Of a DNA stretch of 64,000 bases, positions 1-64,000 are shown one piece after another. The stretch lies in contig OY730414.1 in NCBI GenBank assembly GCA_963422615.1, positions 992,001-1,056,000 of the forward strand. Direction: 5' to 3'. Numbering within the stretch: position 1 is the stretch's first letter; every line of letters begins with the position of its first letter. The notes beneath the pieces were generated by a model, which was given only the letters and a program-made list of their open reading frames with translations, did no database searches and had not been told where the DNA came from. Both the position numbers and the translations under genes were made by a program. The DNA is from Longimicrobiales bacterium (GTDB lineage: Bacteria > Gemmatimonadota > Gemmatimonadetes > Longimicrobiales > Gaopeijiaceae).

Positions 1-884
1 GGCGCCAAGTAGAGTTTGTCGTTGTAGTAGAATTCGCCTTCGCTGTTGGAGTCGGCGCGGAAGAGCACCCGGCGGTTGTCCGGCGACAGCGTCGCCCCGT
101 ACTCGGGAACGTGATTGTTCGTGATTCGCCGTGCCTCTGATCCGTCGGCCCCCATGACCCACACCTCCCCTTCGTCGTTGTCGTCGAACAGGGGGGACGG
201 GCCCCGATCGTAGGCGATCATCGTTCCGTCCCGAGACAGGCGATACTCGTTGACGGAGAAGTCGCCTTCGGTGATCCGCTGGGAGGTTCCGTCCAAGGAC
301 ACCTTCCAGAGATGTCTCTGCTGGTAATTTTCGTCGAAGGCGTAGACGTCGTCCCCGACCTTCTCCCGCGCCTTCTGTTCTTCCGGTTTGTCGTCGCTGG
401 CCAGGAAGAACAGGCTGTGGCCGTCGGGTGCCCATGTGACCGCCGAGACGGCCGTCGGGTGGTTCGTCAGCTTGGCCGCTTCCCCTCCCCGCGTATTGAG
501 AATGTAGATCTGGCTCCCCACGTCTTCCCCGCGAACGGCGGTGAAGGCGATCCGTGTCCCGTCGGGAGACCACCTGGGGTTCGATTCCCCCGATTCCCCG
601 CTCGTGAGGCGCAGCGCGCCGCTTCCGTCAGTGCCGACCTGCCAGATGTGGCCGATGGTCTTGTTCTTCTCCCAGTCCGCATCGAAGCGAACGTACAGGA
701 CGTGGGTCCCGTCAGGACTCAAACGGGGCGACGACACGGATGGAATGTCAATCAGATCGACGATTCCGGGAGGAGCCTGGACCCCGTCAAGCGCGGGGAC
801 GGAGACGGTACCGAACGCTGCCAACGCGCAGAGAAAGACGATCCCGGCGGCTGCCGATCGAACGCGGCGGGGGTGGCGAATCAT
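1..884 (-). CDS. S9-family (prolyl oligopeptidase/acylaminoacyl peptidase-like) protein, N-terminal beta-propeller part; runs off the window start
   Basis: Manual translation of the - strand from ATG 884: signal-like MIRHPRRVRSAAAGIVFLCALAAFG, then TolB/PD40-like repeats (SSPRLSPDGTHVLY, NPRWSPDGTRIAF, VTWAPDGHSLFF). The catalytic domain is not in the window. Confidence 0.7.
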   Translation of the reverse strand, partial: MIRHPRRVRSAAAGIVFLCALAAFGTVSVPALDGVQAPPGIVDLIDIPSVSSPRLSPDGTHVLYVRFDADWEKNKTIGHIWQVGTDGSGALRLTSGESGESNPRWSPDGTRIAFTAVRGEDVGSQIYILNTRGGEAAKLTNHPTAVSAVTWAPDGHSLFFLASDDKPEEQKAREKVGDDVYAFDENYQQRHLWKVSLDGTSQRITEGDFSVNEYRLSRDGTMIAYDRGPSPLFDDNDEGEVWVMGADGSEARRITNNHVPEYGATLSPDNRRVLFRADSNSEGEFYYNDKLYLA

Positions 885-964
885 GGGGAGGACCTCGACT
901 GGACAGAGGGGACGTTTCGGGGAAACTTTTGGTTTCCGCCGGGGCGCCGCAACCGGCGCTCTCT

Positions 965-2182
965 TCACGCCGTCCGCTTTTTCTTCCCGTTTTCCCACCA
1001 TCGTGACGGCGCGACGCGTCGTCCGCGTCCTCCCGCCCGGTCCAGCCAGAGGGCCATCCGACGGCCCCGCGTCCCCGCGATCCAGCGCCATACCCGGCTC
1101 CACCAATGGCGGTAATCCCGGTTGTATGGACACACCCGGACGCAGATGGAGCAGTCCGTGTTCTGGTTTGTCCAGAAGCGGAAGCACTTTTCAGCGTCGG
1201 TCGTCCACTTCCGAACGCCTCGAATGTTGGAACGATTGTGGATCCGAGTGGAGGGCTTGCCGTCGGCGATGGCTTTGGCCGGGCAAGCTCGGGTGCAGGC
1301 GCGGCAGATTTCGCACGTCTCCCGGACCCCGAAACGGACGGGACGGTCGTGGGCGAGGGGCATGTCGGTGAAGATCTTGCCCAAGCGGACCCTGGGCCCG
1401 AATTCTCGGGTGATGAGGAGACCGTGGCGGCCGTACTCCCCCAGCCCGGCCCGGATCGCGAAGGGGATGGCCAGGGCCGAATCGTTCATGGTGGCGACGG
1501 CGCGATAGCCCAAGTTGGTAATGTACTGGGCGATGGCGAGGAGTACGGTCGTGTCCCTGGAGTACGCGACCCCGGTTGCGGCCCCACTCAAGGCCGAGGG
1601 TGCCGTGCGGAGCAGTTCCCGGTCCATGGACTGGGCAATCACGATTACGTGCTTCAGGTCCCCCGAGACCTCTTGGGGCTTCTCGGTCTCGGTCTTGCGG
1701 CTGTAGGCGTCCCGGTAGACCCAGCGTTTGTCGTAAGCAGTGATCCCGACAAGGTCCGCCCCCAGGGTCTTGGCCGCATGTTTCACTTCTTTCGCCATTT
1801 TCCCGGGAGACGGGAGGGCGTCCTGGCCCTCGGGGCCATGCCGGACGACGGAGTACGGGTCCAAAAAGCCCTCTCGTCGGTCGTTCTCCTGCTTCAGCGC
1901 TGCGAAGACATCCGTGACGTGCCAGGAAGCGTTGCGCAGGGCATAGTCCCGTCGAGTGAATCCGTCCACACTGCGCCACCGCATTTTCGCCGTGCGGTAG
2001 GTCTCATAGAACATGTCGGAGCGGTCCGACTTCACAACCGGGTCCCAGAACGACCGGCAGAAGACATCGTCTTTCTGGGAGAAACGCCTGAAATCGTGCT
2101 CCACCTGGAAGCCCGCTTGCCGATCGGAGCTTCCCATCGGCTCCACGGTCCCGGGCCTGCCCGCCTTCCGTCTGTCAGCCAA
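965..2182 (-). CDS. Reductive dehalogenase-like cobalamin/2x[4Fe-4S] protein (RdhA/QueG superfamily)
   Basis: GADLVGIT..D.RWVY, AIRAGLGEYGRHGLLITREFGPRVRL, CEICRACTRACP and KC..(x10)..CSICVRVCP motifs; no Tat signal. Confidence 0.75.
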   Translation of the reverse strand: MADRRKAGRPGTVEPMGSSDRQAGFQVEHDFRRFSQKDDVFCRSFWDPVVKSDRSDMFYETYRTAKMRWRSVDGFTRRDYALRNASWHVTDVFAALKQENDRREGFLDPYSVVRHGPEGQDALPSPGKMAKEVKHAAKTLGADLVGITAYDKRWVYRDAYSRKTETEKPQEVSGDLKHVIVIAQSMDRELLRTAPSALSGAATGVAYSRDTTVLLAIAQYITNLGYRAVATMNDSALAIPFAIRAGLGEYGRHGLLITREFGPRVRLGKIFTDMPLAHDRPVRFGVRETCEICRACTRACPAKAIADGKPSTRIHNRSNIRGVRKWTTDAEKCFRFWTNQNTDCSICVRVCPYNRDYRHWWSRVWRWIAGTRGRRMALWLDRAGGRGRRVAPSRWWENGKKKRTA

Positions 2183-2326
2183 CCGTCACGCTTTCCTTAA
2201 TGACGTGAATCGCCCCCGGAAAAAGACAAGGTAACAGAATCCCCGGGGGCGTCTCGAACGCCAATGCCCGCGCCGGGGAAGGTAGGGATGGCGGCCAAGG
2301 GGGGAACTCCCCCTCGTGGACGACTT

Positions 2327-2358
2327 GACCGGCGGGGCGATGTAAGCCCCCGCCGGTC
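2327..2358. terminator. GC-rich hairpin downstream of the TPR gene (possible terminator)
   Basis: GACCGGCGGGG-N10-CCCCGCCGGTC inverted repeat. Confidence 0.45.
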
Positions 2359-2386
2359 GGCCCGGCATGGACCACCCGTCCCGGCG

Positions 2387-3256
2387 TCAGCCGGTGGGGT
2401 TCCTTGGCGGGGCGCCCATCAACTCTTCCTTGAAGTCGCCCCCCAGGACAGCCGTGTCCACTTCGCGCTCCGCTCCATCGTCGGCAAGGTGCCGCAAACG
2501 CTGGAAGTTCAAGGCGACTTTGGCGTTCAGGGGATCGATCGTTGCCGCTGCGGCGAATTCTTCCAGGGCGGCGATCCGGTATCCCGCGCCTTCCAAGGCC
2601 GTGCCCAAGTTGTTGCGAAACAGGACGTTGTCGCCGTCGAGGCGAACCGCCAGAGCCAGGGGGCCGATGGCCTCTTCGAACCGGCCGTGTTGGATCAGAA
2701 GGAGGGCCATGTTGTTGAGCGACCAGCGATCGTCGGGGTCGATCCACAGGGCCGTTTCGTACGTGGCCAGGGCCCTGGAGCAGTGTCCGACCAGGGCAAG
2801 CGCCCGAGCCAGCGTTCGGTGCGCGGAGCCCGACCCCGGGTCCAGGGCTGCGGCAGAGGCGGCCTGGTTCCTCGCTTCGGCAAACCGGCCCCGCTCAATC
2901 AATATCCGCGCAAGATTGATTCGGCTCTTGACGTGGTCGGGTCGGCGCTTCACGGATTCCAACAGCCGTGCTTCGGCCAACTCCAGTTGCCCATTCTTCC
3001 ACGCGGCAATCCCCTGCGAGTAGTTCTCCCGGAAAGATGTCTGTCCGGAGGGCGCGCTTGGGAGCGGAACCGTCTGAACGACTGCCCGTGCTGCGACTGG
3101 TGCGGCCTCCCATGCAACGGCCTCTGAAACCGAGGCAGCCAGCTCCCCGGGGTTCCCGCACGCCGCGATCCCTGCGAAGAATGCCAGCCCCAGCGCCGCA
3201 GCCATCCATCGCAGCGCCGCCTCCCACCGATCCGTCCTTTCCATCCCGTTTTCCAT
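2387..3256 (-). CDS. Tetratricopeptide-repeat protein with lipoprotein-like signal
   Basis: Hydrophobic N-terminus ending IAAC; several TPR-like helical repeats (SLNNMALLLIQHGRFEEA, FRNNLGTALEGAG). Confidence 0.8.
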   Translation of the reverse strand: MENGMERTDRWEAALRWMAAALGLAFFAGIAACGNPGELAASVSEAVAWEAAPVAARAVVQTVPLPSAPSGQTSFRENYSQGIAAWKNGQLELAEARLLESVKRRPDHVKSRINLARILIERGRFAEARNQAASAAALDPGSGSAHRTLARALALVGHCSRALATYETALWIDPDDRWSLNNMALLLIQHGRFEEAIGPLALAVRLDGDNVLFRNNLGTALEGAGYRIAALEEFAAAATIDPLNAKVALNFQRLRHLADDGAEREVDTAVLGGDFKEELMGAPPRNPTG

Positions 3257-3338
3257 GCTTGCCTCCTGTATGTGTCCCCCGGGGGGCGCGGCCGGGTTCG
3301 GAGCGCTTCCGGGGTCGCCGAACTCGACTCAAAGATGT

Positions 3339-3467
3339 GGCAAGAGGCGGGCCCTTCTTTTCGGAAATTCGACATGACTTACTCAAGTTGTTGTCCATCA
3401 AGGAGTTGTACGATTTGCCCAGATGGAGGGAGAGAACTTCTGCCGGGGGTCCCGTGTTGTCTGGGAC
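3339..3467 (-). promoter_or_regulatory. Putative sigma54 promoter for the TPR gene (-24/-12, IHF site, upstream activator site)
   Basis: - strand GGGCCCGCCTCTTGCC (GG-N10-GC) at 3339-3354; IHF-like CATCAAGGAGTTG at 3396-3408; inverted repeat GTCCC-N9-GGGAC at 3449-3467. Confidence 0.5.
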
Positions 3468-3601
3468 ACGAAACGGGCAGGGACTCGTGGTCGCGGGTCC
3501 ACAGGAAGTTCGAGACGGACGCCCGGTGCGGGGCGGACGCCTGGCGCCCCGCACCGCACCGGTCCGGGGCCCCTGCCGCCGGGGGGGCGGTTCCGAACCT
3601 C

Positions 3602-4981
3602 CTATGGCCGGCGCACGCCCAGCCGCTGCATGATCTTCAACAGGCTGGAATGATCGGCCAGCCCCAGGGCTTCGGCCGTAATTCCGATCTTCCATCCGTG
3701 CGCTTCGAGGGACCGGATCACGATCCGCCGCTCGGCAGCCTGCTTCTGTTCCCGGTACGTTCCCGATCCGGGGCCCCGGGGTTCTTGCGAGGCTGGGCCT
3801 CCGTGCCTCCACCTTCCCCGGGGCTGTCCCAGATCCGGCGGCAGATGCTCCAGGTCCAGAAGCGCCCCGTCCGAGGCGATAATCATCCGCTCGATCGTGT
3901 TTTTGACCTCCCGAACGTTGTTGCGATCCCACCTCCGGCTCTGAAGGACCGACATGGCAGCTTCCGAAATCGGCCTTGAAGCCCGCCCGAGTCGGGAGGC
4001 CAAGGAGTTGGCGAAGTGGGTGGCCAACCGGCGAATGTCGTCCCGCCGCTCCCGCAGAGGGGGAACCCGAATCACGTGTACGTTGAGGCGGAAGAGGAGG
4101 TCCTCCCGAAAGCTTCCCTTCTCCACGGCCTCGTCCAGGTCCCGGTGAGTTGCCGCCACCACTCGCGACCCGACCCCGACGGGCTTCTCGGCGCCCAGGC
4201 GAAACACCTTTCCGTCTTCGAGAATTCGAAGAAGTCGCGCCTGCATTCCCGTTCCCAGTTCGCCGATTTCGTCCAGGAAGAGGGTCCCTTCGGACGCCCG
4301 TTCGAAGGCCCCCCGCCTCGCCTTCAACGCCCCGGTGAAGGCCCCCCGCTCATGGCCAAAGAGGTCGCTGTCCACGAGTCCCTCGGACATGCCGCCGCAG
4401 TTGACGGCCACGAACGCCTCCTCCCTTCGTCGGCTCTGACGGTGAAGCTCCCGGGCTACCAACTCCTTGCCCGTACCGCTTTCTCCCAAGATCAATACAG
4501 GGCTCGGGATGTCTGCCAGACGCCGGATCGCATCCCGGAGGCGATTCATGGCCTCGCTCTTGCCGATCAGCGGCGACGGCTCGGAGACCTCTTTTTCCAG
4601 CCGGACAACCTGTTCCTCCAGGTCGGCTTGCCGAAGGGCGAGGCGGACCTCGTGCACGACCCGTTCCATGGGCTCCGCCTTGTCGACGAAGCTGAAGGCT
4701 CCCAGGCGAATTGCCTTGGCGCACCGTCTGTAGCTACCGGTCCCGGTATAGACGATGACGGGAACGAGGATCCCCTTGTGCTCCAGGCTCCGAAGCACGC
4801 CGAAACCGTCGAGATCCGGCATTTCCAGGTCGAGGATCACGCAGTCGACCACCTCCCGAGTCAGGATATCGAGAGCTTCCGCCCCGGAGGTGGCCACCCG
4901 GGTTTTGAACCCCCCGAGGCGCCGGAGGTCGAAGGCGTACTGCTCGGCCATGGGCCGAACGTCGTCAACGATCAGTACCAG
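3602..4981 (-). CDS. Sigma54-dependent response regulator (NtrC/AtoC family); start codon uncertain
   Basis: Receiver (VLIVDD...ILDLEMP), AAA+ GESGTGKE, GAFTGA, LFLDEIG, C-terminal Fis-type HTH. Confidence 0.9.
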   Translation of the reverse strand: MVLIVDDVRPMAEQYAFDLRRLGGFKTRVATSGAEALDILTREVVDCVILDLEMPDLDGFGVLRSLEHKGILVPVIVYTGTGSYRRCAKAIRLGAFSFVDKAEPMERVVHEVRLALRQADLEEQVVRLEKEVSEPSPLIGKSEAMNRLRDAIRRLADIPSPVLILGESGTGKELVARELHRQSRRREEAFVAVNCGGMSEGLVDSDLFGHERGAFTGALKARRGAFERASEGTLFLDEIGELGTGMQARLLRILEDGKVFRLGAEKPVGVGSRVVAATHRDLDEAVEKGSFREDLLFRLNVHVIRVPPLRERRDDIRRLATHFANSLASRLGRASRPISEAAMSVLQSRRWDRNNVREVKNTIERMIIASDGALLDLEHLPPDLGQPRGRWRHGGPASQEPRGPGSGTYREQKQAAERRIVIRSLEAHGWKIGITAEALGLADHSSLLKIMQRLGVRRP

Positions 4982-5009
4982 GCCACCCTTCGGAGCCCTC
5001 CTTCGGAGG

Positions 5010-6017
5010 CTAGACGTTGTAGTAGCTCCGGTACCACTCCACGAAACGAACGAGTCCCTCCCGAAAAGGCGTTGCGGGCTCGTAGCCAACATCGCGACGC
5101 AGCCGCTCGATGTCGGCAAACGTGTCCGGCATGTCTTCGGGCTGCATGGGGAGCGACCTTCGTTCGGTCTTTGTGCCCAGGAGTTCTTCCAGGGTGTCGA
5201 TGAAGTCCCGAAGGTAGATCGGTCGGCGGGCCCCAATGTTGTAAAGACGGTAGGGTGCGAGGCCGGAAGCCGAGTCGGGCGCGTCTCCCGTCCAGGATTT
5301 GTCCGGCCCCGGTACGGTCGCCAGCGCGCGCACGACCCCCTCGGCGATGTCCTTGACATAGGTCCAATCGCGCTTGTGCTTGCCGTGGTTGTAGACGTCG
5401 ATGGGCTCTCCGGCGAGGATGCGCCGGGTGAACTTGATGGGTGCCATGTCGGGACGGCTCCAGGGTCCGTAGACCGTGAAGAATCGCAGTCCGGTGGTCG
5501 GCAGGCCGTGGAGGTGGGAATAGGTGTGCGCCATCACCTCGTTGGCCTTCTTCGTGGCTGCGTAGAACGACAGGGGGTGGTCGGTGGTGTCGCGCACGGA
5601 AAAGGGCATGCGGGTGTTGGCGCCATAAACCGAGCTGGTGGAGGCATAGACGAGGTGTTCGACACCGGTGCGACGGCAGCCCTCCAGGACATGTGCGAAG
5701 CCGGTCACGTTGGCGTGCACGTAGGCCAGCGGGTTCTTGAGGGAGTATCGGACGCCGACCTGAGCCGCCAGATGCACCACCCGCTCGAATTCGCCTTCGG
5801 CAAACACCGCCGCCATCCCCTCGAGGTCCTCCAGATCCTTGCGTCTGAAGGAGAAGCCATCCTGGCCCTGGAGTTGGGCCAGGCGGTCCCGCTTGAGTTG
5901 CGGGTCGTAGTAGGGGTTCAGGTTGTCCAGCCCCACGACGTCGTGCCCGTCGCCAAGGAGGCGCCGCGCCACGAAGTAGCCGATGAAGCCGGCGGCTCCC
6001 GTCACCAGGATCTTCAA
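5010..6017 (-). CDS. NAD-dependent epimerase (UDP-glucuronate 4-epimerase-like)
   Basis: GAAGFIG, HLAAQVGVRYS, YASTSSVYG, YAATKK, RFFTVYGPWSRPDMA. Confidence 0.92.
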   Translation of the reverse strand: MKILVTGAAGFIGYFVARRLLGDGHDVVGLDNLNPYYDPQLKRDRLAQLQGQDGFSFRRKDLEDLEGMAAVFAEGEFERVVHLAAQVGVRYSLKNPLAYVHANVTGFAHVLEGCRRTGVEHLVYASTSSVYGANTRMPFSVRDTTDHPLSFYAATKKANEVMAHTYSHLHGLPTTGLRFFTVYGPWSRPDMAPIKFTRRILAGEPIDVYNHGKHKRDWTYVKDIAEGVVRALATVPGPDKSWTGDAPDSASGLAPYRLYNIGARRPIYLRDFIDTLEELLGTKTERRSLPMQPEDMPDTFADIERLRRDVGYEPATPFREGLVRFVEWYRSYYNV

Positions 6018-6080
6018 GCCCGACGGAACTCCCCGGATAAGAAACCGTGAAAGGAAGCGGGCCGGTCTACCGGGCGCTCC

Positions 6081-7805
6081 TCACGCTTTGCCAAGTTTCG
6101 GTTCGATTGCATTCAGCGTCACCAGGACCTCCGTGCCCAGTCCTTCTTCACTCTCCAGGACGAGCTCACCCCCCACATCCTGGACCAACTGCCTGGCGAT
6201 GGCAAGGCCCAGGCCGGTTCCCTCCCGCCGGGTCGTAAAGAAGGGCTCGAACATTCGGGAGCGCACCTCCGGAGGAATCCCGGGGCCGTCGTCGGAAACG
6301 GAAAGGATGTATTGAGGCCGTTCCCTGCGCTTCTCCGCCCTCGCGGAAACGCGGACGGTTCCCCCACCCCCCAGTTGCGCGGCCGCGACGGCATTCGTGA
6401 CCAGATTTTCCACGACCCTTCTGAGAGAAACGCCGTCCATCCCGACCCAGGCGGGCCCGGGCCCCGAAACCGCTCCGACCCGCACGCTCGCAGGCCACGG
6501 GCCGGATTCGACGACGGATCGGATGACCGCCCTCAAGTCCGACCGGTTCGACTTGCCGCGGGCGGCTACGGCCCCGTACCGACCGGCCAGGCCATCCAGG
6601 TAGGCCAGGCTGCCGGTCAGGATATCGGCCCGGGCCTTGAACGCCTCCGCCAGCGCGTCGGGACCGCTGCCGTGGGCCTCTTGTAGGTGGCTCATGACGT
6701 TGCGGATGGGAATGAGGCCGTTCCGCATGTCGTGGTTGATCTGTCGCGCCAGCTCACCCGTGGTCGCCCGCTTCTCCGCTTCCCGATCCTTCACTACGCC
6801 CTCTCGGAGCCGACTCATCATGCCGTTGAGGAAGAATCCGAGGCGATCCAGCTCCTTGCCGCCGCCCCGCCCGAAGGTTTCGTCCAGCCGCCCCAGGTGC
6901 ACGCGTCTGGCCGTTGCCGCGAGCTTTGCCACTGGAAGGGAGAGCCGCCGGGCCATGACCCTGCCCAGAAGGAGGGCAAGCCCGGCCGACCCCAGAAGGG
7001 AGAAAAGGAGGGCTCGCTCGAAGGAGCGGATCATTTCGGGTAGGAGCGGGTCCCGCCAGCCGGCCACGATGTCCACCGGGGCGGTCCCTTCCTCGCGGTT
7101 CCATCCGTGCCACTGAACACGGGCGATCCTTCTGCGGCCTTCAAAGCTCCCCCCTTCTGCGGACGCAGTTGTGGCTCCCGCGACCGGACGCACCTCCTGG
7201 CCCATGCCTCCTTCCGCCGCCGCGACAGCGAACAGCGACAGCTCTTCCCCGGCAGCCAGGGCCCCCATGGCAGGGAGCTCCTGTCCTACGATCCCCGTCA
7301 ACCGGATGCCGCCCACTTCGATGTGTCGGCCCCGAAGCAGGGCGGTTACGTCGGTGCGGGGCAGGGGAACTTGGGCCACGACCGGGAGCTCTGGCTCGTC
7401 CGCGACCCTTCCCAAGGCCGGTTCGGTACGTCCGACGTCCCCGGGGAAGTGACTCGCGGCCAAGATCACGCCGGTGCTGTCCAGGACATACGTCACGCTT
7501 ACACCGCCCGACGCGGCAAAACGAGCGACCAACGGCTGGAGCCCCGCGCGACGTTCCGATCGGACGGCGACCCGGGCCTCGTTATCCTCTGTGAGCAGCT
7601 CCTGCAGGCTGGCGAGACGTCCCTCCAGCTCCCGAATCTCTTCCGCCCACGCCGCGGCAAGACGGTCTCCCCGCTCCCGCATCCGGCGGTCGTTGGCCTC
7701 CGCAAGGCGCGTCACCCCGACCGATCGCACCAACAGGCCCAGCCCGAGGACAGGAATCCACGCGACGACCAGTCCGCCGAACGCTAGACGACGGCGAAAG
7801 CTCAC
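6081..7805 (-). CDS. HAMP-domain sensor histidine kinase
   Basis: Two TM segments, HAMP, H-box INHDMRN, N-box ENLVTNA, DDGPGI, FEPFFTT, GTGLGL; GTG start at 7805 overlaps the upstream stop. Confidence 0.88.
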   Translation of the reverse strand: MSFRRRLAFGGLVVAWIPVLGLGLLVRSVGVTRLAEANDRRMRERGDRLAAAWAEEIRELEGRLASLQELLTEDNEARVAVRSERRAGLQPLVARFAASGGVSVTYVLDSTGVILAASHFPGDVGRTEPALGRVADEPELPVVAQVPLPRTDVTALLRGRHIEVGGIRLTGIVGQELPAMGALAAGEELSLFAVAAAEGGMGQEVRPVAGATTASAEGGSFEGRRRIARVQWHGWNREEGTAPVDIVAGWRDPLLPEMIRSFERALLFSLLGSAGLALLLGRVMARRLSLPVAKLAATARRVHLGRLDETFGRGGGKELDRLGFFLNGMMSRLREGVVKDREAEKRATTGELARQINHDMRNGLIPIRNVMSHLQEAHGSGPDALAEAFKARADILTGSLAYLDGLAGRYGAVAARGKSNRSDLRAVIRSVVESGPWPASVRVGAVSGPGPAWVGMDGVSLRRVVENLVTNAVAAAQLGGGGTVRVSARAEKRRERPQYILSVSDDGPGIPPEVRSRMFEPFFTTRREGTGLGLAIARQLVQDVGGELVLESEEGLGTEVLVTLNAIEPKLGKA

Positions 7806-8965
7806 CGCCGACCTGCTGCCCGGGTCCTGCCGAATCCCCTGGGCCCAGTACTTCCCACCGAGAACGCGGCCACCTCTCCGACGAGCATCAGGCTCCTGCG
7901 CCCGGCGTCGGTGGTGGGGTCCCATGTCTCCAGTCTCCAGAGAACCTCGCCGCGGACGGAACAAGGGTGCGCCGAACCGGTTTGAACCCGGAACACCGCG
8001 GCTACATCTGACGGCTCCTTGGGCGACAACGGGTGGGTCGCCGGCCGCACGCCCAAACGAGTACGAGCGCCCGTGAGCGCTCCCAGCACCGCCGCCTGTC
8101 CGTCCCTCCGCAACGCCGCGGAGACCATCCGCTCGGCGATCTGCCTGCCGGCCACGTCGTTTTCCGGATAGCTCACCGTCGGCTGTATCCCGGCAGGCCG
8201 TCTCACAGCTCCCCGGCCGGTCCCGGAAATCTCGTCGGAAGCGGCCGCCTTCATTCCCGGAATCCGGGACGGGCACGTCCTTCCGAGCTCCGCCCAGGAC
8301 ACGGAAGGAGGCCGTCTTGCGCCCTGGGCGCCCCGGGCGATCCAGTCCTGGCCGACCGCCGCGGCGAACGCGCGCATCCGGGCGGAGTCGGCGGTGTCCG
8401 CGAACGCGACCATGTACAGTCGGTCGAATTCGACCAGCCGTACGGGCCTCGACAGGGACCGGGCGTACTCGATGGATGCATCGTGACGGGTGACGACTTC
8501 TTCGCGGTTTCGGTCGATTGCGTCGCGCGCGTCTCCTTCTGCCACGAGCTCCCCCACTCCCGCCAGCCTGGGATCGGCAAAGAGCCGGGCTTGGTCCCGA
8601 ACCGGGTCCCGGAACGCCACGCGGATTCGGCCACGGGACAGAATCATGACCTGTTCCACCCGGTGTCCCCGCCACGGCGGTTGGCTGATGGGCGGCCAGG
8701 TGGCCACGATCTCTGCGCCCGTGGGTTCGGTCGCCCCGGCTCCGAAGTCGAGCGTGACGGCTCCGTCGGTGACGGACCACCGGGCTCGCCCGGCCTGAAG
8801 TACCCCGTCGCACCCCACTCGAAGCAGGGTGTTCGGATGCCCGATCCCCCCACCGGGACGCTCGCAGGGCTCCGCCCGGGGGGCGGGCTCGGGGTCGTTC
8901 GCAGGGGGTGCCGAACCGCAGGCCGCGAACCAGACGCAGCAGCCAACTCGGATCCACGATTTCAT
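7802..8965 (-). CDS. Hypothetical lipoprotein (possible periplasmic partner of the kinase)
   Basis: MKSWIRVGCCVWFAAC lipobox-like start; stop overlaps the kinase start. Confidence 0.55.
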   Translation of the reverse strand: MKSWIRVGCCVWFAACGSAPPANDPEPAPRAEPCERPGGGIGHPNTLLRVGCDGVLQAGRARWSVTDGAVTLDFGAGATEPTGAEIVATWPPISQPPWRGHRVEQVMILSRGRIRVAFRDPVRDQARLFADPRLAGVGELVAEGDARDAIDRNREEVVTRHDASIEYARSLSRPVRLVEFDRLYMVAFADTADSARMRAFAAAVGQDWIARGAQGARRPPSVSWAELGRTCPSRIPGMKAAASDEISGTGRGAVRRPAGIQPTVSYPENDVAGRQIAERMVSAALRRDGQAAVLGALTGARTRLGVRPATHPLSPKEPSDVAAVFRVQTGSAHPCSVRGEVLWRLETWDPTTDAGRRSLMLVGEVAAFSVGSTGPRGFGRTRAAGRR

Positions 8966-9093
8966 GAACGAAACATAGGCTCGCGAGAACCTCATCGCGC
9001 CCATTGGGGAAGATGCACCCGTCGGCACGGGCAGGTTAGATTCCGGCGCGGGGAAGCCGTCGGAATATCCAAAATTGGGAAGGAATCGCTGTC

Positions 9094-10029
9094 ATGATCG
9101 AACCGACGAAGGCCTCCGCTCCGGGGTTGCCGGGGCCGTCCGTCTCTTCCGGGTGGCTGGCGGCGAACCTGGGCCAACCCGGCCTCGTGGTTCTCGACGG
9201 CTCCTGGTACCTTCCGGCCATGCAGCGGGACGCAACCCGAGAATTCCGGGATTGCCGAATCCCGGGAGCCCGGTTCTTCGACATCGATCGATGCAGTGAC
9301 CCACTCCCCTCCCTTCCTCACACGCTTCCTGCGCCGGAACACTTCAAGGAGTGCGCCGAAGAAGCCGGCGTGTCGGATTCTTCTTCCGTCGTGGTCTACG
9401 ATGCATCCGGTGTCAACCTGAGTGCCCCCCGGGTGTGGTGGACCTTCCGCTATTTCGGGTTGAAGACCGTGGCGTTGCTGGATGGCGGACTGGGTCACTG
9501 GAGGAGGTTGGGATACGCCACAGAATCGGGGGAGCCGGGGAGAAGTCCGGCAGTCAATGGATCCTTTACACCCGTGCCCCGGTCCCGGCTTCTCCGCACG
9601 AGGGAAGATATGATGGGGGCGATCGCCGCCGAGGACGTTCAGATCGTCGACATGCGCCCGCCGGGTCGGTTCGTTGGCTTCGATCCCGAACCGAGAGTCG
9701 GGCTGCGACGCGGCCACATTCCAGGGAGCCGGAACGTTCCGTACACCGCGCTGGTGGACCCCGGTACGGGCCGGGCCGTTAGCAATGAGGCCCTCCTGCG
9801 CCTCCTCAGCGAGGCAGGGGTGGATCCAGCGAAAGACTTGGTGGGCACATGCGGTTCAGGAACGACTGCGTGCGCCTTTGCCTGGAGCATGGCCCGGTCC
9901 GGATACGACGATGTCGCGGTCTACGACGGGTCATGGTCCGAGTGGGGTAGCCGGGAAGACCTGCCCGTTGAGACAGGGCCTGCTGCGGTCGGTTCCCCGG
10001 GGGACGAATCGGGCGAACCGCTCCCGTGA
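9094..10029 (+). CDS. sseA: 3-mercaptopyruvate/thiosulfate sulfurtransferase (tandem rhodanese)
   Basis: LDGSWYLP, IPGARFFDID, RVWWTF, GHIPGS, CGSGTTAC active loop, YDGSWSEW. Confidence 0.88.
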   Translation: MIEPTKASAPGLPGPSVSSGWLAANLGQPGLVVLDGSWYLPAMQRDATREFRDCRIPGARFFDIDRCSDPLPSLPHTLPAPEHFKECAEEAGVSDSSSVVVYDASGVNLSAPRVWWTFRYFGLKTVALLDGGLGHWRRLGYATESGEPGRSPAVNGSFTPVPRSRLLRTREDMMGAIAAEDVQIVDMRPPGRFVGFDPEPRVGLRRGHIPGSRNVPYTALVDPGTGRAVSNEALLRLLSEAGVDPAKDLVGTCGSGTTACAFAWSMARSGYDDVAVYDGSWSEWGSREDLPVETGPAAVGSPGDESGEPLP

Positions 10030-10448
10030 CGTCGTTGGGGGTGTTTCTCGGCGGTGAAGGTGCCCCGTCTGGCTCCCAGGATCCAGTTTCCGGACAGAAA
10101 GTCTCCGTCCCGCGCAAGGCGCAGAATCAATGATCCGTGGTCGGTTCTTGCCCCGATCCTCACGTGGTCTTCGCCCGTGTCAACCCCGTCAATCCGGGCG
10201 GAGATGCCCCCCGCCACCAAGATGCCCCGGTAGTGTCCCGGGTGCCCCCGAATCTCCATCGTCCCCTCGGACACTCGGCCTTCGGAAGCCAGGGTAACGG
10301 TGTAGATCCCCACGGGATCAAAGCGGATCGTCCCCTCTCCCCCGGTCGCGCACCCTCCCGACAACCCTGCCGCAAGAAGGGGCAGCGCCCTCCACGCCAG
10401 TCGGGAGATCCGCTGGATCAGCCTGAAAGCGCGACCCCGGTAATCCAA
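9921..10448 (-). CDS. Hypothetical lipoprotein (start uncertain; 3' end overlaps sseA)
   Basis: LPLLAAGLSGGC lipobox followed by a beta-rich domain. Confidence 0.4.
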   Translation of the reverse strand: MDYRGRAFRLIQRISRLAWRALPLLAAGLSGGCATGGEGTIRFDPVGIYTVTLASEGRVSEGTMEIRGHPGHYRGILVAGGISARIDGVDTGEDHVRIGARTDHGSLILRLARDGDFLSGNWILGARRGTFTAEKHPQRRHGSGSPDSSPGEPTAAGPVSTGRSSRLPHSDHDPS

Positions 10449-10684
10449 TCCGCAACCGAATGGATACCGGTCAACACACCCTCACCCACTGCGGCAAGCG
10501 TGGTCCCCACAACCGTCTGGTCCAGCAGGCCCAGCCACACGGCCAAGCCCGTCACGATTCCGACGGGCACGATGACCTTTAGCGCGACCCGCGCGACCTC
10601 CCTGAACACCGCCCAGACCAAGCCGACGAGAAGGATCAGAATCACCAGTTCGCCGACGAGAGCGGGAGTTGCCAATTCACTCAC
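10418..10684 (-). CDS. Small hypothetical membrane protein
   Basis: 88 aa with 2-3 hydrophobic helices; GGGAGA RBS-like element upstream. Confidence 0.55.
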   Translation of the reverse strand: MSELATPALVGELVILILLVGLVWAVFREVARVALKVIVPVGIVTGLAVWLGLLDQTVVGTTLAAVGEGVLTGIHSVADWITGVALSG

Positions 10685-10809
10685 CCTTAGTCTCCCTCAT
10701 CCGAATAAGCACACGATCGTACCTGCATCTACGGAGAATTCCGGGATCCGTATTCACCCGGGGCCCCAACACCCCGACCGCCGTTGCTCGTCGGCTATCG
10801 CCCTCCCCC

Positions 10810-11103
10810 TCATCCTCCCCAGGAAATTCTATCCTTCAGTCCCTTTGCCGCTCGAAAGGCAGGGTACTGCTTGGCTTCGACTGTAATGGCCTCCCCCGTT
10901 CGGGGGTTCCTGCCCGTGCGAGCCGCCCGGTGGCGGGACTCAAAAGTCCCGAATCCTCCGACCGAGACCTTGTCGCCTGCGTCAAGCGCATCGGCGATCA
11001 CCCCGTAAACGGGGTTGAAGATCTTATCCAGGACGTCGGCGGACTGAGCTTGGCTCAATCCGGATTTCTCCGCGAGCTTCCTGGCCATCTCCGTTTTGTT
11101 CAT
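10810..11103 (-). CDS. hup: HU-family DNA-binding protein
   Basis: MNKTEMARKLAEKSGLS...GFGTFE...ARTGRNPRTGE...PAFRAAKGLKD. Confidence 0.93.
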   Translation of the reverse strand: MNKTEMARKLAEKSGLSQAQSADVLDKIFNPVYGVIADALDAGDKVSVGGFGTFESRHRAARTGRNPRTGEAITVEAKQYPAFRAAKGLKDRISWGG

Positions 11104-11399
11104 TCCGCTTTTCCAGTAAGGTGGGTATTGCTGAACCCGGCCACTGCGGGGCACCGGATGTCGGGTTTCGGGGGCTCGTCTGCTCAATTTCCTGCGGGCG
11201 GTGTTTTGCCGAAGCGCCGTCGTTAGAGACACCCGCTCACCTGACAATCTACAATAGAACGTGCCCGCTGTAGTGAAAAGTTCCCGCACAAGGAGCCTTT
11301 CATTCGCGCGGCCGACGCCGGCCCGCCCAGGTGCCGGTGTTCACAGGATGCCGCAGAAACTGAAGGCCGCATCAACTAACAAGTCAAGGAGAGCCTCCC

Positions 11400-12443
11400 G
11401 TGAATGCTGCCATCTACCGAGAATACCGGGGGCCGATCGGGATTGAGTCGCTGCCGGACCCGGATCCGGAACCCGACGGGGTCGTACTCCGCGTGGAAGC
11501 CAACGGGATTTGCCGGAGCGACTGGCACGGTTGGTCCGGGCATGATCCGGATATCGTGCTGCCTCACGTACCGGGCCACGAGATCGCCGGGGTCGTGGAG
11601 GAAGTCGGTCCCGAGGTGACGCGCTGGCGGAGAGGGGACAGGGTCACGGTTCCCTTCATTGCCGGGTGCGGGCGGTGCATGCCCTGTCGGCAGGGGGACT
11701 CCCAGGTGTGCGACCGACAGTTCCAGCCGGGCTTTCACGGCTGGGGCGGATTCGCCGAACGGGTTGGGCTTCGTCAGGCGGACCTGACCCTAGCGGTGCT
11801 TCCGGAAGGGGTCGATTTCGTGACCGCCGCCGCCCTTGGTTGCCGGTTCGGTACCTCGTTTCGGGCGGTGCGGACACAGGGCCGGGTCAGGGGAGGCGAC
11901 TGGGTGGCCGTCCACGGCTGCGGTGGGGTCGGTCTGGCTACGGTCATGATCGGCCGGGCTCTCGGTGCTCGCGTCGTGGCCGTGGACATTCGCCGGGAAG
12001 CGCTGGACATGGCCCTCAAACTCGGCGCCGCGGAGGTGGTGAACGCCAAGGAATCGCCGAACGTGGTTGAGGCGATCCGGGAGCTTTCCGGCGGCGGCGT
12101 CCACGTATCTCTTGACGCGTTGGGTCACCCCGACACGTGCTTCAACTCGGTCGCTTGCCTGAGGAAACGGGGACGCCATGTGCAGGTGGGTCTCGTCACC
12201 GGCGGTCACGGCCACGCCCGGGTGCCCATGGACCGTGTCATTGCCTGGGAATTGGAGGTCGTGGGAAGTCACGGGCTGCAAGCACACGGCTACGACCGCA
12301 TGCTGAGGATGATCGCCGCCGGGCAGCTGGATCCGGGCAAACTGGTGACCCGAACCGTCTCCCTGGCGGAGGGGGCTAAGATCCTAGCCGGAATGGACGG
12401 CTACGAGCTCACCGGAATTGCCGTCATCAACTGCTTCAAGTAG
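11400..12443 (+). CDS. Zinc-dependent alcohol dehydrogenase family protein
   Basis: GICRSD, GHEIAG, CGRCMPC...C structural Zn site, GCGGVG. Confidence 0.9.
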   Translation: MNAAIYREYRGPIGIESLPDPDPEPDGVVLRVEANGICRSDWHGWSGHDPDIVLPHVPGHEIAGVVEEVGPEVTRWRRGDRVTVPFIAGCGRCMPCRQGDSQVCDRQFQPGFHGWGGFAERVGLRQADLTLAVLPEGVDFVTAAALGCRFGTSFRAVRTQGRVRGGDWVAVHGCGGVGLATVMIGRALGARVVAVDIRREALDMALKLGAAEVVNAKESPNVVEAIRELSGGGVHVSLDALGHPDTCFNSVACLRKRGRHVQVGLVTGGHGHARVPMDRVIAWELEVVGSHGLQAHGYDRMLRMIAAGQLDPGKLVTRTVSLAEGAKILAGMDGYELTGIAVINCFK

Positions 12444-12659
12444 AAGCGGTGGGAGGGCTTCTTGGAGGGGCCGGGCCTCCTCAATCGCCCGTGGGCTCAT
12501 CAAAGCCGTTGCCGCCACGATGTCTCTCCGCCACCCGGAGGCGTTGTGCCCGTTCCAGCTTGGCTTCGTGGTCGTCAGGAGGTCGGCCACACAGGCGCCG
12601 AAGGAGGGAACCTGGAGCTTGAGGATGTGCTTGAAGCCCCGGGTCCGACAGGTACACCG

Positions 12660-13757
12660 TCAGCCGTTCCCCCCTGCGCTCCGGACCCCACGGTAGACTT
12701 CCAAGTTCCCCTCCACCATGGCATCCGTCGTAAACCGGTTCTCCACCCGGATCCGGGCCCGACGGCCCATGGCGCGGCTCAATTCCCCGTTGCCGGCGAG
12801 GTTCGCGATGGCTGCGGCCAGGGCGGGAGCATCACCCGGCGGGACCAGGACACCCGTCTCTCCGTCCACCACGACTTCCGGGAGTCCGCCTGCGGAGGCG
12901 GCGATCACCGGAATGCCCGCGGCCCCGGCCTGGAGAGCCGCGACGCCCAGGCCCTCTTGTTGCGCCGGGTGAACGCAAAAGTCGAAGGCGCCCATCCAGT
13001 CGTGTAGATCGCTCCTGAATCCCACGAAACGGAGCTGGTTCCCGACCCCCGCTGCTTTGGCGAGGTCCGCTACTTCACGCTCACCGGAACCTTGCCCGAA
13101 AAGAACCACCGTCGGCGCGATGCCTTCCCGCTTCAGGAGTTCCAGAGCAGTAACCAGGACCCGGTGGCCCTTTCGGGGAATGAACTGGGCGACCATGGCC
13201 CCAGCGGCCACGCCCCGGTCCACCCCGAACTCCCGATCCAGGGAACGCCTGGCCCGAGGCGCCTGCCACCGGGCAGCGTCGATCCCCGAATACACAAGGG
13301 AGACCTTCTCCTTTGGCACCCCTTGGCTGACCAGAACATCTCGGACTGCGCCGGATATGGCGATTACGTGACGGTAGAGGGGGTATTTGGCCTTCGCGAA
13401 CCAGGGCGCCTCCCGATGGTCCACGCGGCGGGTCAGGATCTTCGGAACTCGGGTCGGAAGCGCCGCGACGGCCCCCAGGGTGTCGGCACCGCGGCGGGAG
13501 TGGAGGTGGACCAGCGCGGCCCGGTGGCGCCGGAAGCGACGTCCCAGCGCCCAAAGCGCCCTCGGGTCCCCTTCGCCGGCATAAGAGAACGCATCCACGG
13601 GGAGTCCCCACGTCGCGGCTTTTCTTGCGACGGCCGATCCCCGGGGGGCCAGGAGCACCGACGCGACGCCCCGATCCAGAAGTCCCCGGACCAGGTAGAG
13701 CACTTGCAGGGCGCCACCATAGAGGTGGCGTCCGGTTTCCACGTGCACCACGCTCAC
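12660..13757 (-). CDS. Glycosyltransferase family 4
   Basis: YGGALQV, KGHRVL, EGLGVAALQAGAAGIPVIA...GGLPE. Confidence 0.88.
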   Translation of the reverse strand: MSVVHVETGRHLYGGALQVLYLVRGLLDRGVASVLLAPRGSAVARKAATWGLPVDAFSYAGEGDPRALWALGRRFRRHRAALVHLHSRRGADTLGAVAALPTRVPKILTRRVDHREAPWFAKAKYPLYRHVIAISGAVRDVLVSQGVPKEKVSLVYSGIDAARWQAPRARRSLDREFGVDRGVAAGAMVAQFIPRKGHRVLVTALELLKREGIAPTVVLFGQGSGEREVADLAKAAGVGNQLRFVGFRSDLHDWMGAFDFCVHPAQQEGLGVAALQAGAAGIPVIAASAGGLPEVVVDGETGVLVPPGDAPALAAAIANLAGNGELSRAMGRRARIRVENRFTTDAMVEGNLEVYRGVRSAGGNG

Positions 13758-14914
13758 GGGAGGATCGGGAGCGGGCCCGCCGGAGGGCCCGCCCGTACGT
13801 TTGGCTTACGCGCCGCATGCGGGGCCGCTTCGGCTGGGGGATTCTCCGCCAAACACGATTCCACCGCCAGGAGAACCTCCCCTACGGACAGGTCGTCCAT
13901 GCAGTCAATGCGGCCGCCGCACGTCAGCTTTCCCCTACAGGGGGAGCAGCTGCGCCCCGAGTGGAGGATCGTGGCGGCGGGGCCGGGCGGGTCCAGATAG
14001 GGGGTGTTGGACCCGAAGAGGAGCACCGCCGGGCGGCCGTAGGCGTGGGCCATGTGGCTGAGCCCCGTGTCCACGCCGACAAGAACGCTACATCGGGAGA
14101 CGATGGCCGACGCCTCACCCAGGGTCGTCCTGCCCACCAGATTCACCAACGGCCCGGACGCTCGGGGGGGTGACGGGCGACGTGGCTCTCCCAGGATTCG
14201 CTCTGCGGCGGCCCGGTCCGCCGGGCTCCCGAGGAGCACGACGCCCAGTCCGGTCCGTTCCCGAAGGTCCCGGATCAGGGACGTCCATCGGTCCTCGAAC
14301 CAGTGCTTGTAGGAGCGGGTGGTAAAGGGGCACGTCACGATGAATCCCCGTTCCAACCCTTCCTCCTTCACGATCCGCGCCACCACGGCCACCTCGGCCG
14401 GGCTCCGGGGAATCTCCATGCTGAAGGGTTCCGACTCCAGGCCGAGGATCGAGGCCAGGCGAAGGTATTCGGACCCGATCTGGCGGGAGTCGCCGCCTCG
14501 CTCCACCACCTTCGTCATCAGCCAGGGAGACCCCTCCCTGGAGCCCAGTCCGATCCTGACGGGAGCCCCGGAAAGGAGCGCGACCGCCCCACTCCGGAGG
14601 AGTCCCTGTGCGTCGATGACGACGTCGAAACGGCGACTTCGAAGGGCATCGGCGAAGACGTAGACCGCCTTGAGAAGCGCATTCCAGTGTCCTCGGAGGA
14701 ACATGCGCTTCCACGCAGCCCGATCCCAGATGATCACTTCGTCCAGGTGAGGATTCTGACGGATCACGTCGGTTGTCCGCGCTTCCGCGGCCCATGCGAT
14801 GTGGGCTTCGGGGTAGCTGCGCCGGAGGGCTCCCGCCAGGGGCGACGCGAAGACCAAGTCGCCTCGGGCCGAGAGTCGGACCACGAGGATCTTGCGGGTG
14901 TGCCCGGGAATCAT
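13754..14914 (-). CDS. Glycosyltransferase family 9 (LPS heptosyltransferase-like); ORF could extend to 14989
   Basis: ILVVRLSARGD, FDVVIDAQGLLRS, VDTGLSHMA. Confidence 0.88.
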   Translation of the reverse strand: MIPGHTRKILVVRLSARGDLVFASPLAGALRRSYPEAHIAWAAEARTTDVIRQNPHLDEVIIWDRAAWKRMFLRGHWNALLKAVYVFADALRSRRFDVVIDAQGLLRSGAVALLSGAPVRIGLGSREGSPWLMTKVVERGGDSRQIGSEYLRLASILGLESEPFSMEIPRSPAEVAVVARIVKEEGLERGFIVTCPFTTRSYKHWFEDRWTSLIRDLRERTGLGVVLLGSPADRAAAERILGEPRRPSPPRASGPLVNLVGRTTLGEASAIVSRCSVLVGVDTGLSHMAHAYGRPAVLLFGSNTPYLDPPGPAATILHSGRSCSPCRGKLTCGGRIDCMDDLSVGEVLLAVESCLAENPPAEAAPHAARKPNVRAGPPAGPLPILP

Positions 14915-15059
14915 CGACCCCGAGCGGGGTGACGGTAGCCCGGGGCCCGGTGACGGTTCGGCGGTTGGTCCGGGATTTGAAACCCCCATGCGTGTCGGAG
15001 AGTCATCCTTGAAGGTTATGATAAGCTGACGGCCTCACAACTCCCGTATCCCGGAGCCC

Positions 15060-16361
15060 ATGACCGGACAGCTTCGCAATGTTGCCCTGGGTCTGGGGTT
15101 GGCCCTCTACCGGGTTAAAAGACACCTGGAGACCGGAAGCTGGGGCGGGGACGTGCGGGGCCGAAACGGAGTCCTGCTGGCGCTTCGCAGGAGGGCGCCG
15201 GGGCCGCGAATCCTGGTCCACGGAGTCAGCGTCGGCGAGACCCACGCCGTCAAGCCCCTGGTCCGAGCCCTCGCGAACGCTTCCGCCAACGTGGACGTGG
15301 TGGTGAGCGCGAGCACCGAAACCGGCTTTGCCCGGGCTGCGCGGGTCCACCAGGGTCGGTGTGAGGTCGTCAGGTTCCCCCTGGACTTCACGTGGATGGT
15401 GCGCCGGTTTCTGGACGTCGTTCGCCCCGATCTGGTTGTCCTCGCCGAGCTGGAACTCTGGCCTTCGTTTATGGCGGAGTGCGCCCGGCGGGGCGTTCCC
15501 GTCTGCGTTGTAAACGGTCGGATGTCGGCGCGCAGTTTCCGGGGCTACCGGGTATGGCACCCCCTGGTCAGAGGAGTGTTCGGCCAACTGGCCCTTGTGA
15601 TGGCCCAGACCGAATTGTATCGGGACAGGTTCCGGTCCCTGGGAGTTCCCACCCGGAAGGCGGTCGTCGAGGGCAGCCTCAAATGGGACGCAGCATTGGA
15701 GCGGCCCAATCCTGCCGTGGCGGAGGCGCTTGCGTCGGAGATGGGGATCGATCGTTGCCGACCCCTCGTCGTGGCGGGATCCACCGGCCCAGGAGAAGAA
15801 GAGGCGCTCCTTCGCCGCGTTCCCCACGGCTGCCAGCTTCTTCTGGCGCCGCGAAACCAGGACCGGTGGGATGAAGTGGCGAATCGAATTCCGGGCATTC
15901 GCCGCCGAAGCCGTTGCGGGGACGAGGCCGTCACCAGGGCGCGCGCGCTGGGGGACTTGACCGGGCCGAGTGCTGCCAACGGGGACGCCACCCCGTCGAC
16001 GGGAGCGGATGTCTTTCTCCTGGATACCTTGGGAGAGCTCCCCGCCGCCTACTCTCTTGCCGATGCCGTCTTTGTCGGACGGAGCTTGGTCCCCATGGGC
16101 GGATCCAATCCGCTGGAGTCCATCGCCTTGGGGAAACCCACCGTGATCGGCCCCCACTACGAGAACTTCGACGGGGTCGTGACGGAGCTCTTGGAGAATG
16201 GTGGCGTGGTGGTGAGCGCCAGGCCCATGGAGGTGATCCGCGAATGGCTGGCCGATCCCGAAGGGGCGAAGGCCGTGGCCCGAGGAGGGAGATGCGCCCT
16301 AGACCGGAACCGCGGGGTGGCCCTTCGGATGGCCGAGCGGCTGCTGGGACTGTTGGACTGA
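15060..16361 (+). CDS. waaA: 3-deoxy-D-manno-octulosonic acid (Kdo) transferase
   Basis: HGVSVGE, ELELWP, VNGRMS, GSLKWD, DTLGEL, GGSNPLE. Confidence 0.88.
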   Translation: MTGQLRNVALGLGLALYRVKRHLETGSWGGDVRGRNGVLLALRRRAPGPRILVHGVSVGETHAVKPLVRALANASANVDVVVSASTETGFARAARVHQGRCEVVRFPLDFTWMVRRFLDVVRPDLVVLAELELWPSFMAECARRGVPVCVVNGRMSARSFRGYRVWHPLVRGVFGQLALVMAQTELYRDRFRSLGVPTRKAVVEGSLKWDAALERPNPAVAEALASEMGIDRCRPLVVAGSTGPGEEEALLRRVPHGCQLLLAPRNQDRWDEVANRIPGIRRRSRCGDEAVTRARALGDLTGPSAANGDATPSTGADVFLLDTLGELPAAYSLADAVFVGRSLVPMGGSNPLESIALGKPTVIGPHYENFDGVVTELLENGGVVVSARPMEVIREWLADPEGAKAVARGGRCALDRNRGVALRMAERLLGLLD

Positions 16362-16545
16362 AGGCCCACAGAACTGGCAAGACACTCGCCCCCCGAACCG
16401 GCCCACGCGAAGCGGAGGTTTCCGTGAGGTGGCCACCCGGACTTCCATTCACTATTGTCCCCGGGCGTTCCGATGTTCCCGCGCCCCCGAAAGTCCCGGG
16501 GTCCGGTCCGGCAACCCCTGCTCTGCTCAATCAAGGAGTACCGTA

Positions 16546-17106
16546 ATGGTTACCGTAGCCGCCCTCTGGCTCCCCATCCTCATTTCCGCGGCCATCGTCT
16601 TCGTCGTGAGTGCCATGGTTTGGATGGTCATGCCTCATCACAAAAGCGACTTTTCCCCGGTAGCGGATGAAGACGGGCTCATGGATGCCGTCAGGAAGAG
16701 CGCCGGGAAGCCCGGTCTGTACTACTTTCCTTTCGCCGACGGGAAGGATTGGAACACGGAAGCGTACCGGGACCGGGTCCGTAGCGGTCCGGTCGGCCTT
16801 CTTCGCGTACGGGACCCTGGCGCCGTTCTCGGCATGACGCCGGCTCTGGTCAAGTCGTTCATCTTTTTCCTGCTGGTCAGCACCCTGGTGGCCTACATCA
16901 CGACTGGGGCCCACGACGCCGGCGCACCCTACATGTCGGTGTTCGGGACCGCGGGTCCGGCCGCCTTCTTGGCGTACGGCCTGGTCGGGGTCCAGGAGAG
17001 CATCTGGTTCGGGCTTCCCCGGTCGGTCGCTTTGAAGCATGCCCTTGACGGGTTCGTATACGCGCTCCTCACGGCGGGGGTCTTCGGTTGGCTCTGGCCA
17101 GCCTGA
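16546..17106 (+). CDS. Hypothetical integral membrane protein
   Basis: AAGGAG RBS, MVTVAALWLPILISAAIVF..., 4 hydrophobic segments. Confidence 0.75.
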   Translation: MVTVAALWLPILISAAIVFVVSAMVWMVMPHHKSDFSPVADEDGLMDAVRKSAGKPGLYYFPFADGKDWNTEAYRDRVRSGPVGLLRVRDPGAVLGMTPALVKSFIFFLLVSTLVAYITTGAHDAGAPYMSVFGTAGPAAFLAYGLVGVQESIWFGLPRSVALKHALDGFVYALLTAGVFGWLWPA

Positions 17107-17114
17107 ACGAACGA

Positions 17115-17579
17115 ATGAGCGATACGGTCTACGAAGCCAGGATCAGGATCCAGCGCACGCAAGGTCCCCACCGACTCGCGTATCTTCCCGCCTGCGACGG
17201 ACCCGTGGAGTTCGGGGTGCACGGGGCGGTGGCGGAGCATTACGGCGTCGAAGCGGTCAAGGAGACCACCACCACCCTGGACTACATTATGGCGGCGACC
17301 GGTGGCTGACTCGTCGGTACCTTCGGAGGCGTGCTGGAGGCACGCGGGATCCGGGCTTCGGACGGGCGTCTTGGGGCAGATGTGTGGGGACGGGTCGGCA
17401 AGGAAGACGGTGTCCTCATCATCCGCAGCATACACGTCAAGTACGCCCTGAGGGCTTCCTCGGAGGACGAAGAGACGATTCGGAGGGCGTTTGAACTGCA
17501 CCCCATGCAATGTCCGGTCTACCGAACCCTCCGGGGGTGCATCAAGATCACGACGGAACTGAACATCGCCGGGGATTGA
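17115..17579 (+). CDS. OsmC/Ohr-family protein with in-frame UGA (probable selenocysteine) at 17307-17309
   Basis: Two adjacent ORFs are in the same frame: ...LDYIMAATGG-UGA-LVGTFGGVLEARGI...HPMQCPVYRTL. The UGA sits at the position of the first catalytic Cys, with hairpins just downstream. Confidence 0.75.
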
Positions 17580-17678
17580 ACGGCTTTGGAACCCTTGGCT
17601 CGGCTTTTGACGTAAAGGGGTAGCGGCGAGCGGCCCGCAAAGGGAGTTTCGGACACCCGCACGCAAGGATTCAGCGCC

Positions 17679-17741
17679 ATGGCCCAGATTCTCCGACGCA
17701 TCCTTCGCCTCCTTCTGGATTGGCTCAGGAACAAAATCTGA
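17679..17741 (+). CDS. Candidate 20-aa amphipathic micropeptide MAQILRRILRLLLDWLRNKI
   Basis: AAGGA 9 nt upstream of ATG, intergenic position, helical periodicity of hydrophobic residues. Confidence 0.4.
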   Translation: MAQILRRILRLLLDWLRNKI

Positions 17742-17923
17742 AGGGTCCGGGGGCACTGGCCGCCGCACCCTGGGGAACACAACACATAACGGAAAAGTTC
17801 ACGCATTATTCCATCCACGCTCCTTGCGGGGGCGGGGTTTGCGTTCATGCGTCGGTCTGCATCCCCATAGCATCTTGGCGTCGAAGCAATCAGTGTCTCT
17901 CCTGTTGGACCCATCCTCTTTTC

Positions 17924-19270
17924 TCAGGGCCCGCGTTGTCCTTCTCCCCCGCCCGAGAAACCCCCGGACCGCTTATCTTTCCGGCTCGCCTGCCCGGCCA
18001 ATGTTGCGAAGAGTTCTTCGTAGGCTACGGCCATGCGGTCGGCGTCGAAGTCCTGGGCTCTGCGTCTCATCTCTGGTACTGGGACGGAGTCGCCGTCCAG
18101 CACGCGGATGAGGGCCTTTGCGAGGGCGACCGGATCTCCCACGGGAACCAGGGCTCCCCACCGTCCCCTGCCTAGCAGGTCTGCGGGTCCGTTGGGGGCG
18201 TCGGTGCTGACCACGGCGAGGCCGCACGCCATCGCTTCGACCAGCACCATGGCGCATGCCTCATAACGGGAAGACAGGACGACCATCCTTGCCCGTCGCA
18301 TGTAGCGGTACGGGTTCTCGTCGAAGTCCAGGAACTCCAGGTCCTGCGCCGACTGGCCGGCCACGGCCCGCAGGCCCGCGCGGTACGACTTGGAGCTGCC
18401 GCCCATGATGACCAGACGAACCCGGTGCTGTCGCCGGACCCGGACGAACGCCCTGACCAGCGTGGCGTGGTCCTTGAGGGGGACCGGCCGGCCGGCCGTC
18501 AACAGGACGGGAACCTGGGGATCGTTGAACCAAGGGTGGTGGACCGGACGGTGGCTTTTGCGCCGTATGTCTTCCAGCCGTAACAAGTTGGGGAGATAGT
18601 GCAGAAGCTTGTGGGGCACGCGCACGACCCGTACCACTTCGGCGCAAATGCTGGGACAGACGCCTACCACGCCCCCCGCCTCAGGATACGTCTGGCGCGC
18701 CCGGGCCAACTCCCCCGCCTGGTAGCCCCGGGAGACGACCGAATGCACCGAGGCCACGGTGGCAACGGGTCTGGAAAGGCGGCTGGCCGCAAGGATGACG
18801 CCGATATTCGTCCAAACGGACGTTCCATACAGAAGCATCGGTCGTGCGACTTGAGCGTAGCGGGCAATGCTGGCCGCCGACAGCACCTCCTTGAGCACAT
18901 CACGGACTCGCGTCCGGATGCCCCGACCTTGTGTCCCGTCGCGGGGATAGCGCTTGCGCAAGCCCAGCCAGGTGCGCGCCAACGCCAGGGGGCCGACCCA
19001 CAACGGCCGGATCGAGATGCCCCGCTTCCGGCAACTCCGCAACAGCCGCGCAGGATTTCGGATCGGCACGTAGTAGACACGCGTGCCGTGGGGAATCGCG
19101 TCATGGAAATCTCCGAACGGGCGCAGTAGAAGCAGGTCAACGCGGTGCCCTCGCCGAATGAGGGCATCGGCCAGCGTAAGCGTAACCCGCTCCGCACCTC
19201 CTCCGGCCAAGGAGGTCAGTACCATGCCGATGTGCAAGCCGCCGTCCGGGGCCGACTTGGGGTCATTCAT
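17924..19270 (-). CDS. Glycosyltransferase family 4
   Basis: LAGGGAERV, KDHATLVRAF, NPYRYM, SSRYEACAMVLVEAMACG. Confidence 0.85.
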   Translation of the reverse strand: MNDPKSAPDGGLHIGMVLTSLAGGGAERVTLTLADALIRRGHRVDLLLLRPFGDFHDAIPHGTRVYYVPIRNPARLLRSCRKRGISIRPLWVGPLALARTWLGLRKRYPRDGTQGRGIRTRVRDVLKEVLSAASIARYAQVARPMLLYGTSVWTNIGVILAASRLSRPVATVASVHSVVSRGYQAGELARARQTYPEAGGVVGVCPSICAEVVRVVRVPHKLLHYLPNLLRLEDIRRKSHRPVHHPWFNDPQVPVLLTAGRPVPLKDHATLVRAFVRVRRQHRVRLVIMGGSSKSYRAGLRAVAGQSAQDLEFLDFDENPYRYMRRARMVVLSSRYEACAMVLVEAMACGLAVVSTDAPNGPADLLGRGRWGALVPVGDPVALAKALIRVLDGDSVPVPEMRRRAQDFDADRMAVAYEELFATLAGQASRKDKRSGGFSGGGEGQRGP

Positions 19271-19470
19271 CGTGGATTCCGGCAGAGGGTGGCGATTCGC
19301 TTCCTGGACCCGACCGAGAATCCGACGCGAAGATCCGCCAGTCCCCAGCACTTGGACAGGGTGCGGATCATGATGACATGGGGGAGCTCCAGCAGGGAAT
19401 GGATCGGATCGGCCTGGGCGAGCCGCCACCTCCGATCATGCGAGCGTAGGCGAGCGCAATGTAAGAAGTG
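19267..19470 (-). pseudogene. Fragment of a PLP-dependent (HisC-like) aminotransferase
   Basis: LLELPHVIMIRTLSKCWGLADLRVGFSVG matches the class I/II aminotransferase PLP-lysine motif, but only ~60 codons are present. Confidence 0.55.
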
Positions 19471-19658
19471 GGCACGGGGAAGACCATCTCCCGGTCCGGT
19501 GCTCTTCGCCTTCCCTCCTCGGGGTATGCTCAATGCGGGGCTCCCGAGCCTGGTCTCTCCAGGTTGTGAATGGGGAGCGTCCAAGGGTAAGCTATCCGGC
19601 ACCGCCCATACATTCGGCCCGGCCGGCGTCCTCCACAAAAACCCCCGTGAAGCCCCCA

Positions 19659-19883
19659 ATGCAACCTCCCCGTTCCCACTATTTGCCCCGTACGCGCCGG
19701 GGCTGGATTGCCTCCGTCGCCTTCCTGTTCTCCATGGCTTTGGCGCAGCCTCCGGTCGTTCACGGGCTCATGAACCGAGTTGAGCCCTGGATTCTGGGCA
19801 TGCCCTTCCTCTTTGCCTACCTGCTGGGGGTCTACGTCCTCATGATCGGGGTTTTGGTCTGGACCCTGAGAAAGAACGTCTGA
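19659..19883 (+). CDS. Small membrane partner of the solute symporter (DUF3311-like)
   Basis: 74 aa, two TM helices, NRVEPWILGMPF; stop overlaps the symporter ATG. Confidence 0.7.
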   Translation: MQPPRSHYLPRTRRGWIASVAFLFSMALAQPPVVHGLMNRVEPWILGMPFLFAYLLGVYVLMIGVLVWTLRKNV

Positions 19884-21385
19884 TGGATCCCTGGGTCATC
19901 TCCACCGGTCTCATCGGACTCTACCTGGTTGTCACCATCTTCATCGGGATTCAGGCCAACAAGAAGATGACGATGAGCCTGGAGGATTTCCTCCTCTGCG
20001 GTCGCCAAGCGGGGTTCATCGTCCTCTACCTGACGGTGGTCGCCACCTTCCACTCCGCCTTCGCGTTTCTCGGCTCCGGGGGGTTCTTCTACACCCACGG
20101 GATCGGGTTTTGGGCTGCGGGAACCTGGACGATTCTCGTGGGCGCGGTGACCTACTTTCTGGGCACGCGGATCTGGGCCTTGGGCAAGAAGTTCGGATAC
20201 GTCACTCCGGCGGACATGCTTGCGGACTTCTACGAGAGCGAAGCCGTGCGGATTTCGGTCGCCTTCGTGTCGGTTCTCTTTACGATTCTCTACATCCAGG
20301 CTCAAGCCCAGGGTCTGGGATACATCATTTCGGTGGCGACGGGAGATAGAATCCCCTTCGAAGTGGCCACGCTTGTACTCCTGGTCGTGGCGGCCGGCTA
20401 CCTCATGGCGGGGGGCCTCAGGGCCGTATACTGGACCGACGTGATCCAGGGAATCTGGATGTACGTGGCCGTCTGGGTCGGGGCTCTCGTGCTTACCTAC
20501 AAGCTCTTCGGAGGACCCGTGGCCCTGTGGCGGCGCGTCGTCGCCGAGCGGCCCGACCTGTTGAGTCTCCCCGGACCGGAAGGCTACTTCACGCCCGGCA
20601 TGTGGTTTGGAATGACCATCGTGTTGTCCTTCGGGATCATTTTCCAGCCTCACATGATGATCCGCTACTACACCGCTGCTTCCGCCCGGACCCTCAAGCT
20701 GCTGGGGGCGACTACCCCCATCTACCTCATGACCCTGTTCATTCCTGCCGCGCTGGTGGGGCTGGGCGGGGCCCTCATCCTTCCGGATCTGGCAAATGCG
20801 GACCGGGTCTTCCCGGAGCTCCTGTTCCGATACGCGTCCCCGTGGCTAACCGGGCTCATTCTGGCCGGCGCCACCGCGGCGGTCATGTCCACCTTGGACT
20901 CGATTCTTCACGCGAACATGACCGTCCTTACCCGGGACGTGTATCAACGCTACTGGGCCCGGAATCGTAGCCAGGCCCACTACGTCGCCTTCGGCCGCGG
21001 GATCGTCGTCGTACTTCTGGGAGTCGGCTACGTCCTCTCCGTGTACAACCTGGACTTCCTGGTGGAGCTGGTTGCCCTCTCGGCGGCGGGGACGTTGCAG
21101 CTCATGCCCGCGGTCCTGGGCGTCTGCTTCCCGAAGCGCAGACTCACCACGAAGGCGGGTGTGATCGCTGGCGTCGCCGTTGGGCTGGGGACCCTCTTCT
21201 GCCTGAACCAATTCGGCCCTCCCCAGCCCCTCGGGGTTCACGAGGCGGTCTGGTCTCTGGCCGCGAACTTCGTCGTTGCCGCCACCGTGTCTCGGGTTTC
21301 CCGGCCTCCTTCCCGGGAGACGGTGACACGCATTCACGGGGAAGTGGAACGGTTCGTGTACGGGCCGAAGCAGGAGGTCGACTGA
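19883..21385 (+). CDS. Sodium:solute symporter family protein
   Basis: ~13 TM helices, GGLRAVYWTD, AAVMSTLDS. Confidence 0.92.
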   Translation: MDPWVISTGLIGLYLVVTIFIGIQANKKMTMSLEDFLLCGRQAGFIVLYLTVVATFHSAFAFLGSGGFFYTHGIGFWAAGTWTILVGAVTYFLGTRIWALGKKFGYVTPADMLADFYESEAVRISVAFVSVLFTILYIQAQAQGLGYIISVATGDRIPFEVATLVLLVVAAGYLMAGGLRAVYWTDVIQGIWMYVAVWVGALVLTYKLFGGPVALWRRVVAERPDLLSLPGPEGYFTPGMWFGMTIVLSFGIIFQPHMMIRYYTAASARTLKLLGATTPIYLMTLFIPAALVGLGGALILPDLANADRVFPELLFRYASPWLTGLILAGATAAVMSTLDSILHANMTVLTRDVYQRYWARNRSQAHYVAFGRGIVVVLLGVGYVLSVYNLDFLVELVALSAAGTLQLMPAVLGVCFPKRRLTTKAGVIAGVAVGLGTLFCLNQFGPPQPLGVHEAVWSLAANFVVAATVSRVSRPPSRETVTRIHGEVERFVYGPKQEVD

Positions 21386-21404
21386 CCTGGCGGGACCGCG
21401 TCGA

Positions 21405-21540
21405 TCGTCACCCTGAACCAGCCCCGCCGCCGGATTCAAGTCCCTCCGAGCCCGTTCTCTTTTCCTTCGTGCTGTACGGGATCGCCGGCGCCTCGGTGGC
21501 CACGATGCTGAATCGGGGAGAGGTGGCCGAAGACTGGTCG
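21405..21540 (+). pseudogene. Deleted remnant paralog of the downstream membrane-protein gene
   Basis: 21418-21440 matches 21838-21860 at 22/23 nt; VLYGIAGASVATMLNRG resembles VMYGIAGAVVTMAVNRG. Confidence 0.6.
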
Positions 21541-21647
21541 GCCACGGGGAACAGCGGGGCCCTTGCGAACTGCGTTTCGGTTCCCCACGTTGGCCCTGCT
21601 CTACCTTATCCATCCTCACTTTACTCCATCCATAGGAGGAGCTGCAA

Positions 21648-22040
21648 GTGGACATGAAGAAAATGGGTATCGGCGCTGTTGCGGGCGGCCTCACGCTGTT
21701 CGTCCTCGGCTGGGTCATCTACGGCATGGTGATTCAGCCCGAAGGCATGGCCGCGGAGCCGAACTACTTGATGATGGGCCTGAGTATGCTCTTCTCGGGT
21801 GCATTGATCACCCTTGTTCTGGGCTGGAGTGGGGCGTCCAGCCCCGCCGACGGATTCAAGGCGGCCGCCTTGTTCGGAATTCTCCTGAACCTCGCAATGG
21901 GCTTCTCGATGATGGGCTCAATGGAAATGGCTCCGGCCATGTCCGAGGTGCTCCGGGACACCGTGGTTGGGGGTCTGGTCATGTATGGCATCGCCGGTGC
22001 CGTGGTGACGATGGCGGTCAACCGAGGAAGCGGCGATTGA
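21648..22040 (+). CDS. Hypothetical 4-TM membrane protein
   Basis: AGGAGG RBS, four hydrophobic helices. Confidence 0.75.
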   Translation: MDMKKMGIGAVAGGLTLFVLGWVIYGMVIQPEGMAAEPNYLMMGLSMLFSGALITLVLGWSGASSPADGFKAAALFGILLNLAMGFSMMGSMEMAPAMSEVLRDTVVGGLVMYGIAGAVVTMAVNRGSGD

Positions 22041-22103
22041 TTTCCAAGCCTAGGCATCGGTCGTTGGCAAGGGGCGAAGCGGCGGCGTCCTGAACAACGC
22101 CAC

Positions 22104-22152
22104 GCGACCCCGGGGTGTCTTGCTCTGCCCCCGGGGTCGCCCCGATTTTTTT
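22104..22152 (+). terminator. Rho-independent terminator-like hairpin
   Basis: GCGACCCCGGGG...CCCCGGGGTCGC followed by a T-run. Confidence 0.6.
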
Positions 22153-22223
22153 GGGCTCTTACGAGTCGGTCTCTTCACCGGAGGGAGTGTTCCGGCCGCT
22201 TCCTTGTGCGACACGGCCGACTC

Positions 22224-23201
22224 TCATTGGTCGAAGCGTTTGTCGATGTCGTAGCTCGTTGATTCCCGTCCGGACGGTTGCCCCCGGTCATCGAAGGCGA
22301 TGTCGATCCGTCCCAGGCGCATTCCGCCCCAACCCGTTTGGTTCACCAGCGTGAGCCCGTTCTGTCCCTGATCAAACACCTCGGCTTGATCCAGGAACGT
22401 GTGAGTGTGGCCCCCCAGGATCAGGTCGATCTCGGGCACCGCGACGGCGAGGCTGCGGTCGCTGGGGCGATTCGGATCGCGGTACCGGTACCCCAGGTGG
22501 GAAAGACAGATCACCAACGCACATCCGGCGGCTCGTAGCTCTTGGGCGGTGGTCCGGGCGGCGACGACGGGGTCCCGGTATTCCACTCCTTCGTGCAACC
22601 GGGCCAGCACCAGTCCCTGGAACGCGATCCCCAAGCCCAAGATGCCCACCTTCACTCCCCCGAACTCCCGCACAACGTACGGTTTGACGCGCCCCTCCAG
22701 GGCCGAACCGCTCACATCGTAGTTGGCCGACACGATATCGAAGTCTGCTTGGGGCAACATGGCGACCAAGCCCTCCACCCCGTTGTCGAAGTCGTGGTTG
22801 CCCAGCGTTGCCGCGTCATAGCCCATGGCGGTCATGACCCGGAATTCCAGCTCCCCACCAAAGAAGTTGAAGTAGGGCGTGCCCTGGAAGATGTCTCCCG
22901 AATCCAGGAGGAGGACGTTGTCGTTGGCTTCTCGAATGTGGCGAATCACGGTGGCGCGGCGGGCCGCTCCCCCCAGACCTGCGAAGGGGCCGCCGTCTTC
23001 GGGGAAGGGGTCCATGCGGGAGTGGGTGTCGTTGGTGTGCAGCACGACCAGGGAAACCGCGCCTCGAACCCGGGGCCCCAAGTCGGGCGGGGGGGCCGTG
23101 ATGCGCGGCTTCCCCATGGCCAGGGCCGCCATTTCCTCGGCCTGCGACAGTCCGAAAACGCCGCCGGCGCTCAAGGCGCGCACGAAGCCGCGGCGGTTCA
23201 C
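22224..23201 (-). CDS. 5'-nucleotidase N-terminal metallophosphoesterase domain protein, Tat-exported
   Basis: NRRGFV Tat motif, HTNDTHS, DSGD, LGNHDFD, GGHTH. Confidence 0.88.
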   Translation of the reverse strand: MNRRGFVRALSAGGVFGLSQAEEMAALAMGKPRITAPPPDLGPRVRGAVSLVVLHTNDTHSRMDPFPEDGGPFAGLGGAARRATVIRHIREANDNVLLLDSGDIFQGTPYFNFFGGELEFRVMTAMGYDAATLGNHDFDNGVEGLVAMLPQADFDIVSANYDVSGSALEGRVKPYVVREFGGVKVGILGLGIAFQGLVLARLHEGVEYRDPVVAARTTAQELRAAGCALVICLSHLGYRYRDPNRPSDRSLAVAVPEIDLILGGHTHTFLDQAEVFDQGQNGLTLVNQTGWGGMRLGRIDIAFDDRGQPSGRESTSYDIDKRFDQ

Positions 23202-23989
23202 TGCGCGTCTCCTTCGGCCCCGCCCCCGCCAGTTCTGCGGATGCGTCCATCCAGGGTCGGGGTCCACACATCCTGTCTCCTGAGGTACCGGACGAACACG
23301 TCCCGGATCAGGATCCTCAGGTCCTCCCGGGGGGCCTCCCCCGGCTCCCAGAGAACGCTCCAGGTCCCGCCACCGTCAACCAGGTAGTCCACCGTGGCCA
23401 GGCGGTAGGTGCGAACCGGGTCAATGGGCTCCCCGCCGACCCGGACGTTCGTGGCGTCGGCTCCATCCAGCACCAGGGTCCACCCCGCGATGGGCTCTCC
23501 GCCGCTCCGGGCGATCTCGTCCGCCAGCCGCTCCAGCTGCACGCCCGAAAGGGAGAGCACCGTGACGAAGTTCTCGAATGGCAGGAGCTCGTAGGCGTGC
23601 CGCATGAGGATCGGCCCCGACGCGACGGGAACCCTGAGGCCCCCGTCATTGAGAAGGGCGACGTGTACAGTGTCGCTGGCCAACTCCTGAACGACATGGA
23701 AAAGGGCGTCGGCGACGAGGTTGTCCAGCGTCCCTTCCGGGTCGGCCTTGACAAAGGTTCCCGTAGCTCTACCCAGAACCTGTACCATTCGATCTTCCAT
23801 CCTGGATCGGTAGGGGGCAATGAGCGCCTGAATGTCTTCGTCGGGAGTGATGGTGTCGCCGATGGCGGTAAAATCGTTTCCGGCGTCGTGGATCGTAAAG
23901 CGGAACGGGGGCGGGTCCGGCGGCGGGGCCGACTGGACAGCGATGCAGCCCGTCACGAAGAGCAGGGCACCAAACGTCCCGTAGCGCAT
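23198..23989 (-). CDS. 5'-nucleotidase C-terminal domain lipoprotein
   Basis: MRYGTFGALLFVTGC lipobox, NLVADA, NDGGLR, LLPFEN, YRLATVDYL. Confidence 0.82.
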   Translation of the reverse strand: MRYGTFGALLFVTGCIAVQSAPPPDPPPFRFTIHDAGNDFTAIGDTITPDEDIQALIAPYRSRMEDRMVQVLGRATGTFVKADPEGTLDNLVADALFHVVQELASDTVHVALLNDGGLRVPVASGPILMRHAYELLPFENFVTVLSLSGVQLERLADEIARSGGEPIAGWTLVLDGADATNVRVGGEPIDPVRTYRLATVDYLVDGGGTWSVLWEPGEAPREDLRILIRDVFVRYLRRQDVWTPTLDGRIRRTGGGGAEGDAQ

Positions 23990-24099
23990 GGGTCCGAATT
24001 CCTTGGACGAGGAGCGGAAGGGGGAGTGAAAGTGGCGAAGCATCCTTTATCGTCTTCGAAACGGGGCCGGTTCGCAACGCTCTCGGGGAGACGGACGGG

Positions 24100-24390
24100 T
24101 CATTTCCCGGGCGGTCCGACGGTCCCTTTTCGAGCGCTGTCGATTTCCGCGACTTCTCCTTCGCCAAAGAGAACCGCCCTGATCTGGGCATACAGGAAAT
24201 TTCGGGCGTCCGGGTCCCTAGGGTTGAGCCCGAAATGGTTCATCAGAAGGGTCTGGTGTTGGACCCAGTCGCGCCAGCAGGGAGCGCAGATTTCCCGCTG
24301 AATCCGCTTCCCCAGCTCCGACTTGAAGGGTCGGCGCTCCAGGGCAGGGCTCGGCGCTTCGGGGTGCCTTCGGCAGATCACTCGGTTCAC
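24100..24390 (-). CDS. yggX: Fe(II)-trafficking/oxidative damage protection protein (YggX family)
   Basis: LGKRIQREICAPCWRDWVQHQTLLMNHFGLNP. Confidence 0.8.
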   Translation of the reverse strand: MNRVICRRHPEAPSPALERRPFKSELGKRIQREICAPCWRDWVQHQTLLMNHFGLNPRDPDARNFLYAQIRAVLFGEGEVAEIDSARKGTVGPPGK

Positions 24391-24587
24391 TTTGTGGACT
24401 CCTTGTGTCCGGGGTAACCAAATCTACAGCAGATGAGCAGATCCGAACCCTAGATTGAACCCCAGGCCCTTGCCCAACTGGATTCCCTTCCATCAATTCG
24501 GATGGCGTGTCCCCGGCCTGGCAGGCATGCGGTTTCGAGGGGGACCCGACCGGTTTGAGGATACGGTTCGTTCAAGGAGGAGTGTCG

Positions 24588-25022
24588 ATGTCGTCGCTGC
24601 GGGTACCGGATGCCGACGGTGCAAGGATGAGCGTCCCGCTGCTCTCCAAGGAGCAGTTGGCTCATCTGGAAACGAGGCTGCTGGAAGAGCGAAGAAAGGC
24701 CCTTCGGAGCTTAGGGGTCTTCAGCGAGGCTGCCAGGAACGACCGGTCTTCCGGGGATTCGGACTTGGTCGCGTACACCGACCACATGGCCGATCAGGGG
24801 ACGGAGGCCATGGAGCGGGAAAAGGCTGCGCTTTTCGCCACAAAGGAAGGCCGGTACCTGCATCGCATCGAGGACGCCCTCCACCGGTTGTACAACGACC
24901 CGGACAACTTTGGTCGCTGTCATGCGACGGGAAAGCCCATCGGGTTTCTGCGCCTCGATGCCCTCCCCCACGCCCGCTACTGCATCGAGTACAAGCTGGA
25001 GCTGGAGGCGGGCAGCGACTGA
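24588..25022 (+). CDS. TraR/DksA-family transcription factor (two-Cys variant)
   Basis: HMADQGTEAMERE coiled-coil tip; IEDALHRL...FGRCHATGKPI..RLDALPHARYCIE. Confidence 0.82.
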   Translation: MSSLRVPDADGARMSVPLLSKEQLAHLETRLLEERRKALRSLGVFSEAARNDRSSGDSDLVAYTDHMADQGTEAMEREKAALFATKEGRYLHRIEDALHRLYNDPDNFGRCHATGKPIGFLRLDALPHARYCIEYKLELEAGSD

Positions 25023-25113
25023 CCGCCGCGGCCTGACGACAACCCCCGGGGGGGCGTCCTCCTCCCACCGGCGGGCCCGCGTACTTGATGATCTGGCCAG
25101 TGGTGAGATGCCT

Positions 25114-26247
25114 TCACAGCGCCTTCAGCAACCTCTCGCCCAGGACCTGAGCCTGCCAACGGCGAACGCCGGGTATGGCCTTCAGGGCGGTCAAGCTGGC
25201 GGGTTTCGCGTCAACGACCTTCCGAAGAACATGGTTCGCCATCACCCGGCCCCGCTCTAGCCCCAATTTCTCCGCCACCTTGTTGCGGGCCACCTTGAGC
25301 CGTTCGAAAGCCGCTTCTTCTATAGGGGCCGGCCGACTGCCCCGCCACCGAGACAAGGAATCGGGCAACAGGTTGCCGAGGGGCTTCGGGTCCGACTGTT
25401 TCATCACGGCCAGCAGAGATTGACCCTCTGTCCGGGCGAGGCGCCTTGGAAAGCCCTTCACCTGGGCAAGCCCGGGGACGGCCGCCGGCCGGGCGAGAAC
25501 GACCGCGAGTAGCGTCCTGTCGGACACCACTCGGAAAGGCGCGAGATCCCGGGACCGGGCGATCCGATCTCTCCATTCCAGGGCCTTCCGGAGGGCGGTA
25601 GCATCCCGTGGGTTCAGGCTTCGGGCTCCCTTCAACCGAGTCAGGGGGTCCGGATTCCGGATTGGCGCCGGTTCCGCCGAAGTCTCCACGAGCCACTGAT
25701 ACTCCTCCTCCGCCCAATCGGCCCGGCCCCGGCGCTGCAGCTCGTCCTCGAGCCGGGCCGCGAGCCCGAGGAGGTGACGGGTATCGTCAGCAGCGTACTC
25801 GATCATCTGCCGGGGAAGAGGTCGCTTGGCCCAGTCGGCCCGCTGGAACTTCTTCGAGACCCGAACGCCCAGGTGCCGTTCCAGTAGGGCCTGGAGGCTG
25901 ACGGCGGACTCTCCCAGGAGGCTGGCCGCTACCTGCGTGTCGGCCAAGTTGGTGACCGCGATGTCCAAGTCCCGGCGCAGGAGCCGGAGATCGTACGCGG
26001 CCCCGTGCATGGTTACGCGTCGGTTCGGATCTTCGAGAAAAGACTTGAGGCAGGGAGTGAGATCGACGGCCAAGGGGTCGAGGACGAAGGTTTCGTCTAC
26101 CGTGGAAAGCTGAACCAAGCACAGACGATCGGTGTACCGGTGGAAGCCGGCCGCTTCGCAGTCAACGGCTACCGTGCCCGCCCGGGTCAGTTCCTCCTTG
26201 AAGGTACAGACACCGGTATGGTTTTGTACGTACGTTACGGCAGGCAT
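25114..26247 (-). CDS. rnd: Ribonuclease D
   Basis: VDCEA, LCLVQL, HGAAYD, DTQVAA, DWAKRPL, YAADD, HRDC domains. Confidence 0.88.
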   Translation of the reverse strand: MPAVTYVQNHTGVCTFKEELTRAGTVAVDCEAAGFHRYTDRLCLVQLSTVDETFVLDPLAVDLTPCLKSFLEDPNRRVTMHGAAYDLRLLRRDLDIAVTNLADTQVAASLLGESAVSLQALLERHLGVRVSKKFQRADWAKRPLPRQMIEYAADDTRHLLGLAARLEDELQRRGRADWAEEEYQWLVETSAEPAPIRNPDPLTRLKGARSLNPRDATALRKALEWRDRIARSRDLAPFRVVSDRTLLAVVLARPAAVPGLAQVKGFPRRLARTEGQSLLAVMKQSDPKPLGNLLPDSLSRWRGSRPAPIEEAAFERLKVARNKVAEKLGLERGRVMANHVLRKVVDAKPASLTALKAIPGVRRWQAQVLGERLLKAL

Positions 26248-26402
26248 GAGTCGTTTTCGGATTCTTTGTCTACGAGGCCGATGCCGTTTCGGTGCCGACG
26301 AATGTGATTTGCGTCCGAAAGCTAACGTAGTTTCCCACGTCCCGTCGGGATGTCCAAGCCCGCGTGGCCCCCCTCATCGCCCACTGGAAACCCATCCGTA
26401 CC

Positions 26403-27821
26403 GTGATTAGAACCAAGATCATCGCCACGATCGGTCCCGCCAGCTCCCCGTCGGAGATCGTGGCAGGCCTCGTACAAGCCGGCATGGACATCGCGCGGAT
26501 CAACATGTCCCACGGCAGCCATGGGGACCACGAACGCAGCGTTCGACGAGTCCGGGAGGCCGCCGTTGCGGCGGGCCGCCCGGTGGCGATCATGGTGGAT
26601 CTGCAAGGCCCCAAGATCCGCATCGGGTACCTTCCGGAGCCGATCCTGCTGCAAGACGGGTCCAAGGTCACCATCGCTCCCGAGGGCCAGCACCGGCCGG
26701 GAGAGCTTCCGACCACCTACGGGAAGCTGGCGCGGGAGGTGGATCCCGGGGCGTTGCTTCGCCTGGACGACGGGCTCCTTGAACTGGTATGCGTCAATAC
26801 CGACGGCCTGCGGGCGGAGTTCGAGGTCTTTCGGGGAGGAATTCTCAAGTCCCGAAAGGGAATCAACCTGCCCGGCGTCGACGTGAACACGCCCTCGGTC
26901 ACGGCCCAGGACCGACGGGACGTCGCTTTTGCCCTGGAGATGGACGTGGAGTACGTGGGCCTTTCCTTCGTACAGGGCGCCAGCGACATCCAGGCTCTGA
27001 GAGACCTCGTCAAGGACCGGGCGTGGCTTGTGGCCAAGATCGAAAAGGCCGGGGCTCTGGATGACCTTGACGAAATCCTGGCAAGAAGTGACGCGGTGAT
27101 GGTTGCCCGGGGCGACCTGGGGGTCGAACTGCCGTTCGCCAAGGTTCCCATGGTCCAGAAGCACCTGATTCAGACGGCGAATGGATATGGGCGTCCGGTC
27201 ATCACGGCGACCCAAATGCTCGAGTCCATGACCGAATATCCCGGGCCCACGCGGGCAGAGGTGTCGGATGTGGCCAACGCCATTCTGGACGGGACCGATG
27301 CCCTCATGCTCTCCGGCGAAACCGCCGTGGGAAAGTATCCCGTCGAAACGGTGAGGGTCATGGTCCGCATTGCCTCGGAGATCGAGAAGAGCGGCGCGCT
27401 GAAAAAGGGTCCCCACTACCTCGCTGAAATCGGCCCCATCCGTCGCAGGGGTGCTTCGCCTCGGGAACATGCGGTCGCCTCGGCTTCTGTCCAGTCCGCC
27501 GTGTCCTTGAATGCGCCGGCGATCATTGTGATCACCCGAAGCGGATTTTCCGCCCGCTTGGTTTCATCGTACCGTCCCCCGACCCCTATCTTTGCCGTCT
27601 GCACCGACACCAAGGTCCACCACCAGTTGTGCGGGGTGTGGGGGGTCAGACCCGTTCTGGCCGAAGGTGTGGAAATCACGTATCAGAACCTGACCCGCTT
27701 CGGCATGCGTGTGGTCATCGACTCGGGGGTGGGTCGTATGGGCGATCCCGTGGTGGTAACTTCTGGGTTGCCGTTTCACAGACCGGGCTCGACGAATACC
27801 ATGAGAGTGGAAAAACTCTGA
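26403..27821 (+). CDS. pyk: Pyruvate kinase
   Basis: RTKIIATIGPAS, DLQGPKIR, VMVARGDLGVE, TATQMLESM, MLSGETA. Confidence 0.96.
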   Translation: MIRTKIIATIGPASSPSEIVAGLVQAGMDIARINMSHGSHGDHERSVRRVREAAVAAGRPVAIMVDLQGPKIRIGYLPEPILLQDGSKVTIAPEGQHRPGELPTTYGKLAREVDPGALLRLDDGLLELVCVNTDGLRAEFEVFRGGILKSRKGINLPGVDVNTPSVTAQDRRDVAFALEMDVEYVGLSFVQGASDIQALRDLVKDRAWLVAKIEKAGALDDLDEILARSDAVMVARGDLGVELPFAKVPMVQKHLIQTANGYGRPVITATQMLESMTEYPGPTRAEVSDVANAILDGTDALMLSGETAVGKYPVETVRVMVRIASEIEKSGALKKGPHYLAEIGPIRRRGASPREHAVASASVQSAVSLNAPAIIVITRSGFSARLVSSYRPPTPIFAVCTDTKVHHQLCGVWGVRPVLAEGVEITYQNLTRFGMRVVIDSGVGRMGDPVVVTSGLPFHRPGSTNTMRVEKL

Positions 27822-27982
27822 CGCTCGAGACGTTCGCGCAGAGTGGTGGCTCCTGGGCCCCATGACCGGAACGGGTGAATCCGGCGGGAGCCCGTCGGGA
27901 TGCGCCCCGGTGGTACGGAATCGATGAGACGCGCTCCGTGGGTCCGTCCCAAATCCGTCCCTAGGGCTGGGAGAGACTGACA

Positions 27983-28756
27983 TTGCGATTGACCTTTCTG
28001 GGGACAGGAACATCCAACGGGGTTCCGGTGATCGGTTGTGATTGCGCTACCTGCACATCCGACGACCCCAGGGACTGGCGGACCCGCCACGGGGCCCTGT
28101 TGAGCATGGAGGGCGGGAACCTGCTCATCGATACGCCACCGGAGCTGCGACTTCAGCTCCTGGCTTCGGCGGTTGATCGGGTGGACGCGGTCTGGTACAC
28201 CCACCTCCACGCCGACCACGTCCACGGCATCGACGATGTTCGGGGTTTTTCGAACCGGGGCCGTCCCGTACCGGCCTATCTTCCCCGGGAGCTGAAGAAA
28301 CAGATGACTACGCGCTTCTCCTACATCTTCGGGGATGGCACCGAAAATGCGCGCGAAACGCCCGCCCGCTTGGCGCTCAAGACCTATTCGGAAGGGGAGG
28401 CCGTGGAAGTGCTCGGTACTGGGGTGACTCCGTTTCGAGTTCCTCACGGCCCCTCCGACGCCTTCGGCTTTCGGATTGGCAGCCTGGGGTACGTGACCGA
28501 CGCCAAGAGTCTGCCGAAAGCCGCGCGGGAAGTCCTTGCTGGCGTAACGGTGCTCGTGCTAAACGCACTTTGGTGGCGGGCTTCCCACCCGACCCACTTC
28601 AACGTGGAAGAAGCCGTAGAAGTCGCGCAGGAGATTGGCGCCGAACGCACCTACCTCACCCATCTGACCCACCGCCTCAGGTACATCGAGTTGGCGGCGT
28701 CCCTTCCGGAGAACATCGAGCCGGCCTTCGACGGCCTCACCGTAGAGCTTGGCTGA
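27983..28756 (+). CDS. Metallo-beta-lactamase-fold hydrolase (PhnP-like)
   Basis: LGTGTSNGVP, CDCATC, THLHADHVHG. Confidence 0.88.
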   Translation: MRLTFLGTGTSNGVPVIGCDCATCTSDDPRDWRTRHGALLSMEGGNLLIDTPPELRLQLLASAVDRVDAVWYTHLHADHVHGIDDVRGFSNRGRPVPAYLPRELKKQMTTRFSYIFGDGTENARETPARLALKTYSEGEAVEVLGTGVTPFRVPHGPSDAFGFRIGSLGYVTDAKSLPKAAREVLAGVTVLVLNALWWRASHPTHFNVEEAVEVAQEIGAERTYLTHLTHRLRYIELAASLPENIEPAFDGLTVELG

Positions 28757-28767
28757 CCCTTGAGGCC

Positions 28768-30171
28768 ATGAAGGGCAGAGCTCGGGCGGTGACGATTGAG
28801 TTCGGGAGCATGCTCTCCGGGGTCCTTCCGTCCGGCGGCGTGGATCCCGACCGGCTCCGGGGGGATTTGGCCCGGCGCTTCCGGCACGCCTTTGAGCACG
28901 TAGCGTCCGTGCGGACGGCCGGGGAGGCCGGCTTTTTTGACCTTCCCGGCGATCGGACCCTCTGCGCCCGGGTCCGGGAAGCCGCCGACGGTTGGGGCAG
29001 GCACTTCGAGGCAGTGGTCGTGGTCGGGATCGGGGGCTCGGCCCTGGGTGCCGCCGCCCTCAAGGACGGCCTGCTTCCGCCTTCCTGGAACGAGCTGGAT
29101 TCCGAAGCGCGAAAGCACTTCCCGAAGTTGTACATCCTGGACAACCCGGATCCGGATTCCGTCTCGGCGCTGCTGGGGCGCCTGAACCTGGACCGCACCC
29201 TCTTCAACGTGGTAAGCAAGTCGGGATCCACCGCCGAGACGCTTGCCCTATTCCTTGTAATCTGGAGGAAGCTGGAAGACGCCGTGGGCCCGAAGGCGCT
29301 GAAAGACCGTCTGTTGCTGACCACCGGAGAAGGGCCGGGGGTACTCCGGAAGGTGGCTCGTGAATTCGGCATTCGAACCCTTCCCGTTCCCGGGAACGTG
29401 GGAGGTCGGTTCTCGGTGCTCTCGCCCGTCGGTTTGTTTCCCGCCGCCTCCGGAGGGATCGACATCGAAGCCGTGTTGGCCGGGGCTGGAGAGATGGCCG
29501 AGCGCTGCAGCACCTCCGTGCTCACGGAGAATCCGGCGGGGGTCCTGGCGACCCTTCTTCACCTGGCCGACACCGAGCAAGGGGCCGGCATTCATGTGTT
29601 CATGCCGTACGCCGACCGGCTCAAGGCCCTGGCCGACTGGTTTCAGCAGCTGTGGGCCGAGTCCTTGGGGAAGGCGCTGAACCTGGCCGGCGAACGGGTC
29701 GAAGCCGGGCCGACGCTTCTGCCGGCTACCGGGGCCACCGACCAGCACTCCCAGCTCCAGCTTCTCATGGAGGGCCCCCGAGACAAGGTCGTGGTTTTCC
29801 TCGGGCGGAGAGCAACGGCAGAGGACGTGGCCGTACCGGTCCGCTTCAGCAGGGAGCCAGCCCTGTCCTGTCTGGGGGGGCGCACGCTCCTGGAACTCCT
29901 GGACGTGGAACGCCGGGCCACGGCAGAAGCCCTGAGGAGGGAAGATCGGATGAATATGACGGTCATGGTGGACCGGGTGGACGCGGGATCGCTGGGGGGC
30001 CTGATCATGCTCTTCCAAATTGCTGTCCTGTATGCCGGGGCGCTCTATGGCGTCAACCCCTTGAACCAGCCGGGCGTCGAACTCGGCAAGGCCCTGGCCC
30101 ACGGGCTCCTGGGCAGGAAGGGCTACGAACGGCCCCGGATTCCTCGCCCCGATCCCCGTTGGCGCGTCTGA
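28768..30171 (+). CDS. pgi: Glucose-6-phosphate isomerase
   Basis: GIGGSALG, SKSGSTAET, VGGRFSVLS, QLWAESLGK, DQHSQLQL, QPGVELGK. Confidence 0.93.
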   Translation: MKGRARAVTIEFGSMLSGVLPSGGVDPDRLRGDLARRFRHAFEHVASVRTAGEAGFFDLPGDRTLCARVREAADGWGRHFEAVVVVGIGGSALGAAALKDGLLPPSWNELDSEARKHFPKLYILDNPDPDSVSALLGRLNLDRTLFNVVSKSGSTAETLALFLVIWRKLEDAVGPKALKDRLLLTTGEGPGVLRKVAREFGIRTLPVPGNVGGRFSVLSPVGLFPAASGGIDIEAVLAGAGEMAERCSTSVLTENPAGVLATLLHLADTEQGAGIHVFMPYADRLKALADWFQQLWAESLGKALNLAGERVEAGPTLLPATGATDQHSQLQLLMEGPRDKVVVFLGRRATAEDVAVPVRFSREPALSCLGGRTLLELLDVERRATAEALRREDRMNMTVMVDRVDAGSLGGLIMLFQIAVLYAGALYGVNPLNQPGVELGKALAHGLLGRKGYERPRIPRPDPRWRV

Positions 30172-30289
30172 TCCACCCTGTTAACTTCGTACGTCCCTAA
30201 AATACATCGGGTTCAGAACTTGCGGGGCCGTAACCCCGGGGAACCTCCGTCGCAAGAAGCGCAGGGCGAAAAATGGACCGGGAGGGAAG

Positions 30290-30679
30290 ATGAGCGCGGG
30301 AGAGGATCATCGTACGGTTGTTATCGAGAAGGAAAGCCGCTTCGAAGTGGGCGCTTTCCTCTTGGGAGCTCTTGTGGGTGCAGGCCTCGCTCTTCTTTTT
30401 GCGCCCGGCTCCGGCGAAGACACGCAGCAGCGAATCCGCGCGCAGGCGAAGCGACTGAAGGGCCTGACCGAAGACCGCGTGCGAGGCTTGCGCGATGATC
30501 TGGGCGAACGGGTGGGTTCGGCGAAGGGAGTTGTGGAGCAGGGTCGGCAGATTGCCTCCGGTGTACGCACGGAGCTGAAAGAGAAACTGGAACGGTCGAA
30601 GGCCGCGTACCGGGCCGGCATTGAGGCTCCCCAAGACGCGCCTCCTCCCCAGATCGTGGAGCCCCAGGCCGACCCCTGA
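30290..30679 (+). CDS. YtxH-domain protein
   Basis: FLLGALVGAGLALLFAPGSGEDTQ. Confidence 0.85.
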   Translation: MSAGEDHRTVVIEKESRFEVGAFLLGALVGAGLALLFAPGSGEDTQQRIRAQAKRLKGLTEDRVRGLRDDLGERVGSAKGVVEQGRQIASGVRTELKEKLERSKAAYRAGIEAPQDAPPPQIVEPQADP

Positions 30680-30748
30680 CCCTCCTTCGCCCTTTGGGGA
30701 TGCAGTCCTGAACGCTATGGGACACCAAACATACCAGAGGAGTTGCCG

Positions 30749-31429
30749 GTGCAGATCTACTTGGACACGGCCAACTTGGGAGAAATCCGGGAGGCGGCCC
30801 GCTGGGGCATCCTCAGCGGCGTGACGACAAATCCCAGCCTCCTGGCCCGGGAAGAGGGCGCCGATTTCCAAGAGACGATCAGGACGATCGCTAGCTTGGT
30901 TGACGGTCCCATCAGTGCCGAAACGGTGTCGGAAGATGCCGACGGAATGGTCGCCGAGGGGGTGGAGTACGCCGCATGGCACCCCAACGTGATCGTCAAG
31001 GTCCCGAGTACGACGACGGGTCTGGAGGCCGTCTCCCGTCTGGGGAAGAAGGGCATCCGTTGCAACGTGACCCTGGTGTTCAACGGGCACCAAGCCCTCC
31101 TGGCGGCCCTGGCCGGCGCTTTCGTCGTCTCTCCCTTCGTAGGACGGTTGGATGACATTTCCCACGACGGCATGGACCTCATCCGGGAGATCGGCGCCAT
31201 TTTCGAGCAGGATCCGGACATCCGGACCCGAATCCTTGCCGCTTCGATTCGTCATCCCCGCCATGTCATCGAGGCCGCCTTGGCCGGGGCTCACATTGCC
31301 ACTTGTCCCTTCAAGGTGCTCAAGCAAGGGATGGCCCACCCGCTGACGGAGGCCGGTGCAGAGAGCTTTCTTGCGGACTGGCGAGCCCGAGAAACGGCCA
31401 TGGCCTCGGGAGGCGCCCATGGGGGTTGA
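30749..31429 (+). CDS. Transaldolase / fructose-6-phosphate aldolase
   Basis: [40 protein letters not shown]. Confidence 0.92.
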
Positions 31430-32033
31430 GGGGAAGGTGGGGAAGGGAATGATGGCGCTGCTGACAGGGGCCGTCCTCGTGTTCCCCCGCGGGGCCGGGG
31501 CCCAGGACCTGACCCGCGTCCTGGGTGAAGCCGCCGGGGAAGAGGCGATTGAGCTGGATGCTCCCCTGGTTGACCTGAGCGGCCCGTATGTCCTCGTACA
31601 CCTGGCGACAAACCGGGTCTACCTCATGGACGGCGGTGCCTCTCTCTGGTCCGCTCCCGCCGGCACGGGCACGGGATTTCGCCTTGCGGGCGCCGGAAAA
31701 CAGTGGACCTTCACGACCCCTGAGGGACTGTTCAGGGTCCGTCGGAAGGAGAAGGATCCAGTTTGGATCGCCCCCGACTGGTATTTCGTCGAACAAGGCC
31801 TCCCAGTCCCTGACGACAACGACCCGTCGCGACGATTCGCGGGCCCTATGGGGAACACGGCCATTTATCTGGGAGACGGGATTGCCATCCACGGTACGTC
31901 TCGTCCCGATCTGATCCTCAATCCCGATCCCGAGGGTCGGCGGGTGTCCCACGGCTGTATCCGCCTCACCAACGAATCCGCGCGGGAGCTCTACCACTTG
32001 GTCCAAGTGGGAACGCCGGTTCTCATCTTTTGA
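31419..32033 (+). CDS. L,D-transpeptidase (YkuD/ErfK family); start uncertain
   Basis: AIHGT...SHGCIRL motif, N-terminal signal. Confidence 0.88.
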
Positions 32034-32503
32034 GCGGGACTCCGTCCGGCGACGGCCGACGGGTCATCGCTCGGAACAAGAAGGCCCGTCACGAATACGA
32101 GGTCTTGGACCGCTTCGAGGCCGGGCTCGTTCTGAAGGGAACCGAGGTCAAGTCCATCCGAGGGGGCAAGGTGGCGTTTCAGGACGCCCACGCCCGGGCC
32201 CACGCAGGTGAGATGTGGCTCTACAACTTGTACATCGGCCCCTACGAAGCCGGTAACCGCTGGAACCACGACGAAACCCGGCCCAAGAAACTGCTCCTTC
32301 GCAAGGACCAGATCCGCCGGATCGCTGCCCGGTCGGAAGCGCGAGGTCTGACCCTTGTTCCCCTTGACTTGTACTTTCGCCGGGGCCGCGCCCGGATCAC
32401 CCTGGGAATGTGCCGAGGCAGGAAACACCGGGACCGACGAGAGGAGCTGAAGCGCAGGACCATGGAGAGGGAAGTGGATCGGGCGGCGAGGGGCCGGCAA
32501 TGA
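32030..32503 (+). CDS. smpB: SsrA-binding protein
   Basis: NKKARHEY, EAGLVLKGTEVKSIR. Confidence 0.95.
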   Translation: MSGTPSGDGRRVIARNKKARHEYEVLDRFEAGLVLKGTEVKSIRGGKVAFQDAHARAHAGEMWLYNLYIGPYEAGNRWNHDETRPKKLLLRKDQIRRIAARSEARGLTLVPLDLYFRRGRARITLGMCRGRKHRDRREELKRRTMEREVDRAARGRQ

Positions 32504-33489
32504 GGTCTGCCCCGGAGCCTTTTGGAAAGGTGGGTGGGGTTCGCCTCTTCGGGACGGACTTCGCTCATCCCGTCCTTCTCGCCGCCGGCAGCTGCGGATT
32601 CGGTGAAGGTGTCGTCGACATCCTGTCTTCGGACGACATCGGTGGCCTCGTCACCAAGTCGGTGACCCTGAAACCTCGCCGGGGAAATGCGCCCCCCCGC
32701 GTCGTCGAGCTCCCCCGAGGAATGGGCAACTCGGTGGGTCTCGCGAACCCGGGCGTGCGAGCGGTGCGGACGGAGAAACTCCCCTGGATGCGCCGCAACC
32801 TGGGAGGTCTGCCCGTCTTCGTATCCGTCGCGGGCCGAACCGCCGAGGAGTACGCTTCCGTCGTCGCGGAGCTGGATTCGGCAGACGGATTTCTGGGATT
32901 CGAACTCAACCTGTCCTGTCCCAACGACTTACAGCGGGCCGGGAGGCCGTTCTGTCTGGACCCGGTGACGTTGCGAAATGTCGTTGCCGGGGTCCGCCCA
33001 CTCACGTCCAGGCCCCTGCTGGTCAAGCTGGCGCCCAAGGATTCGGACATCGGGGCGACCGCTTCGCTGGCCGCAGAACACGGGGCCGACGGCATCACGG
33101 CGATCAACACTGTGCCCGGTCTCCCGACCGACGCGGAGAGCCGTCTGGGAGCGGGAACGGGGGCAATGAGCGGCCCGGCGATCCTCCCCACCGGACTGGC
33201 GGCGGTTCGCAGGGTTGCGGATGCGGTGGACGTACCGGTGCTGGGTGTGGGCGGAATTCTCACGGGCAACGATGCCCTCGCCTACTTTGCAGCGGGCGCA
33301 TCCCTGGTTCAGGTCGGCACCGGTTCTTTCGCGGACCCTCGATGCGGGGCCCGGGTGGCCGAGCACTTGGCAGTCCGTTCTGGGTGGACGTCAACCCCCA
33401 GGGGTCGAGGGCGTCGCCACCAGGTCGCGACCCGGCCCGGGGGGGCGGTTCCGGCGACAAGGGACCCCGCTGCGGTGCCCTCCTCGTGA
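32500..33489 (+). CDS. pyrD: Dihydroorotate dehydrogenase (class 1)
   Basis: TKSVT, NSVGLANPG, ELNLSCPN, VKLAP, INT, GVGGI. Confidence 0.88.
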   Translation: MRSAPEPFGKVGGVRLFGTDFAHPVLLAAGSCGFGEGVVDILSSDDIGGLVTKSVTLKPRRGNAPPRVVELPRGMGNSVGLANPGVRAVRTEKLPWMRRNLGGLPVFVSVAGRTAEEYASVVAELDSADGFLGFELNLSCPNDLQRAGRPFCLDPVTLRNVVAGVRPLTSRPLLVKLAPKDSDIGATASLAAEHGADGITAINTVPGLPTDAESRLGAGTGAMSGPAILPTGLAAVRRVADAVDVPVLGVGGILTGNDALAYFAAGASLVQVGTGSFADPRCGARVAEHLAVRSGWTSTPRGRGRRHQVATRPGGAVPATRDPAAVPSS

Positions 33490-34268
33490 GCGAATCGGCT
33501 GCGCCCGCAAGCGACAGGGTCATCGTCGCCCTTGATGTTCCCAGCAGGAGGCGGGCCCTGGGTCTCGTGGACCGCCTGGGCAGCGCCTGCACCTTCTACA
33601 AGGTGGGCCTCGAGCTCTATACGGCTGCCGGGCCCAGCGTGGTCGCGGCCCTTCGGGCCCGGGGGAAGGACGTGTTTCTGGATCTCAAGCTCCACGACAC
33701 GCCCAACACGGTGGCACGGGCGGTGGCCAGGGGGGGTGAATTGGAGGCAAGGTTCCTTACCGTTCACGCCCTGGGGGGGCGGGAAATGCTCGCTGCGGCA
33801 GCCGAGGCCGCGGACGGCCCGACGGTGCTGCTGGGGGTGACCGTTCTCACGTCGCTGGATGGGCAGGCCCTGGGGGCGGTGCTGGGGCGGCGGGTGGAGG
33901 ATGTGGGCGAGGAAGTGGGGCGGCTGTCGGCGATGGTCCGAGAGGTGGGGCTGGGTGGGGTGGTGTGCTCCGTTGGCGAAGCCCGCCGAGTGAAGGGAAC
34001 CCTGGCGCCAGGCTGGGAAGTCGTGACGCCAGGGATCCGCCTTCCGGGGAGCCGGGCTCACGACCAGCGCCGAGTCGGGACGCCCGACCAGGCCTTCCGG
34101 GCAGGCGCGACCCGGATTGTGGTGGGCCGCCCGGTCACCAGCGCCTTGGACCCAGTGGTTGCCCTTGCGAAGATGGTGGCGGCGTCGGAGGACGGGACCG
34201 GGTGCCCTCCGCTTCAATCAAATGCGGCCCGGTCCAGTCCCGGATCGATTCCGCCCCGTGACAGATGA
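33486..34268 (+). CDS. pyrF: Orotidine-5'-phosphate decarboxylase
   Basis: IVALD, FLDLKLHDTPNTV, TPGIR, VVGRPV. Confidence 0.93.
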   Translation: MSESAAPASDRVIVALDVPSRRRALGLVDRLGSACTFYKVGLELYTAAGPSVVAALRARGKDVFLDLKLHDTPNTVARAVARGGELEARFLTVHALGGREMLAAAAEAADGPTVLLGVTVLTSLDGQALGAVLGRRVEDVGEEVGRLSAMVREVGLGGVVCSVGEARRVKGTLAPGWEVVTPGIRLPGSRAHDQRRVGTPDQAFRAGATRIVVGRPVTSALDPVVALAKMVAASEDGTGCPPLQSNAARSSPGSIPPRDR

Positions 34269-34360
34269 GGAATCTGGCGTCACTGTTATCTGGTTGCGCG
34301 CGGTTGCGCGGGCGACTTGCTTGAGGGAGACATGAGGGCCTTGAGGGAGACGGAAGCTGC

Positions 34361-35797
34361 GTGAAGCTCTACGATTCGCTTCGGCGGGCGGTCTTCGACT
34401 TCGAGCCCCTTGATGCCGGGCGGGTCACGGTCTACGGCTGCGGTCCCACGGTCTACGACTTCGCCCACATCGGAAACTTTCGCGCCTTCATGGCCTACGA
34501 CCTCCTCCACCGCCACCTGCTGTGGCGCGGCCACCCCGTGACCTTCGTGGTGAACTTCACGGATGTGGACGACAAAACGATTGACGGGGCAGCGAAGGCG
34601 GGCCTGTCCTTGAGTGAGTACACGGCGCCCTACATCCAGGCTTTTCTGGAGGACGCGAAGACCCTGGGCATCGCTCCCTTCTCCGGGTACCCCCGGGCGA
34701 CCGCCTTCATACCGGCCATGGTGACCTTCATCGAACGCCTGATGGAAAAGGGGCACGCCTACGTCGCTCGGGACGGGTCCGTCTACTACGTCGTGTCTTC
34801 CTTTGAGGGTTACGGTCGCCTGTCCGGGAACACCGATGACGGCGGGCCCAGGCGCTCCCGGATTGATGCAGACGACTACGAGAAAGGGGACACGCGAGAT
34901 TTCGTGCTGTGGAAGGCCGCCCGGCCCGAGGACGCGGAAGTCGGCGCGGTTTGGGAGTCTCCATGGGGACCGGGCCGTCCCGGTTGGCACCTCGAGTGCT
35001 CGGTCATGGGGACGTCCCTGCTGGGCGAAACGATCGATATTCACCTTGGCGGGGAGGACCTTCTCTTCCCTCATCACGAGAACGAGATCGCCCAATCGGA
35101 AGGGGCGACGGATCAGCCCTTCGTCCGTTTCTGGATGCACGTAAAGCACCTCAAAGTGGGCGACCGCAAGATGTCCAAGTCTGCCGGGAACTTCTACACC
35201 GTGCGGGAACTCCTCACCCAGGGCTGCGATCCGGCCGCGATCCGGTGGGTTCTGTTGTCCGCCCACTACCGCAGCGAACTCAACTTCACCCGAGGGCGAC
35301 TGGACGATGCTGCGACCGCCGTGCAGCGGCTCCTCGACTTTCGCCGACGGGTCAAAGCATGCCCGACGACCGGTCCTGGCCTCGACCTTGCCCGCCGGGC
35401 CCGACACCATTTGGCCGCCTTCAGTCGAGCCCTGGATCACGACTTGAACAGCCCCAGGGCGCTTGCGTCCCTCTGGGCTCTGGTCAAGGACGTCAATATC
35501 GCCCTGGACGACGCCCCGGGGGGGATGGCTTACCAAGACCGGGAGGCGGTCCTCTCGGCGCTGGCGGATATGGATCGGGTGCTGGGGGTTCTCGGCTTGG
35601 CCGCCGGGGGCGGGGAAGTCGGCGAGGAGCTGGAAGACCGGATCCGACGCATGGTGCGTGCCCGCGATCGAGCCAGAGCCAGTCGCGACTTCGCGGCGGC
35701 GGATCGCATCCGGGCTGAGCTGGCGGACTGGGGCGTGCGCCTTGAGGATACCCCGGAGGGGACCCGCTGGAGCCGCATCCTTTCCGCCGGCAACTGA
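34361..35797 (+). CDS. cysS: Cysteine--tRNA ligase
   Basis: CGPTVY..HIGN, GRPGWHLECS, KMSKS. Confidence 0.96.
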   Translation: MKLYDSLRRAVFDFEPLDAGRVTVYGCGPTVYDFAHIGNFRAFMAYDLLHRHLLWRGHPVTFVVNFTDVDDKTIDGAAKAGLSLSEYTAPYIQAFLEDAKTLGIAPFSGYPRATAFIPAMVTFIERLMEKGHAYVARDGSVYYVVSSFEGYGRLSGNTDDGGPRRSRIDADDYEKGDTRDFVLWKAARPEDAEVGAVWESPWGPGRPGWHLECSVMGTSLLGETIDIHLGGEDLLFPHHENEIAQSEGATDQPFVRFWMHVKHLKVGDRKMSKSAGNFYTVRELLTQGCDPAAIRWVLLSAHYRSELNFTRGRLDDAATAVQRLLDFRRRVKACPTTGPGLDLARRARHHLAAFSRALDHDLNSPRALASLWALVKDVNIALDDAPGGMAYQDREAVLSALADMDRVLGVLGLAAGGGEVGEELEDRIRRMVRARDRARASRDFAAADRIRAELADWGVRLEDTPEGTRWSRILSAGN

Positions 35798-35849
35798 CTC
35801 GGCGTGCCTCTTCCGTCCGTGGGCTCCTTGTCCCAGCTTCAGCAACTTG

Positions 35850-35922
35850 GCTGACGTAGCTCAGTGGGTAGAGCAGCTGATTTGTAATCAGCAGGTCCGG
35901 GGTTCGAGTCCCCGCGTCAGCT
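35850..35922 (+). tRNA. tRNA-Thr(TGT)
   Basis: GCTGACG/CGTCAGC acceptor stem, anticodon loop TT-TGT-AA, GGTTCGAGTCC. Confidence 0.95.
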
Positions 35923-36056
35923 CTGACGAGAAGCCCTTGGGGGTGGGTTGGTGTTTTCGCACGGGTGTGTTAGCTTCCACTGCTGTACTCCATGCGGATC
36001 GCCCGGCCGTGTTTTCCCAGAGCGCCTTCGGGCTCGCCGGATGGATGACGTTTCTT

Positions 36057-36139
36057 GGTGGGGTACCGAAGCGGCCAACCGGGGCAGACTGTAAATCTGC
36101 TGGCGCATGCCTACGTAGGTTCGAATCCTACCCCCACCA
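36057..36139 (+). tRNA. tRNA-Tyr(GTA)
   Basis: GGTGGGG/CCCCACC stem, CT-GTA-AA loop, long variable arm. Confidence 0.95.
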
Positions 36140-36168
36140 TTGGGAGGACTTTCAAGTTCGCCCTGACC

Positions 36169-36242
36169 GCGGGAGTAGCTCAGTTGGCTAGAGCGTCAGC
36201 CTTCCAAGCTGAGGGTCGCCGGTTCGAGTCCGGTCTCCCGCT
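36169..36242 (+). tRNA. tRNA-Gly(TCC)
   Basis: GCGGGAG/CTCCCGC stem, CT-TCC-AA loop. Confidence 0.95.
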
Positions 36243-36292
36243 CTGGTACGGCCCGGTGGGATCGGATCCAGCCGGACAAGTCGGAAAGAAGT

Positions 36293-36364
36293 GCTCTGGT
36301 AGCTCAGTGGGAGAGCGCTTCCTTGGTAAGGAAGAGGTCGCGGGTTCGATCCCCGCCCAGAGCT
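36293..36364 (+). tRNA. tRNA-Thr(GGT)
   Basis: GCTCTGG/CCAGAGC stem, TT-GGT-AA loop. Confidence 0.93.
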
Positions 36365-36430
36365 TGGCGGGACCCGCGTGAGGGACTGTGTTCCCGATAA
36401 GTAGGCGAACAGAGAAACAGGTAGGCTAAC

Positions 36431-37683
36431 CTAAGGGGGGGTAGGAGAGAGATGGTGAAGGTGGTATTTGAGCGGAGCAAGCCGCATGTAAATGTAGGGA
36501 CGATAGGGCATGTGGATCATGGGAAGACGACGTTGACGGCTGCGGTGACGTTGACGCAGTCGAAGTTGTATGGTGGGGAGGCGGTGGGTTTTGCGGAGAT
36601 AGACAATGCGCCGGAGGAGCGGGAGCGGGGGATAACGATAGCGACGGCGCATGTGGAGTATGAGACGGAGGGGAGGCATTATGCGCATGTGGATTGTCCG
36701 GGTCATGCGGATTATGTAAAGAATATGATTACGGGTGCGGCGCAGATGGATGGGGCGATATTGGTGGTGAGTGCGGCGGATGGGCCGATGCCCCAGACGC
36801 GGGAGCACATATTGTTGGCTAGGCAGGTAAATGTGCCGTACATCGTGGTATTTTTAAACAAGGTAGACATGGTGGATGATGAGGAGTTGTTGGAGTTGGT
36901 GGAGTTGGAGGTGAGGGAGTTGTTGAGTGAGTATGGGTTTCCGGGGGATGATTTACCGGTGGTTCGGGGGAGTGCGTTGCGGGCGTTGGAGAGTGGGGGT
37001 GAGGGGGAGGAAGCGGAGTGTATAGGGGAGTTGATGGAGGCGGTGGACGGGTGGATACCGGAGCCGGAGCGGGATGTAGACAAGGCGTTTTTGATGCCGG
37101 TGGAGGATGTATTTTCGATAACGGGGCGGGGGACGGTGGCGACGGGGCGGATAGAGCGGGGGGTGGTTCGGAAGGGTGAGCAGGTGGAGATTGTGGGGAT
37201 GGGTGGGGATCGGATGACGGTGGTGACGGGGGTGGAGATGTTTCGGAAGTTGTTGGAGGAGGGAAGGGCTGGGGACAATGCGGGGTTGTTGTTGAGGGGA
37301 GTGGGGAAGGAGGAGGTACAGCGGGGGCAGGTGTTGGCGGCGCCGGGGTCGATTCGTCCTCACACGAGGTTTCGGGCGGAGGTGTATGTGTTGGGGAAGG
37401 AGGAGGGGGGGCGGCACACGCCGTTTTTTGATGGGTATCGGCCGCAGTTTTATTTTCGGACGACGGATGTGACGGGTACGGCGAAGTTGCCGGAGGGGGT
37501 GGAGATGGTGATGCCGGGGGACAACGTACAGATGGAGGTGGAGTTGATCACGCCGGTAGCGATGGATGAGGAGTTGCGGTTTGCGATACGGGAAGGCGGT
37601 CGGACCGTAGGTTCCGGCGTTGTGACCTCCATCACCGAATAATACCCCCCACCCCAATACACCCCACCCCAAAACCCTTAAGG
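36431..37683 (+). repeat. tuf cassette, copy 1 (direct repeat of 53293-54546)
   Basis: Identity starts at CTAAGGGGGGG upstream and ends at CCCTTAAGG downstream; only homopolymer-length differences seen in the flanks. Confidence 0.93.
36452..37642 (+). CDS. tuf: Elongation factor Tu (copy 1)
   Basis: [33 protein letters not shown]. Confidence 0.98.
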
Positions 37684-37740
37684 GCCTGGCAGAACCCCGT
37701 GCCTGATCCAAAGCCACGCAGCGCTGCCGGGAGATTCGAA

Positions 37741-37947
37741 ATGGGACGTTTAGCAAAAGCCAAGACCTTCATGGAGGAATGCGTAGCCGAGATGGAAAGA
37801 GTCACCTGGCCGGACCGGGATCAGCTCCGGAACGCCACCTGGGTGGTCATCCTCTTCACGCTCCTCATCTCCGCGGTCATATGGATCATGGACATCATCT
37901 CCAGGGCGGTCATCGTCGACTTCATTATGGGGTTGTTCCGGTCTTGA
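37741..37947 (+). CDS. secE: Preprotein translocase subunit SecE
   Basis: EMERVTWP..QL..AT plus single TM; between tuf and nusG. Confidence 0.9.
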   Translation: MGRLAKAKTFMEECVAEMERVTWPDRDQLRNATWVVILFTLLISAVIWIMDIISRAVIVDFIMGLFRS

Positions 37948-38480
37948 GAAGCGACGAACGCTGGTACGCGCTTCAGACCCAGGCGCGGCACGAGAAGCGG
38001 GTTCGGCGCTTGATTCAGCAAGAGATCGAAAAAACTTCCGGCCTTGAGGAAGAGATCCTGGAAGTCTTGGTTCCGGAGCAGGATGTGGTTGAGATCCGGA
38101 GGGGGAAGCGGGTCACGGTTACCAAGCCCATGTACCCGGGGTACGTACTGGTGCGGATGGTTCTGAACGAGCGCACCGAACACGCCATCGGTGCGATGAA
38201 GGGAGTAAGGCTCGTGAGTCAGGGCGGAAGCCCCCGGCCTCTTCCCGACAGCGACATGAAGAAGATACTCGGCATAACGGACGAGGACGAAAAGAGCTCC
38301 CGGGACGAGATCCCCTTCCGGGTCGGCGAAGCGGTGGAAGTGATTCAGGGCCCCTTTACGGATTTCTCCGGAACGATTCAGGAAGTTGATCCCGACAAGG
38401 GAAAGGTCAAAGTCGAGGTATCCCTCTTCGGCCGCCCGACGTCGGTGGAGCTGGATTTCACTCAACTGAAGGGCTTCTAG
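37944..38480 (+). CDS. nusG: Transcription termination/antitermination factor NusG
   Basis: [33 protein letters not shown]. Confidence 0.95.
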
Positions 38481-38508
38481 ACCCCCCTGGGGAGTAAGGC
38501 GCAGACAT

Positions 38509-38955
38509 ATGGCCAGGAAAGCCAAGAAGGTTCTCGGATTCGTAAAGCTGCAGATCCCCGCGGGACGGGCCAATCCGGCACCACCGGTCGGGCCAGCTCT
38601 TGGGCAACATGGCGTGAACATCATGGAGTTCTGCAAGCAATTCAACGCCAGAACTCAGCAGCAGGGGGATACCCTCGTTCCCGTCCAGGTGACGATCTTT
38701 GCAGACCGGTCCTTCTCGTTCATCACGAAAACACCCCCGGCCTCCTTCCTGATCAAGAGGGCGGCCGGCCTCGAGAAGGCGTCGAAGGAGCCCCATGCGG
38801 AAAAAGTAGCCGTGCTGACGCTGGACCAGGTGAGGGAGATTGCCCGGTTGAAGATGGAGGATCTCAATACGGACGATATCGTGTCCGCCATGCACATGAT
38901 CAAGGGGACCGCGCGGTCAATGGGAATCGAAGTGGACGGCGAAATCACGGCCTGA
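38509..38955 (+). CDS. rplK: 50S ribosomal protein L11
   Basis: [23 protein letters not shown]. Confidence 0.97.
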
Positions 38956-39002
38956 CTCGGGCGGATGCTTTTCTGGTCGTATCAAGATCCTTAAGAACCA
39001 CC

Positions 39003-39033
39003 GACCACGGGAGAGCTGTCGGCTGTGAAGGTC
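39003..39033 (+). promoter_or_regulatory. Possible L1-binding autoregulatory RNA structure upstream of rplA
   Basis: GACC-ACGGGAG-AGC-loop-GCT-GTGAA-GGTC: two helices around a GGGAG internal loop, as in known L1 operators. Confidence 0.35.
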
Positions 39034-39055
39034 TCCAGACGAGAGGTTCAAGAAA

Positions 39056-39754
39056 ATGCCTAGACGCAGCAGGAAATACGCCAATGCTAGGGAAAGCTAT
39101 GACCGCTTGGCCCGGCACTCCCCGGAGGAGGCCCTTGGCCAGGTCAAAGAGATGGCCTTTGCCAAATTCGATGAGAGCGTTGATGTCGCCACCCACTTGG
39201 GCGTTGACCCGAGAAAGGCCGATCAGGTGGTTCGCGGCACCGTGGTTCTCCCCAACGGCACGGGGAAGCCGGTGCGTGTTCTCGCAATCTGCCAGGGTGA
39301 CAAGGAGGTCGAGGCGAAGGAAGCCGGCGCCGACTTCATCGGCGTGGAGTATGTGGACAGGATTCGCGACGGCTGGCTTGGCTTCGACGTTTGTGTGGTG
39401 ACACCCAACCTGATGGGCAAGGTGGGCCCTCTAGGGCGTATCCTGGGTCCCCGGGGCCTCATGCCGACGCCCAAGGCGGGAACGGTTACGCCCGATGTGG
39501 GTCGAGCGATCAAGGAGATCAAGGCCGGCAAGATCGAGTACCGGGTCGACAAAACCGGTAACCTTCACGCGCCTATAGGCAGGGTGTCCTTTGAGGTGGG
39601 ATCTCTGGAGGAGAATCTCGGCGCCTTCATGGCCTCTGTGCTTCGGGCCAAGCCTTCGGCTTCAAAGGGTACCTACGTCAAGAGCGTGATTGTCTCGAGC
39701 ACCATGGGTCCCGGCGTGGCCGTGGATCCCGGCAGCTTTTCACGGATAGGCTAA
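39056..39754 (+). CDS. rplA: 50S ribosomal protein L1
   Basis: [33 protein letters not shown]. Confidence 0.97.
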
Positions 39755-39756
39755 AC

Positions 39757-40290
39757 ATGACCAGGGAGCAAAAGGAAGTCTTCATAAAAGAGTTCCGCGA
39801 CCGTCTGAACCGGGCGGAAGCCGTCTACTTGACGGACTTCTCCGGGCTTGACGTGAAGGCCATGACAAGCCTGCGCAGTCAGCTGAAGAAGTCGGGCGGA
39901 GAGTACCTTGTGGCCAAGAACCGCTTGGTGAAGCGGGCCCTGGCCGATACGGAAATCCCCGACATCTCCGACTTCCTCGTCGGGCCTACGGGGGTGGTCT
40001 TCGGTGACGAAGGCATCGCAGAGGCGGCGAGGGCGGTCACCGACTTTGCAAAAGAAAATCAAGGCCGTCCGGTCTTCAAGGTTGGCGTCTCAGGTGGGGA
40101 CGTACTGGACGTTGCCCGCATCGCCCGCATTGCCGACTTGCCGTCCAGAGACGTGCTCCTGTCGCAGGTCGCAGGTGCCTTGAGTGCTCCCATGACAGCC
40201 CTGGCCGGTGCTCTCGAAGCCAAGATCCGGGAACTGGCAGGGCTTGTGGAAGCGCTCCGGGATCGGAACCGCGGGGAAGAAGTCGAATAG
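39757..40290 (+). CDS. rplJ: 50S ribosomal protein L10
   Basis: DFSGL, VAKNRL, LPSRDVLL; synteny. Confidence 0.95.
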   Translation: MTREQKEVFIKEFRDRLNRAEAVYLTDFSGLDVKAMTSLRSQLKKSGGEYLVAKNRLVKRALADTEIPDISDFLVGPTGVVFGDEGIAEAARAVTDFAKENQGRPVFKVGVSGGDVLDVARIARIADLPSRDVLLSQVAGALSAPMTALAGALEAKIRELAGLVEALRDRNRGEEVE

Positions 40291-40336
40291 AACGCCCGGT
40301 CCGTCGGGCAAAACCCAGGAATGAGGAGGTACCACC

Positions 40337-40717
40337 ATGGCTGTAAACCAAGAAGAACTTCTCGAGACCATTGGCAACATGACGGTGCTCGAGCTCTCCG
40401 AGTTCGTTGACGCGTTCAAGGACCGGTTCAACGTGACGGCGGTTTCGGCTCCCGTCATGGCGATACCGGGGGCCGCAGGCGGCGAAGAGGCTGCGGCCGA
40501 GGAGCAGGACGAATTCGAAGTGATTCTCGAGAGCTTCGGTGCCAAGAAGATTCAGGTCATCAAGGTCATCAGGGAGATCACCAGGCTGGGCCTGAAAGAG
40601 GCAAAGGAGCTGGTGGACGGAGCCCCGAATACGGTGAGGGAAGCCGCCACCAAGGACGAAGCAGAAGAGATTCGGACCAAACTTGAGGCGGTCGGTGCCA
40701 GCGTTGTCGTAAAGTAG
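40337..40717 (+). CDS. rplL: 50S ribosomal protein L7/L12
   Basis: MTVLELSE, KIQVIKVIRE, LGLKEAK. Confidence 0.97.
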   Translation: MAVNQEELLETIGNMTVLELSEFVDAFKDRFNVTAVSAPVMAIPGAAGGEEAAAEEQDEFEVILESFGAKKIQVIKVIREITRLGLKEAKELVDGAPNTVREAATKDEAEEIRTKLEAVGASVVVK

Positions 40718-41003
40718 GTGTCATTAAAGAGAGCTCCCCGACCCGCTGCCGTGCGTCCAAGCGCCGGAGCCGGAGACCGGCTCCGGGAAACCCCGAGGTC
40801 GCGAGAAAGTAACGATAGGGTAGCCGCGCAGGGCCTGGGGGCTCGCGCGCGTACCCAGACAGACCGGCGCGGGTTCTCGCGCCGCTTGGTGTCCCGCTGG
40901 CGGTCCTTTGACTTGACCACAGTCTGTTCCAGGCCGGGGTGTGTGCCCGGCCCGTTCGTATTCCCGAAACCGATGTCCGATACGACGACAGGAGAGTATC
41001 ACC

Positions 41004-44000
41004 TTGGCTAAACGAAACGGTGCCCGGCCGGTCGTGAGCTTTGCAAAGCTTGAATCGATCATGCCCATGCCGGACCTCCTCAATGTCCAGTTGAGCTCTT
41101 TCGAGAAGTTGATTGAACCCTCGCCCTCGTTGGAAGAGACGGGTGAGGTAGGCCAGCCCCCGGACCCGGGGTGGGACTTCAATCTGGACTCGGTCTTCCA
41201 GGAGATTTTTCCCATCTCCGACGTGCACAAGAGAATGACCCTGGAGTACGTATCCTCTTCCCTGGGGCAACCCAAGTACTCCGTAGAAGAGTGCATCGAG
41301 CGGGACATGACCTATGCGGTGCCCCTCAAGGCCAAGCTCCGCCTGATCATCTGGGAGAAGGTTCATCGGAAGAAGCGCCGCCCGGGGGATATCATCGAGA
41401 AGGAGGTGTACCTAGGCGACCTTCCTTTGCTCACGAGACTGGGGACCTTCGTTATCAACGGGGCCGAGCGGGTCGTGGTCAGCCAGTTGCACCGTTCTCC
41501 AGGCGTTGTGTTCGAAGAAGATACCCATCCCAACGGGACGAGACTGAACAAAGCCCGAATCATCCCCTTCAGGGGATCCTGGGTCGAGTTCACCATCGAC
41601 ATCAACAACATCTGCTACGTCCACATCGACAAAAAGAAGAAGTTCCCGGCTACGGCGCTTCTTCGCGCCTTCGGGTACGGCACGGACCCCGACATCTACG
41701 GACTCTTCTTCGGGACCCGTGAAATTTCCGTGCCCGGAGAGGACGAGGACATCCGGGACCTGCTGGGGTCGGTGATCGCAGAGGATGTCGTGGATCCGGA
41801 AACGGGCGAGGTCCTAATGGAAACGGGAAGGGAGCTTGACCAAGACGGCGTCCTTCTGCTCCGGAGAGGCGGCTTCCCCACGATTCGCCTCTATAAGCGA
41901 CAGGTTGACGAGGCCCAGGGCGGGCGTCCGGGCGAGAGTCCTATCGTCAAGAACACCCTCAGGAAGGATCCGACCGGAAGTGAAGAGGAGGCCCTCTACG
42001 CAATCTATTCCCTCTTGCGACCCGGCGATGCTCCGAGTATCGCAACGGCCCGGTCCGCCCTGGAGGCAGTGTTCTTCGATCCGAAGCGCTATGACTTGGG
42101 CCGGGTAGGACGCTACAAGCTCCAGCAACGCCTTGGCGGGATGTACGAGCGCCTGGGGCTGACTCCCGAGAGGGCGACCGTGCTCACCCGGGAAGACTTC
42201 GTCGCCATCATCTATTGCTTGATCGAGCTAAGCGAAGGCCGGGGCCGCGTGGACGACATTGACCACCTGGGGAACCGCCGCGTACGCACGGTCGGCGAAC
42301 TGATTGCCAACCAGCTGTCCATTGGCCTTTCCCGCATGGCCCGTCTTGTAAGAGAGCGGATGTCGATCAACTCCGACCTCCGAAAGATCAACATCGATGA
42401 TCTGGTCAATGCCAGAACCGTTTCCGCCGTAATTCAGGCGTTTTTCGGTTCTTCCCAGCTCAGCCAATTCATGGACCAAACCAACCCTCTGGCCGAGATG
42501 ACGCACAAGCGTCGCCTTTCGGCTCTGGGACCCGGCGGCCTGACCCGGGAGCGTGCCGGCTTCGAGGTACGGGATGTGCACTATTCCCATTACGGACGCA
42601 TGTGCCCCGTCGAAACCCCGGAGGGTCCCAACATCGGCTTGATCACTTCCCTTACGACGTATTCCCGCATCAACGACCTGGGCTTCATCGAAACGCCATA
42701 CCGTAAGGTGGTGGACGGGAGGGTGACGGAGAAAATCGAATGGCTTTCTGCCAATGAGGAACAGGAAGCCACCATCGCGCAGGCGAACGCACCCCTGATG
42801 CCGGACGGCCGTTTCCGAAATGAATACGTACTCTGCCGGAGGCAGGGGGACTTTCCCCTTCTCCGACCGAGCGAGATCGGCTACATCGACGTCGCACCCG
42901 ATCAGCTGGTCTCCGTGGCCGCTGCGATGATTCCCTTTTTGGAGCACGACGACGCCAACCGGGCCCTCATGGGCTCCAACATGCAGCGCCAGGCGGTACC
43001 CCTTCTCTACACCGAAGCGCCCCTGGTCGGGACTGGCCTGGAGGAGAAGGTTGCGAAGGACTCGGGAGCCGTGATTACAGCGGAGCGCAAGGGCAAAGTC
43101 GTCTCTGTCGCTGGCGGGGAGATCGTGGTCGACAGGGGGCCCGTGGCCGTTGCCCAGGCGAAGACGCCTCTGGCCAAGCTCAGCCGCTTCGACCGCTATC
43201 GGCTCAAGAAGTTCTGGAGAAGCAACCAGGACACGGCCATCAACCAGCGACCGCTGACGAGGTCGGGCCAGACGGTGCAAGCTGGCGATATCATCGCGGA
43301 CGGTCCCTCAACGGATCACGGCGAGCTTGCCCTCGGGCGAAATGTCCAGGTCGCCTTCATGCCGTGGTATGGCTACAACTTCGAGGATGCGATCGTCATT
43401 TCGGAGCGTTTGGTTCGCGAAGACATGTTCACGTCGATCCACATCCAGGAGCTGGAACTCCATGTACGCGACACCAAGCGCGGGATGGAGGAGATCACCC
43501 GGGAGATTCCCAACGTCGCCGATGAGAGTTTGGTCAATCTGGACGAACGGGGGATCGTGCGTGTCGGTGCCCATGTCGAGAGCGGAGATATCTTGTGCGG
43601 CAAGATCACGCCGAAGGGCGAAACCGAGCTGTCGCCCGAAGAGAAACTACTGACCGCGATCTTCGGCGAAAAGGCAAAAGACGTGAAGGACTCCTCCCTT
43701 CGCATCCCTCCCGGCATGTCCGGAACCGTGATCGACGTGAAGATCTTCTCCCGGCGGATCGACGACCTTCTCCTGGAACTGGATCATGGCCACCGCATTG
43801 GCGAACTGCGACAGGAGGAACAGAGCGAAATCCTGCGCATAAGCAAGGCGCGTGACGAAGAGTTGAGGGCCCTTCTTTGGCTCCAGACGATTGCCCTTTG
43901 TCTGAAAAAAGGGACGGTGGAGCCCCTCCTGGAAGAGGGCACGAAGCTCACGAAACGGCTTGTGAGGGGTCTGGAACTTTCGGAAATCGACTTGACGACC

Positions 44001-45266
44001 CTCAAGGTCAAGAACCGGGAGGCCAATGAGAACATTCGCCAACTGATCGACCACGCGAAGCTTCTGATCGAGCGAGTTCGGGAAAGGACTGAAGAGCAAA
44101 TCGACAAGGTGTTCCAGCCTGACGAGCTGCCACCCGGCGTCGTTCAACTTGTGAAGGCCTACATCGCGGAGAAGCGGAAAATATCCGTCGGTGACAAGAT
44201 GGCGGGCCGCCACGGGAACAAGGGCATCATCGCCATGGTCGCACCCGAAGAGGATATGCCCTACCTACCCGACGGGACCCCGGTGGACATCGTCCTGAAC
44301 CCTCTGGGCGTTCCCTCTCGCATGAACCTGGGCCAGGTCCTCGAAACCCATTTGGGGTCGGCAGCCCGGAATCTGGGCTTCGAAGCCAAGACCCCCGTCT
44401 TTCACGGAGCTTACGAGGACGAGATCGCCTTGTTGCTCAAGTTGGCGGGTGTGAAGTGGGCATCGGAAAGAAAATTCCGCACGGGAATCCGGTGGCCGCT
44501 GGAGGAAAAGCGGTATCACGAGCTTCTGCGGCTTGCCCAAGCTCACCCCGACGCGGGCCAGATCCGGATGACACCCGCGGGAGACGGGAATGGCGCTGGG
44601 CCCGGTGCCGCCAGTGGGATCGGCAAGAATCTGGACGAGTACTTGGGTCTGACCGGCCACGAGGACGGAAAGGCGGCGTTGCATGAGGTATGCGATTTCG
44701 TCGTTGCGACCGGTGCCTTCGAAGCCATGAAGCGGGGCCGGGAACTGGAAGACATCTTCCCCGCCATCGCCGCCTTGGCCCAGAAGGAGACCCAGGAGGA
44801 CGGGCTCGAAGACGCCGTGCAGGAGCTTCTCAGGGCAGCCGAGGTTCTGCCGAACGGGAAGGTCTGGCTCAGGGACGGCCGAAGCGGAGAGCGGTTCGAC
44901 TTTCCCGTCACGGTTGGCACAATCTACATGCTCAAGCTGTCGCACCTGGTGGACGACAAGATCCATGCCCGGAGCATTGGGCCCTATTCCCTGGTGACCC
45001 AGCAGCCGCTTGCCGGAAAGGCCCAGTTCGGGGGTCAGCGCTTCGGGGAAATGGAGGTCTGGGCCCTGGAAGCCTACGGGGCGGCCCACACGCTGCAAGA
45101 GGTCCTTACTGTAAAGTCCGACGATGTGATGGGGCGCTCAAAGGTATACGAGGCCGTGGTCAAGGGGGAAAACCTCCCGAAGCCCGGTATCCCCGAGTCC
45201 TTCAACGTTCTCGTAAAAGAGCTTCAGGCGCTGGGATTCACCGTGGAGCTCGGAGAAAACGGCTAG
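41004..45266 (+). CDS. rpoB: RNA polymerase beta subunit
   Basis: [49 protein letters not shown] start after GGAGAG. Confidence 0.98.
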
Positions 45267-45403
45267 GACAACAAATCAGAACCACCGGCGTTTCGTCACC
45301 CTGGCGGGACGTCATCAGACATGGCTGAACCCTTTGCTGGTACTGGCTGAACAGCCGACGACGTTTCGCGATCCTGGCGGACATTCATGGACATGGTGAG
45401 AAC

Positions 45404-49816
<4,413 letters not shown>

Positions 49817-50008
49817 GGAAGGGAGGAAGCCTTCAGGGCTTGTGGGGACCCGTGAAAGAGACGGCGGGTTGGTGGCAACCGGGTCAACTGAATCTGGAGC
49901 TCTCCCGACCAGGGCCAAGTTTCCGCTGACGGCTCCGAGGTTCGTGTCGTTCTCCGGGAGGGCGAAGGTCCCCGCGAAGTAGGACGCGGCAGTAATGAGG
50001 AGGCGCGT

Positions 50009-50068
50009 TTGACATTTCCGAATTCTTGACTACCTTTCCCAGGCTATTCAGGAAAGCCCTGGAGCGTC
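50009..50068 (+). promoter_or_regulatory. sigma70-type promoter plus leader hairpin of the str operon
   Basis: TTGACA-N16-TACCTT, then CCAGGCT..AGCCCTGG; near-duplicate at 56591-56650. Confidence 0.7.
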
Positions 50069-50150
50069 AGCGGCAGGTTTGGCCGACAGGCGCACCCCTA
50101 ATATCTTTTCCCGGTACACGGTCACCCGAAGAAACGGATTTCGTTGGTTC

Positions 50151-50522
50151 ATGCCCACGGTAAATCAGCTGGTACGGAAGGGCCGCGCGCGGCTCGGGAA
50201 GAAGAACAAGTCGCCCGCCCTTCAGAGCAACCCCCAAAAACGGGGTGTCTGTACCCGTGTGTATACGACGACCCCCAAGAAGCCCAATTCCGCGTTGCGG
50301 AAGGTTGCCCGGGTCCGGCTCACCAACGGCTATGAGGTCACGGCCTACATCGGGGGCGAAGGCCACAATCTTCAGGAGCACTCCATCGTTCTGATTCGGG
50401 GTGGCCGGGTTAAGGACCTTCCCGGAGTTCGCTATCATATCATTCGTGGGACGCTGGACACCTCCGGCGTCTCCGACCGCCGCCAGGGGCGGTCCAAGTA
50501 CGGAGCAAAGCGGCCCAAGTAG
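50151..50522 (+). CDS. rpsL: 30S ribosomal protein S12
   Basis: [30 protein letters not shown]. Confidence 0.98.
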
Positions 50523-50545
50523 CCGCTTTCCGATAGAGGTCCCCC

Positions 50546-51016
50546 ATGAGCCGTCGTTCCAGGGCAATTCGCCGACGAATCCCCGAAGACCCCAGGTACG
50601 GGTCCCAAGTTTCTCAAAAGTTCATCAATGGACTCATGCTGGACGGCAAGAAGTCCCTTGCAGAGCGAATCTTCTACAACGCGATGAACATCGTGGAGAC
50701 CAAGACCGGCCAGCCGCCGGTCAATGTCTTCCAACAGGCGCTGAACAACGTGAAACCCGCCCTGGAAGTGAAGAGTCGCCGGGTCGGGGGCGCGACTTAC
50801 CAAGTTCCCATTGAAGTGCGCCCGGAGCGGCGCCAAGCTCTCGCCATCAAATGGCTGATCGGCTTCGCCCGGGGACGGGGTGAGCGGACGATGGCCCAGC
50901 GGTTGGCTGCCGAGCTCTTGTCGGCCAGCCGTGGCGAAGGGGCGACCGTGAAGAAAAAGGATGACACCCACCGGATGGCCGAAGCCAACAAGGCGTTCGC
51001 CCACTACCGCTGGTAG
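50546..51016 (+). CDS. rpsG: 30S ribosomal protein S7
   Basis: [24 protein letters not shown]. Confidence 0.98.
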
Positions 51017-51153
51017 ATCGTTCGCGGAGCGCTTCAACCCGCACAGAAATCTTGGAAGCACACCAAGGGGTCTCTGACCGGAATGCCGTTTGACGGGCAA
51101 GAACGTCTTCACGACTCCGATTTCGACGACGAGACCACGAGAAGATACGATAG

Positions 51154-53244
51154 ATGCCCAGGATCACACCGCTTCCCCGGCTCCGAAACATCGGGATCAT
51201 GGCCCACATTGATGCCGGGAAGACCACGACCACGGAGCGGATCCTGTTCTACACCGGTCGGCTTCACCGCATGGGAGAGGTCCATGAAGGCGCGGCCACC
51301 ATGGACTGGATGGAGCAGGAGCAGGAACGGGGAATCACCATTACCTCCGCCGCCACGACCGCATTTTGGCGGCGGAACGGGTCGGAATACCGAATCAACA
51401 TCATCGACACGCCGGGCCATGTGGACTTCACGGCGGAAGTGGAGCGGTCTCTCCGGGTCCTGGACGGCGCGGTCGCGGTCTTTTGCGCGGTAGGGGGTGT
51501 GGAACCCCAGTCCGAGACCGTTTGGCGCCAAGCCGACCGGTACGGAGTGCCGCGCATCGCCCTCGTCAACAAGATGGACCGAACCGGCGCCGACTTCGAG
51601 CAGGTCGTCGAAATGATGCGGAGCCGACTCGGCGCCAATGCGTTCGCGGTCCAGTACCCGCTGGGCGAGGCGGACCTCTTTACGGGCGTGATCGACATCG
51701 TTGCCATGAAGGCGGTCGTATGGGACGACGACTTGGGTGCCACCTTTGCCGAGGTTGGTATCCCGGAATCCCTTCTCGGGAAGGCCGAAGCCCTCCGCCA
51801 CGAATTGGTGGAGGCAGCCCTGGAGCATCACGACGGACTCCTGGAGAAGTACTTGAGCGGCAAAGATCTGACGGAAGACGAAGTGCGCCAGGCGATCCGT
51901 GCGGCGACAGGGTCGGGTGCCTTCTTCCCCGTGTTCTGCGGCTCCGCTTTCAGGAACAAAGGGGTGCAGGCTCTCCTGGACGGTGTCATCGACTACTTGC
52001 CTTCGCCGGCGGATGTGCCCCCCATTGAAGGCCGCACCCCTCGGGGGGACGAGCCCCGGGAGACCCGGGAGGCGGCCGACGACGCCCCGTTCGCCGCGCT
52101 TGCCTTCAAGATCATGACGGACCCGTTTGTCGGTAGGCTCACGTACGTGCGCGTCTATTCGGGGTTCCTGCCCCGAGGCAGTCGGGTCTTCAATGCCACC
52201 CGGGGCCGAAAGGAGCGGGCCGGGCGTCTTCTCCAGATGCACGCAAACAAGCGGGAGGAGCGTACAGAGGTCTATGCCGGGGACATCGCCGCGGTGATCG
52301 GCCTCAAGGGAGTGCGCACGGGGGACACCCTCTGTCACCCGGAGCACCCGGTCATCTTGGAGGCGATGGACTTCCCGGAGCCGGTAATCGCCGTCGCGAT
52401 CGAACCCCGGACCAAGGCCGACCAGGACAAACTCGGGATCGGCCTGGGCCGGTTGGCAGAAGAAGATCCCACGTTTCGCGTGGACACGGATCCCGAAACC
52501 GGCCAGACGATCATCAGCGGAATGGGGGAACTCCACCTGGAGATCATCGTCGACCGCCTGCGCCGAGAGTTTTCGGTCAACGCCAACATTGGCCGGCCCC
52601 AGGTTTCGTACAGGGAAACCATTCGCAAAGCGGCGAGCAAGGTGGAGGGCAGGTTCGTCCGACAGACCGGTGGAAGGGGTCAGTACGGCCATGTCGTGAT
52701 CGACATTGAGCCCGGCAGCGCCGGTTCGGGGTTCGTCTTCGACGACAGAATCAAGGGTGGCACCATTCCCCGGGAGTACATTTCTGCCGTGGAGCAGGGG
52801 TTGAGGGGGGCGCTCGACTCAGGAGTATTGGCCGGTTACCCCATTGTGGATCTCAAGGTGGCGCTCGTGGACGGTTCCTACCACGACGTGGACTCAAGCG
52901 AGATGGCCTTCAGGGTTGCCGGTTCCAAGGCCCTCAGAGAGGCCGTGAGGAAGGCGAGTCCTGTCCTTTTGGAGCCCATCATGGATGTGGAGGTCGTGAC
53001 GCCCCACGAGTACATGGGCGACCTTATCGGCGACCTTGGGGCCCGCCGGGGCAAGGTGGGCGGCATGACCGACCGGGGCGACGCGCAAGTGATCGGCGCG
53101 AGTGTTCCCTTGGGAGAGATGTTCGGTTATTCGACGAGGCTTCGGTCCCTGAGCCAGGGTCGGGCTGTCTTTACCATGCAGTTTTCGCACTACGAGGAAG
53201 TCACCGGGAGTCAGGCCAGGGAGATCGTCCGGACGAGTACCTGA
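51154..53244 (+). CDS. fusA: Elongation factor G
   Basis: [30 protein letters not shown]. Confidence 0.98.
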
Positions 53245-53292
53245 CGGCCGGTTGCGCACACACAACTAAGACTCGCACGCACAGCTATAAGA

Positions 53293-54546
53293 CTAAGGGG
53301 GGGGTAGGAGAGAGATGGTGAAGGTGGTATTTGAGCGGAGCAAGCCGCATGTAAATGTAGGGACGATAGGGCATGTGGATCATGGGAAGACGACGTTGAC
53401 GGCTGCGGTGACGTTGACGCAGTCGAAGTTGTATGGTGGGGAGGCGGTGGGTTTTGCGGAGATAGACAATGCGCCGGAGGAGCGGGAGCGGGGGATAACG
53501 ATAGCGACGGCGCATGTGGAGTATGAGACGGAGGGGAGGCATTATGCGCATGTGGATTGTCCGGGTCATGCGGATTATGTAAAGAATATGATTACGGGTG
53601 CGGCGCAGATGGATGGGGCGATATTGGTGGTGAGTGCGGCGGATGGGCCGATGCCCCAGACGCGGGAGCACATATTGTTGGCTAGGCAGGTAAATGTGCC
53701 GTACATCGTGGTATTTTTAAACAAGGTAGACATGGTGGATGATGAGGAGTTGTTGGAGTTGGTGGAGTTGGAGGTGAGGGAGTTGTTGAGTGAGTATGGG
53801 TTTCCGGGGGATGATTTACCGGTGGTTCGGGGGAGTGCGTTGCGGGCGTTGGAGAGTGGGGGTGAGGGGGAGGAAGCGGAGTGTATAGGGGAGTTGATGG
53901 AGGCGGTGGACGGGTGGATACCGGAGCCGGAGCGGGATGTAGACAAGGCGTTTTTGATGCCGGTGGAGGATGTATTTTCGATAACGGGGCGGGGGACGGT
54001 GGCGACGGGGCGGATAGAGCGGGGGGTGGTTCGGAAGGGTGAGCAGGTGGAGATTGTGGGGATGGGTGGGGATCGGATGACGGTGGTGACGGGGGTGGAG
54101 ATGTTTCGGAAGTTGTTGGAGGAGGGAAGGGCTGGGGACAATGCGGGGTTGTTGTTGAGGGGAGTGGGGAAGGAGGAGGTACAGCGGGGGCAGGTGTTGG
54201 CGGCGCCGGGGTCGATTCGTCCTCACACGAGGTTTCGGGCGGAGGTGTATGTGTTGGGGAAGGAGGAGGGGGGGCGGCACACGCCGTTTTTTGATGGGTA
54301 TCGGCCGCAGTTTTATTTTCGGACGACGGATGTGACGGGTACGGCGAAGTTGCCGGAGGGGGTGGAGATGGTGATGCCGGGGGACAACGTACAGATGGAG
54401 GTGGAGTTGATCACGCCGGTAGCGATGGATGAGGAGTTGCGGTTTGCGATACGGGAAGGCGGTCGGACCGTAGGTTCCGGCGTTGTGACCTCCATCACCG
54501 AATAATACCCCCCACCCCAATACACCCCACCCAAAACCCCTTAAGG
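53293..54546 (+). repeat. tuf cassette, copy 2 (direct repeat of 36431-37683)
   Basis: Same boundaries and sequence as copy 1; offset about 16.86 kb. Confidence 0.93.
53315..54505 (+). CDS. tuf: Elongation factor Tu (copy 2)
   Basis: Protein identical to copy 1; follows fusA. Confidence 0.98.
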
Positions 54547-54549
54547 CCG

Positions 54550-54570
54550 ATCCTCCGAATCGGAGGATTT
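54550..54570 (+). terminator. Hairpin right after tuf copy 2 (possible terminator)
   Basis: ATCCTCCG-AAT-CGGAGGAT followed by TT. Confidence 0.45.
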
Positions 54571-54702
54571 GAGTGAGCCCACGAGCGACGTTGACCAGGA
54601 CGTAACCGGGTTGGTTGTGGCCGGGAAACGAAACGGCGCGTCTAGCGGATACCGGGCGGGCTAGCCCGCCCCGACCGGGCGAACGCAGCGTTCTTCCGGG
54701 CC

Positions 54703-54724
54703 TTATCCACATGCTTTGTCCACA
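54703..54724 (+). promoter_or_regulatory. Two tandem DnaA boxes
   Basis: TTATCCACA (54703-54711) and TTGTCCACA (54716-54724). Confidence 0.55.
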
Positions 54725-54903
54725 TAAGGTGACGGAACCTCCGCGACATCTCATGGTGTCAGTCCCGGTCCTTGTGGCGGCGGGACCCGGCTGTCGTACC
54801 CTTGAGTGATGGAACTTCCGGACGGAACTGTCGTATCAGGTCCATTCCCGGGTCGCAATGGCGGACTCCGTGACAGCCACCCCCATCACAAGAGGAAAGG
54901 ATC

Positions 54904-55368
54904 ATGACTATCTTGACGAAGATCTTCTTTGTAGCCCTGTTTTGCGGCGGGCTTTTGCTCTGCGTTCCCGAAAGCGCCTCGACTCAAGGACCGGGTCCCG
55001 CCAGGTGTGCGCTGTGCGAAGACAACGATACCTGCAAACGCAGCCAATGGGGAACCGGTGGCTGCACCTTCAAGAGCGGACGCTGCGAGTTGACCGGGAG
55101 AGCTTGCAATCCGGCCATGGCCTTGAATCTAGTGAGTCCGGATGACCGACGGATTGTTCCTTCAAACGAAGAGTCCAGGGTGGTCGTGAGGCTCGAAGGG
55201 GACGCGTTCGGGGCATGGGACTGCCGCGGAGAGCTCGTTGAGGCGTACCGGGAGCTGGCCAACGGACGAATGGTGGAACTGGCTGCCGGGGAGTTGGCCA
55301 TGTACGGAAGTCGCTACCGGTTCCACGATTACATTCGGCGTCTGGCCGAAGGGACGACCGGCAAATGA
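54904..55368 (+). CDS. Secreted hypothetical protein with a six-Cys N-terminal module
   Basis: AGAGGAAAGGA RBS, signal peptide, C-x2-C-x5-C-x9-C-x6-C-x6-C. Confidence 0.7.
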   Translation: MTILTKIFFVALFCGGLLLCVPESASTQGPGPARCALCEDNDTCKRSQWGTGGCTFKSGRCELTGRACNPAMALNLVSPDDRRIVPSNEESRVVVRLEGDAFGAWDCRGELVEAYRELANGRMVELAAGELAMYGSRYRFHDYIRRLAEGTTGK

Positions 55369-56531
55369 CATTCAAGCGAATCAAGTTCACGGCCCGGACC
55401 CTGGCCGGACCGGTGTTGGCCAGTAGCCTCGGCCCGGCGGCGCTCGGTGCCCAGGCCGCCCCTTCTCCTGCGTTTGTCGTTCGGGAAGTCTGGAGCTCCG
55501 AAGGTGTGCAGACCGCCGACGGAGTCGGAATATCGAAGATCAGGGGTCTTGCCGAGACGGCTCTCGATGCGATCTGGGTTTCGGATGTGGTTCCGGGGTC
55601 CGGAAGGGTGCTCAAAATCGACCCGAAGACGATGCGGACCGAGGTCATAGGGCGGAGAGGAGATGGTCCGGGCGAAGTCTTGGGTCCCAGGAGAATGGCG
55701 ATCCTGGCGGATGGCAAAGTGGCGGTCTACGACATTGGTCGGGGTGCTGTAGAAGTCTATGAGCCCGAAGGCGAACCGGCCTATCGCGTTCAATTGCTGG
55801 ACGGTTTGTCCTGGGTGAAGGGATTTGCCGCTCTCCGGTCCGGAGGCTTCGTTGTGAGCGGTTGGATTGATTCCAGTGAGTCCGCGGTGCATTACTTCAG
55901 TCAAGAGGGGGTACGGCTTCATGGCTGGGGTGCCCGCCCCGAAGTGGACGACGCACCGGAAGGTGCCAACTACCCTCGCAGCGACGACGAGATGCATGCG
56001 AGGTTCGCGCAGATGGTCGCGATTGGCGGCCCGGTTCATGCGCTTTCGGACGGCTCGTTTCTGTATTCTCGGGCGGCGCCTCACGAGATCGTGCTCTTCA
56101 GGAGGTCGTCGCCCTCGAGCGACGGCTGGTCGCTGCTTCCCGTCGGGTCCATGTCCGATCTCCTTGAAGCCCCTGGGCTGGGAGCCATTGAGCAACGGAT
56201 GGAGGATGGCCAGCTCTACACCGGTTTCAACACGACCTGGCCCCAATCTGCCGGGGTGTTCGAACTGGACGACGGGAGCATTTTGAACGTGGTCGTGATG
56301 CAGGACGAGGGGCGGTCTCTGTGGCAGGTCTTCGACCCGGCCGAGGCCCTGGCCAACGAGATTGCCCGGGCGCGGATCGAAGTACCGGTCAATCGCGCGT
56401 ATGTGCCGCTGTTTCTGTGCGAGAACGGCGACGTGCTTGCGGTCGTCGAAGACCCCTCTACGGGGCTTCATGAAGCGCTTCGCCTTCGCCTGGAGTGGTC
56501 ACAGGAATCGGAAACGGAGGGCAGCCGCTGA
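55365..56531 (+). CDS. Secreted 6-bladed beta-propeller/NHL-like protein
   Basis: Signal peptide, IGRRGDGPGEV..P..MA motif typical of NHL/6-bladed propellers; ATGA overlap with the previous gene. Confidence 0.72.
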   Translation: MTFKRIKFTARTLAGPVLASSLGPAALGAQAAPSPAFVVREVWSSEGVQTADGVGISKIRGLAETALDAIWVSDVVPGSGRVLKIDPKTMRTEVIGRRGDGPGEVLGPRRMAILADGKVAVYDIGRGAVEVYEPEGEPAYRVQLLDGLSWVKGFAALRSGGFVVSGWIDSSESAVHYFSQEGVRLHGWGARPEVDDAPEGANYPRSDDEMHARFAQMVAIGGPVHALSDGSFLYSRAAPHEIVLFRRSSPSSDGWSLLPVGSMSDLLEAPGLGAIEQRMEDGQLYTGFNTTWPQSAGVFELDDGSILNVVVMQDEGRSLWQVFDPAEALANEIARARIEVPVNRAYVPLFLCENGDVLAVVEDPSTGLHEALRLRLEWSQESETEGSR

Positions 56532-56590
56532 CCCGCCCCAGGTCCGAAGGTTGCCTTGCCCCCCAAGGGGGCGTCCGCCCGAGGTGACAG

Positions 56591-56650
56591 TTGACTTTTC
56601 CGAAATCTTTACTACCCTTCCTAGGCTATCCAGGAAAGCCCTGGAGCGTC
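56591..56650 (+). promoter_or_regulatory. sigma70-type promoter plus leader hairpin of the S10 operon
   Basis: TTGACT-N16-TACCCT; 54/60 nt identical to 50009-50068. Confidence 0.7.
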
Positions 56651-56769
56651 GGGCTTCCCTGGCGTAGCAGGACCGTGATCTTCGCCCCGTAACGATTGTC
56701 AAAAGAGGTGGACGGCTAGGATGTCTCCTAGCTACGGGTCGGGTCTTTCCCGCAGGAAATGATCAAGCG

Positions 56770-57078
56770 ATGGCGAACAGGATTCGGATTCGGCTGAAGG
56801 CGTTTGACCACTGGGTGGTAGACCAGACCGCCGCCGATATCGTGCGTACGGCGCAGAAGACGGGAGCCAAGATCCGCGGCCCGATCCCCCTTCCGACTCG
56901 CCGTCAGCGGTGGACCGTTCTGCGATCGCCCCACATCGACAAGAAGAGCAGGGAGCAGTTTGAGCTCAGGACCCACAAGCGACTTATCGACATTATCAAG
57001 AGCCGCCCCCAGACCGTCGACGCGCTGACGAAGTTGGATCTTCCGGCTGGCGTGGATGTCGAGATCAAGGTGGACTGA
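56770..57078 (+). CDS. rpsJ: 30S ribosomal protein S10
   Basis: [24 protein letters not shown]. Confidence 0.98.
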
Positions 57079-57080
57079 CG

Positions 57081-57698
57081 ATGCCTGGATTGATCGGCAG
57101 AAAAATCGGGATGACGCGCGTCTTCTCGGAAGAAGGCAAGGCGATCGCCGTGACGGTGCTCGAAGCCGGACCCTGTCCCGTCCTCCAGGTCAAGCGGGGC
57201 GAATCCGATGGGTACGCCGCCGTGCAGATCGGCTTCGGTGTCAAGAAACTCAAGAGAACGAGCAAAGCCGAACTCGGTCACGCAGCCCGGGCAGGCCTCA
57301 AAGAGGCCCCTTCCCTGGTTCGCGAATTCAAGCCCCGGGAAGGGGAAAAGTACGAACCCGGCCAGAAGTTGACCGTCAATCTCTTTGAAGCGGGCGAAAA
57401 GGTTCGAGTGACGGGACTTTCGAAGGGACGGGGCTTTCAGGGTGTTGTGAAGCGTCACGGATTCAGTGGAAGGCCCGCCTCTCACGGGCATCCCATGTCC
57501 CGCAATCCCGGTTCGATGGGACCCGGGACCGATCCCTCCAGAGTGATCAAGGGAAAAAAGCTTCCAGGCCGCATGGGCGGAAAACGGAAGACGATCCGAA
57601 ACCTGGAAGTCGTCCGGGTTGATGCGGGACGGAACCTCCTCTTTATCCACGGTGGGGTTCCGGGTAGCAGAAACAGTTTCGTTCTGATCCGGTGCTAA
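57081..57698 (+). CDS. rplC: 50S ribosomal protein L3
   Basis: [22 protein letters not shown]. Confidence 0.97.
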
Positions 57699-57703
57699 GA
57701 CAC

Positions 57704-58453
57704 ATGTACCAGGCTCCCTACTTCACCACGGACGGGTCTGCCGGCGCCGAGGTCACGCTTCCGGCTGTCCTCTTTGACGGCGTGATCAACGAAGCCGTGC
57801 TCCATCAGGCGATTCGCGCCTACCTTGCCAATCAGCGCCAAGGCACTGCCAACAAGAAAAACCGAAGCGCCGTCGCCGGCGGGAGCCGCAAGCCGTGGCG
57901 CCAGAAGGGTACGGGGCGAGCCCGGCAAGGGACGATCCGGGCTGTTCAGTGGAGGGGGGGAGGACTGGCGTTTCCTCCCAGGTCCCGTTCCTGGAACTAT
58001 AGGGTGCCCAAGCGCGTCCGCGCCCTGGCTCGCCGCTCGGCCTTCAATAGCCGGGCGGTTTCAGGTCGGGTGGTGGTCATCGAAGGCTTCGATTTCGAGG
58101 CCCCCAAGACCCGCCGGCTTACTCGGTTGCTGGAGAAAATCGGCATTCCGGGGAAGGTTCTCGTCCTTACCCATGGCGTCAACCGGGATCTTTACCTCTC
58201 TGGCCGAAACATTGCCGAAGTAAGGATCCTGCCCTTCGGCTCCGAATCGCCCTACGACGTGTTGTGGTCGAGCACGGTGATCATTGAGGAGGCCGCGCTT
58301 GGGATCATGGCCGATCTCCGGGCGGAGGAACCCGGTCCCGGGCGGGCCGCCACGAGCCGTGAACCCGCCGCTGCGGCGTCCGAAGCGGATGGAAGGACCG
58401 ACGACCATCCCGTCGCGAAGGACGGCTTCCGCGCTCCAGGGGAGCAAGCGTAA
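57704..58453 (+). CDS. rplD: 50S ribosomal protein L4 (with C-terminal extension)
   Basis: [23 protein letters not shown]. Confidence 0.96.
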
Positions 58454-58761
58454 TGCGAGAGCCGTACGACGTGATCGTCGCGCCGGTCGTGACGGAAAAG
58501 ACGACCGATCAGATGGAGGGGAGCCTGTATACCTTCATCGTCAATGAACGCTCCAACAAGCACGAGATCGCACGGGCGGTGGAATCTCTGTGGGACGTGA
58601 AGGTGCGGGGTGTTCGGACCATGCGGTACCCCAGAAAGGCGAAGCGCGCGCTTCTGGGCCGCATGGCCAAGAACTGGAGCCTGGGCCGTCGGCCTTCTTT
58701 CAAGAAGGCGGTCGTGCAGCTGGACCAGGGGGATCAAATCGAATTCTACGAGATGGGTTGA
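58453..58761 (+). CDS. rplW: 50S ribosomal protein L23
   Basis: PVVTEK, NKHEI, KKAVV. Confidence 0.95.
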   Translation: MREPYDVIVAPVVTEKTTDQMEGSLYTFIVNERSNKHEIARAVESLWDVKVRGVRTMRYPRKAKRALLGRMAKNWSLGRRPSFKKAVVQLDQGDQIEFYEMG

Positions 58762-58764
58762 TCC

Positions 58765-59604
58765 ATGGCGCTCAAGAAGTTCAAGCCGGTAACCCCTGGA
58801 AGCCGGTTTCGGTCGGTTACCGCCAAGGAAGCGGTCACCCGGAAGGGACCGGAAAAGTCCCTTACGGAGCCCCTGAGGAAGACCGGGGGTCGGAATCACC
58901 ATGGCCGCATTACTTCCAGGCGGCGAGGTGGGGGGAACAAACGGAGATACCGGAAAATCGACTTCCGGCGAGAGAAGCACGGCATCCCCGGACGGATCGC
59001 CGCCATTGAGTACGATCCCAACCGGTCGGCTTTAATCGCGCTCGTTCACTATGAGGACGGGGAGAAGCGCTACGTGCTCCACGTCAGGGGAATGCAGGTC
59101 GGAGACGTGATCACATCCGGCCCCGACGCTGACATCCGGCCAGGAAACGCCCTCCCGCTTGAGCGCATCCCCCTGGGCACCTTGGTTCACAATGTCGAGT
59201 TGAAGCCCGAAAAAGGGGGCCAGATGGCCCGATCGGCGGGTTCGGGGGTGCAGGTGGTCGCCCGGGAGGGTGACTATGTTACCCTGCGCCTGCCCTCCAC
59301 CGAGGTCCGACGAATCCACAAACGGTGTTTGGCCACGGTAGGCCAAGTCGGGAATGCGGATCACAACCTCCGGACGCTGGGCAAGGCGGGTGCCAACCGC
59401 TGGCGCGGGCGTCGGCCCAAGGTGCGGGGCGTAGCCATGAACCCCGTAGACCACCCCCTGGGCGGGGGCGAAGGGAAGGCATCGGGAGGCCGCCCGCCCG
59501 TTACCCCTTGGGGGAAGCCCGAGGGAGCCAAGACCCGCAGGAAGAAAAAGCCTTCGAACAAGCTGATCGTCCGGGGTCGCAAGCGCGGCAAGGCTACGCG
59601 CTGA
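58765..59604 (+). CDS. rplB: 50S ribosomal protein L2
   Basis: [25 protein letters not shown]. Confidence 0.98.
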
Positions 59605-59633
59605 CCCTGGCCCGAGAAAAGACCGAGTTATTC

Positions 59634-59918
59634 ATGCCCAGAAGCGTCAAGAAGGGTCCCTTTATTGACGAAAAACTCCTCCGCAAGGTGGAGTTGATGA
59701 ACTCGCGAAACGAGAGGTCCGTAATTCGGACTTGGTCCCGAGCGTCTACCATTTCCCCGGCGTTCGTAGGGCACACCATCGCGGTTCACAACGGAAACAA
59801 ATTCATTCCGGTGTACATCAGCGAGAATATGGTGGGTCACAAGCTCGGCGAGTTTTCCCCCACGCGCCTCTTCCGGGGGCACGGCGGCAAGCTGGCTGAT
59901 AAACGGTCCAGGATGTAG
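59634..59918 (+). CDS. rpsS: 30S ribosomal protein S19
   Basis: [23 protein letters not shown]. Confidence 0.98.
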
Positions 59919-59932
59919 GGAGCTTGGATGCC

Positions 59933-60286
59933 ATGGAAGCAAGGGCGATTGCAAAAAACGTGAGAATGAGCCCACGGAAGGTTCGGTTGGTCGTGGATCA
60001 GATCCGGGGGAAGTCCGTCAACGAAGCGTTCTCGTATCTCCGGTTTTTGACGAAGGCCGCCTCGGTTCCCGTTGAAAAGACCCTGCGGTCCGCATTGGCG
60101 AACGCCGAGGACAGGGCGGATCGGGAGGATGGCCGGGTAGACATGGACGATTTCGTGGTCGCCAGGGTCTTCGTGGATCAGGGTCCCACCCTCAAGCGAT
60201 GGAGGGCGGGGGCTATGGGAAGGGCCACCCCCCGGCGTCGTCGAACCAGCCACATCACGGTGGTCGTGAAAGCGAAGGGGAGGTAG
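59933..60286 (+). CDS. rplV: 50S ribosomal protein L22
   Basis: [20 protein letters not shown]. Confidence 0.97.
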
Positions 60287-60289
60287 CGG

Positions 60290-60976
60290 ATGGGCCAGAA
60301 GACTCACCCTCACGGGTTCCGGCTCGGCATCGTCTCGGATTGGCAGTCTCGGTGGTATGCCGAGCGGGATTTTCCGCGGTTTCTGAAGGAAGACGAAACC
60401 ATTCGTACCTACCTTCACCGCCGACTCCACCACGCGGCCATTGCCCTGGTAGAGATTGATCGCAAACCGGCCAAGCTGGTCGTCACCGTCCACACGGCCC
60501 GCCCCGGGGTCGTGATCGGCAAACGGGGCGCGGAAGTCGACAAGCTCCGGGACGAGCTGACGGTACTGACCGGGAGCGAAGTGTCGGTCAACATCGAGGA
60601 AATCAAGCGTCCCGAATTGAACGCGCGTCTTGTCGCCGACAATGTGGCCCATCAGATCCGACAGCGGATCTCCTTCAGGCGAGCCATGAAACGGGCGGTT
60701 CAGTCGGCGATGAGGGCCGGAGCCGAGGGAATCCGCATCCAGTGCGCAGGGCGCTTGGGCGGAGCTGAAATCGCCCGCACCGAAGGGTACAACGAAGGCC
60801 GAGTTCCCCTCCACACCCTCCGGGCGGACATTGACTACGCTCACCTTGAAGCCCGCACCACGTACGGCACCATCGGGGTCAAGTGCTGGATCTTCAAAGG
60901 TGAAGTGATTGAGAACCGATTCGGCCGAACCTACTCCGCCGGGGCGGGGGATCTCAACGTAGCAAGGGGTAGATGA
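60290..60976 (+). CDS. rpsC: 30S ribosomal protein S3
   Basis: [27 protein letters not shown]. Confidence 0.98.
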
Positions 60977-61392
60977 TGCTGGCGCCGAAACGCGTAAAGC
61001 GCAGGAAGACCCACAAGGGGAAAATCCGGGGGAATGCACACCGGGGGAACAAGGTTTCCTTTGGGGAATATGGCTTGCAAACCACCCAGGCCGCTTGGAT
61101 TACCAACCGCCAGATTGAGTCGGCTCGGGTGGCGATCACCCGCCACGTGAAGCGGGGCGGAAAGGTCTGGATCCGTATCTTCCCCGATAAGCCGGTGACG
61201 AAAAAGCCGGCAGAAACCCGGATGGGAAAGGGGAAGGGAAACCCTGAGGAGTGGGTGGCCGTGGTCAAGCCGGGCCGGGTTATGTTTGAGCTGGAAGGAG
61301 TTTCGGTTGAGGCCGCTCGGAGGGCCATGGAGCTGGCTTCCTTCAAGCTTCCCGTCAAGACTCGGTTCGTCATTCGGGAAAACCAGCTCTGA
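60973..61392 (+). CDS. rplP: 50S ribosomal protein L16
   Basis: QIESAR, RIFPDKP, RMGKGKG. Confidence 0.98.
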
Positions 61393-61421
61393 TCCACCAT
61401 CTTTTTCTTGGGAGCGAGATC

Positions 61422-61646
61422 GTGAAAGCACAGGACGTTCGGGAACTGGGCGACGCCGAACTGGACCATCGCCTGGGGGAGCTGAAGCTGGAGCAGTTCC
61501 GCCTTCGTTTCCGGAGCGGCATCATGGAACTGGAGAATCCGAGGCTGCTGCGGACGATCAGGCGCGACATCGCCCGGATCAAGACCATCTTGCACGAGCG
61601 CCGTATGGCCGGTGACCACCAGGGGACGACGAACAACGATGGATGA
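61422..61646 (+). CDS. rpmC: 50S ribosomal protein L29
   Basis: [15 protein letters not shown]. Confidence 0.95.
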
Positions 61647-61935
61647 ATCCCCCAGAAGCCCGAACCCGGCGAGAGTGCACGGGGTCCGAAACCGGCGAAA
61701 AACCCGTATCGGGGTCGTCGTCGGGGACAGGGCCGACAAGACGGTCACCGTCTTGGTTGAGCGTCGCTTTGCCCATCCCCTGTACGGAAAGCAAGTCTCG
61801 CGCACCCGGAAGTATCATGCCCACGACGAAGCGAACGAACATCGAGTCGGCGACCGGGTGCGGATTATGGAGACGCGGCCGTTGTCCAAGATAAAGAAAT
61901 GGCGCGTCGTCGAGTTGATTGAGCGGCCCGCCTGA
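61639..61935 (+). CDS. rpsQ: 30S ribosomal protein S17
   Basis: DKTVTV, HPLYGK, ETRPLSK.K.W. Confidence 0.96.
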
Positions 61936-61966
61936 GGCCCGGTGCGAAGGGAACCGGACAAAACCG

Positions 61967-62335
61967 ATGATTCAACAGGAATCGATGCTCAAGATCGCCG
62001 ATAATACGGGCGCCAAACGTGCGCTCTGCATTCGTGTGCTGGGCGGATCCGGCTGCCGTTATGCCCGAATCGGCGACCGCGTGATCGTGACGATCAAGGA
62101 CGCCGTTCCCAACGCGCCGGTGAAGAAGGGGGAGGTAACGGAGGCGGTAGTGGTTCGCACGGCCAAGGAGATGCGTCGCAAGGACGGGAGCTACATCCGC
62201 TTTGACGACAACGCGGCCGTTTTGATCAACCCACAGAAGGAACCCCGGGGCACGCGCATTTTCGGGCCGGTGGGCCGAGAGCTCCGGGAAAAGCGTTACA
62301 TGAGGATCGTTTCTCTTGCGCCCGAGGTCCTGTGA
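61967..62335 (+). CDS. rplN: 50S ribosomal protein L14
   Basis: [20 protein letters not shown]. Confidence 0.98.
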
Positions 62336-62673
62336 CGATGACCAAGAAGAAGATGAAGATCATGAAGGGCGATCGGGTCAGGGTCATTCGGGGCAACTAC
62401 CGAGACGCTGAAGGCTCGGTTCTTCGGATCATACGAAAATCGGATCAGGTTGTGATCCAAGGTGTGAACATGCGGAAACGTCACACGCGACCTACCCAGG
62501 CCAACCCGGAAGGAGGGATCATTACCTTTGAAGCGCCCGTTCATGTGTCGAACGTGATGCTCGTGGATCCTTTCGGCGACAAGGCCAGCCGCTTGCGGGT
62601 GCAGATCGGAGCTGACGGCCTCAAGGAGCGGATTTCTGTGAAAAGCGGAAATCCCGTTCCCAGGCCGGGATAG
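62332..62673 (+). CDS. rplX: 50S ribosomal protein L24
   Basis: [17 protein letters not shown]. Confidence 0.96.
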
Positions 62674-62680
62674 CTTCGAA

Positions 62681-63283
62681 TTGGCAGCGACGGAGACCAG
62701 GGAAATTTGGATGGAACCAAGACTTTTATCCCACTACAAGAGGGTTGCGAGGCCGGCGTTGCGGGAGCAGTTCGGCTTTGCCAACCCTCACCAGATTCCC
62801 AGGGTCGTCAAGGCGACCCTCAACGTCGGGATCGGTGAAGGGAGCCGAGACCGGAAGCTGGTGGAATCGGTGGCCGGGGAGTTGGCAATGATCACGGGCC
62901 AGAGACCTGTCATCACTCGGGCCCGAAAGTCCATTGCAAATTTCCGCCTCCGGGAGGGTATGCCCGTCGGGGCGGCGGTGACTTTGCGGCGGCGCGGAAT
63001 GTGGGAGTTTCTTGACCGCTTCGTTTCCGTCGCCGTACCTCGGATTCGCGACTTCAGGGGTCTGAACACCCGTTCCTTTGACGGACGGGGGAACTACACG
63101 ATAGGGGTCAGAGAGCAGATCATTTTTCCCGAAGTGGACTACGACAAGGTGAAGCAGATTCACGGAATGGACATCTCCGTGGTGACTTCCACCCGCAAGG
63201 ACAACGAAGCCTACGCGCTCCTCAGGCAGCTGGGTTTCCCCTTCCGGGGCGAGGTACCGGTGATCATCGGGGCCCCTGCGTGA
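62681..63283 (+). CDS. rplE: 50S ribosomal protein L5
   Basis: ITGQRP, PRIRDFRG, FDGRGNY. Confidence 0.97.
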   Translation: MAATETREIWMEPRLLSHYKRVARPALREQFGFANPHQIPRVVKATLNVGIGEGSRDRKLVESVAGELAMITGQRPVITRARKSIANFRLREGMPVGAAVTLRRRGMWEFLDRFVSVAVPRIRDFRGLNTRSFDGRGNYTIGVREQIIFPEVDYDKVKQIHGMDISVVTSTRKDNEAYALLRQLGFPFRGEVPVIIGAPA

Positions 63284-63363
63284 AGAATGCCTGAAAGACC
63301 TGGGATGCCGAAAAGGACGCGAGAGAGCGGCGGGAACCGCCGGCAGAACAAGGACGACAAACC

Positions 63364-63756
63364 ATGATGACCGATCCGATCGCGGACATGCTGACGCGAA
63401 TCCGAAACGCAGGCCACGCGGGACACCGATGGGCCGATCTTCCCCTGTCCAAGCTCAAGGTGGAAGTCGCCCGGCTCTTGAAAGAAGACGCCTTCATTTA
63501 CGGTTACAAGGTGTTGAACGACGGACGCCATGGTCTTCTCCGCGTGTACCTTAAGTATCACGACGGCAGGCCGGTCATACGTCGCCTTGCTCGGGTATCC
63601 AAGCCAGGTCGGCGTCGTTACGTGGGAGTCGAGGATCTCCCGCGGGTCCGAAATGGGCTTGGAATGGCCATCGTGTCCACATCTCGAGGTCTCCTGTCGG
63701 ACCGCGCGGCTCGGAGGGCGCGGGTCGGCGGCGAAGTCTTGGCAGTTGTTTGGTAG
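63364..63756 (+). CDS. rpsH: 30S ribosomal protein S8
   Basis: [22 protein letters not shown]. Confidence 0.97.
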
Positions 63757-63764
63757 GAGGTCTC

Positions 63765-64000
63765 ATGTCGCGCATTGGCAGAATGCCGGTTCCAGTTCCT
63801 CAGGGGGTCACCGTGATCCTGGAGGGTCAGCGGTTGACGGCAAAGGGCCCCAAGGGGGAGCTGGAGCTGAATGTCCGTACCCCGATCACCGTGGGGTGGG
63901 ACGGAAAAGAGGGAAAGATGCTCCTGGTAAAACGGCCTTCGGACCGCAAGGAACATCGCGCGCTGCACGGCCTGACCCGATCGCTTGTGGCCAACATGGT
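63765..64000 (+). CDS. rplF: 50S ribosomal protein L6 (truncated by the window end)
   Basis: [12 protein letters not shown]...KGPKGEL...[13 protein letters not shown]. Confidence 0.95.

What the first reader, a model, noticed from the sequence alone, without database searches (positions are those of the whole stretch)
36431..37683. tuf genes are purged of cytosine on the coding strand, with a sharp polarity switch near the 3' end
Seen: by my count only ~16 of the first ~381 codons end in C. Every Leu is TTG/TTA (no CTN), every Phe is TTT, Ile is mostly ATA and Gly mostly GGG. Neighbouring highly expressed genes (fusA, rpoB, r-proteins) are rich in NNC/CTN codons. At ~37595 (54458 in copy 2) the pattern flips: 8 of the last 15 codons end in C, and the 38-nt tail after the stop has no G at all. 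So C is missing from the + strand left of the switch and from the - strand right of it. About 12 of the 16 surviving synonymous Cs are followed by A. Known: tuf normally has the most translationally optimal codons of a genome, and strand-coordinated C loss that switches strand at one point is the geometry of deamination on the two 3' overhangs of a resected break (APOBEC clusters in eukaryotes). Inference: a locus-specific, recurrent single-strand-exposing process (break- or R-loop-initiated gene conversion between the copies, possibly with a context-specific deaminase) has rewritten this gene. I know of no described bacterial system that does this.
Basis: partly seen in the sequence, partly recalled or inferred. 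Interest (0 to 1): 0.92.

Follow-up and report, generated by a model that had tools for sequence, protein, structure and literature searches.

The report
Cytosine-starved tuf genes linked to gene conversion
Both copies of the EF-Tu gene in this GC-rich bacterium are written almost without silent cytosines, and comparison with relatives ties this to the two copies overwriting each other rather than to DNA damage or high expression.

Summary
Both tuf copies are identical. Their C3 is 0.06 against a genome mean of 0.41 (SD 0.046). The change point is at codon 381 (window 37595). A G-free tail follows the stop, inside the longest G-free run in the genome. Contigs from three other studies match exactly.

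The deaminase reading fails. At 4-fold sites the lost C is replaced by G (0.775), not T (0.10). Several relatives show G-for-C with no T-for-C at all. The surviving "C before A" follows a codon-junction rule: no T before A.

The gene-conversion part gains support. In 48 Gemmatimonadota genomes, tuf-specific G>C skew occurs where two tuf copies stay near-identical. It is absent in all 14 single-copy genomes with 20 or fewer contigs, and weak where the copies have diverged. In this genome the skewed block matches the repeat unit.

Best reading (about 0.5): a strand-asymmetric conversion bias. The molecular cause, escape of C/C mismatches and rejection of G/G and G/T by mismatch repair, is inferred and not shown. 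Independent contrasts are few (4-5).

This scan noted the same phenomenon twice before on other DNA, without the copy-number link. I found no description in print.

The parts
35850..36364 (+). Four tRNA genes upstream of tuf copy 1: Thr-TGT 35850-35923, Tyr-GTA 36056-36140, Gly-TCC 36169-36243, Thr-GGT 36293-36364. This is the classical tRNA-tufB arrangement.
   Evidence: ARAGORN on the genome; Rfam tRNA matches
36431..37683 (+). Repeat unit, copy 1: the region shared with copy 2, 99.76% identical over 1254 nt.
   Evidence: Self-BLAST; alignment
36452..37642 (+). tuf copy 1 (EF-Tu, 396 aa)
   Evidence: Pfam GTP_EFTU, GTP_EFTU_D2 and GTP_EFTU_D3; ORF list
36432..37594 (+). C-depleted, G+T-rich block of copy 1. 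It begins at the left edge of the repeat. 16 of 381 codons end in C.
37595..37681 (+). Polarity-switched end of copy 1. The last 15 codons have 8 ending in C and hold 2 of the gene's 3 GAA codons. The G-free tail after the stop follows; the whole 44-nt G-free run (37638-37681, from the last 5 nt of the CDS) is C 22, A 17, T 5, G 0. The block ends at the right edge of the repeat.
37779..38480 (+). nusG downstream of copy 1, with normal codon usage
   Evidence: Pfam NusG and KOW; C3 0.30
51154..53244 (+). fusA upstream of copy 2, with normal codon usage (C3 0.43)
   Evidence: Pfam EF-G domains
53293..54546 (+). Repeat unit, copy 2
   Evidence: Self-BLAST
53315..54505 (+). tuf copy 2, with 0 differences from copy 1 over 1191 nt
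54458..54544 (+). Polarity-switched end and G-free tail of copy 2
54549..54569 (+). 9-bp hairpin just after the tail of copy 2. It may be an intrinsic terminator, but the consensus scan did not flag it. Copy 1 has no counterpart.
   Evidence: Fold; scans

Best explanation
The two tuf copies evolve in concert by gene conversion, and that conversion is biased in a strand-specific way. On the sense strand, which here is also the leading strand, alleles carrying G spread to the other copy more often than alleles carrying C; T does so more weakly. Over time silent C is replaced by G where G is synonymous, and by T where only T is. The exception is where T would sit before an A-starting codon.

Shown: the bias is gene-specific; it is confined to the repeat unit; it is a fixation-type G-for-C replacement; and across the phylum it occurs where two near-identical copies exist.

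Inferred: the molecular cause. My candidate is that the heteroduplex is mostly made of the resident sense strand (the 3'-ended strand of a broken or stalled leading-strand arm) and the donor antisense strand. Mismatch repair destroys heteroduplexes with G/G and G/T mismatches, while C/C mismatches, and more weakly C/A, escape. A resident C is then overwritten and a resident G is not.

Also inferred: if events start from a break near 37595, the resident strand to its right is the minus strand. That would write the mirror composition (C+A rich, G-free) seen in the last 87 nt of the repeat.
For: 1. Copy number. In assemblies of 20 or fewer contigs, all 14 single-copy genomes have tuf body skew minus flank skew between -0.10 and -0.03. 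The 14 two-copy genomes range from 0.02 to 0.49, mean 0.23.
2. Copy identity. All 16 genomes whose copies differ at 0-5 nt have body skew of 0.14 or more. All 5 genomes whose copies differ at 12 nt or more have 0.19 or less; 4 of them have 0.09 or less.
3. Apparent exceptions. Of 4 'single-copy but skewed' MAGs, 3 hold fragments of a second tuf at contig ends.
4. 4-fold sites of the tuf body. Single copy (23 genomes): C 0.47, G 0.45. Converting pairs (20 genomes): C 0.11, G 0.72. Diverged pairs (5 genomes): C 0.38, G 0.56.
5. Other phyla. 9 of 10 genomes with a tuf-specific skew have two or more copies. Among 10 unskewed GC-rich genomes, 3 do.
6. Extent. In this genome the C-free stretch starts at the left edge of the repeat and the G-free tail ends at the right edge. 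In G105 the 79 shared non-coding nt upstream are G 31, C 14, against 35:25 and 33:29 in the unshared DNA beyond.
7. Not shared by other highly expressed genes: fusA, rpoB, rpoC and the ribosomal protein genes have C3 0.30-0.43.
8. The genome has MutS and MutL, and tuf lies on the leading strand.
9. Literature. In Salmonella tuf, mismatch repair destroys most mismatched heteroduplexes, and which site is converted depends on the mismatch type (PMC5485169, abstract and section 8 read). C/C is not repaired and G/T is among the best repaired (PMC5416779, passages). A/C binds MutS more weakly than its repair efficiency suggests (PMC7672436, passages).
10. A second strain (run X8) differs at 24 sites. 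12 are G<->T, which make poorly repaired mismatches, and only 1 creates a C.
Against: - Independent evolutionary contrasts are few. The tuf tree shows 5 changes of the 'converting pair' state and 4-5 independent pairs. Skew goes the same way in 3.4 on average and the other way in about 0. The sign test cannot reach 0.05.
- Two identical copies are not sufficient. Stenotrophomonas, Sphaerotilus and Azospirillum genomes have two equally scoring copies and no skew.
- The mismatch model predicts a clear A-over-T drive on the sense strand (T/T escapes, A/A is repaired), and a T-rich tail to the right of the switch. Neither is seen. 4-fold A and T are about equal (means 0.078 and 0.094), and the tail is A-rich.
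- T-for-C at 2-fold sites is strong here (odds shift 13-fold), although A/C and G/T are both classed as well repaired.
- The mirror tail is clear only in this genome. It is weaker in G098 and G009 and absent in G024 and G061.
- Which strand is resident in the heteroduplex is inference alone.
Confidence: 0.5

Rival explanations
1. Selection on the tuf transcript. A C-poor, G-rich mRNA is weakly structured and gives Rho, which binds C-rich G-poor RNA, nothing to load on. The antisense RNA would be an ideal Rho substrate. The C-rich G-free tail would be the gene's own rut site.
For: Predicted folding is -35.9 kcal/mol per 150 nt for tuf, against -59.0 +/- 3.9 in 60 other genes. The antisense strand gives -17.6. 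Two Rho-like genes are present. No intrinsic terminator was flagged after copy 1. The C>G stretch of about 87 nt fits the usual rut length, which I recall rather than took from a call; the Rho papers were seen only as a search listing and abstracts. The no-T-before-A rule shows that fine-scale selection does act on these sites.
Against: This reading does not predict dependence on copy number or on identity of the copies. A single tuf must carry the whole EF-Tu load, yet all 14 single-copy genomes with 20 or fewer contigs are unskewed. Other highly expressed genes of this genome are nearly normal. YC dinucleotides are not depleted beyond the loss of C: 39 observed against 34.6 in shuffles. C-rich tails directly after genes are rare in this genome: only 3 other runs lie within 30 nt of a same-strand stop. 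Relatives lack such a tail.
Confidence: 0.2
2. One reading: cytosine deamination, spontaneous or enzymatic, on the two 3' overhangs of a recurrent break or on an R-loop's displaced strand, fixed through conversion.
For: The geometry fits. The plus strand is G+T rich left of 37595 and C+A rich right of it. That is the keto/amino pattern expected from C>T and A>G on the exposed strand. T replaces C at 2-fold sites (50 T to 12 C) and in all 28 Leu codons.
Against: At 4-fold sites T is 0.10 and G 0.775. A model with only C>T raised gives T 0.35-0.55 and G 0.35. Even if no G>C changes occurred at all, T/G could not fall below the genome ratio of 0.32; the observed ratio is 0.13. Relatives show G-for-C without T-for-C: G038 has Y sites 55 C to 5 T and Leu 23 CTN to 0 TTR, with 4-fold C at 0.07. 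C before A is purged (0 of 43) wherever G is synonymous. Amino-acid changes show 1 C>T in 35, and 7 A>C.
Confidence: 0.07
3. Reverse causation. G+T-rich single strands are better recombination substrates, so only skewed tuf pairs stay in concert, and unskewed pairs diverge or lose a copy.
For: The association between skew and identity of the copies is symmetric in cause. RecA's preference for GT-rich DNA and the GT-rich Chi sequence are recalled, not checked in any call.
Against: Unskewed pairs in Proteobacteria stay identical. This reading does not explain how the skew arises, nor why it ends at the repeat edges.
Confidence: 0.08
4. Artefact or foreign origin: a polishing error, or recent transfer of tuf from a donor with G/T-ending codons.
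For: None beyond the oddity itself.
Against: Contigs from three studies match exactly. All changes are synonymous and the reading frame is intact. The protein is 83-86% identical to family relatives in the same gene contexts. Relatives show graded versions of the same bias.
Confidence: 0.02

Closest known systems
Concerted evolution of tufA/tufB by gene conversion (Salmonella and E. coli model; seen across 29 orders)
   Same: Two tuf copies in the conserved contexts (after fusA; after a tRNA cluster and before nusG) kept identical, with identity confined to the gene plus a few tens of nt. In Salmonella, mismatch repair filters which sites are converted according to mismatch type (PMC5485169, abstract and section 8 read; PMC6053082, passages read).
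   Different: Neither paper, as far as I read them, reports a compositional consequence. In PMC6053082 the terms 'skew', 'GC content' and 'biased' occur 0 times. Here conversion goes with near-total loss of silent C on one strand.
GC-biased gene conversion (gBGC)
   Same: A recombination-linked fixation bias that changes base composition without being adaptive.
   Different: gBGC favours G or C over A or T and is strand-symmetric. Here GC3 is not raised (0.73 in tuf against about 0.77 genome-wide). The bias is G against C, and T against C, on one strand.
Replication- and transcription-associated strand asymmetry (GC skew; G+T excess on the leading or coding strand)
   Same: The same sign (G+T rich on the leading, sense strand) and a strand-specific cause.
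   Different: Genome-wide skew here is about 0.03, against 0.57-0.65 in tuf. The effect stops at the repeat edges and needs a second copy. The deamination spectrum does not fit.
   Same: Strand polarity that switches at one point, as for the two 3' overhangs of a break.
   Different: There is no C>T signature at 4-fold sites and no deaminase-type sequence context. This is an evolutionary equilibrium rather than a mutation shower.
Marker-specific mismatch-repair effects in recombination (C/C escapes; G/T is rejected)
   Same: The outcome of strand exchange depends on which mismatch forms (PMC5485169, section 8; PMC5416779, passages; PMC7672436, passages).
   Different: These effects are known as laboratory marker effects. 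A long-term, directional rewriting of a gene by them has not, to my knowledge, been described.

Membership tests
tuf duplicates under concerted evolution (gene conversion) | Two tuf paralogues in the conserved genomic contexts | tested here: met
   Copy 1 follows tRNA-Thr/Tyr/Gly/Thr and precedes nusG. Copy 2 follows fusA.
tuf duplicates under concerted evolution (gene conversion) | Paralogues more alike than orthologues, with unrelated flanks | tested here: met
   0 differences in 1191 nt, against 83-86% protein identity to family relatives. Identity ends 19 nt upstream and about 43 nt downstream.
tuf duplicates under concerted evolution (gene conversion) | Dependence on homologous recombination (RecA, RecBCD) and modulation by MutS | not testable with these tools
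   MutS and MutL genes are present.
GC-biased gene conversion | G/C alleles favoured over A/T alleles, with raised GC3 | tested here: not met
   tuf GC3 is 0.73, not above the genome's roughly 0.77. T3 is raised to 0.19.
GC-biased gene conversion | Strand symmetry (G and C favoured equally) | tested here: not met
   G3 is 0.67 against C3 0.06.
Deamination-driven strand asymmetry (transcription, R-loop or resected end) | Lost C appears as T at freely variable sites | tested here: not met
   4-fold sites: G 0.775, T 0.10; the model predicts T of 0.35 or more. Relatives have G-for-C without T-for-C.
Deamination-driven strand asymmetry (transcription, R-loop or resected end) | Sequence context of the surviving or mutated C reflects enzyme specificity | tested here: not met
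   C before A survives only at 2-fold sites (11 C to 2 T). It is 0 of 43 at 4-fold sites.
Deamination-driven strand asymmetry (transcription, R-loop or resected end) | A dedicated deaminase or nuclease encoded in genomes with the trait | not tested
   No search for deaminase families was made.
Rho utilisation (rut) site / Rho-dependent terminator (the tail) | About 80 nt with C well above G, and little structure | tested here: met
   Windows covering 37600-37749 have GC skew -0.40 and -0.25. A 44-nt G-free run has 50% C.
Rho utilisation (rut) site / Rho-dependent terminator (the tail) | Rho present in the organism | tested here: met
   Two Rho_RNA_bind matches over the curated cut-off.
Rho utilisation (rut) site / Rho-dependent terminator (the tail) | Rho-dependent transcript 3' ends downstream | not testable with these tools
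   Only assembled contigs were available. They cannot show RNA ends.

The most novel reading that the evidence does not exclude
Mismatch-repair-filtered gene conversion acts as a strand-specific composition drive. Whichever strand serves as the resident single strand in the heteroduplex keeps its G and loses its C. Paralogues kept in concert are therefore progressively rewritten. A preferred initiation site near the 3' end of tuf leaves a mirror-image footprint on its two sides. The same process, acting during sister-strand repair of broken leading-strand arms, could contribute to genome-wide GC skew.
Probability: 0.3. Interest if true: 0.88.

Novelty: new variant of a known kind. Interest (0 to 1): 0.8.

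Why it matters
tuf is a standard reference for "optimal" codon usage and a common phylogenetic marker. If its silent sites in many GC-rich lineages are set by a conversion bias rather than by translation, several things follow:
- Codon-adaptation indices trained on tuf are distorted.
- tuf trees built from DNA are distorted in the same way.
- A new, strand-specific form of biased gene conversion would join the forces known to shape bacterial base composition.
- It would give a natural read-out of which strand is exchanged and where conversion starts.
- The idea is directly testable with marker crosses between tuf copies in mismatch-repair mutants.

Tried and rejected
- tRNA supply. The genome has 49 tRNA genes, essentially one per anticodon, and both GNN and CNN species are present. 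Nothing favours NNG codons.
- Hidden off-frame stops. These are not enriched against shuffles that keep codon usage: +1 frame 31 against 33.2; +2 frame 11 against 17.5.
- G-runs, G-quadruplex motifs and Shine-Dalgarno-like motifs all match the shuffles.
- A specific 3' RNA structure. In the minimum-energy fold the C-rich tail pairs with G-rich runs about 150 nt upstream. The energies are no better than shuffles (z +0.32 and -0.86).
- Rfam finds only the four tRNAs in 35500-38200.
- C-rich tails as a general terminator type in this genome. Of 51 C-rich G-free runs of 28 nt or more, only 3 outside tuf lie within 30 nt after a same-strand stop.
- Other repeats. The genome has no other near-100% identical long repeat. 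Paralogue pairs at 86-97% identity have skew 0 to 0.14.
- Substitution spectra between related genomes. 13 converting-pair and 12 single-copy comparisons are saturated and simply follow composition, so they are uninformative.
- The phylogenetic sign test on copy state against skew has too few pairs to be significant.
- Literature. Searches returned nothing on C-poor or G-skewed tuf genes. These were search listings and abstracts only, and subscription journals are not covered.
- A mistaken Pfam query and several wrongly formatted queries returned nothing useful.
Full report
**What is there**

The window is G000:C1:992001-1056000, from a 2.57-Mb single-contig genome with 64% G+C. It carries the classical translation gene cluster:
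- four tRNA genes (Thr, Tyr, Gly, Thr), then tuf copy 1 at 36452-37642 and nusG;
- ribosomal protein genes, rpoB and rpoC;
- fusA, followed by tuf copy 2 at 53315-54505.

Both tuf products are standard EF-Tu with its three Pfam domains. The two copies have 0 differences over 1191 nt. Identity starts 19 nt before the ATG and ends about 37-43 nt after the stop, and the flanks are unrelated. Self-BLAST gives the repeat unit as window 36431-37683 and 53293-54546. It is the only near-100% identical long repeat in the genome.

The best named relatives of the protein are Gemmatimonadaceae and Gemmatimonadota MAGs at 76-78% identity. One genome of the same-phylum sample (G043) has the same coordinates as a Candidatus Glassbacteria MAG. 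I therefore take the phylum to be Gemmatimonadota.

**Check of the observation**

Every count reproduces.

| Feature | tuf | Comparison |
|---|---|---|
| Third positions | C 0.060, G 0.670, T 0.189, A 0.081 | C3 0.30-0.43 in eleven neighbouring genes |
| Leu TTR | 28 of 28 | TTR about 0.14 of Leu genome-wide |
| Phe TTT | 13 of 13 | |
| Ile ATA | 11 of 17 | 0.036 genome-wide |
| Gly GGG | 33 of 47 | |
| C3 among 1543 crude ORFs | 0.06 (the minimum) | mean 0.409, SD 0.046; next lowest 0.26 |
| GC skew, 600-nt windows | 0.65 | mean 0.003, SD 0.078; next largest absolute value 0.39 |

- The best change point is codon 381 (window 37595): 16 of 381 codons end in C before it and 8 of 15 after it. 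None of 2000 permutations reached this likelihood ratio.
- The G-free run 37638-37681 (44 nt: C 22, A 17, T 5) is the longest in the genome. A 72-nt C-free run inside the CDS is also the longest.
- Of the 16 surviving C3, 12 are followed by A.
- Contigs of runs from three different studies (X1, X5, X6) match pieces of the gene without a single difference. This is not a polishing artefact.

**Why it is not deamination**

Four results speak against the deaminase reading.

1. *Where the C went.* At 4-fold sites of Ala, Gly, Pro, Thr and Val the genome has A 0.10, C 0.44, G 0.35, T 0.11. tuf has A 0.09, C 0.04, G 0.775, T 0.10 (169 sites). The missing C became G, not T. A substitution model in which only C>T is raised gives T 0.35-0.55 and leaves G at 0.35. 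Even with no G>C changes at all, T/G could not fall below the genome ratio of 0.32. The observed ratio is 0.13.

2. *Relatives.* In several genomes with two identical copies, C is replaced by G at 4-fold sites with almost no T-for-C elsewhere:

| Genome | 4-fold C | 4-fold G | 2-fold Y sites (C : T) | Leu (CTN : TTR) |
|---|---|---|---|---|
| G038 | 0.07 | 0.87 | 55 : 5 | 23 : 0 |
| G061 | 0.09 | 0.90 | 53 : 3 | 24 : 1 |
| G098 | 0.12 | 0.77 | 55 : 1 | 22 : 1 |

   G-for-C is the primary, clade-wide signal. T-for-C is a second layer seen in the most extreme genomes: G000, G046, G104, G043, G054 and G003.

3. *"C before A".* This is not an enzyme context.
   - In 2-fold pyrimidine-ending codons, C is kept when the next codon starts with A (11 C to 2 T). 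It is replaced otherwise (2 C to 52 T).
   - At 4-fold sites before A, C is 0 of 43 and G is 37.
   - So the rule is: avoid C, but avoid T before A even more.
   - T|A codon junctions number 5, against 16.7 in shuffles that keep codon usage (z = -4.9).
   - The same rule holds in relatives L005, L011, L012 and L038.
   - Avoidance of nnU|Ann junctions is a known universal codon-pair bias; I recall this and did not check it in a call.

4. *Amino-acid replacements.* The 28 replacements specific to this lineage involve 35 base changes at codon positions 1 and 2. Only 1 is C>T, and 7 are A>C.

**What it is tied to**

The bias is not a general property of highly expressed genes. fusA, rpoB, rpoC and the ribosomal protein genes are normal or nearly so. 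The tRNA gene set gives no reason to prefer NNG codons.

The decisive comparison is across relatives. I located tuf in 90 further genomes of the phylum that were at least 90% complete. I fetched one copy with flanks from 40 of them and added 8 loci held, including the window's own. That makes 48 genomes.

- *Copy number.* In assemblies of 20 or fewer contigs, all 14 single-copy genomes have tuf body skew minus flank skew between -0.10 and -0.03. The 14 two-copy genomes range from 0.02 to 0.49, mean 0.23.
- *Copy identity.* I fetched the second copies of 20 two-copy genomes. With the window's own genome, all 16 whose copies differ at 0-5 nt have body skew of 0.14 or more. All 5 whose copies differ at 12-151 nt have 0.19 or less.
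- *Apparent exceptions.* Four fragmented MAGs looked single-copy but skewed. Three hold pieces of a second tuf at contig ends; G042 shows none.
- *4-fold sites of the tuf body.* Single copy (23 genomes): C 0.47, G 0.45. Converting pairs (20 genomes): C 0.11, G 0.72. Diverged pairs (5 genomes): C 0.38, G 0.56.
- *Within families.* In f1, G005 and G113 are single-copy and unskewed, against six skewed two-copy genomes. In f4, G061 and G069 are nested among unskewed single-copy genomes. f5 shows the same contrast.
- *Other phyla.* 9 of 10 genomes with a tuf-specific skew have two or more copies. Among 10 unskewed GC-rich genomes, 3 do.

**Caveats on the association**

- The tuf tree gives only 5 changes of the "converting pair" state and 4-5 independent pairs. 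Skew goes the same way in 3.4 on average and the other way in about 0. The sign test cannot reach 0.05.
- Two identical copies are not sufficient. Stenotrophomonas, Sphaerotilus and Azospirillum genomes have them without skew.
- I defined the state "converting" from copy identity, not from skew.
- The unpublished genome G025 contributes only one illustrative gradient (L019). No conclusion rests on it.

**Extent and polarity**

In this genome the C-free stretch begins at the left edge of the repeat (window 36432). The G-free tail ends at the right edge (37681). In G105, where 79 non-coding nt upstream are shared, they are G 31 and C 14. The unshared DNA beyond has 35:25 and 33:29.

To the right of 37595 the composition is the complement of the body.
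- The body is G 0.46, T 0.21, A 0.20, C 0.13 (counts).
- The G-free run that holds the tail is C 0.50, A 0.39, T 0.11, G 0.
- Two of the gene's three GAA codons lie in the last 17 codons.

Shared downstream tails in the same family lean the same way in G098 (C 12, G 5) and G009 (C 31, G 25), but not in G024. G061, from family f4, does not lean this way either. In many relatives the last 35 codons are less skewed than the body. There they cannot be told from the normal C-ending usage of single-copy genomes.

**Most likely mechanism**

*Shown:* a gene-specific, repeat-bounded replacement of C by G that behaves like a fixation bias, and that occurs with concerted evolution of two copies.

*Inferred:* conversion itself is biased. 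My candidate has two parts.

1. The heteroduplex mostly pairs the resident sense strand with the donor antisense strand. tuf lies on the leading strand: origin near 0.49 Mb, terminus near 1.81 Mb. The 3'-ended strand of a broken leading-strand arm is therefore the sense strand.
2. Mismatch repair treats the two reciprocal mismatches differently. MutS and MutL are present. A resident C facing a donor G allele makes a C/C mismatch, which mismatch repair does not see. A resident G facing a donor C allele makes G/G, which is repaired or triggers rejection.

Support from papers:
- In Salmonella tuf, mismatch repair destroys most mismatched heteroduplexes, and which site is converted depends on the mismatch type. 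G/A and C/T are poorly repaired; A/C and T/G are well repaired (PMC5485169, abstract and section 8 read).
- C/C is not repaired, and G/T is among the best repaired (PMC5416779, passages).
- A/C binds MutS more weakly than its repair efficiency suggests (PMC7672436, passages).

This gives a strong G-over-C drive and a weaker T-over-C drive. That matches the order seen across the phylum: G-for-C in 19 of the 20 converting-pair genomes (4-fold C 0.22 or less; G108 has 0.31), T-for-C only in some.

A second strain (run X8) fits the picture. Its 24 differences include 12 G<->T, which make poorly repaired mismatches, and only 1 that creates a C. Transitions are outnumbered 7 to 17.

If events often start from a break near 37595, the resident strand to its right is the minus strand. 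The model then predicts loss of G on the plus strand there.

**Where the model fails**

- It predicts A over T on the sense strand (T/T escapes, A/A is repaired), and a T-rich tail. 4-fold A and T are about equal (means 0.078 and 0.094), and the tail is A-rich.
- The 13-fold odds shift toward T at 2-fold sites is large for a pair of mismatches that are both classed as well repaired.
- The strand make-up of the heteroduplex is assumed, not shown.

**Rivals**

*Selection on the transcript* remains possible.
- For: predicted folding is far weaker than in other genes (-35.9 against -59.0 +/- 3.9 kcal/mol per 150 nt). The antisense RNA is C-rich and unstructured (-17.6). Rho is present. The tail looks like a rut site.
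- Against: selection does not predict that all 14 single-copy genomes with 20 or fewer contigs are unskewed, nor that diverged pairs lose the skew. YC dinucleotides are not depleted beyond the loss of C itself.

*Reverse causation* cannot be excluded from sequence alone. On that reading, skew promotes conversion.

*Artefact or foreign origin* is excluded.

**Novelty**

Concerted evolution of tuf and mismatch-type effects on its conversion are known. A compositional consequence is not mentioned in the two tuf papers I read in part: PMC5485169 (abstract and section 8) and PMC6053082 (passages; the terms "skew", "GC content" and "biased" occur 0 times). Six literature searches found nothing on C-poor tuf genes. 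Those searches cover open-access papers and preprints only.

This scan noted the same phenomenon twice before on other DNA:
- e1-4986627, in Acidimicrobiia, where both of the two copies are affected;
- e1-7873446, in a GC-rich soil bacterium, where the earlier agent judged the pattern selected rather than damage.

Neither note reported the link to copy number and copy identity. I file this as a new variant of a known kind: biased gene conversion, here strand-specific and G against C.

Noticed in passing
Genome G000:C1:1353727-1355900 and 1358564-1360732 (outside the window); locus L173: An inverted repeat pair, 97.2% identical over 2178 nt, flanks a phage-integrase-family recombinase gene. The repeated ORFs give a weak D12 N6-adenine methyltransferase hit. 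It looks like an invertible, phase-variable restriction-modification-type module. Part of it is the second most GC-skewed region of the genome (0.35-0.39 over 1 kb, G-rich on the sense strand of each copy).
   Followed up: partly
Genome G000:C1:287968-290279 (outside the window): A dense cluster of about 20 of the genome's 49 tRNA genes on the minus strand within 2.3 kb.
   Followed up: no
Genome G000:C1:2361855-2361919, 1658011-1658047, 1173122-1173151: Homopolymer tracts of about 19-22 G or C. Two lie just upstream of ORF starts next to a GAGAGAG-type ribosome-binding stretch like that of tuf. They are candidates for slippage-based phase variation.
   Followed up: no
Genome G000:C1:125655-125879 (-) and 1481328-1481546 (+): Two separate genes with a Rho RNA-binding domain over the Pfam cut-off, in ORFs of 455 and 528 aa.
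   Followed up: no
Window 36431-37683, as seen in runs X1, X5, X6, X8: The runs that hold this organism also hold other, different tuf sequences (loose ends and contigs at 90-95% identity). The cultures or samples seem mixed. Run X8 carries a related strain about 4% different in tuf that keeps the C-avoidance.
   Followed up: partly
Genome G000:C1:965288-969757 (just upstream of the window): Three tandem paralogues of about 1.4 kb, 86-96% identical, with no GC skew.
   Followed up: no
Genome G000:C1:2035115-2035211 and 437707-437800: A tRNA-Sec gene is present. One tRNA-Glu(CTC) call is unusually long at 94 nt.
   Followed up: no

Follow-up and report, generated by a model that had tools for sequence, protein, structure and literature searches.

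The window, by which is meant the whole stretch of 64,000 nucleotides that was analyzed, belongs to a closed genome of 2.57 Mb (G000) and contains the twin tuf genes of that genome. These stand in the contexts that are conserved for tuf pairs, one between a tRNA cluster and secE (copy 1), the other between fusA and rpsJ (copy 2). The two genes have no coding difference. Together with short flanks, they make up a repeat of 1254 bp at 99.8% identity. Here, exact identity covers 36435-37669 in copy 1 and 53298-54532 in copy 2, and homology covers 36431-37683 (copy 1). An earlier reading of the sequence alone had placed TAAGGG motifs at both ends of the cassette, with homology stopping at them. 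This is borne out on both counts: the left ends read CTAAG followed by a run of six or seven G's (at 36431 and 53293), a palindrome lies at the right end, and the homology stops at these motifs. A tail rich in C and A begins directly 3' of the TAA stop codon in both copies (37643 and 54506). The features are collected in Table 1.

Table 1. Features of the two tuf repeats, in coordinates of the window.
Feature	Position	Strand	Remark
Left end of repeat, copy 1	36431..36451	+	G-loaded, C-free ribosome-binding region (best reading), CTAAG-G run-TAGGAGAGAG
tuf copy 1	36452..37642	+	after tRNA-Thr/Tyr/Gly/Thr, before secE
G-loaded plus-strand zone	36431..37624	+	peak of cumulative G-C and keto skew at 37624
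Opposite-skew zone, 59 nt	37625..37683	-	last six codons and tail; minus strand rich in G and T
C/A tail, copy 1	37643..37683	+	five minus-strand G-tracts; G4Hunter 2.48
Tandem duplication within tail	37641..37672	+	unit of 15 nt, 2.1 copies, 94%
CCCTTAAGGG palindrome, right homology end	37675..37684	.	copy 2 has 8-bp CCTTAAGG
Left end of repeat, copy 2	53293..53314	+	
tuf copy 2	53315..54505	+	follows fusA; no difference to copy 1
C/A tail, copy 2	54506..54546	+	2 differences from copy 1
Hairpin, copy 2 only	54550..54568	+	just beyond repeat end

The surroundings of the two copies have some peculiarities of their own. Between tuf copy 1 and secE (37684-37745) there is neither rpmG nor tRNA-Trp; rpmG lies at G000 2369240, and tRNA-Trp lies inside a tRNA array. 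On one strand of the genome, 17 tRNA genes form an array of 2.3 kb (G000:C1:287968-290279). A direct junction of tuf with secE is also found in the relatives G082 and G089. About 2.2 kb (54547-56770) separate tuf copy 2 from rpsJ. This insert contains two open frames (54904-55368 and 55365-56531), neither with a Pfam match, and, at 54703, one 9-mer that resembles a DnaA box. Two promoter-like stretches of 60 nt that are 90% identical and begin with TTGAC (50009-50068 and 56591-56650) precede rpsL-rpsG-fusA and rpsJ, genes named here by operon order and translation. The second of these may restart transcription past the insert behind tuf copy 2.

The tail is real and it is unusual. As the sequence-only reading had stated, the minus strand after each tuf stop carries five G-tracts (37643-37683 and 54506-54546). 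Their lengths are 3, 4, 4, 4 and 6 in copy 1 and 4, 3, 4, 4 and 6 in copy 2; the two tails differ by shifts in their C-runs. The 15-nt tandem duplication inside the tail had been missed. Just three G-free runs of at least 37 nt exist in the 2.57-Mb genome; two of these are the tuf tails, at 44 nt the longest. At the other end of the repeat, a C-free run of 41 nt begins at the left boundary. Thus, the composition of the tail lies beyond chance. An assembly artefact was considered and is rejected for copy 1 by short-read contigs. Contigs from two studies (runs X2 and X5) match 37486-37669 without a difference, and an X2 contig matches 37640-37900, which includes the copy 1 tail, with 0 differences. 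Short-read contigs break at 37669, the point where the copies diverge. This read comparison extends no further than 54532 in copy 2 and left out runs with small word shares.

As a candidate G-quadruplex (G4), the tail is strong yet not rare. The genome has 775 canonical G4 motifs, among which the tuf tails rank 15-16 by G4Hunter; the tuf sense strand itself has one G4 motif and 152 windows above 1.5 on the same scale. The tail had also been called telomere-like; the likeness goes no further than resemblance, as there is no repeat array. Several origins were tried for it and rejected. A known RNA family or a tRNA relic fails, as region 35000-58000 gives just four tRNA genes. A relic of one of the genome's own repeat families fails as well, with no similar sequence elsewhere in the genome. 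An 18-nt pattern from the tail, searched in metagenomes, gave four matches, none related to tuf.

The two ends had further been described as inverted copies of TAAGGG. The motifs are there; a true inverted repeat is not, since the 5' end is no special partner of the tail: 83 of 236 cassette windows pair with it equally well or better. No inverted repeat of at least 25 nt was listed. Lacking extended and specific complementarity, the ends are rejected as terminal inverted repeats such as would bound a mobile cassette. Pairing of the mRNA end to end is rejected too, the 5' end being no preferred partner of the tail. For the left TAAGGG motif, the best interpretation is a ribosome-binding site loaded with G, which can pair with the 3' end of the genome's own 16S RNA.

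The tail cannot be discussed apart from the gene that it follows. At four-fold degenerate sites in tuf, the fraction of C is 0.04 and that of G is 0.79, against genome means of 0.41 (SD 0.05) and 0.35, the means coming from 2028 open frames of which some are spurious. The genes fusA, rpoB and rpoC have normal four-fold composition. The protein has changed as well. EF-Tu here has 47 G, 49 V, 46 E, 21 D and 12 K, where two single-copy relatives have 39-40, 42, 33-35, 30 and 17-20, respectively; EF-Tu has drifted toward G, V and E and away from D, K and I. Among the Ile codons of tuf, 11 of 17 are ATA, against 0.07 genome-wide.

This depletion of C goes with the possession of two near-identical copies. 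By its RpsJ and NusG, which come closest, within 119 named loci, to records named Gemmatimonadetes, the genome probably belongs to the Gemmatimonadota. Among 91 genomes of the phylum, 78 have a tuf 3' end and 56, with at least 250 codons, were used; the others are broken at tuf or are without it. No conclusion depends on the unpublished genomes G019 and G076. The four-fold ratio C/(C+G) in tuf is 0.49 in the 31 single-copy genomes and 0.22 in the 25 multi-copy genomes (this genome included), while flanking genes are equal in the two groups (0.48 and 0.48). The contrast has the same direction in three families. Likewise, 36 of the 50 genomes with C-depleted tuf (of 103) carry at least two tuf 3' ends, the other 14 being drafts; among whole-chromosome records with C-depleted tuf, 8 of 8 do so. 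Skew also follows identity between the copies, with Spearman coefficients of 0.83 (n=14) and 0.55 (n=43 pairs); these statistics on copy number and identity ignore kinship among genomes. Four tuf pairs at 88-90% identity have C/(C+G) of 0.31-0.48. There are exceptions. G092 (0.37 at 99.7%) and G021 (0.41 at 98.8%) are near-identical yet weakly skewed, and G032, scored as single-copy in a draft of 140 contigs, is skewed (0.17).

A second long repeat of the genome behaves in part as tuf does. It consists of two inverted copies of a methyltransferase-like gene that enclose an integrase, and its core is 100% identical. In the first 300 codons of this core, C/(C+G) is 0.11, where 10 single-match homologues have 0.26-0.50. 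Partly homogenised copies in G264 give 0.24, and copies at 73% identity in G238 give 0.45 and 0.39. A search of this repeat found no G4 and no TAAGGG, which counts against such motifs as a needed signal. Its 3' part shows no enrichment in C over the homologues, which counts against reading the tail as an end product. Three tandem repeats of the genome at 96% identity show no clear skew of G over C (z from -1.0 to 2.7). The inverted repeat measures 2.2 kb (G000:C1:1353727-1360732, locus L051), flanks a phage-integrase gene and has patchy differences in its 3' half. It has the look of a phase-variable methyltransferase that is switched by inversion; two copies are present in G238 and G264 as well. 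The genome further holds an array, 16 kb long, whose diverged units measure about 73 nt (G000:C1:920818-937120).

Given these contrasts, can the composition of tuf be explained by selection? Codon choice driven by expression is rejected by single-copy tuf, by fusA, by rpoB and by ribosomal genes. A broader proposal, that the G-rich body and the tail are selected together in tuf mRNA, for pairing of its ends, for low structure or for R-loops, could draw on 8 bp over which the G-run of the 5' end matches the start of the tail, and a G-rich sense strand is prone to R-loops. The match is not specific, as noted above. Further, tuf in single copy is rich in C (0.91 at two-fold sites), skew extends to the duplicated methyltransferase, and EF-Tu itself has drifted in composition. 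The contrast by copy number largely refutes this proposal, to which we give very little chance.

The pattern of substitution narrows the field further. Against two single-copy relatives, 55 four-fold sites with C have become G in 47 cases, A in 4 and T in 4, with none kept; at four-fold sites with G, the reverse change to C is seen once in 48. At two-fold sites here, 47 of 61 went from C to T. Several relatives (G207, G368, G346 and G082) lost four-fold C while retaining two-fold C (59/67, 58/69, 62/68; 0.99). Cytosine deamination alone is therefore rejected, since these relatives turn four-fold C into G and yet keep C at two-fold sites. This retention, in turn, means that C to G is the core change, to which the most extreme genomes add C to T. 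Across 50 named loci, G is up and C is down in 50 of 50 (partly a consequence of how the loci were selected), with T up in 14 and A up in 9.

The change also has polarity along the gene. C-depleted tuf loci are fully skewed from codon 1, and C comes back in the last 15-20 codons. In the last six codons, C makes up 51 of 78, where single-copy tuf has 35 of 88; at codons 7-18 from the stop, the relatives just match the single-copy level. Over 24 pairs, differences between copies crowd into the last 100 nt, at about 3.5 times the usual density (43 per bin, against about 12). Accordingly, the 3' zone of the relatives may be unconverted rather than reversed. In the genome at hand, the switch sits inside tuf at 37624, six codons ahead of the stop, and the minus strand of the tail has 22 G, 17 T and 5 A. 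The long 3' extensions shared between copies in relatives have more C than G in 3 of 10 cases, with 414 G and 333 C pooled; the comparison is a weak one, as several of these extensions are hairpin repeats and those of the most extreme relatives are just 0-3 nt long. A G-free end state is thus seen in this genome alone, and this is the weakest step in reading the tail as an end product.

Two side observations concern these sequences. On the G-rich strand (36452-37591 and the minus strand of the tail), A that is free to vary is found almost only after T, and 25 of 28 codons ending in A are NTA; this is possibly a context rule of the bias. Directly 3' of the tuf stop, several relatives carry long sequences that resemble hairpins or miniature elements and are common to both copies (L004/L031, L317/L318, L272/L298, L280/L306, L327/L328 and L172).

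Were the tail a signal, other C-depleted tuf genes should be expected to have it. A search for the C-depletion pattern returned 119 stretches from 22 of 64 parts of a species collection (about 350 are estimated); the record titles come from more than 12 groups and many phyla. The 3' end is intact in 112 of these loci, of which 111 have 41 nt after the stop. A tail (at most 3 G or at least 18 C in those 41 nt) was found in 0 of 111, and no minus-strand G4 after the stop in the 112 (76 with the full 150 nt). CCCTTA occurs in 1 of them, and TAAGGG lies upstream in 2 of the 54 with a start codon. Among 43 relatives with two copies, 31 pairs are strongly skewed. Neither a G4 nor a G-free tail nor CCCTTA is present in any of the 31, and one of them has TAAGGG in its shared 5' end. 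The shared 5' end of skewed relatives is usually the ribosome-binding region, often with a G-run; similar 5' ends with such a run are seen in G235, G368, G301, G204 and G082. The tail and the TAAGGG ends are, in short, private to this genome.

A direct comparison is with G235 and G036, whose pairs are as identical as this one and about equally depleted. Their C-ending codons number 22 of 371 and 25 of 379; this genome, with 16 of 371, has the strongest depletion in the comparison. In both relatives the shared 3' sequence is just 0-2 nt, with no tail and no TAAGGG-type ends. Conservation of the tail had been proposed as a check, and the check goes against it. Absent from every other C-depleted tuf examined, the tail is not a required signal. 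The sequence-only reading had offered two roles, a cis-acting G4/TAAGGG signal that initiates or bounds the process, or its non-coding end product. The former is unsupported; the latter is favoured.

A narrower form of the signal hypothesis would make the tail an initiator or booster specific to this lineage. A G4 in it would stall forks at the tuf 3' end and so feed breaks into conversion, possibly as a feedback of later origin than the skew. The five G-tracts are, after all, kept in both copies at a high genome-wide rank, the genome is the most C-depleted of its set, and the skew switch adjoins the tail. Judged by cumulative skew, the plus strand is the leading strand in this replichore and tuf lies on it, so that the G-rich strand of the tail is the leading-strand template. 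Against this, G235 and G036 reach nearly equal skew without a tail, no other skewed pair or locus has one, and the genome has 775 G4 motifs. The arrangement is opposite to that in Neisseria, for the strand paired by tuf mRNA would be the G-rich one; a consensus scan of 36200-38000 found no minus-strand site of sigma-70 type downstream of the tail. We regard this form as unlikely.

The tail might instead act on RNA. Unstructured C-rich sites for Rho are textbook material, and a C-rich, G-free stretch after the stop might have been selected to load Rho or to mark processing. The genome encodes rho, the tail is predicted to be unpaired in a local fold, and no intrinsic terminator was found after tuf copy 1. 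Set against these are the restriction of the tail to one genome, the start of the C-rich zone within tuf, and the position of secE-nusG, which starts just 60 nt after tuf copy 1; a C-rich length of about 60 nt is at the short end for Rho sites. Selection of this kind is improbable, about as much so as a lineage-specific initiator. A second rho-like gene is found at 1481328.

Slippage offers a further account, in which the tail is an ordinary low-complexity product, homogenised along with tuf and independent of the process that skews the gene. The 15-nt duplication and the C-run shifts between copies have the marks of slippage, the genome has 16 G or C homopolymers of at least 10 nt, and the extensions shared in relatives are mostly not C-rich. 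Slippage alone, however, would have to place the longest G-free run of the genome exactly inside the repeat, where it is the mirror image of the 5' end with its lack of C and prolongs a switch whose start lies within coding sequence. We rate this account slightly lower still. The homopolymers range from 10 to 21 nt, and one, at 195632, also starts with TAAG; they are possibly tracts for phase variation.

We therefore come to the reading that we prefer. The tail is probably the non-coding 3' end of the repeat, left as a passive end product by biased, strand-polar conversion between tuf copies. More broadly, the cassette is likely a repeat akin to the type called GRINS, shaped by polar gene conversion and filtered by mismatch repair. 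A particular mechanism, heteroduplex of fixed polarity combined with mismatch repair that misses C:C, is a separate matter, for which we would put the chances at somewhat under even.

The mechanism would run as follows. Recombination between the tuf copies would form heteroduplex of fixed strand polarity. Over most of tuf, the plus strand of the broken copy would invade; near the 3' end, a newly made plus strand would return. Mismatch repair would miss C:C and remove or reject G:G. Conversions of C to G on the plus strand would then pass over the gene body, and conversions of G to C would pass at the 3' end. There, without protein constraint, the zone would drift to a G-free tract of C and A, and slippage would double 15 nt to give five G-tracts. 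The same bias would load the ribosome-binding site with G and so give the left TAAGGG. In general, G would be gained on whichever strand enters the repeat at each end, because differences between C and G pass one way and the sign is opposite across the break; this matches the layout observed in tuf. If breaks are one-ended and come from forks running with the gene, the first zone would be long and the return zone short.

A model of break repair has heteroduplex of recipient plus and donor minus strand on one side and the reverse on the other (PMC5485169, in the part of the text available). For mismatch repair in E. coli, the accessible part of one report gives 0.35 for CC and 0.94 for GG (10.1101/2023.01.08.523062). 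NucS cuts GG, GT and TT and spares CC, AC and AA, according to the portion of the source at hand (PMC11551744). Marker effects of this kind supply the asymmetry of G over C that is needed; within the available text of these two sources, they come from plasmids and oligonucleotides and not from conversion between paralogues, and the effect on repeat composition is our own extension.

The present genome encodes MutS1 and MutL, and a search of it gave no match to NucS. In 78 genomes, NucS occurs in 4, and two NucS genomes show the highest TA skews of 52, a small sample in which the low A of their loci was already known before NucS was searched. The same excess of T over A is found in several MutS genomes. 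NucS as a requirement for extreme skew is rejected, given its presence in 4 of 78 and its absence here. The presence or absence of MutS as a switch is rejected as well, since 28 of 28 genomes of the phylum have MutS, skewed or not.

Some observations sit poorly with these proposals. Neither the 47 of 61 two-fold changes from C to T nor the excess of T over A on the minus strand of the tail follows from the C:C rule. Conversion in Salmonella starts uniformly along the gene, in the text available (PMC5485169); with uniform initiation, a switch would be expected in the middle of the gene, which argues against the end-product reading. Finally, TAA before a G-run is rare in the genome (0.0024), and its presence at both ends of the repeat is incompletely explained by that reading.

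How does the cassette compare with known systems? GRINS, described in 2021, are duplicated regions of more than 500 bp and more than 80% identity, with intense GC skew that is strongest at third positions; on one strand they switch abruptly between G+T and C+A, they are enriched in Gly and Val and linked to gene conversion, and their mechanism is given as unknown in the parts of the paper available (PMC8256042). The tuf cassette is likewise a long duplication (at 1254 bp and 99.8%, above both bounds) with third-position GC skew, an abrupt switch, a gain of Gly and Val and a link to conversion. In 150-nt windows with a step of 30, its mean absolute GC skew is 0.552, above the GRINS cut-off of 0.15, where fusA has 0.089 and rpoB 0.087. 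Its mean absolute TA skew is 0.090, below the cut-off of 0.15 for that measure and below fusA (0.128); only 7 of 52 C-depleted tuf genes exceed this cut-off. GC and TA skew in the cassette correlate with r = 0.34, an abrupt switch is present, and the tail is C+A; correlated skews and abrupt switches are typical of GRINS, though outside their definition. Thus, the cassette behaves like GRINS but fails the definition.

On cause, the two cases part ways. As far as the accessible text goes, the GRINS paper proposes a tautomer model, which yields transitions and does not give the transversion from C to G that dominates in tuf, and it has skew promoting conversion, where the tuf data fit conversion producing skew (PMC8256042). 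The terms "tuf", "elongation factor" and "EF-Tu" are absent from the portion of its supplement text that was available (PMC8256042).

Concerted evolution of tufA and tufB likewise involves two identical copies, in tRNA-tufB-secE and fusA-tufA-rpsJ contexts. Homology ends near the gene bounds in both cases, though here it extends 41 nt past the stop. In the available parts of those papers, no strand skew is reported, where tuf here is skewed (PMC5485169, PMC6053082). The uniform start of conversion in that system, again from partial text, contrasts with the polar footprint seen here (PMC5485169). The case of pilE in Neisseria, which had suggested the signal hypothesis, resembles tuf in that a gene subject to conversion has a G4-capable tract next to it. 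In the text at hand, the pilE G4 lies about 300 bp upstream and outside the shared homology, depends on a dedicated small RNA on the C-rich strand, is essential to the process, and serves to diversify (PMC13463697). Both copies of tuf, by contrast, carry the tail within the repeat, at its 3' end; the tail is unconserved, and the outcome is homogenisation. Our literature search, in the texts available to it, which included few subscription or older papers, returned nothing on C-depleted tuf or on such a tail.

A bolder hypothesis can be built on these comparisons, that the blindness of mismatch repair to C:C makes conversion between paralogues a strand-polar drive that recodes repeats and explains GRINS, with the tail feeding breaks. 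We hold this to be possible but rather doubtful. Were it true, selection on codons and even on the amino acids of EF-Tu would be overridden in many phyla, MutS lineages would show skew in GC alone and NucS lineages skew in both GC and TA, the tail would be the naked opposite-strand end state of the drive, and its G4, on the leading-strand template, might now sustain breaks.

The tail as a signal is a lead that these comparisons close. GRINS were described without a mechanism, and twin tuf genes offer a universal test bed in a single gene, one that comes with its own single-copy controls. Here, the dominance of C to G, the polarity and an unconstrained tail narrow the mechanism to one that is testable. 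There is a practical side as well, for tuf is a common reference for codon bias and a common phylogenetic marker, and its silent sites, with some amino acid sites, are distorted wherever two copies convert. The unusual G-ending codons of Thermus tuf were reportedly remarked on decades ago.
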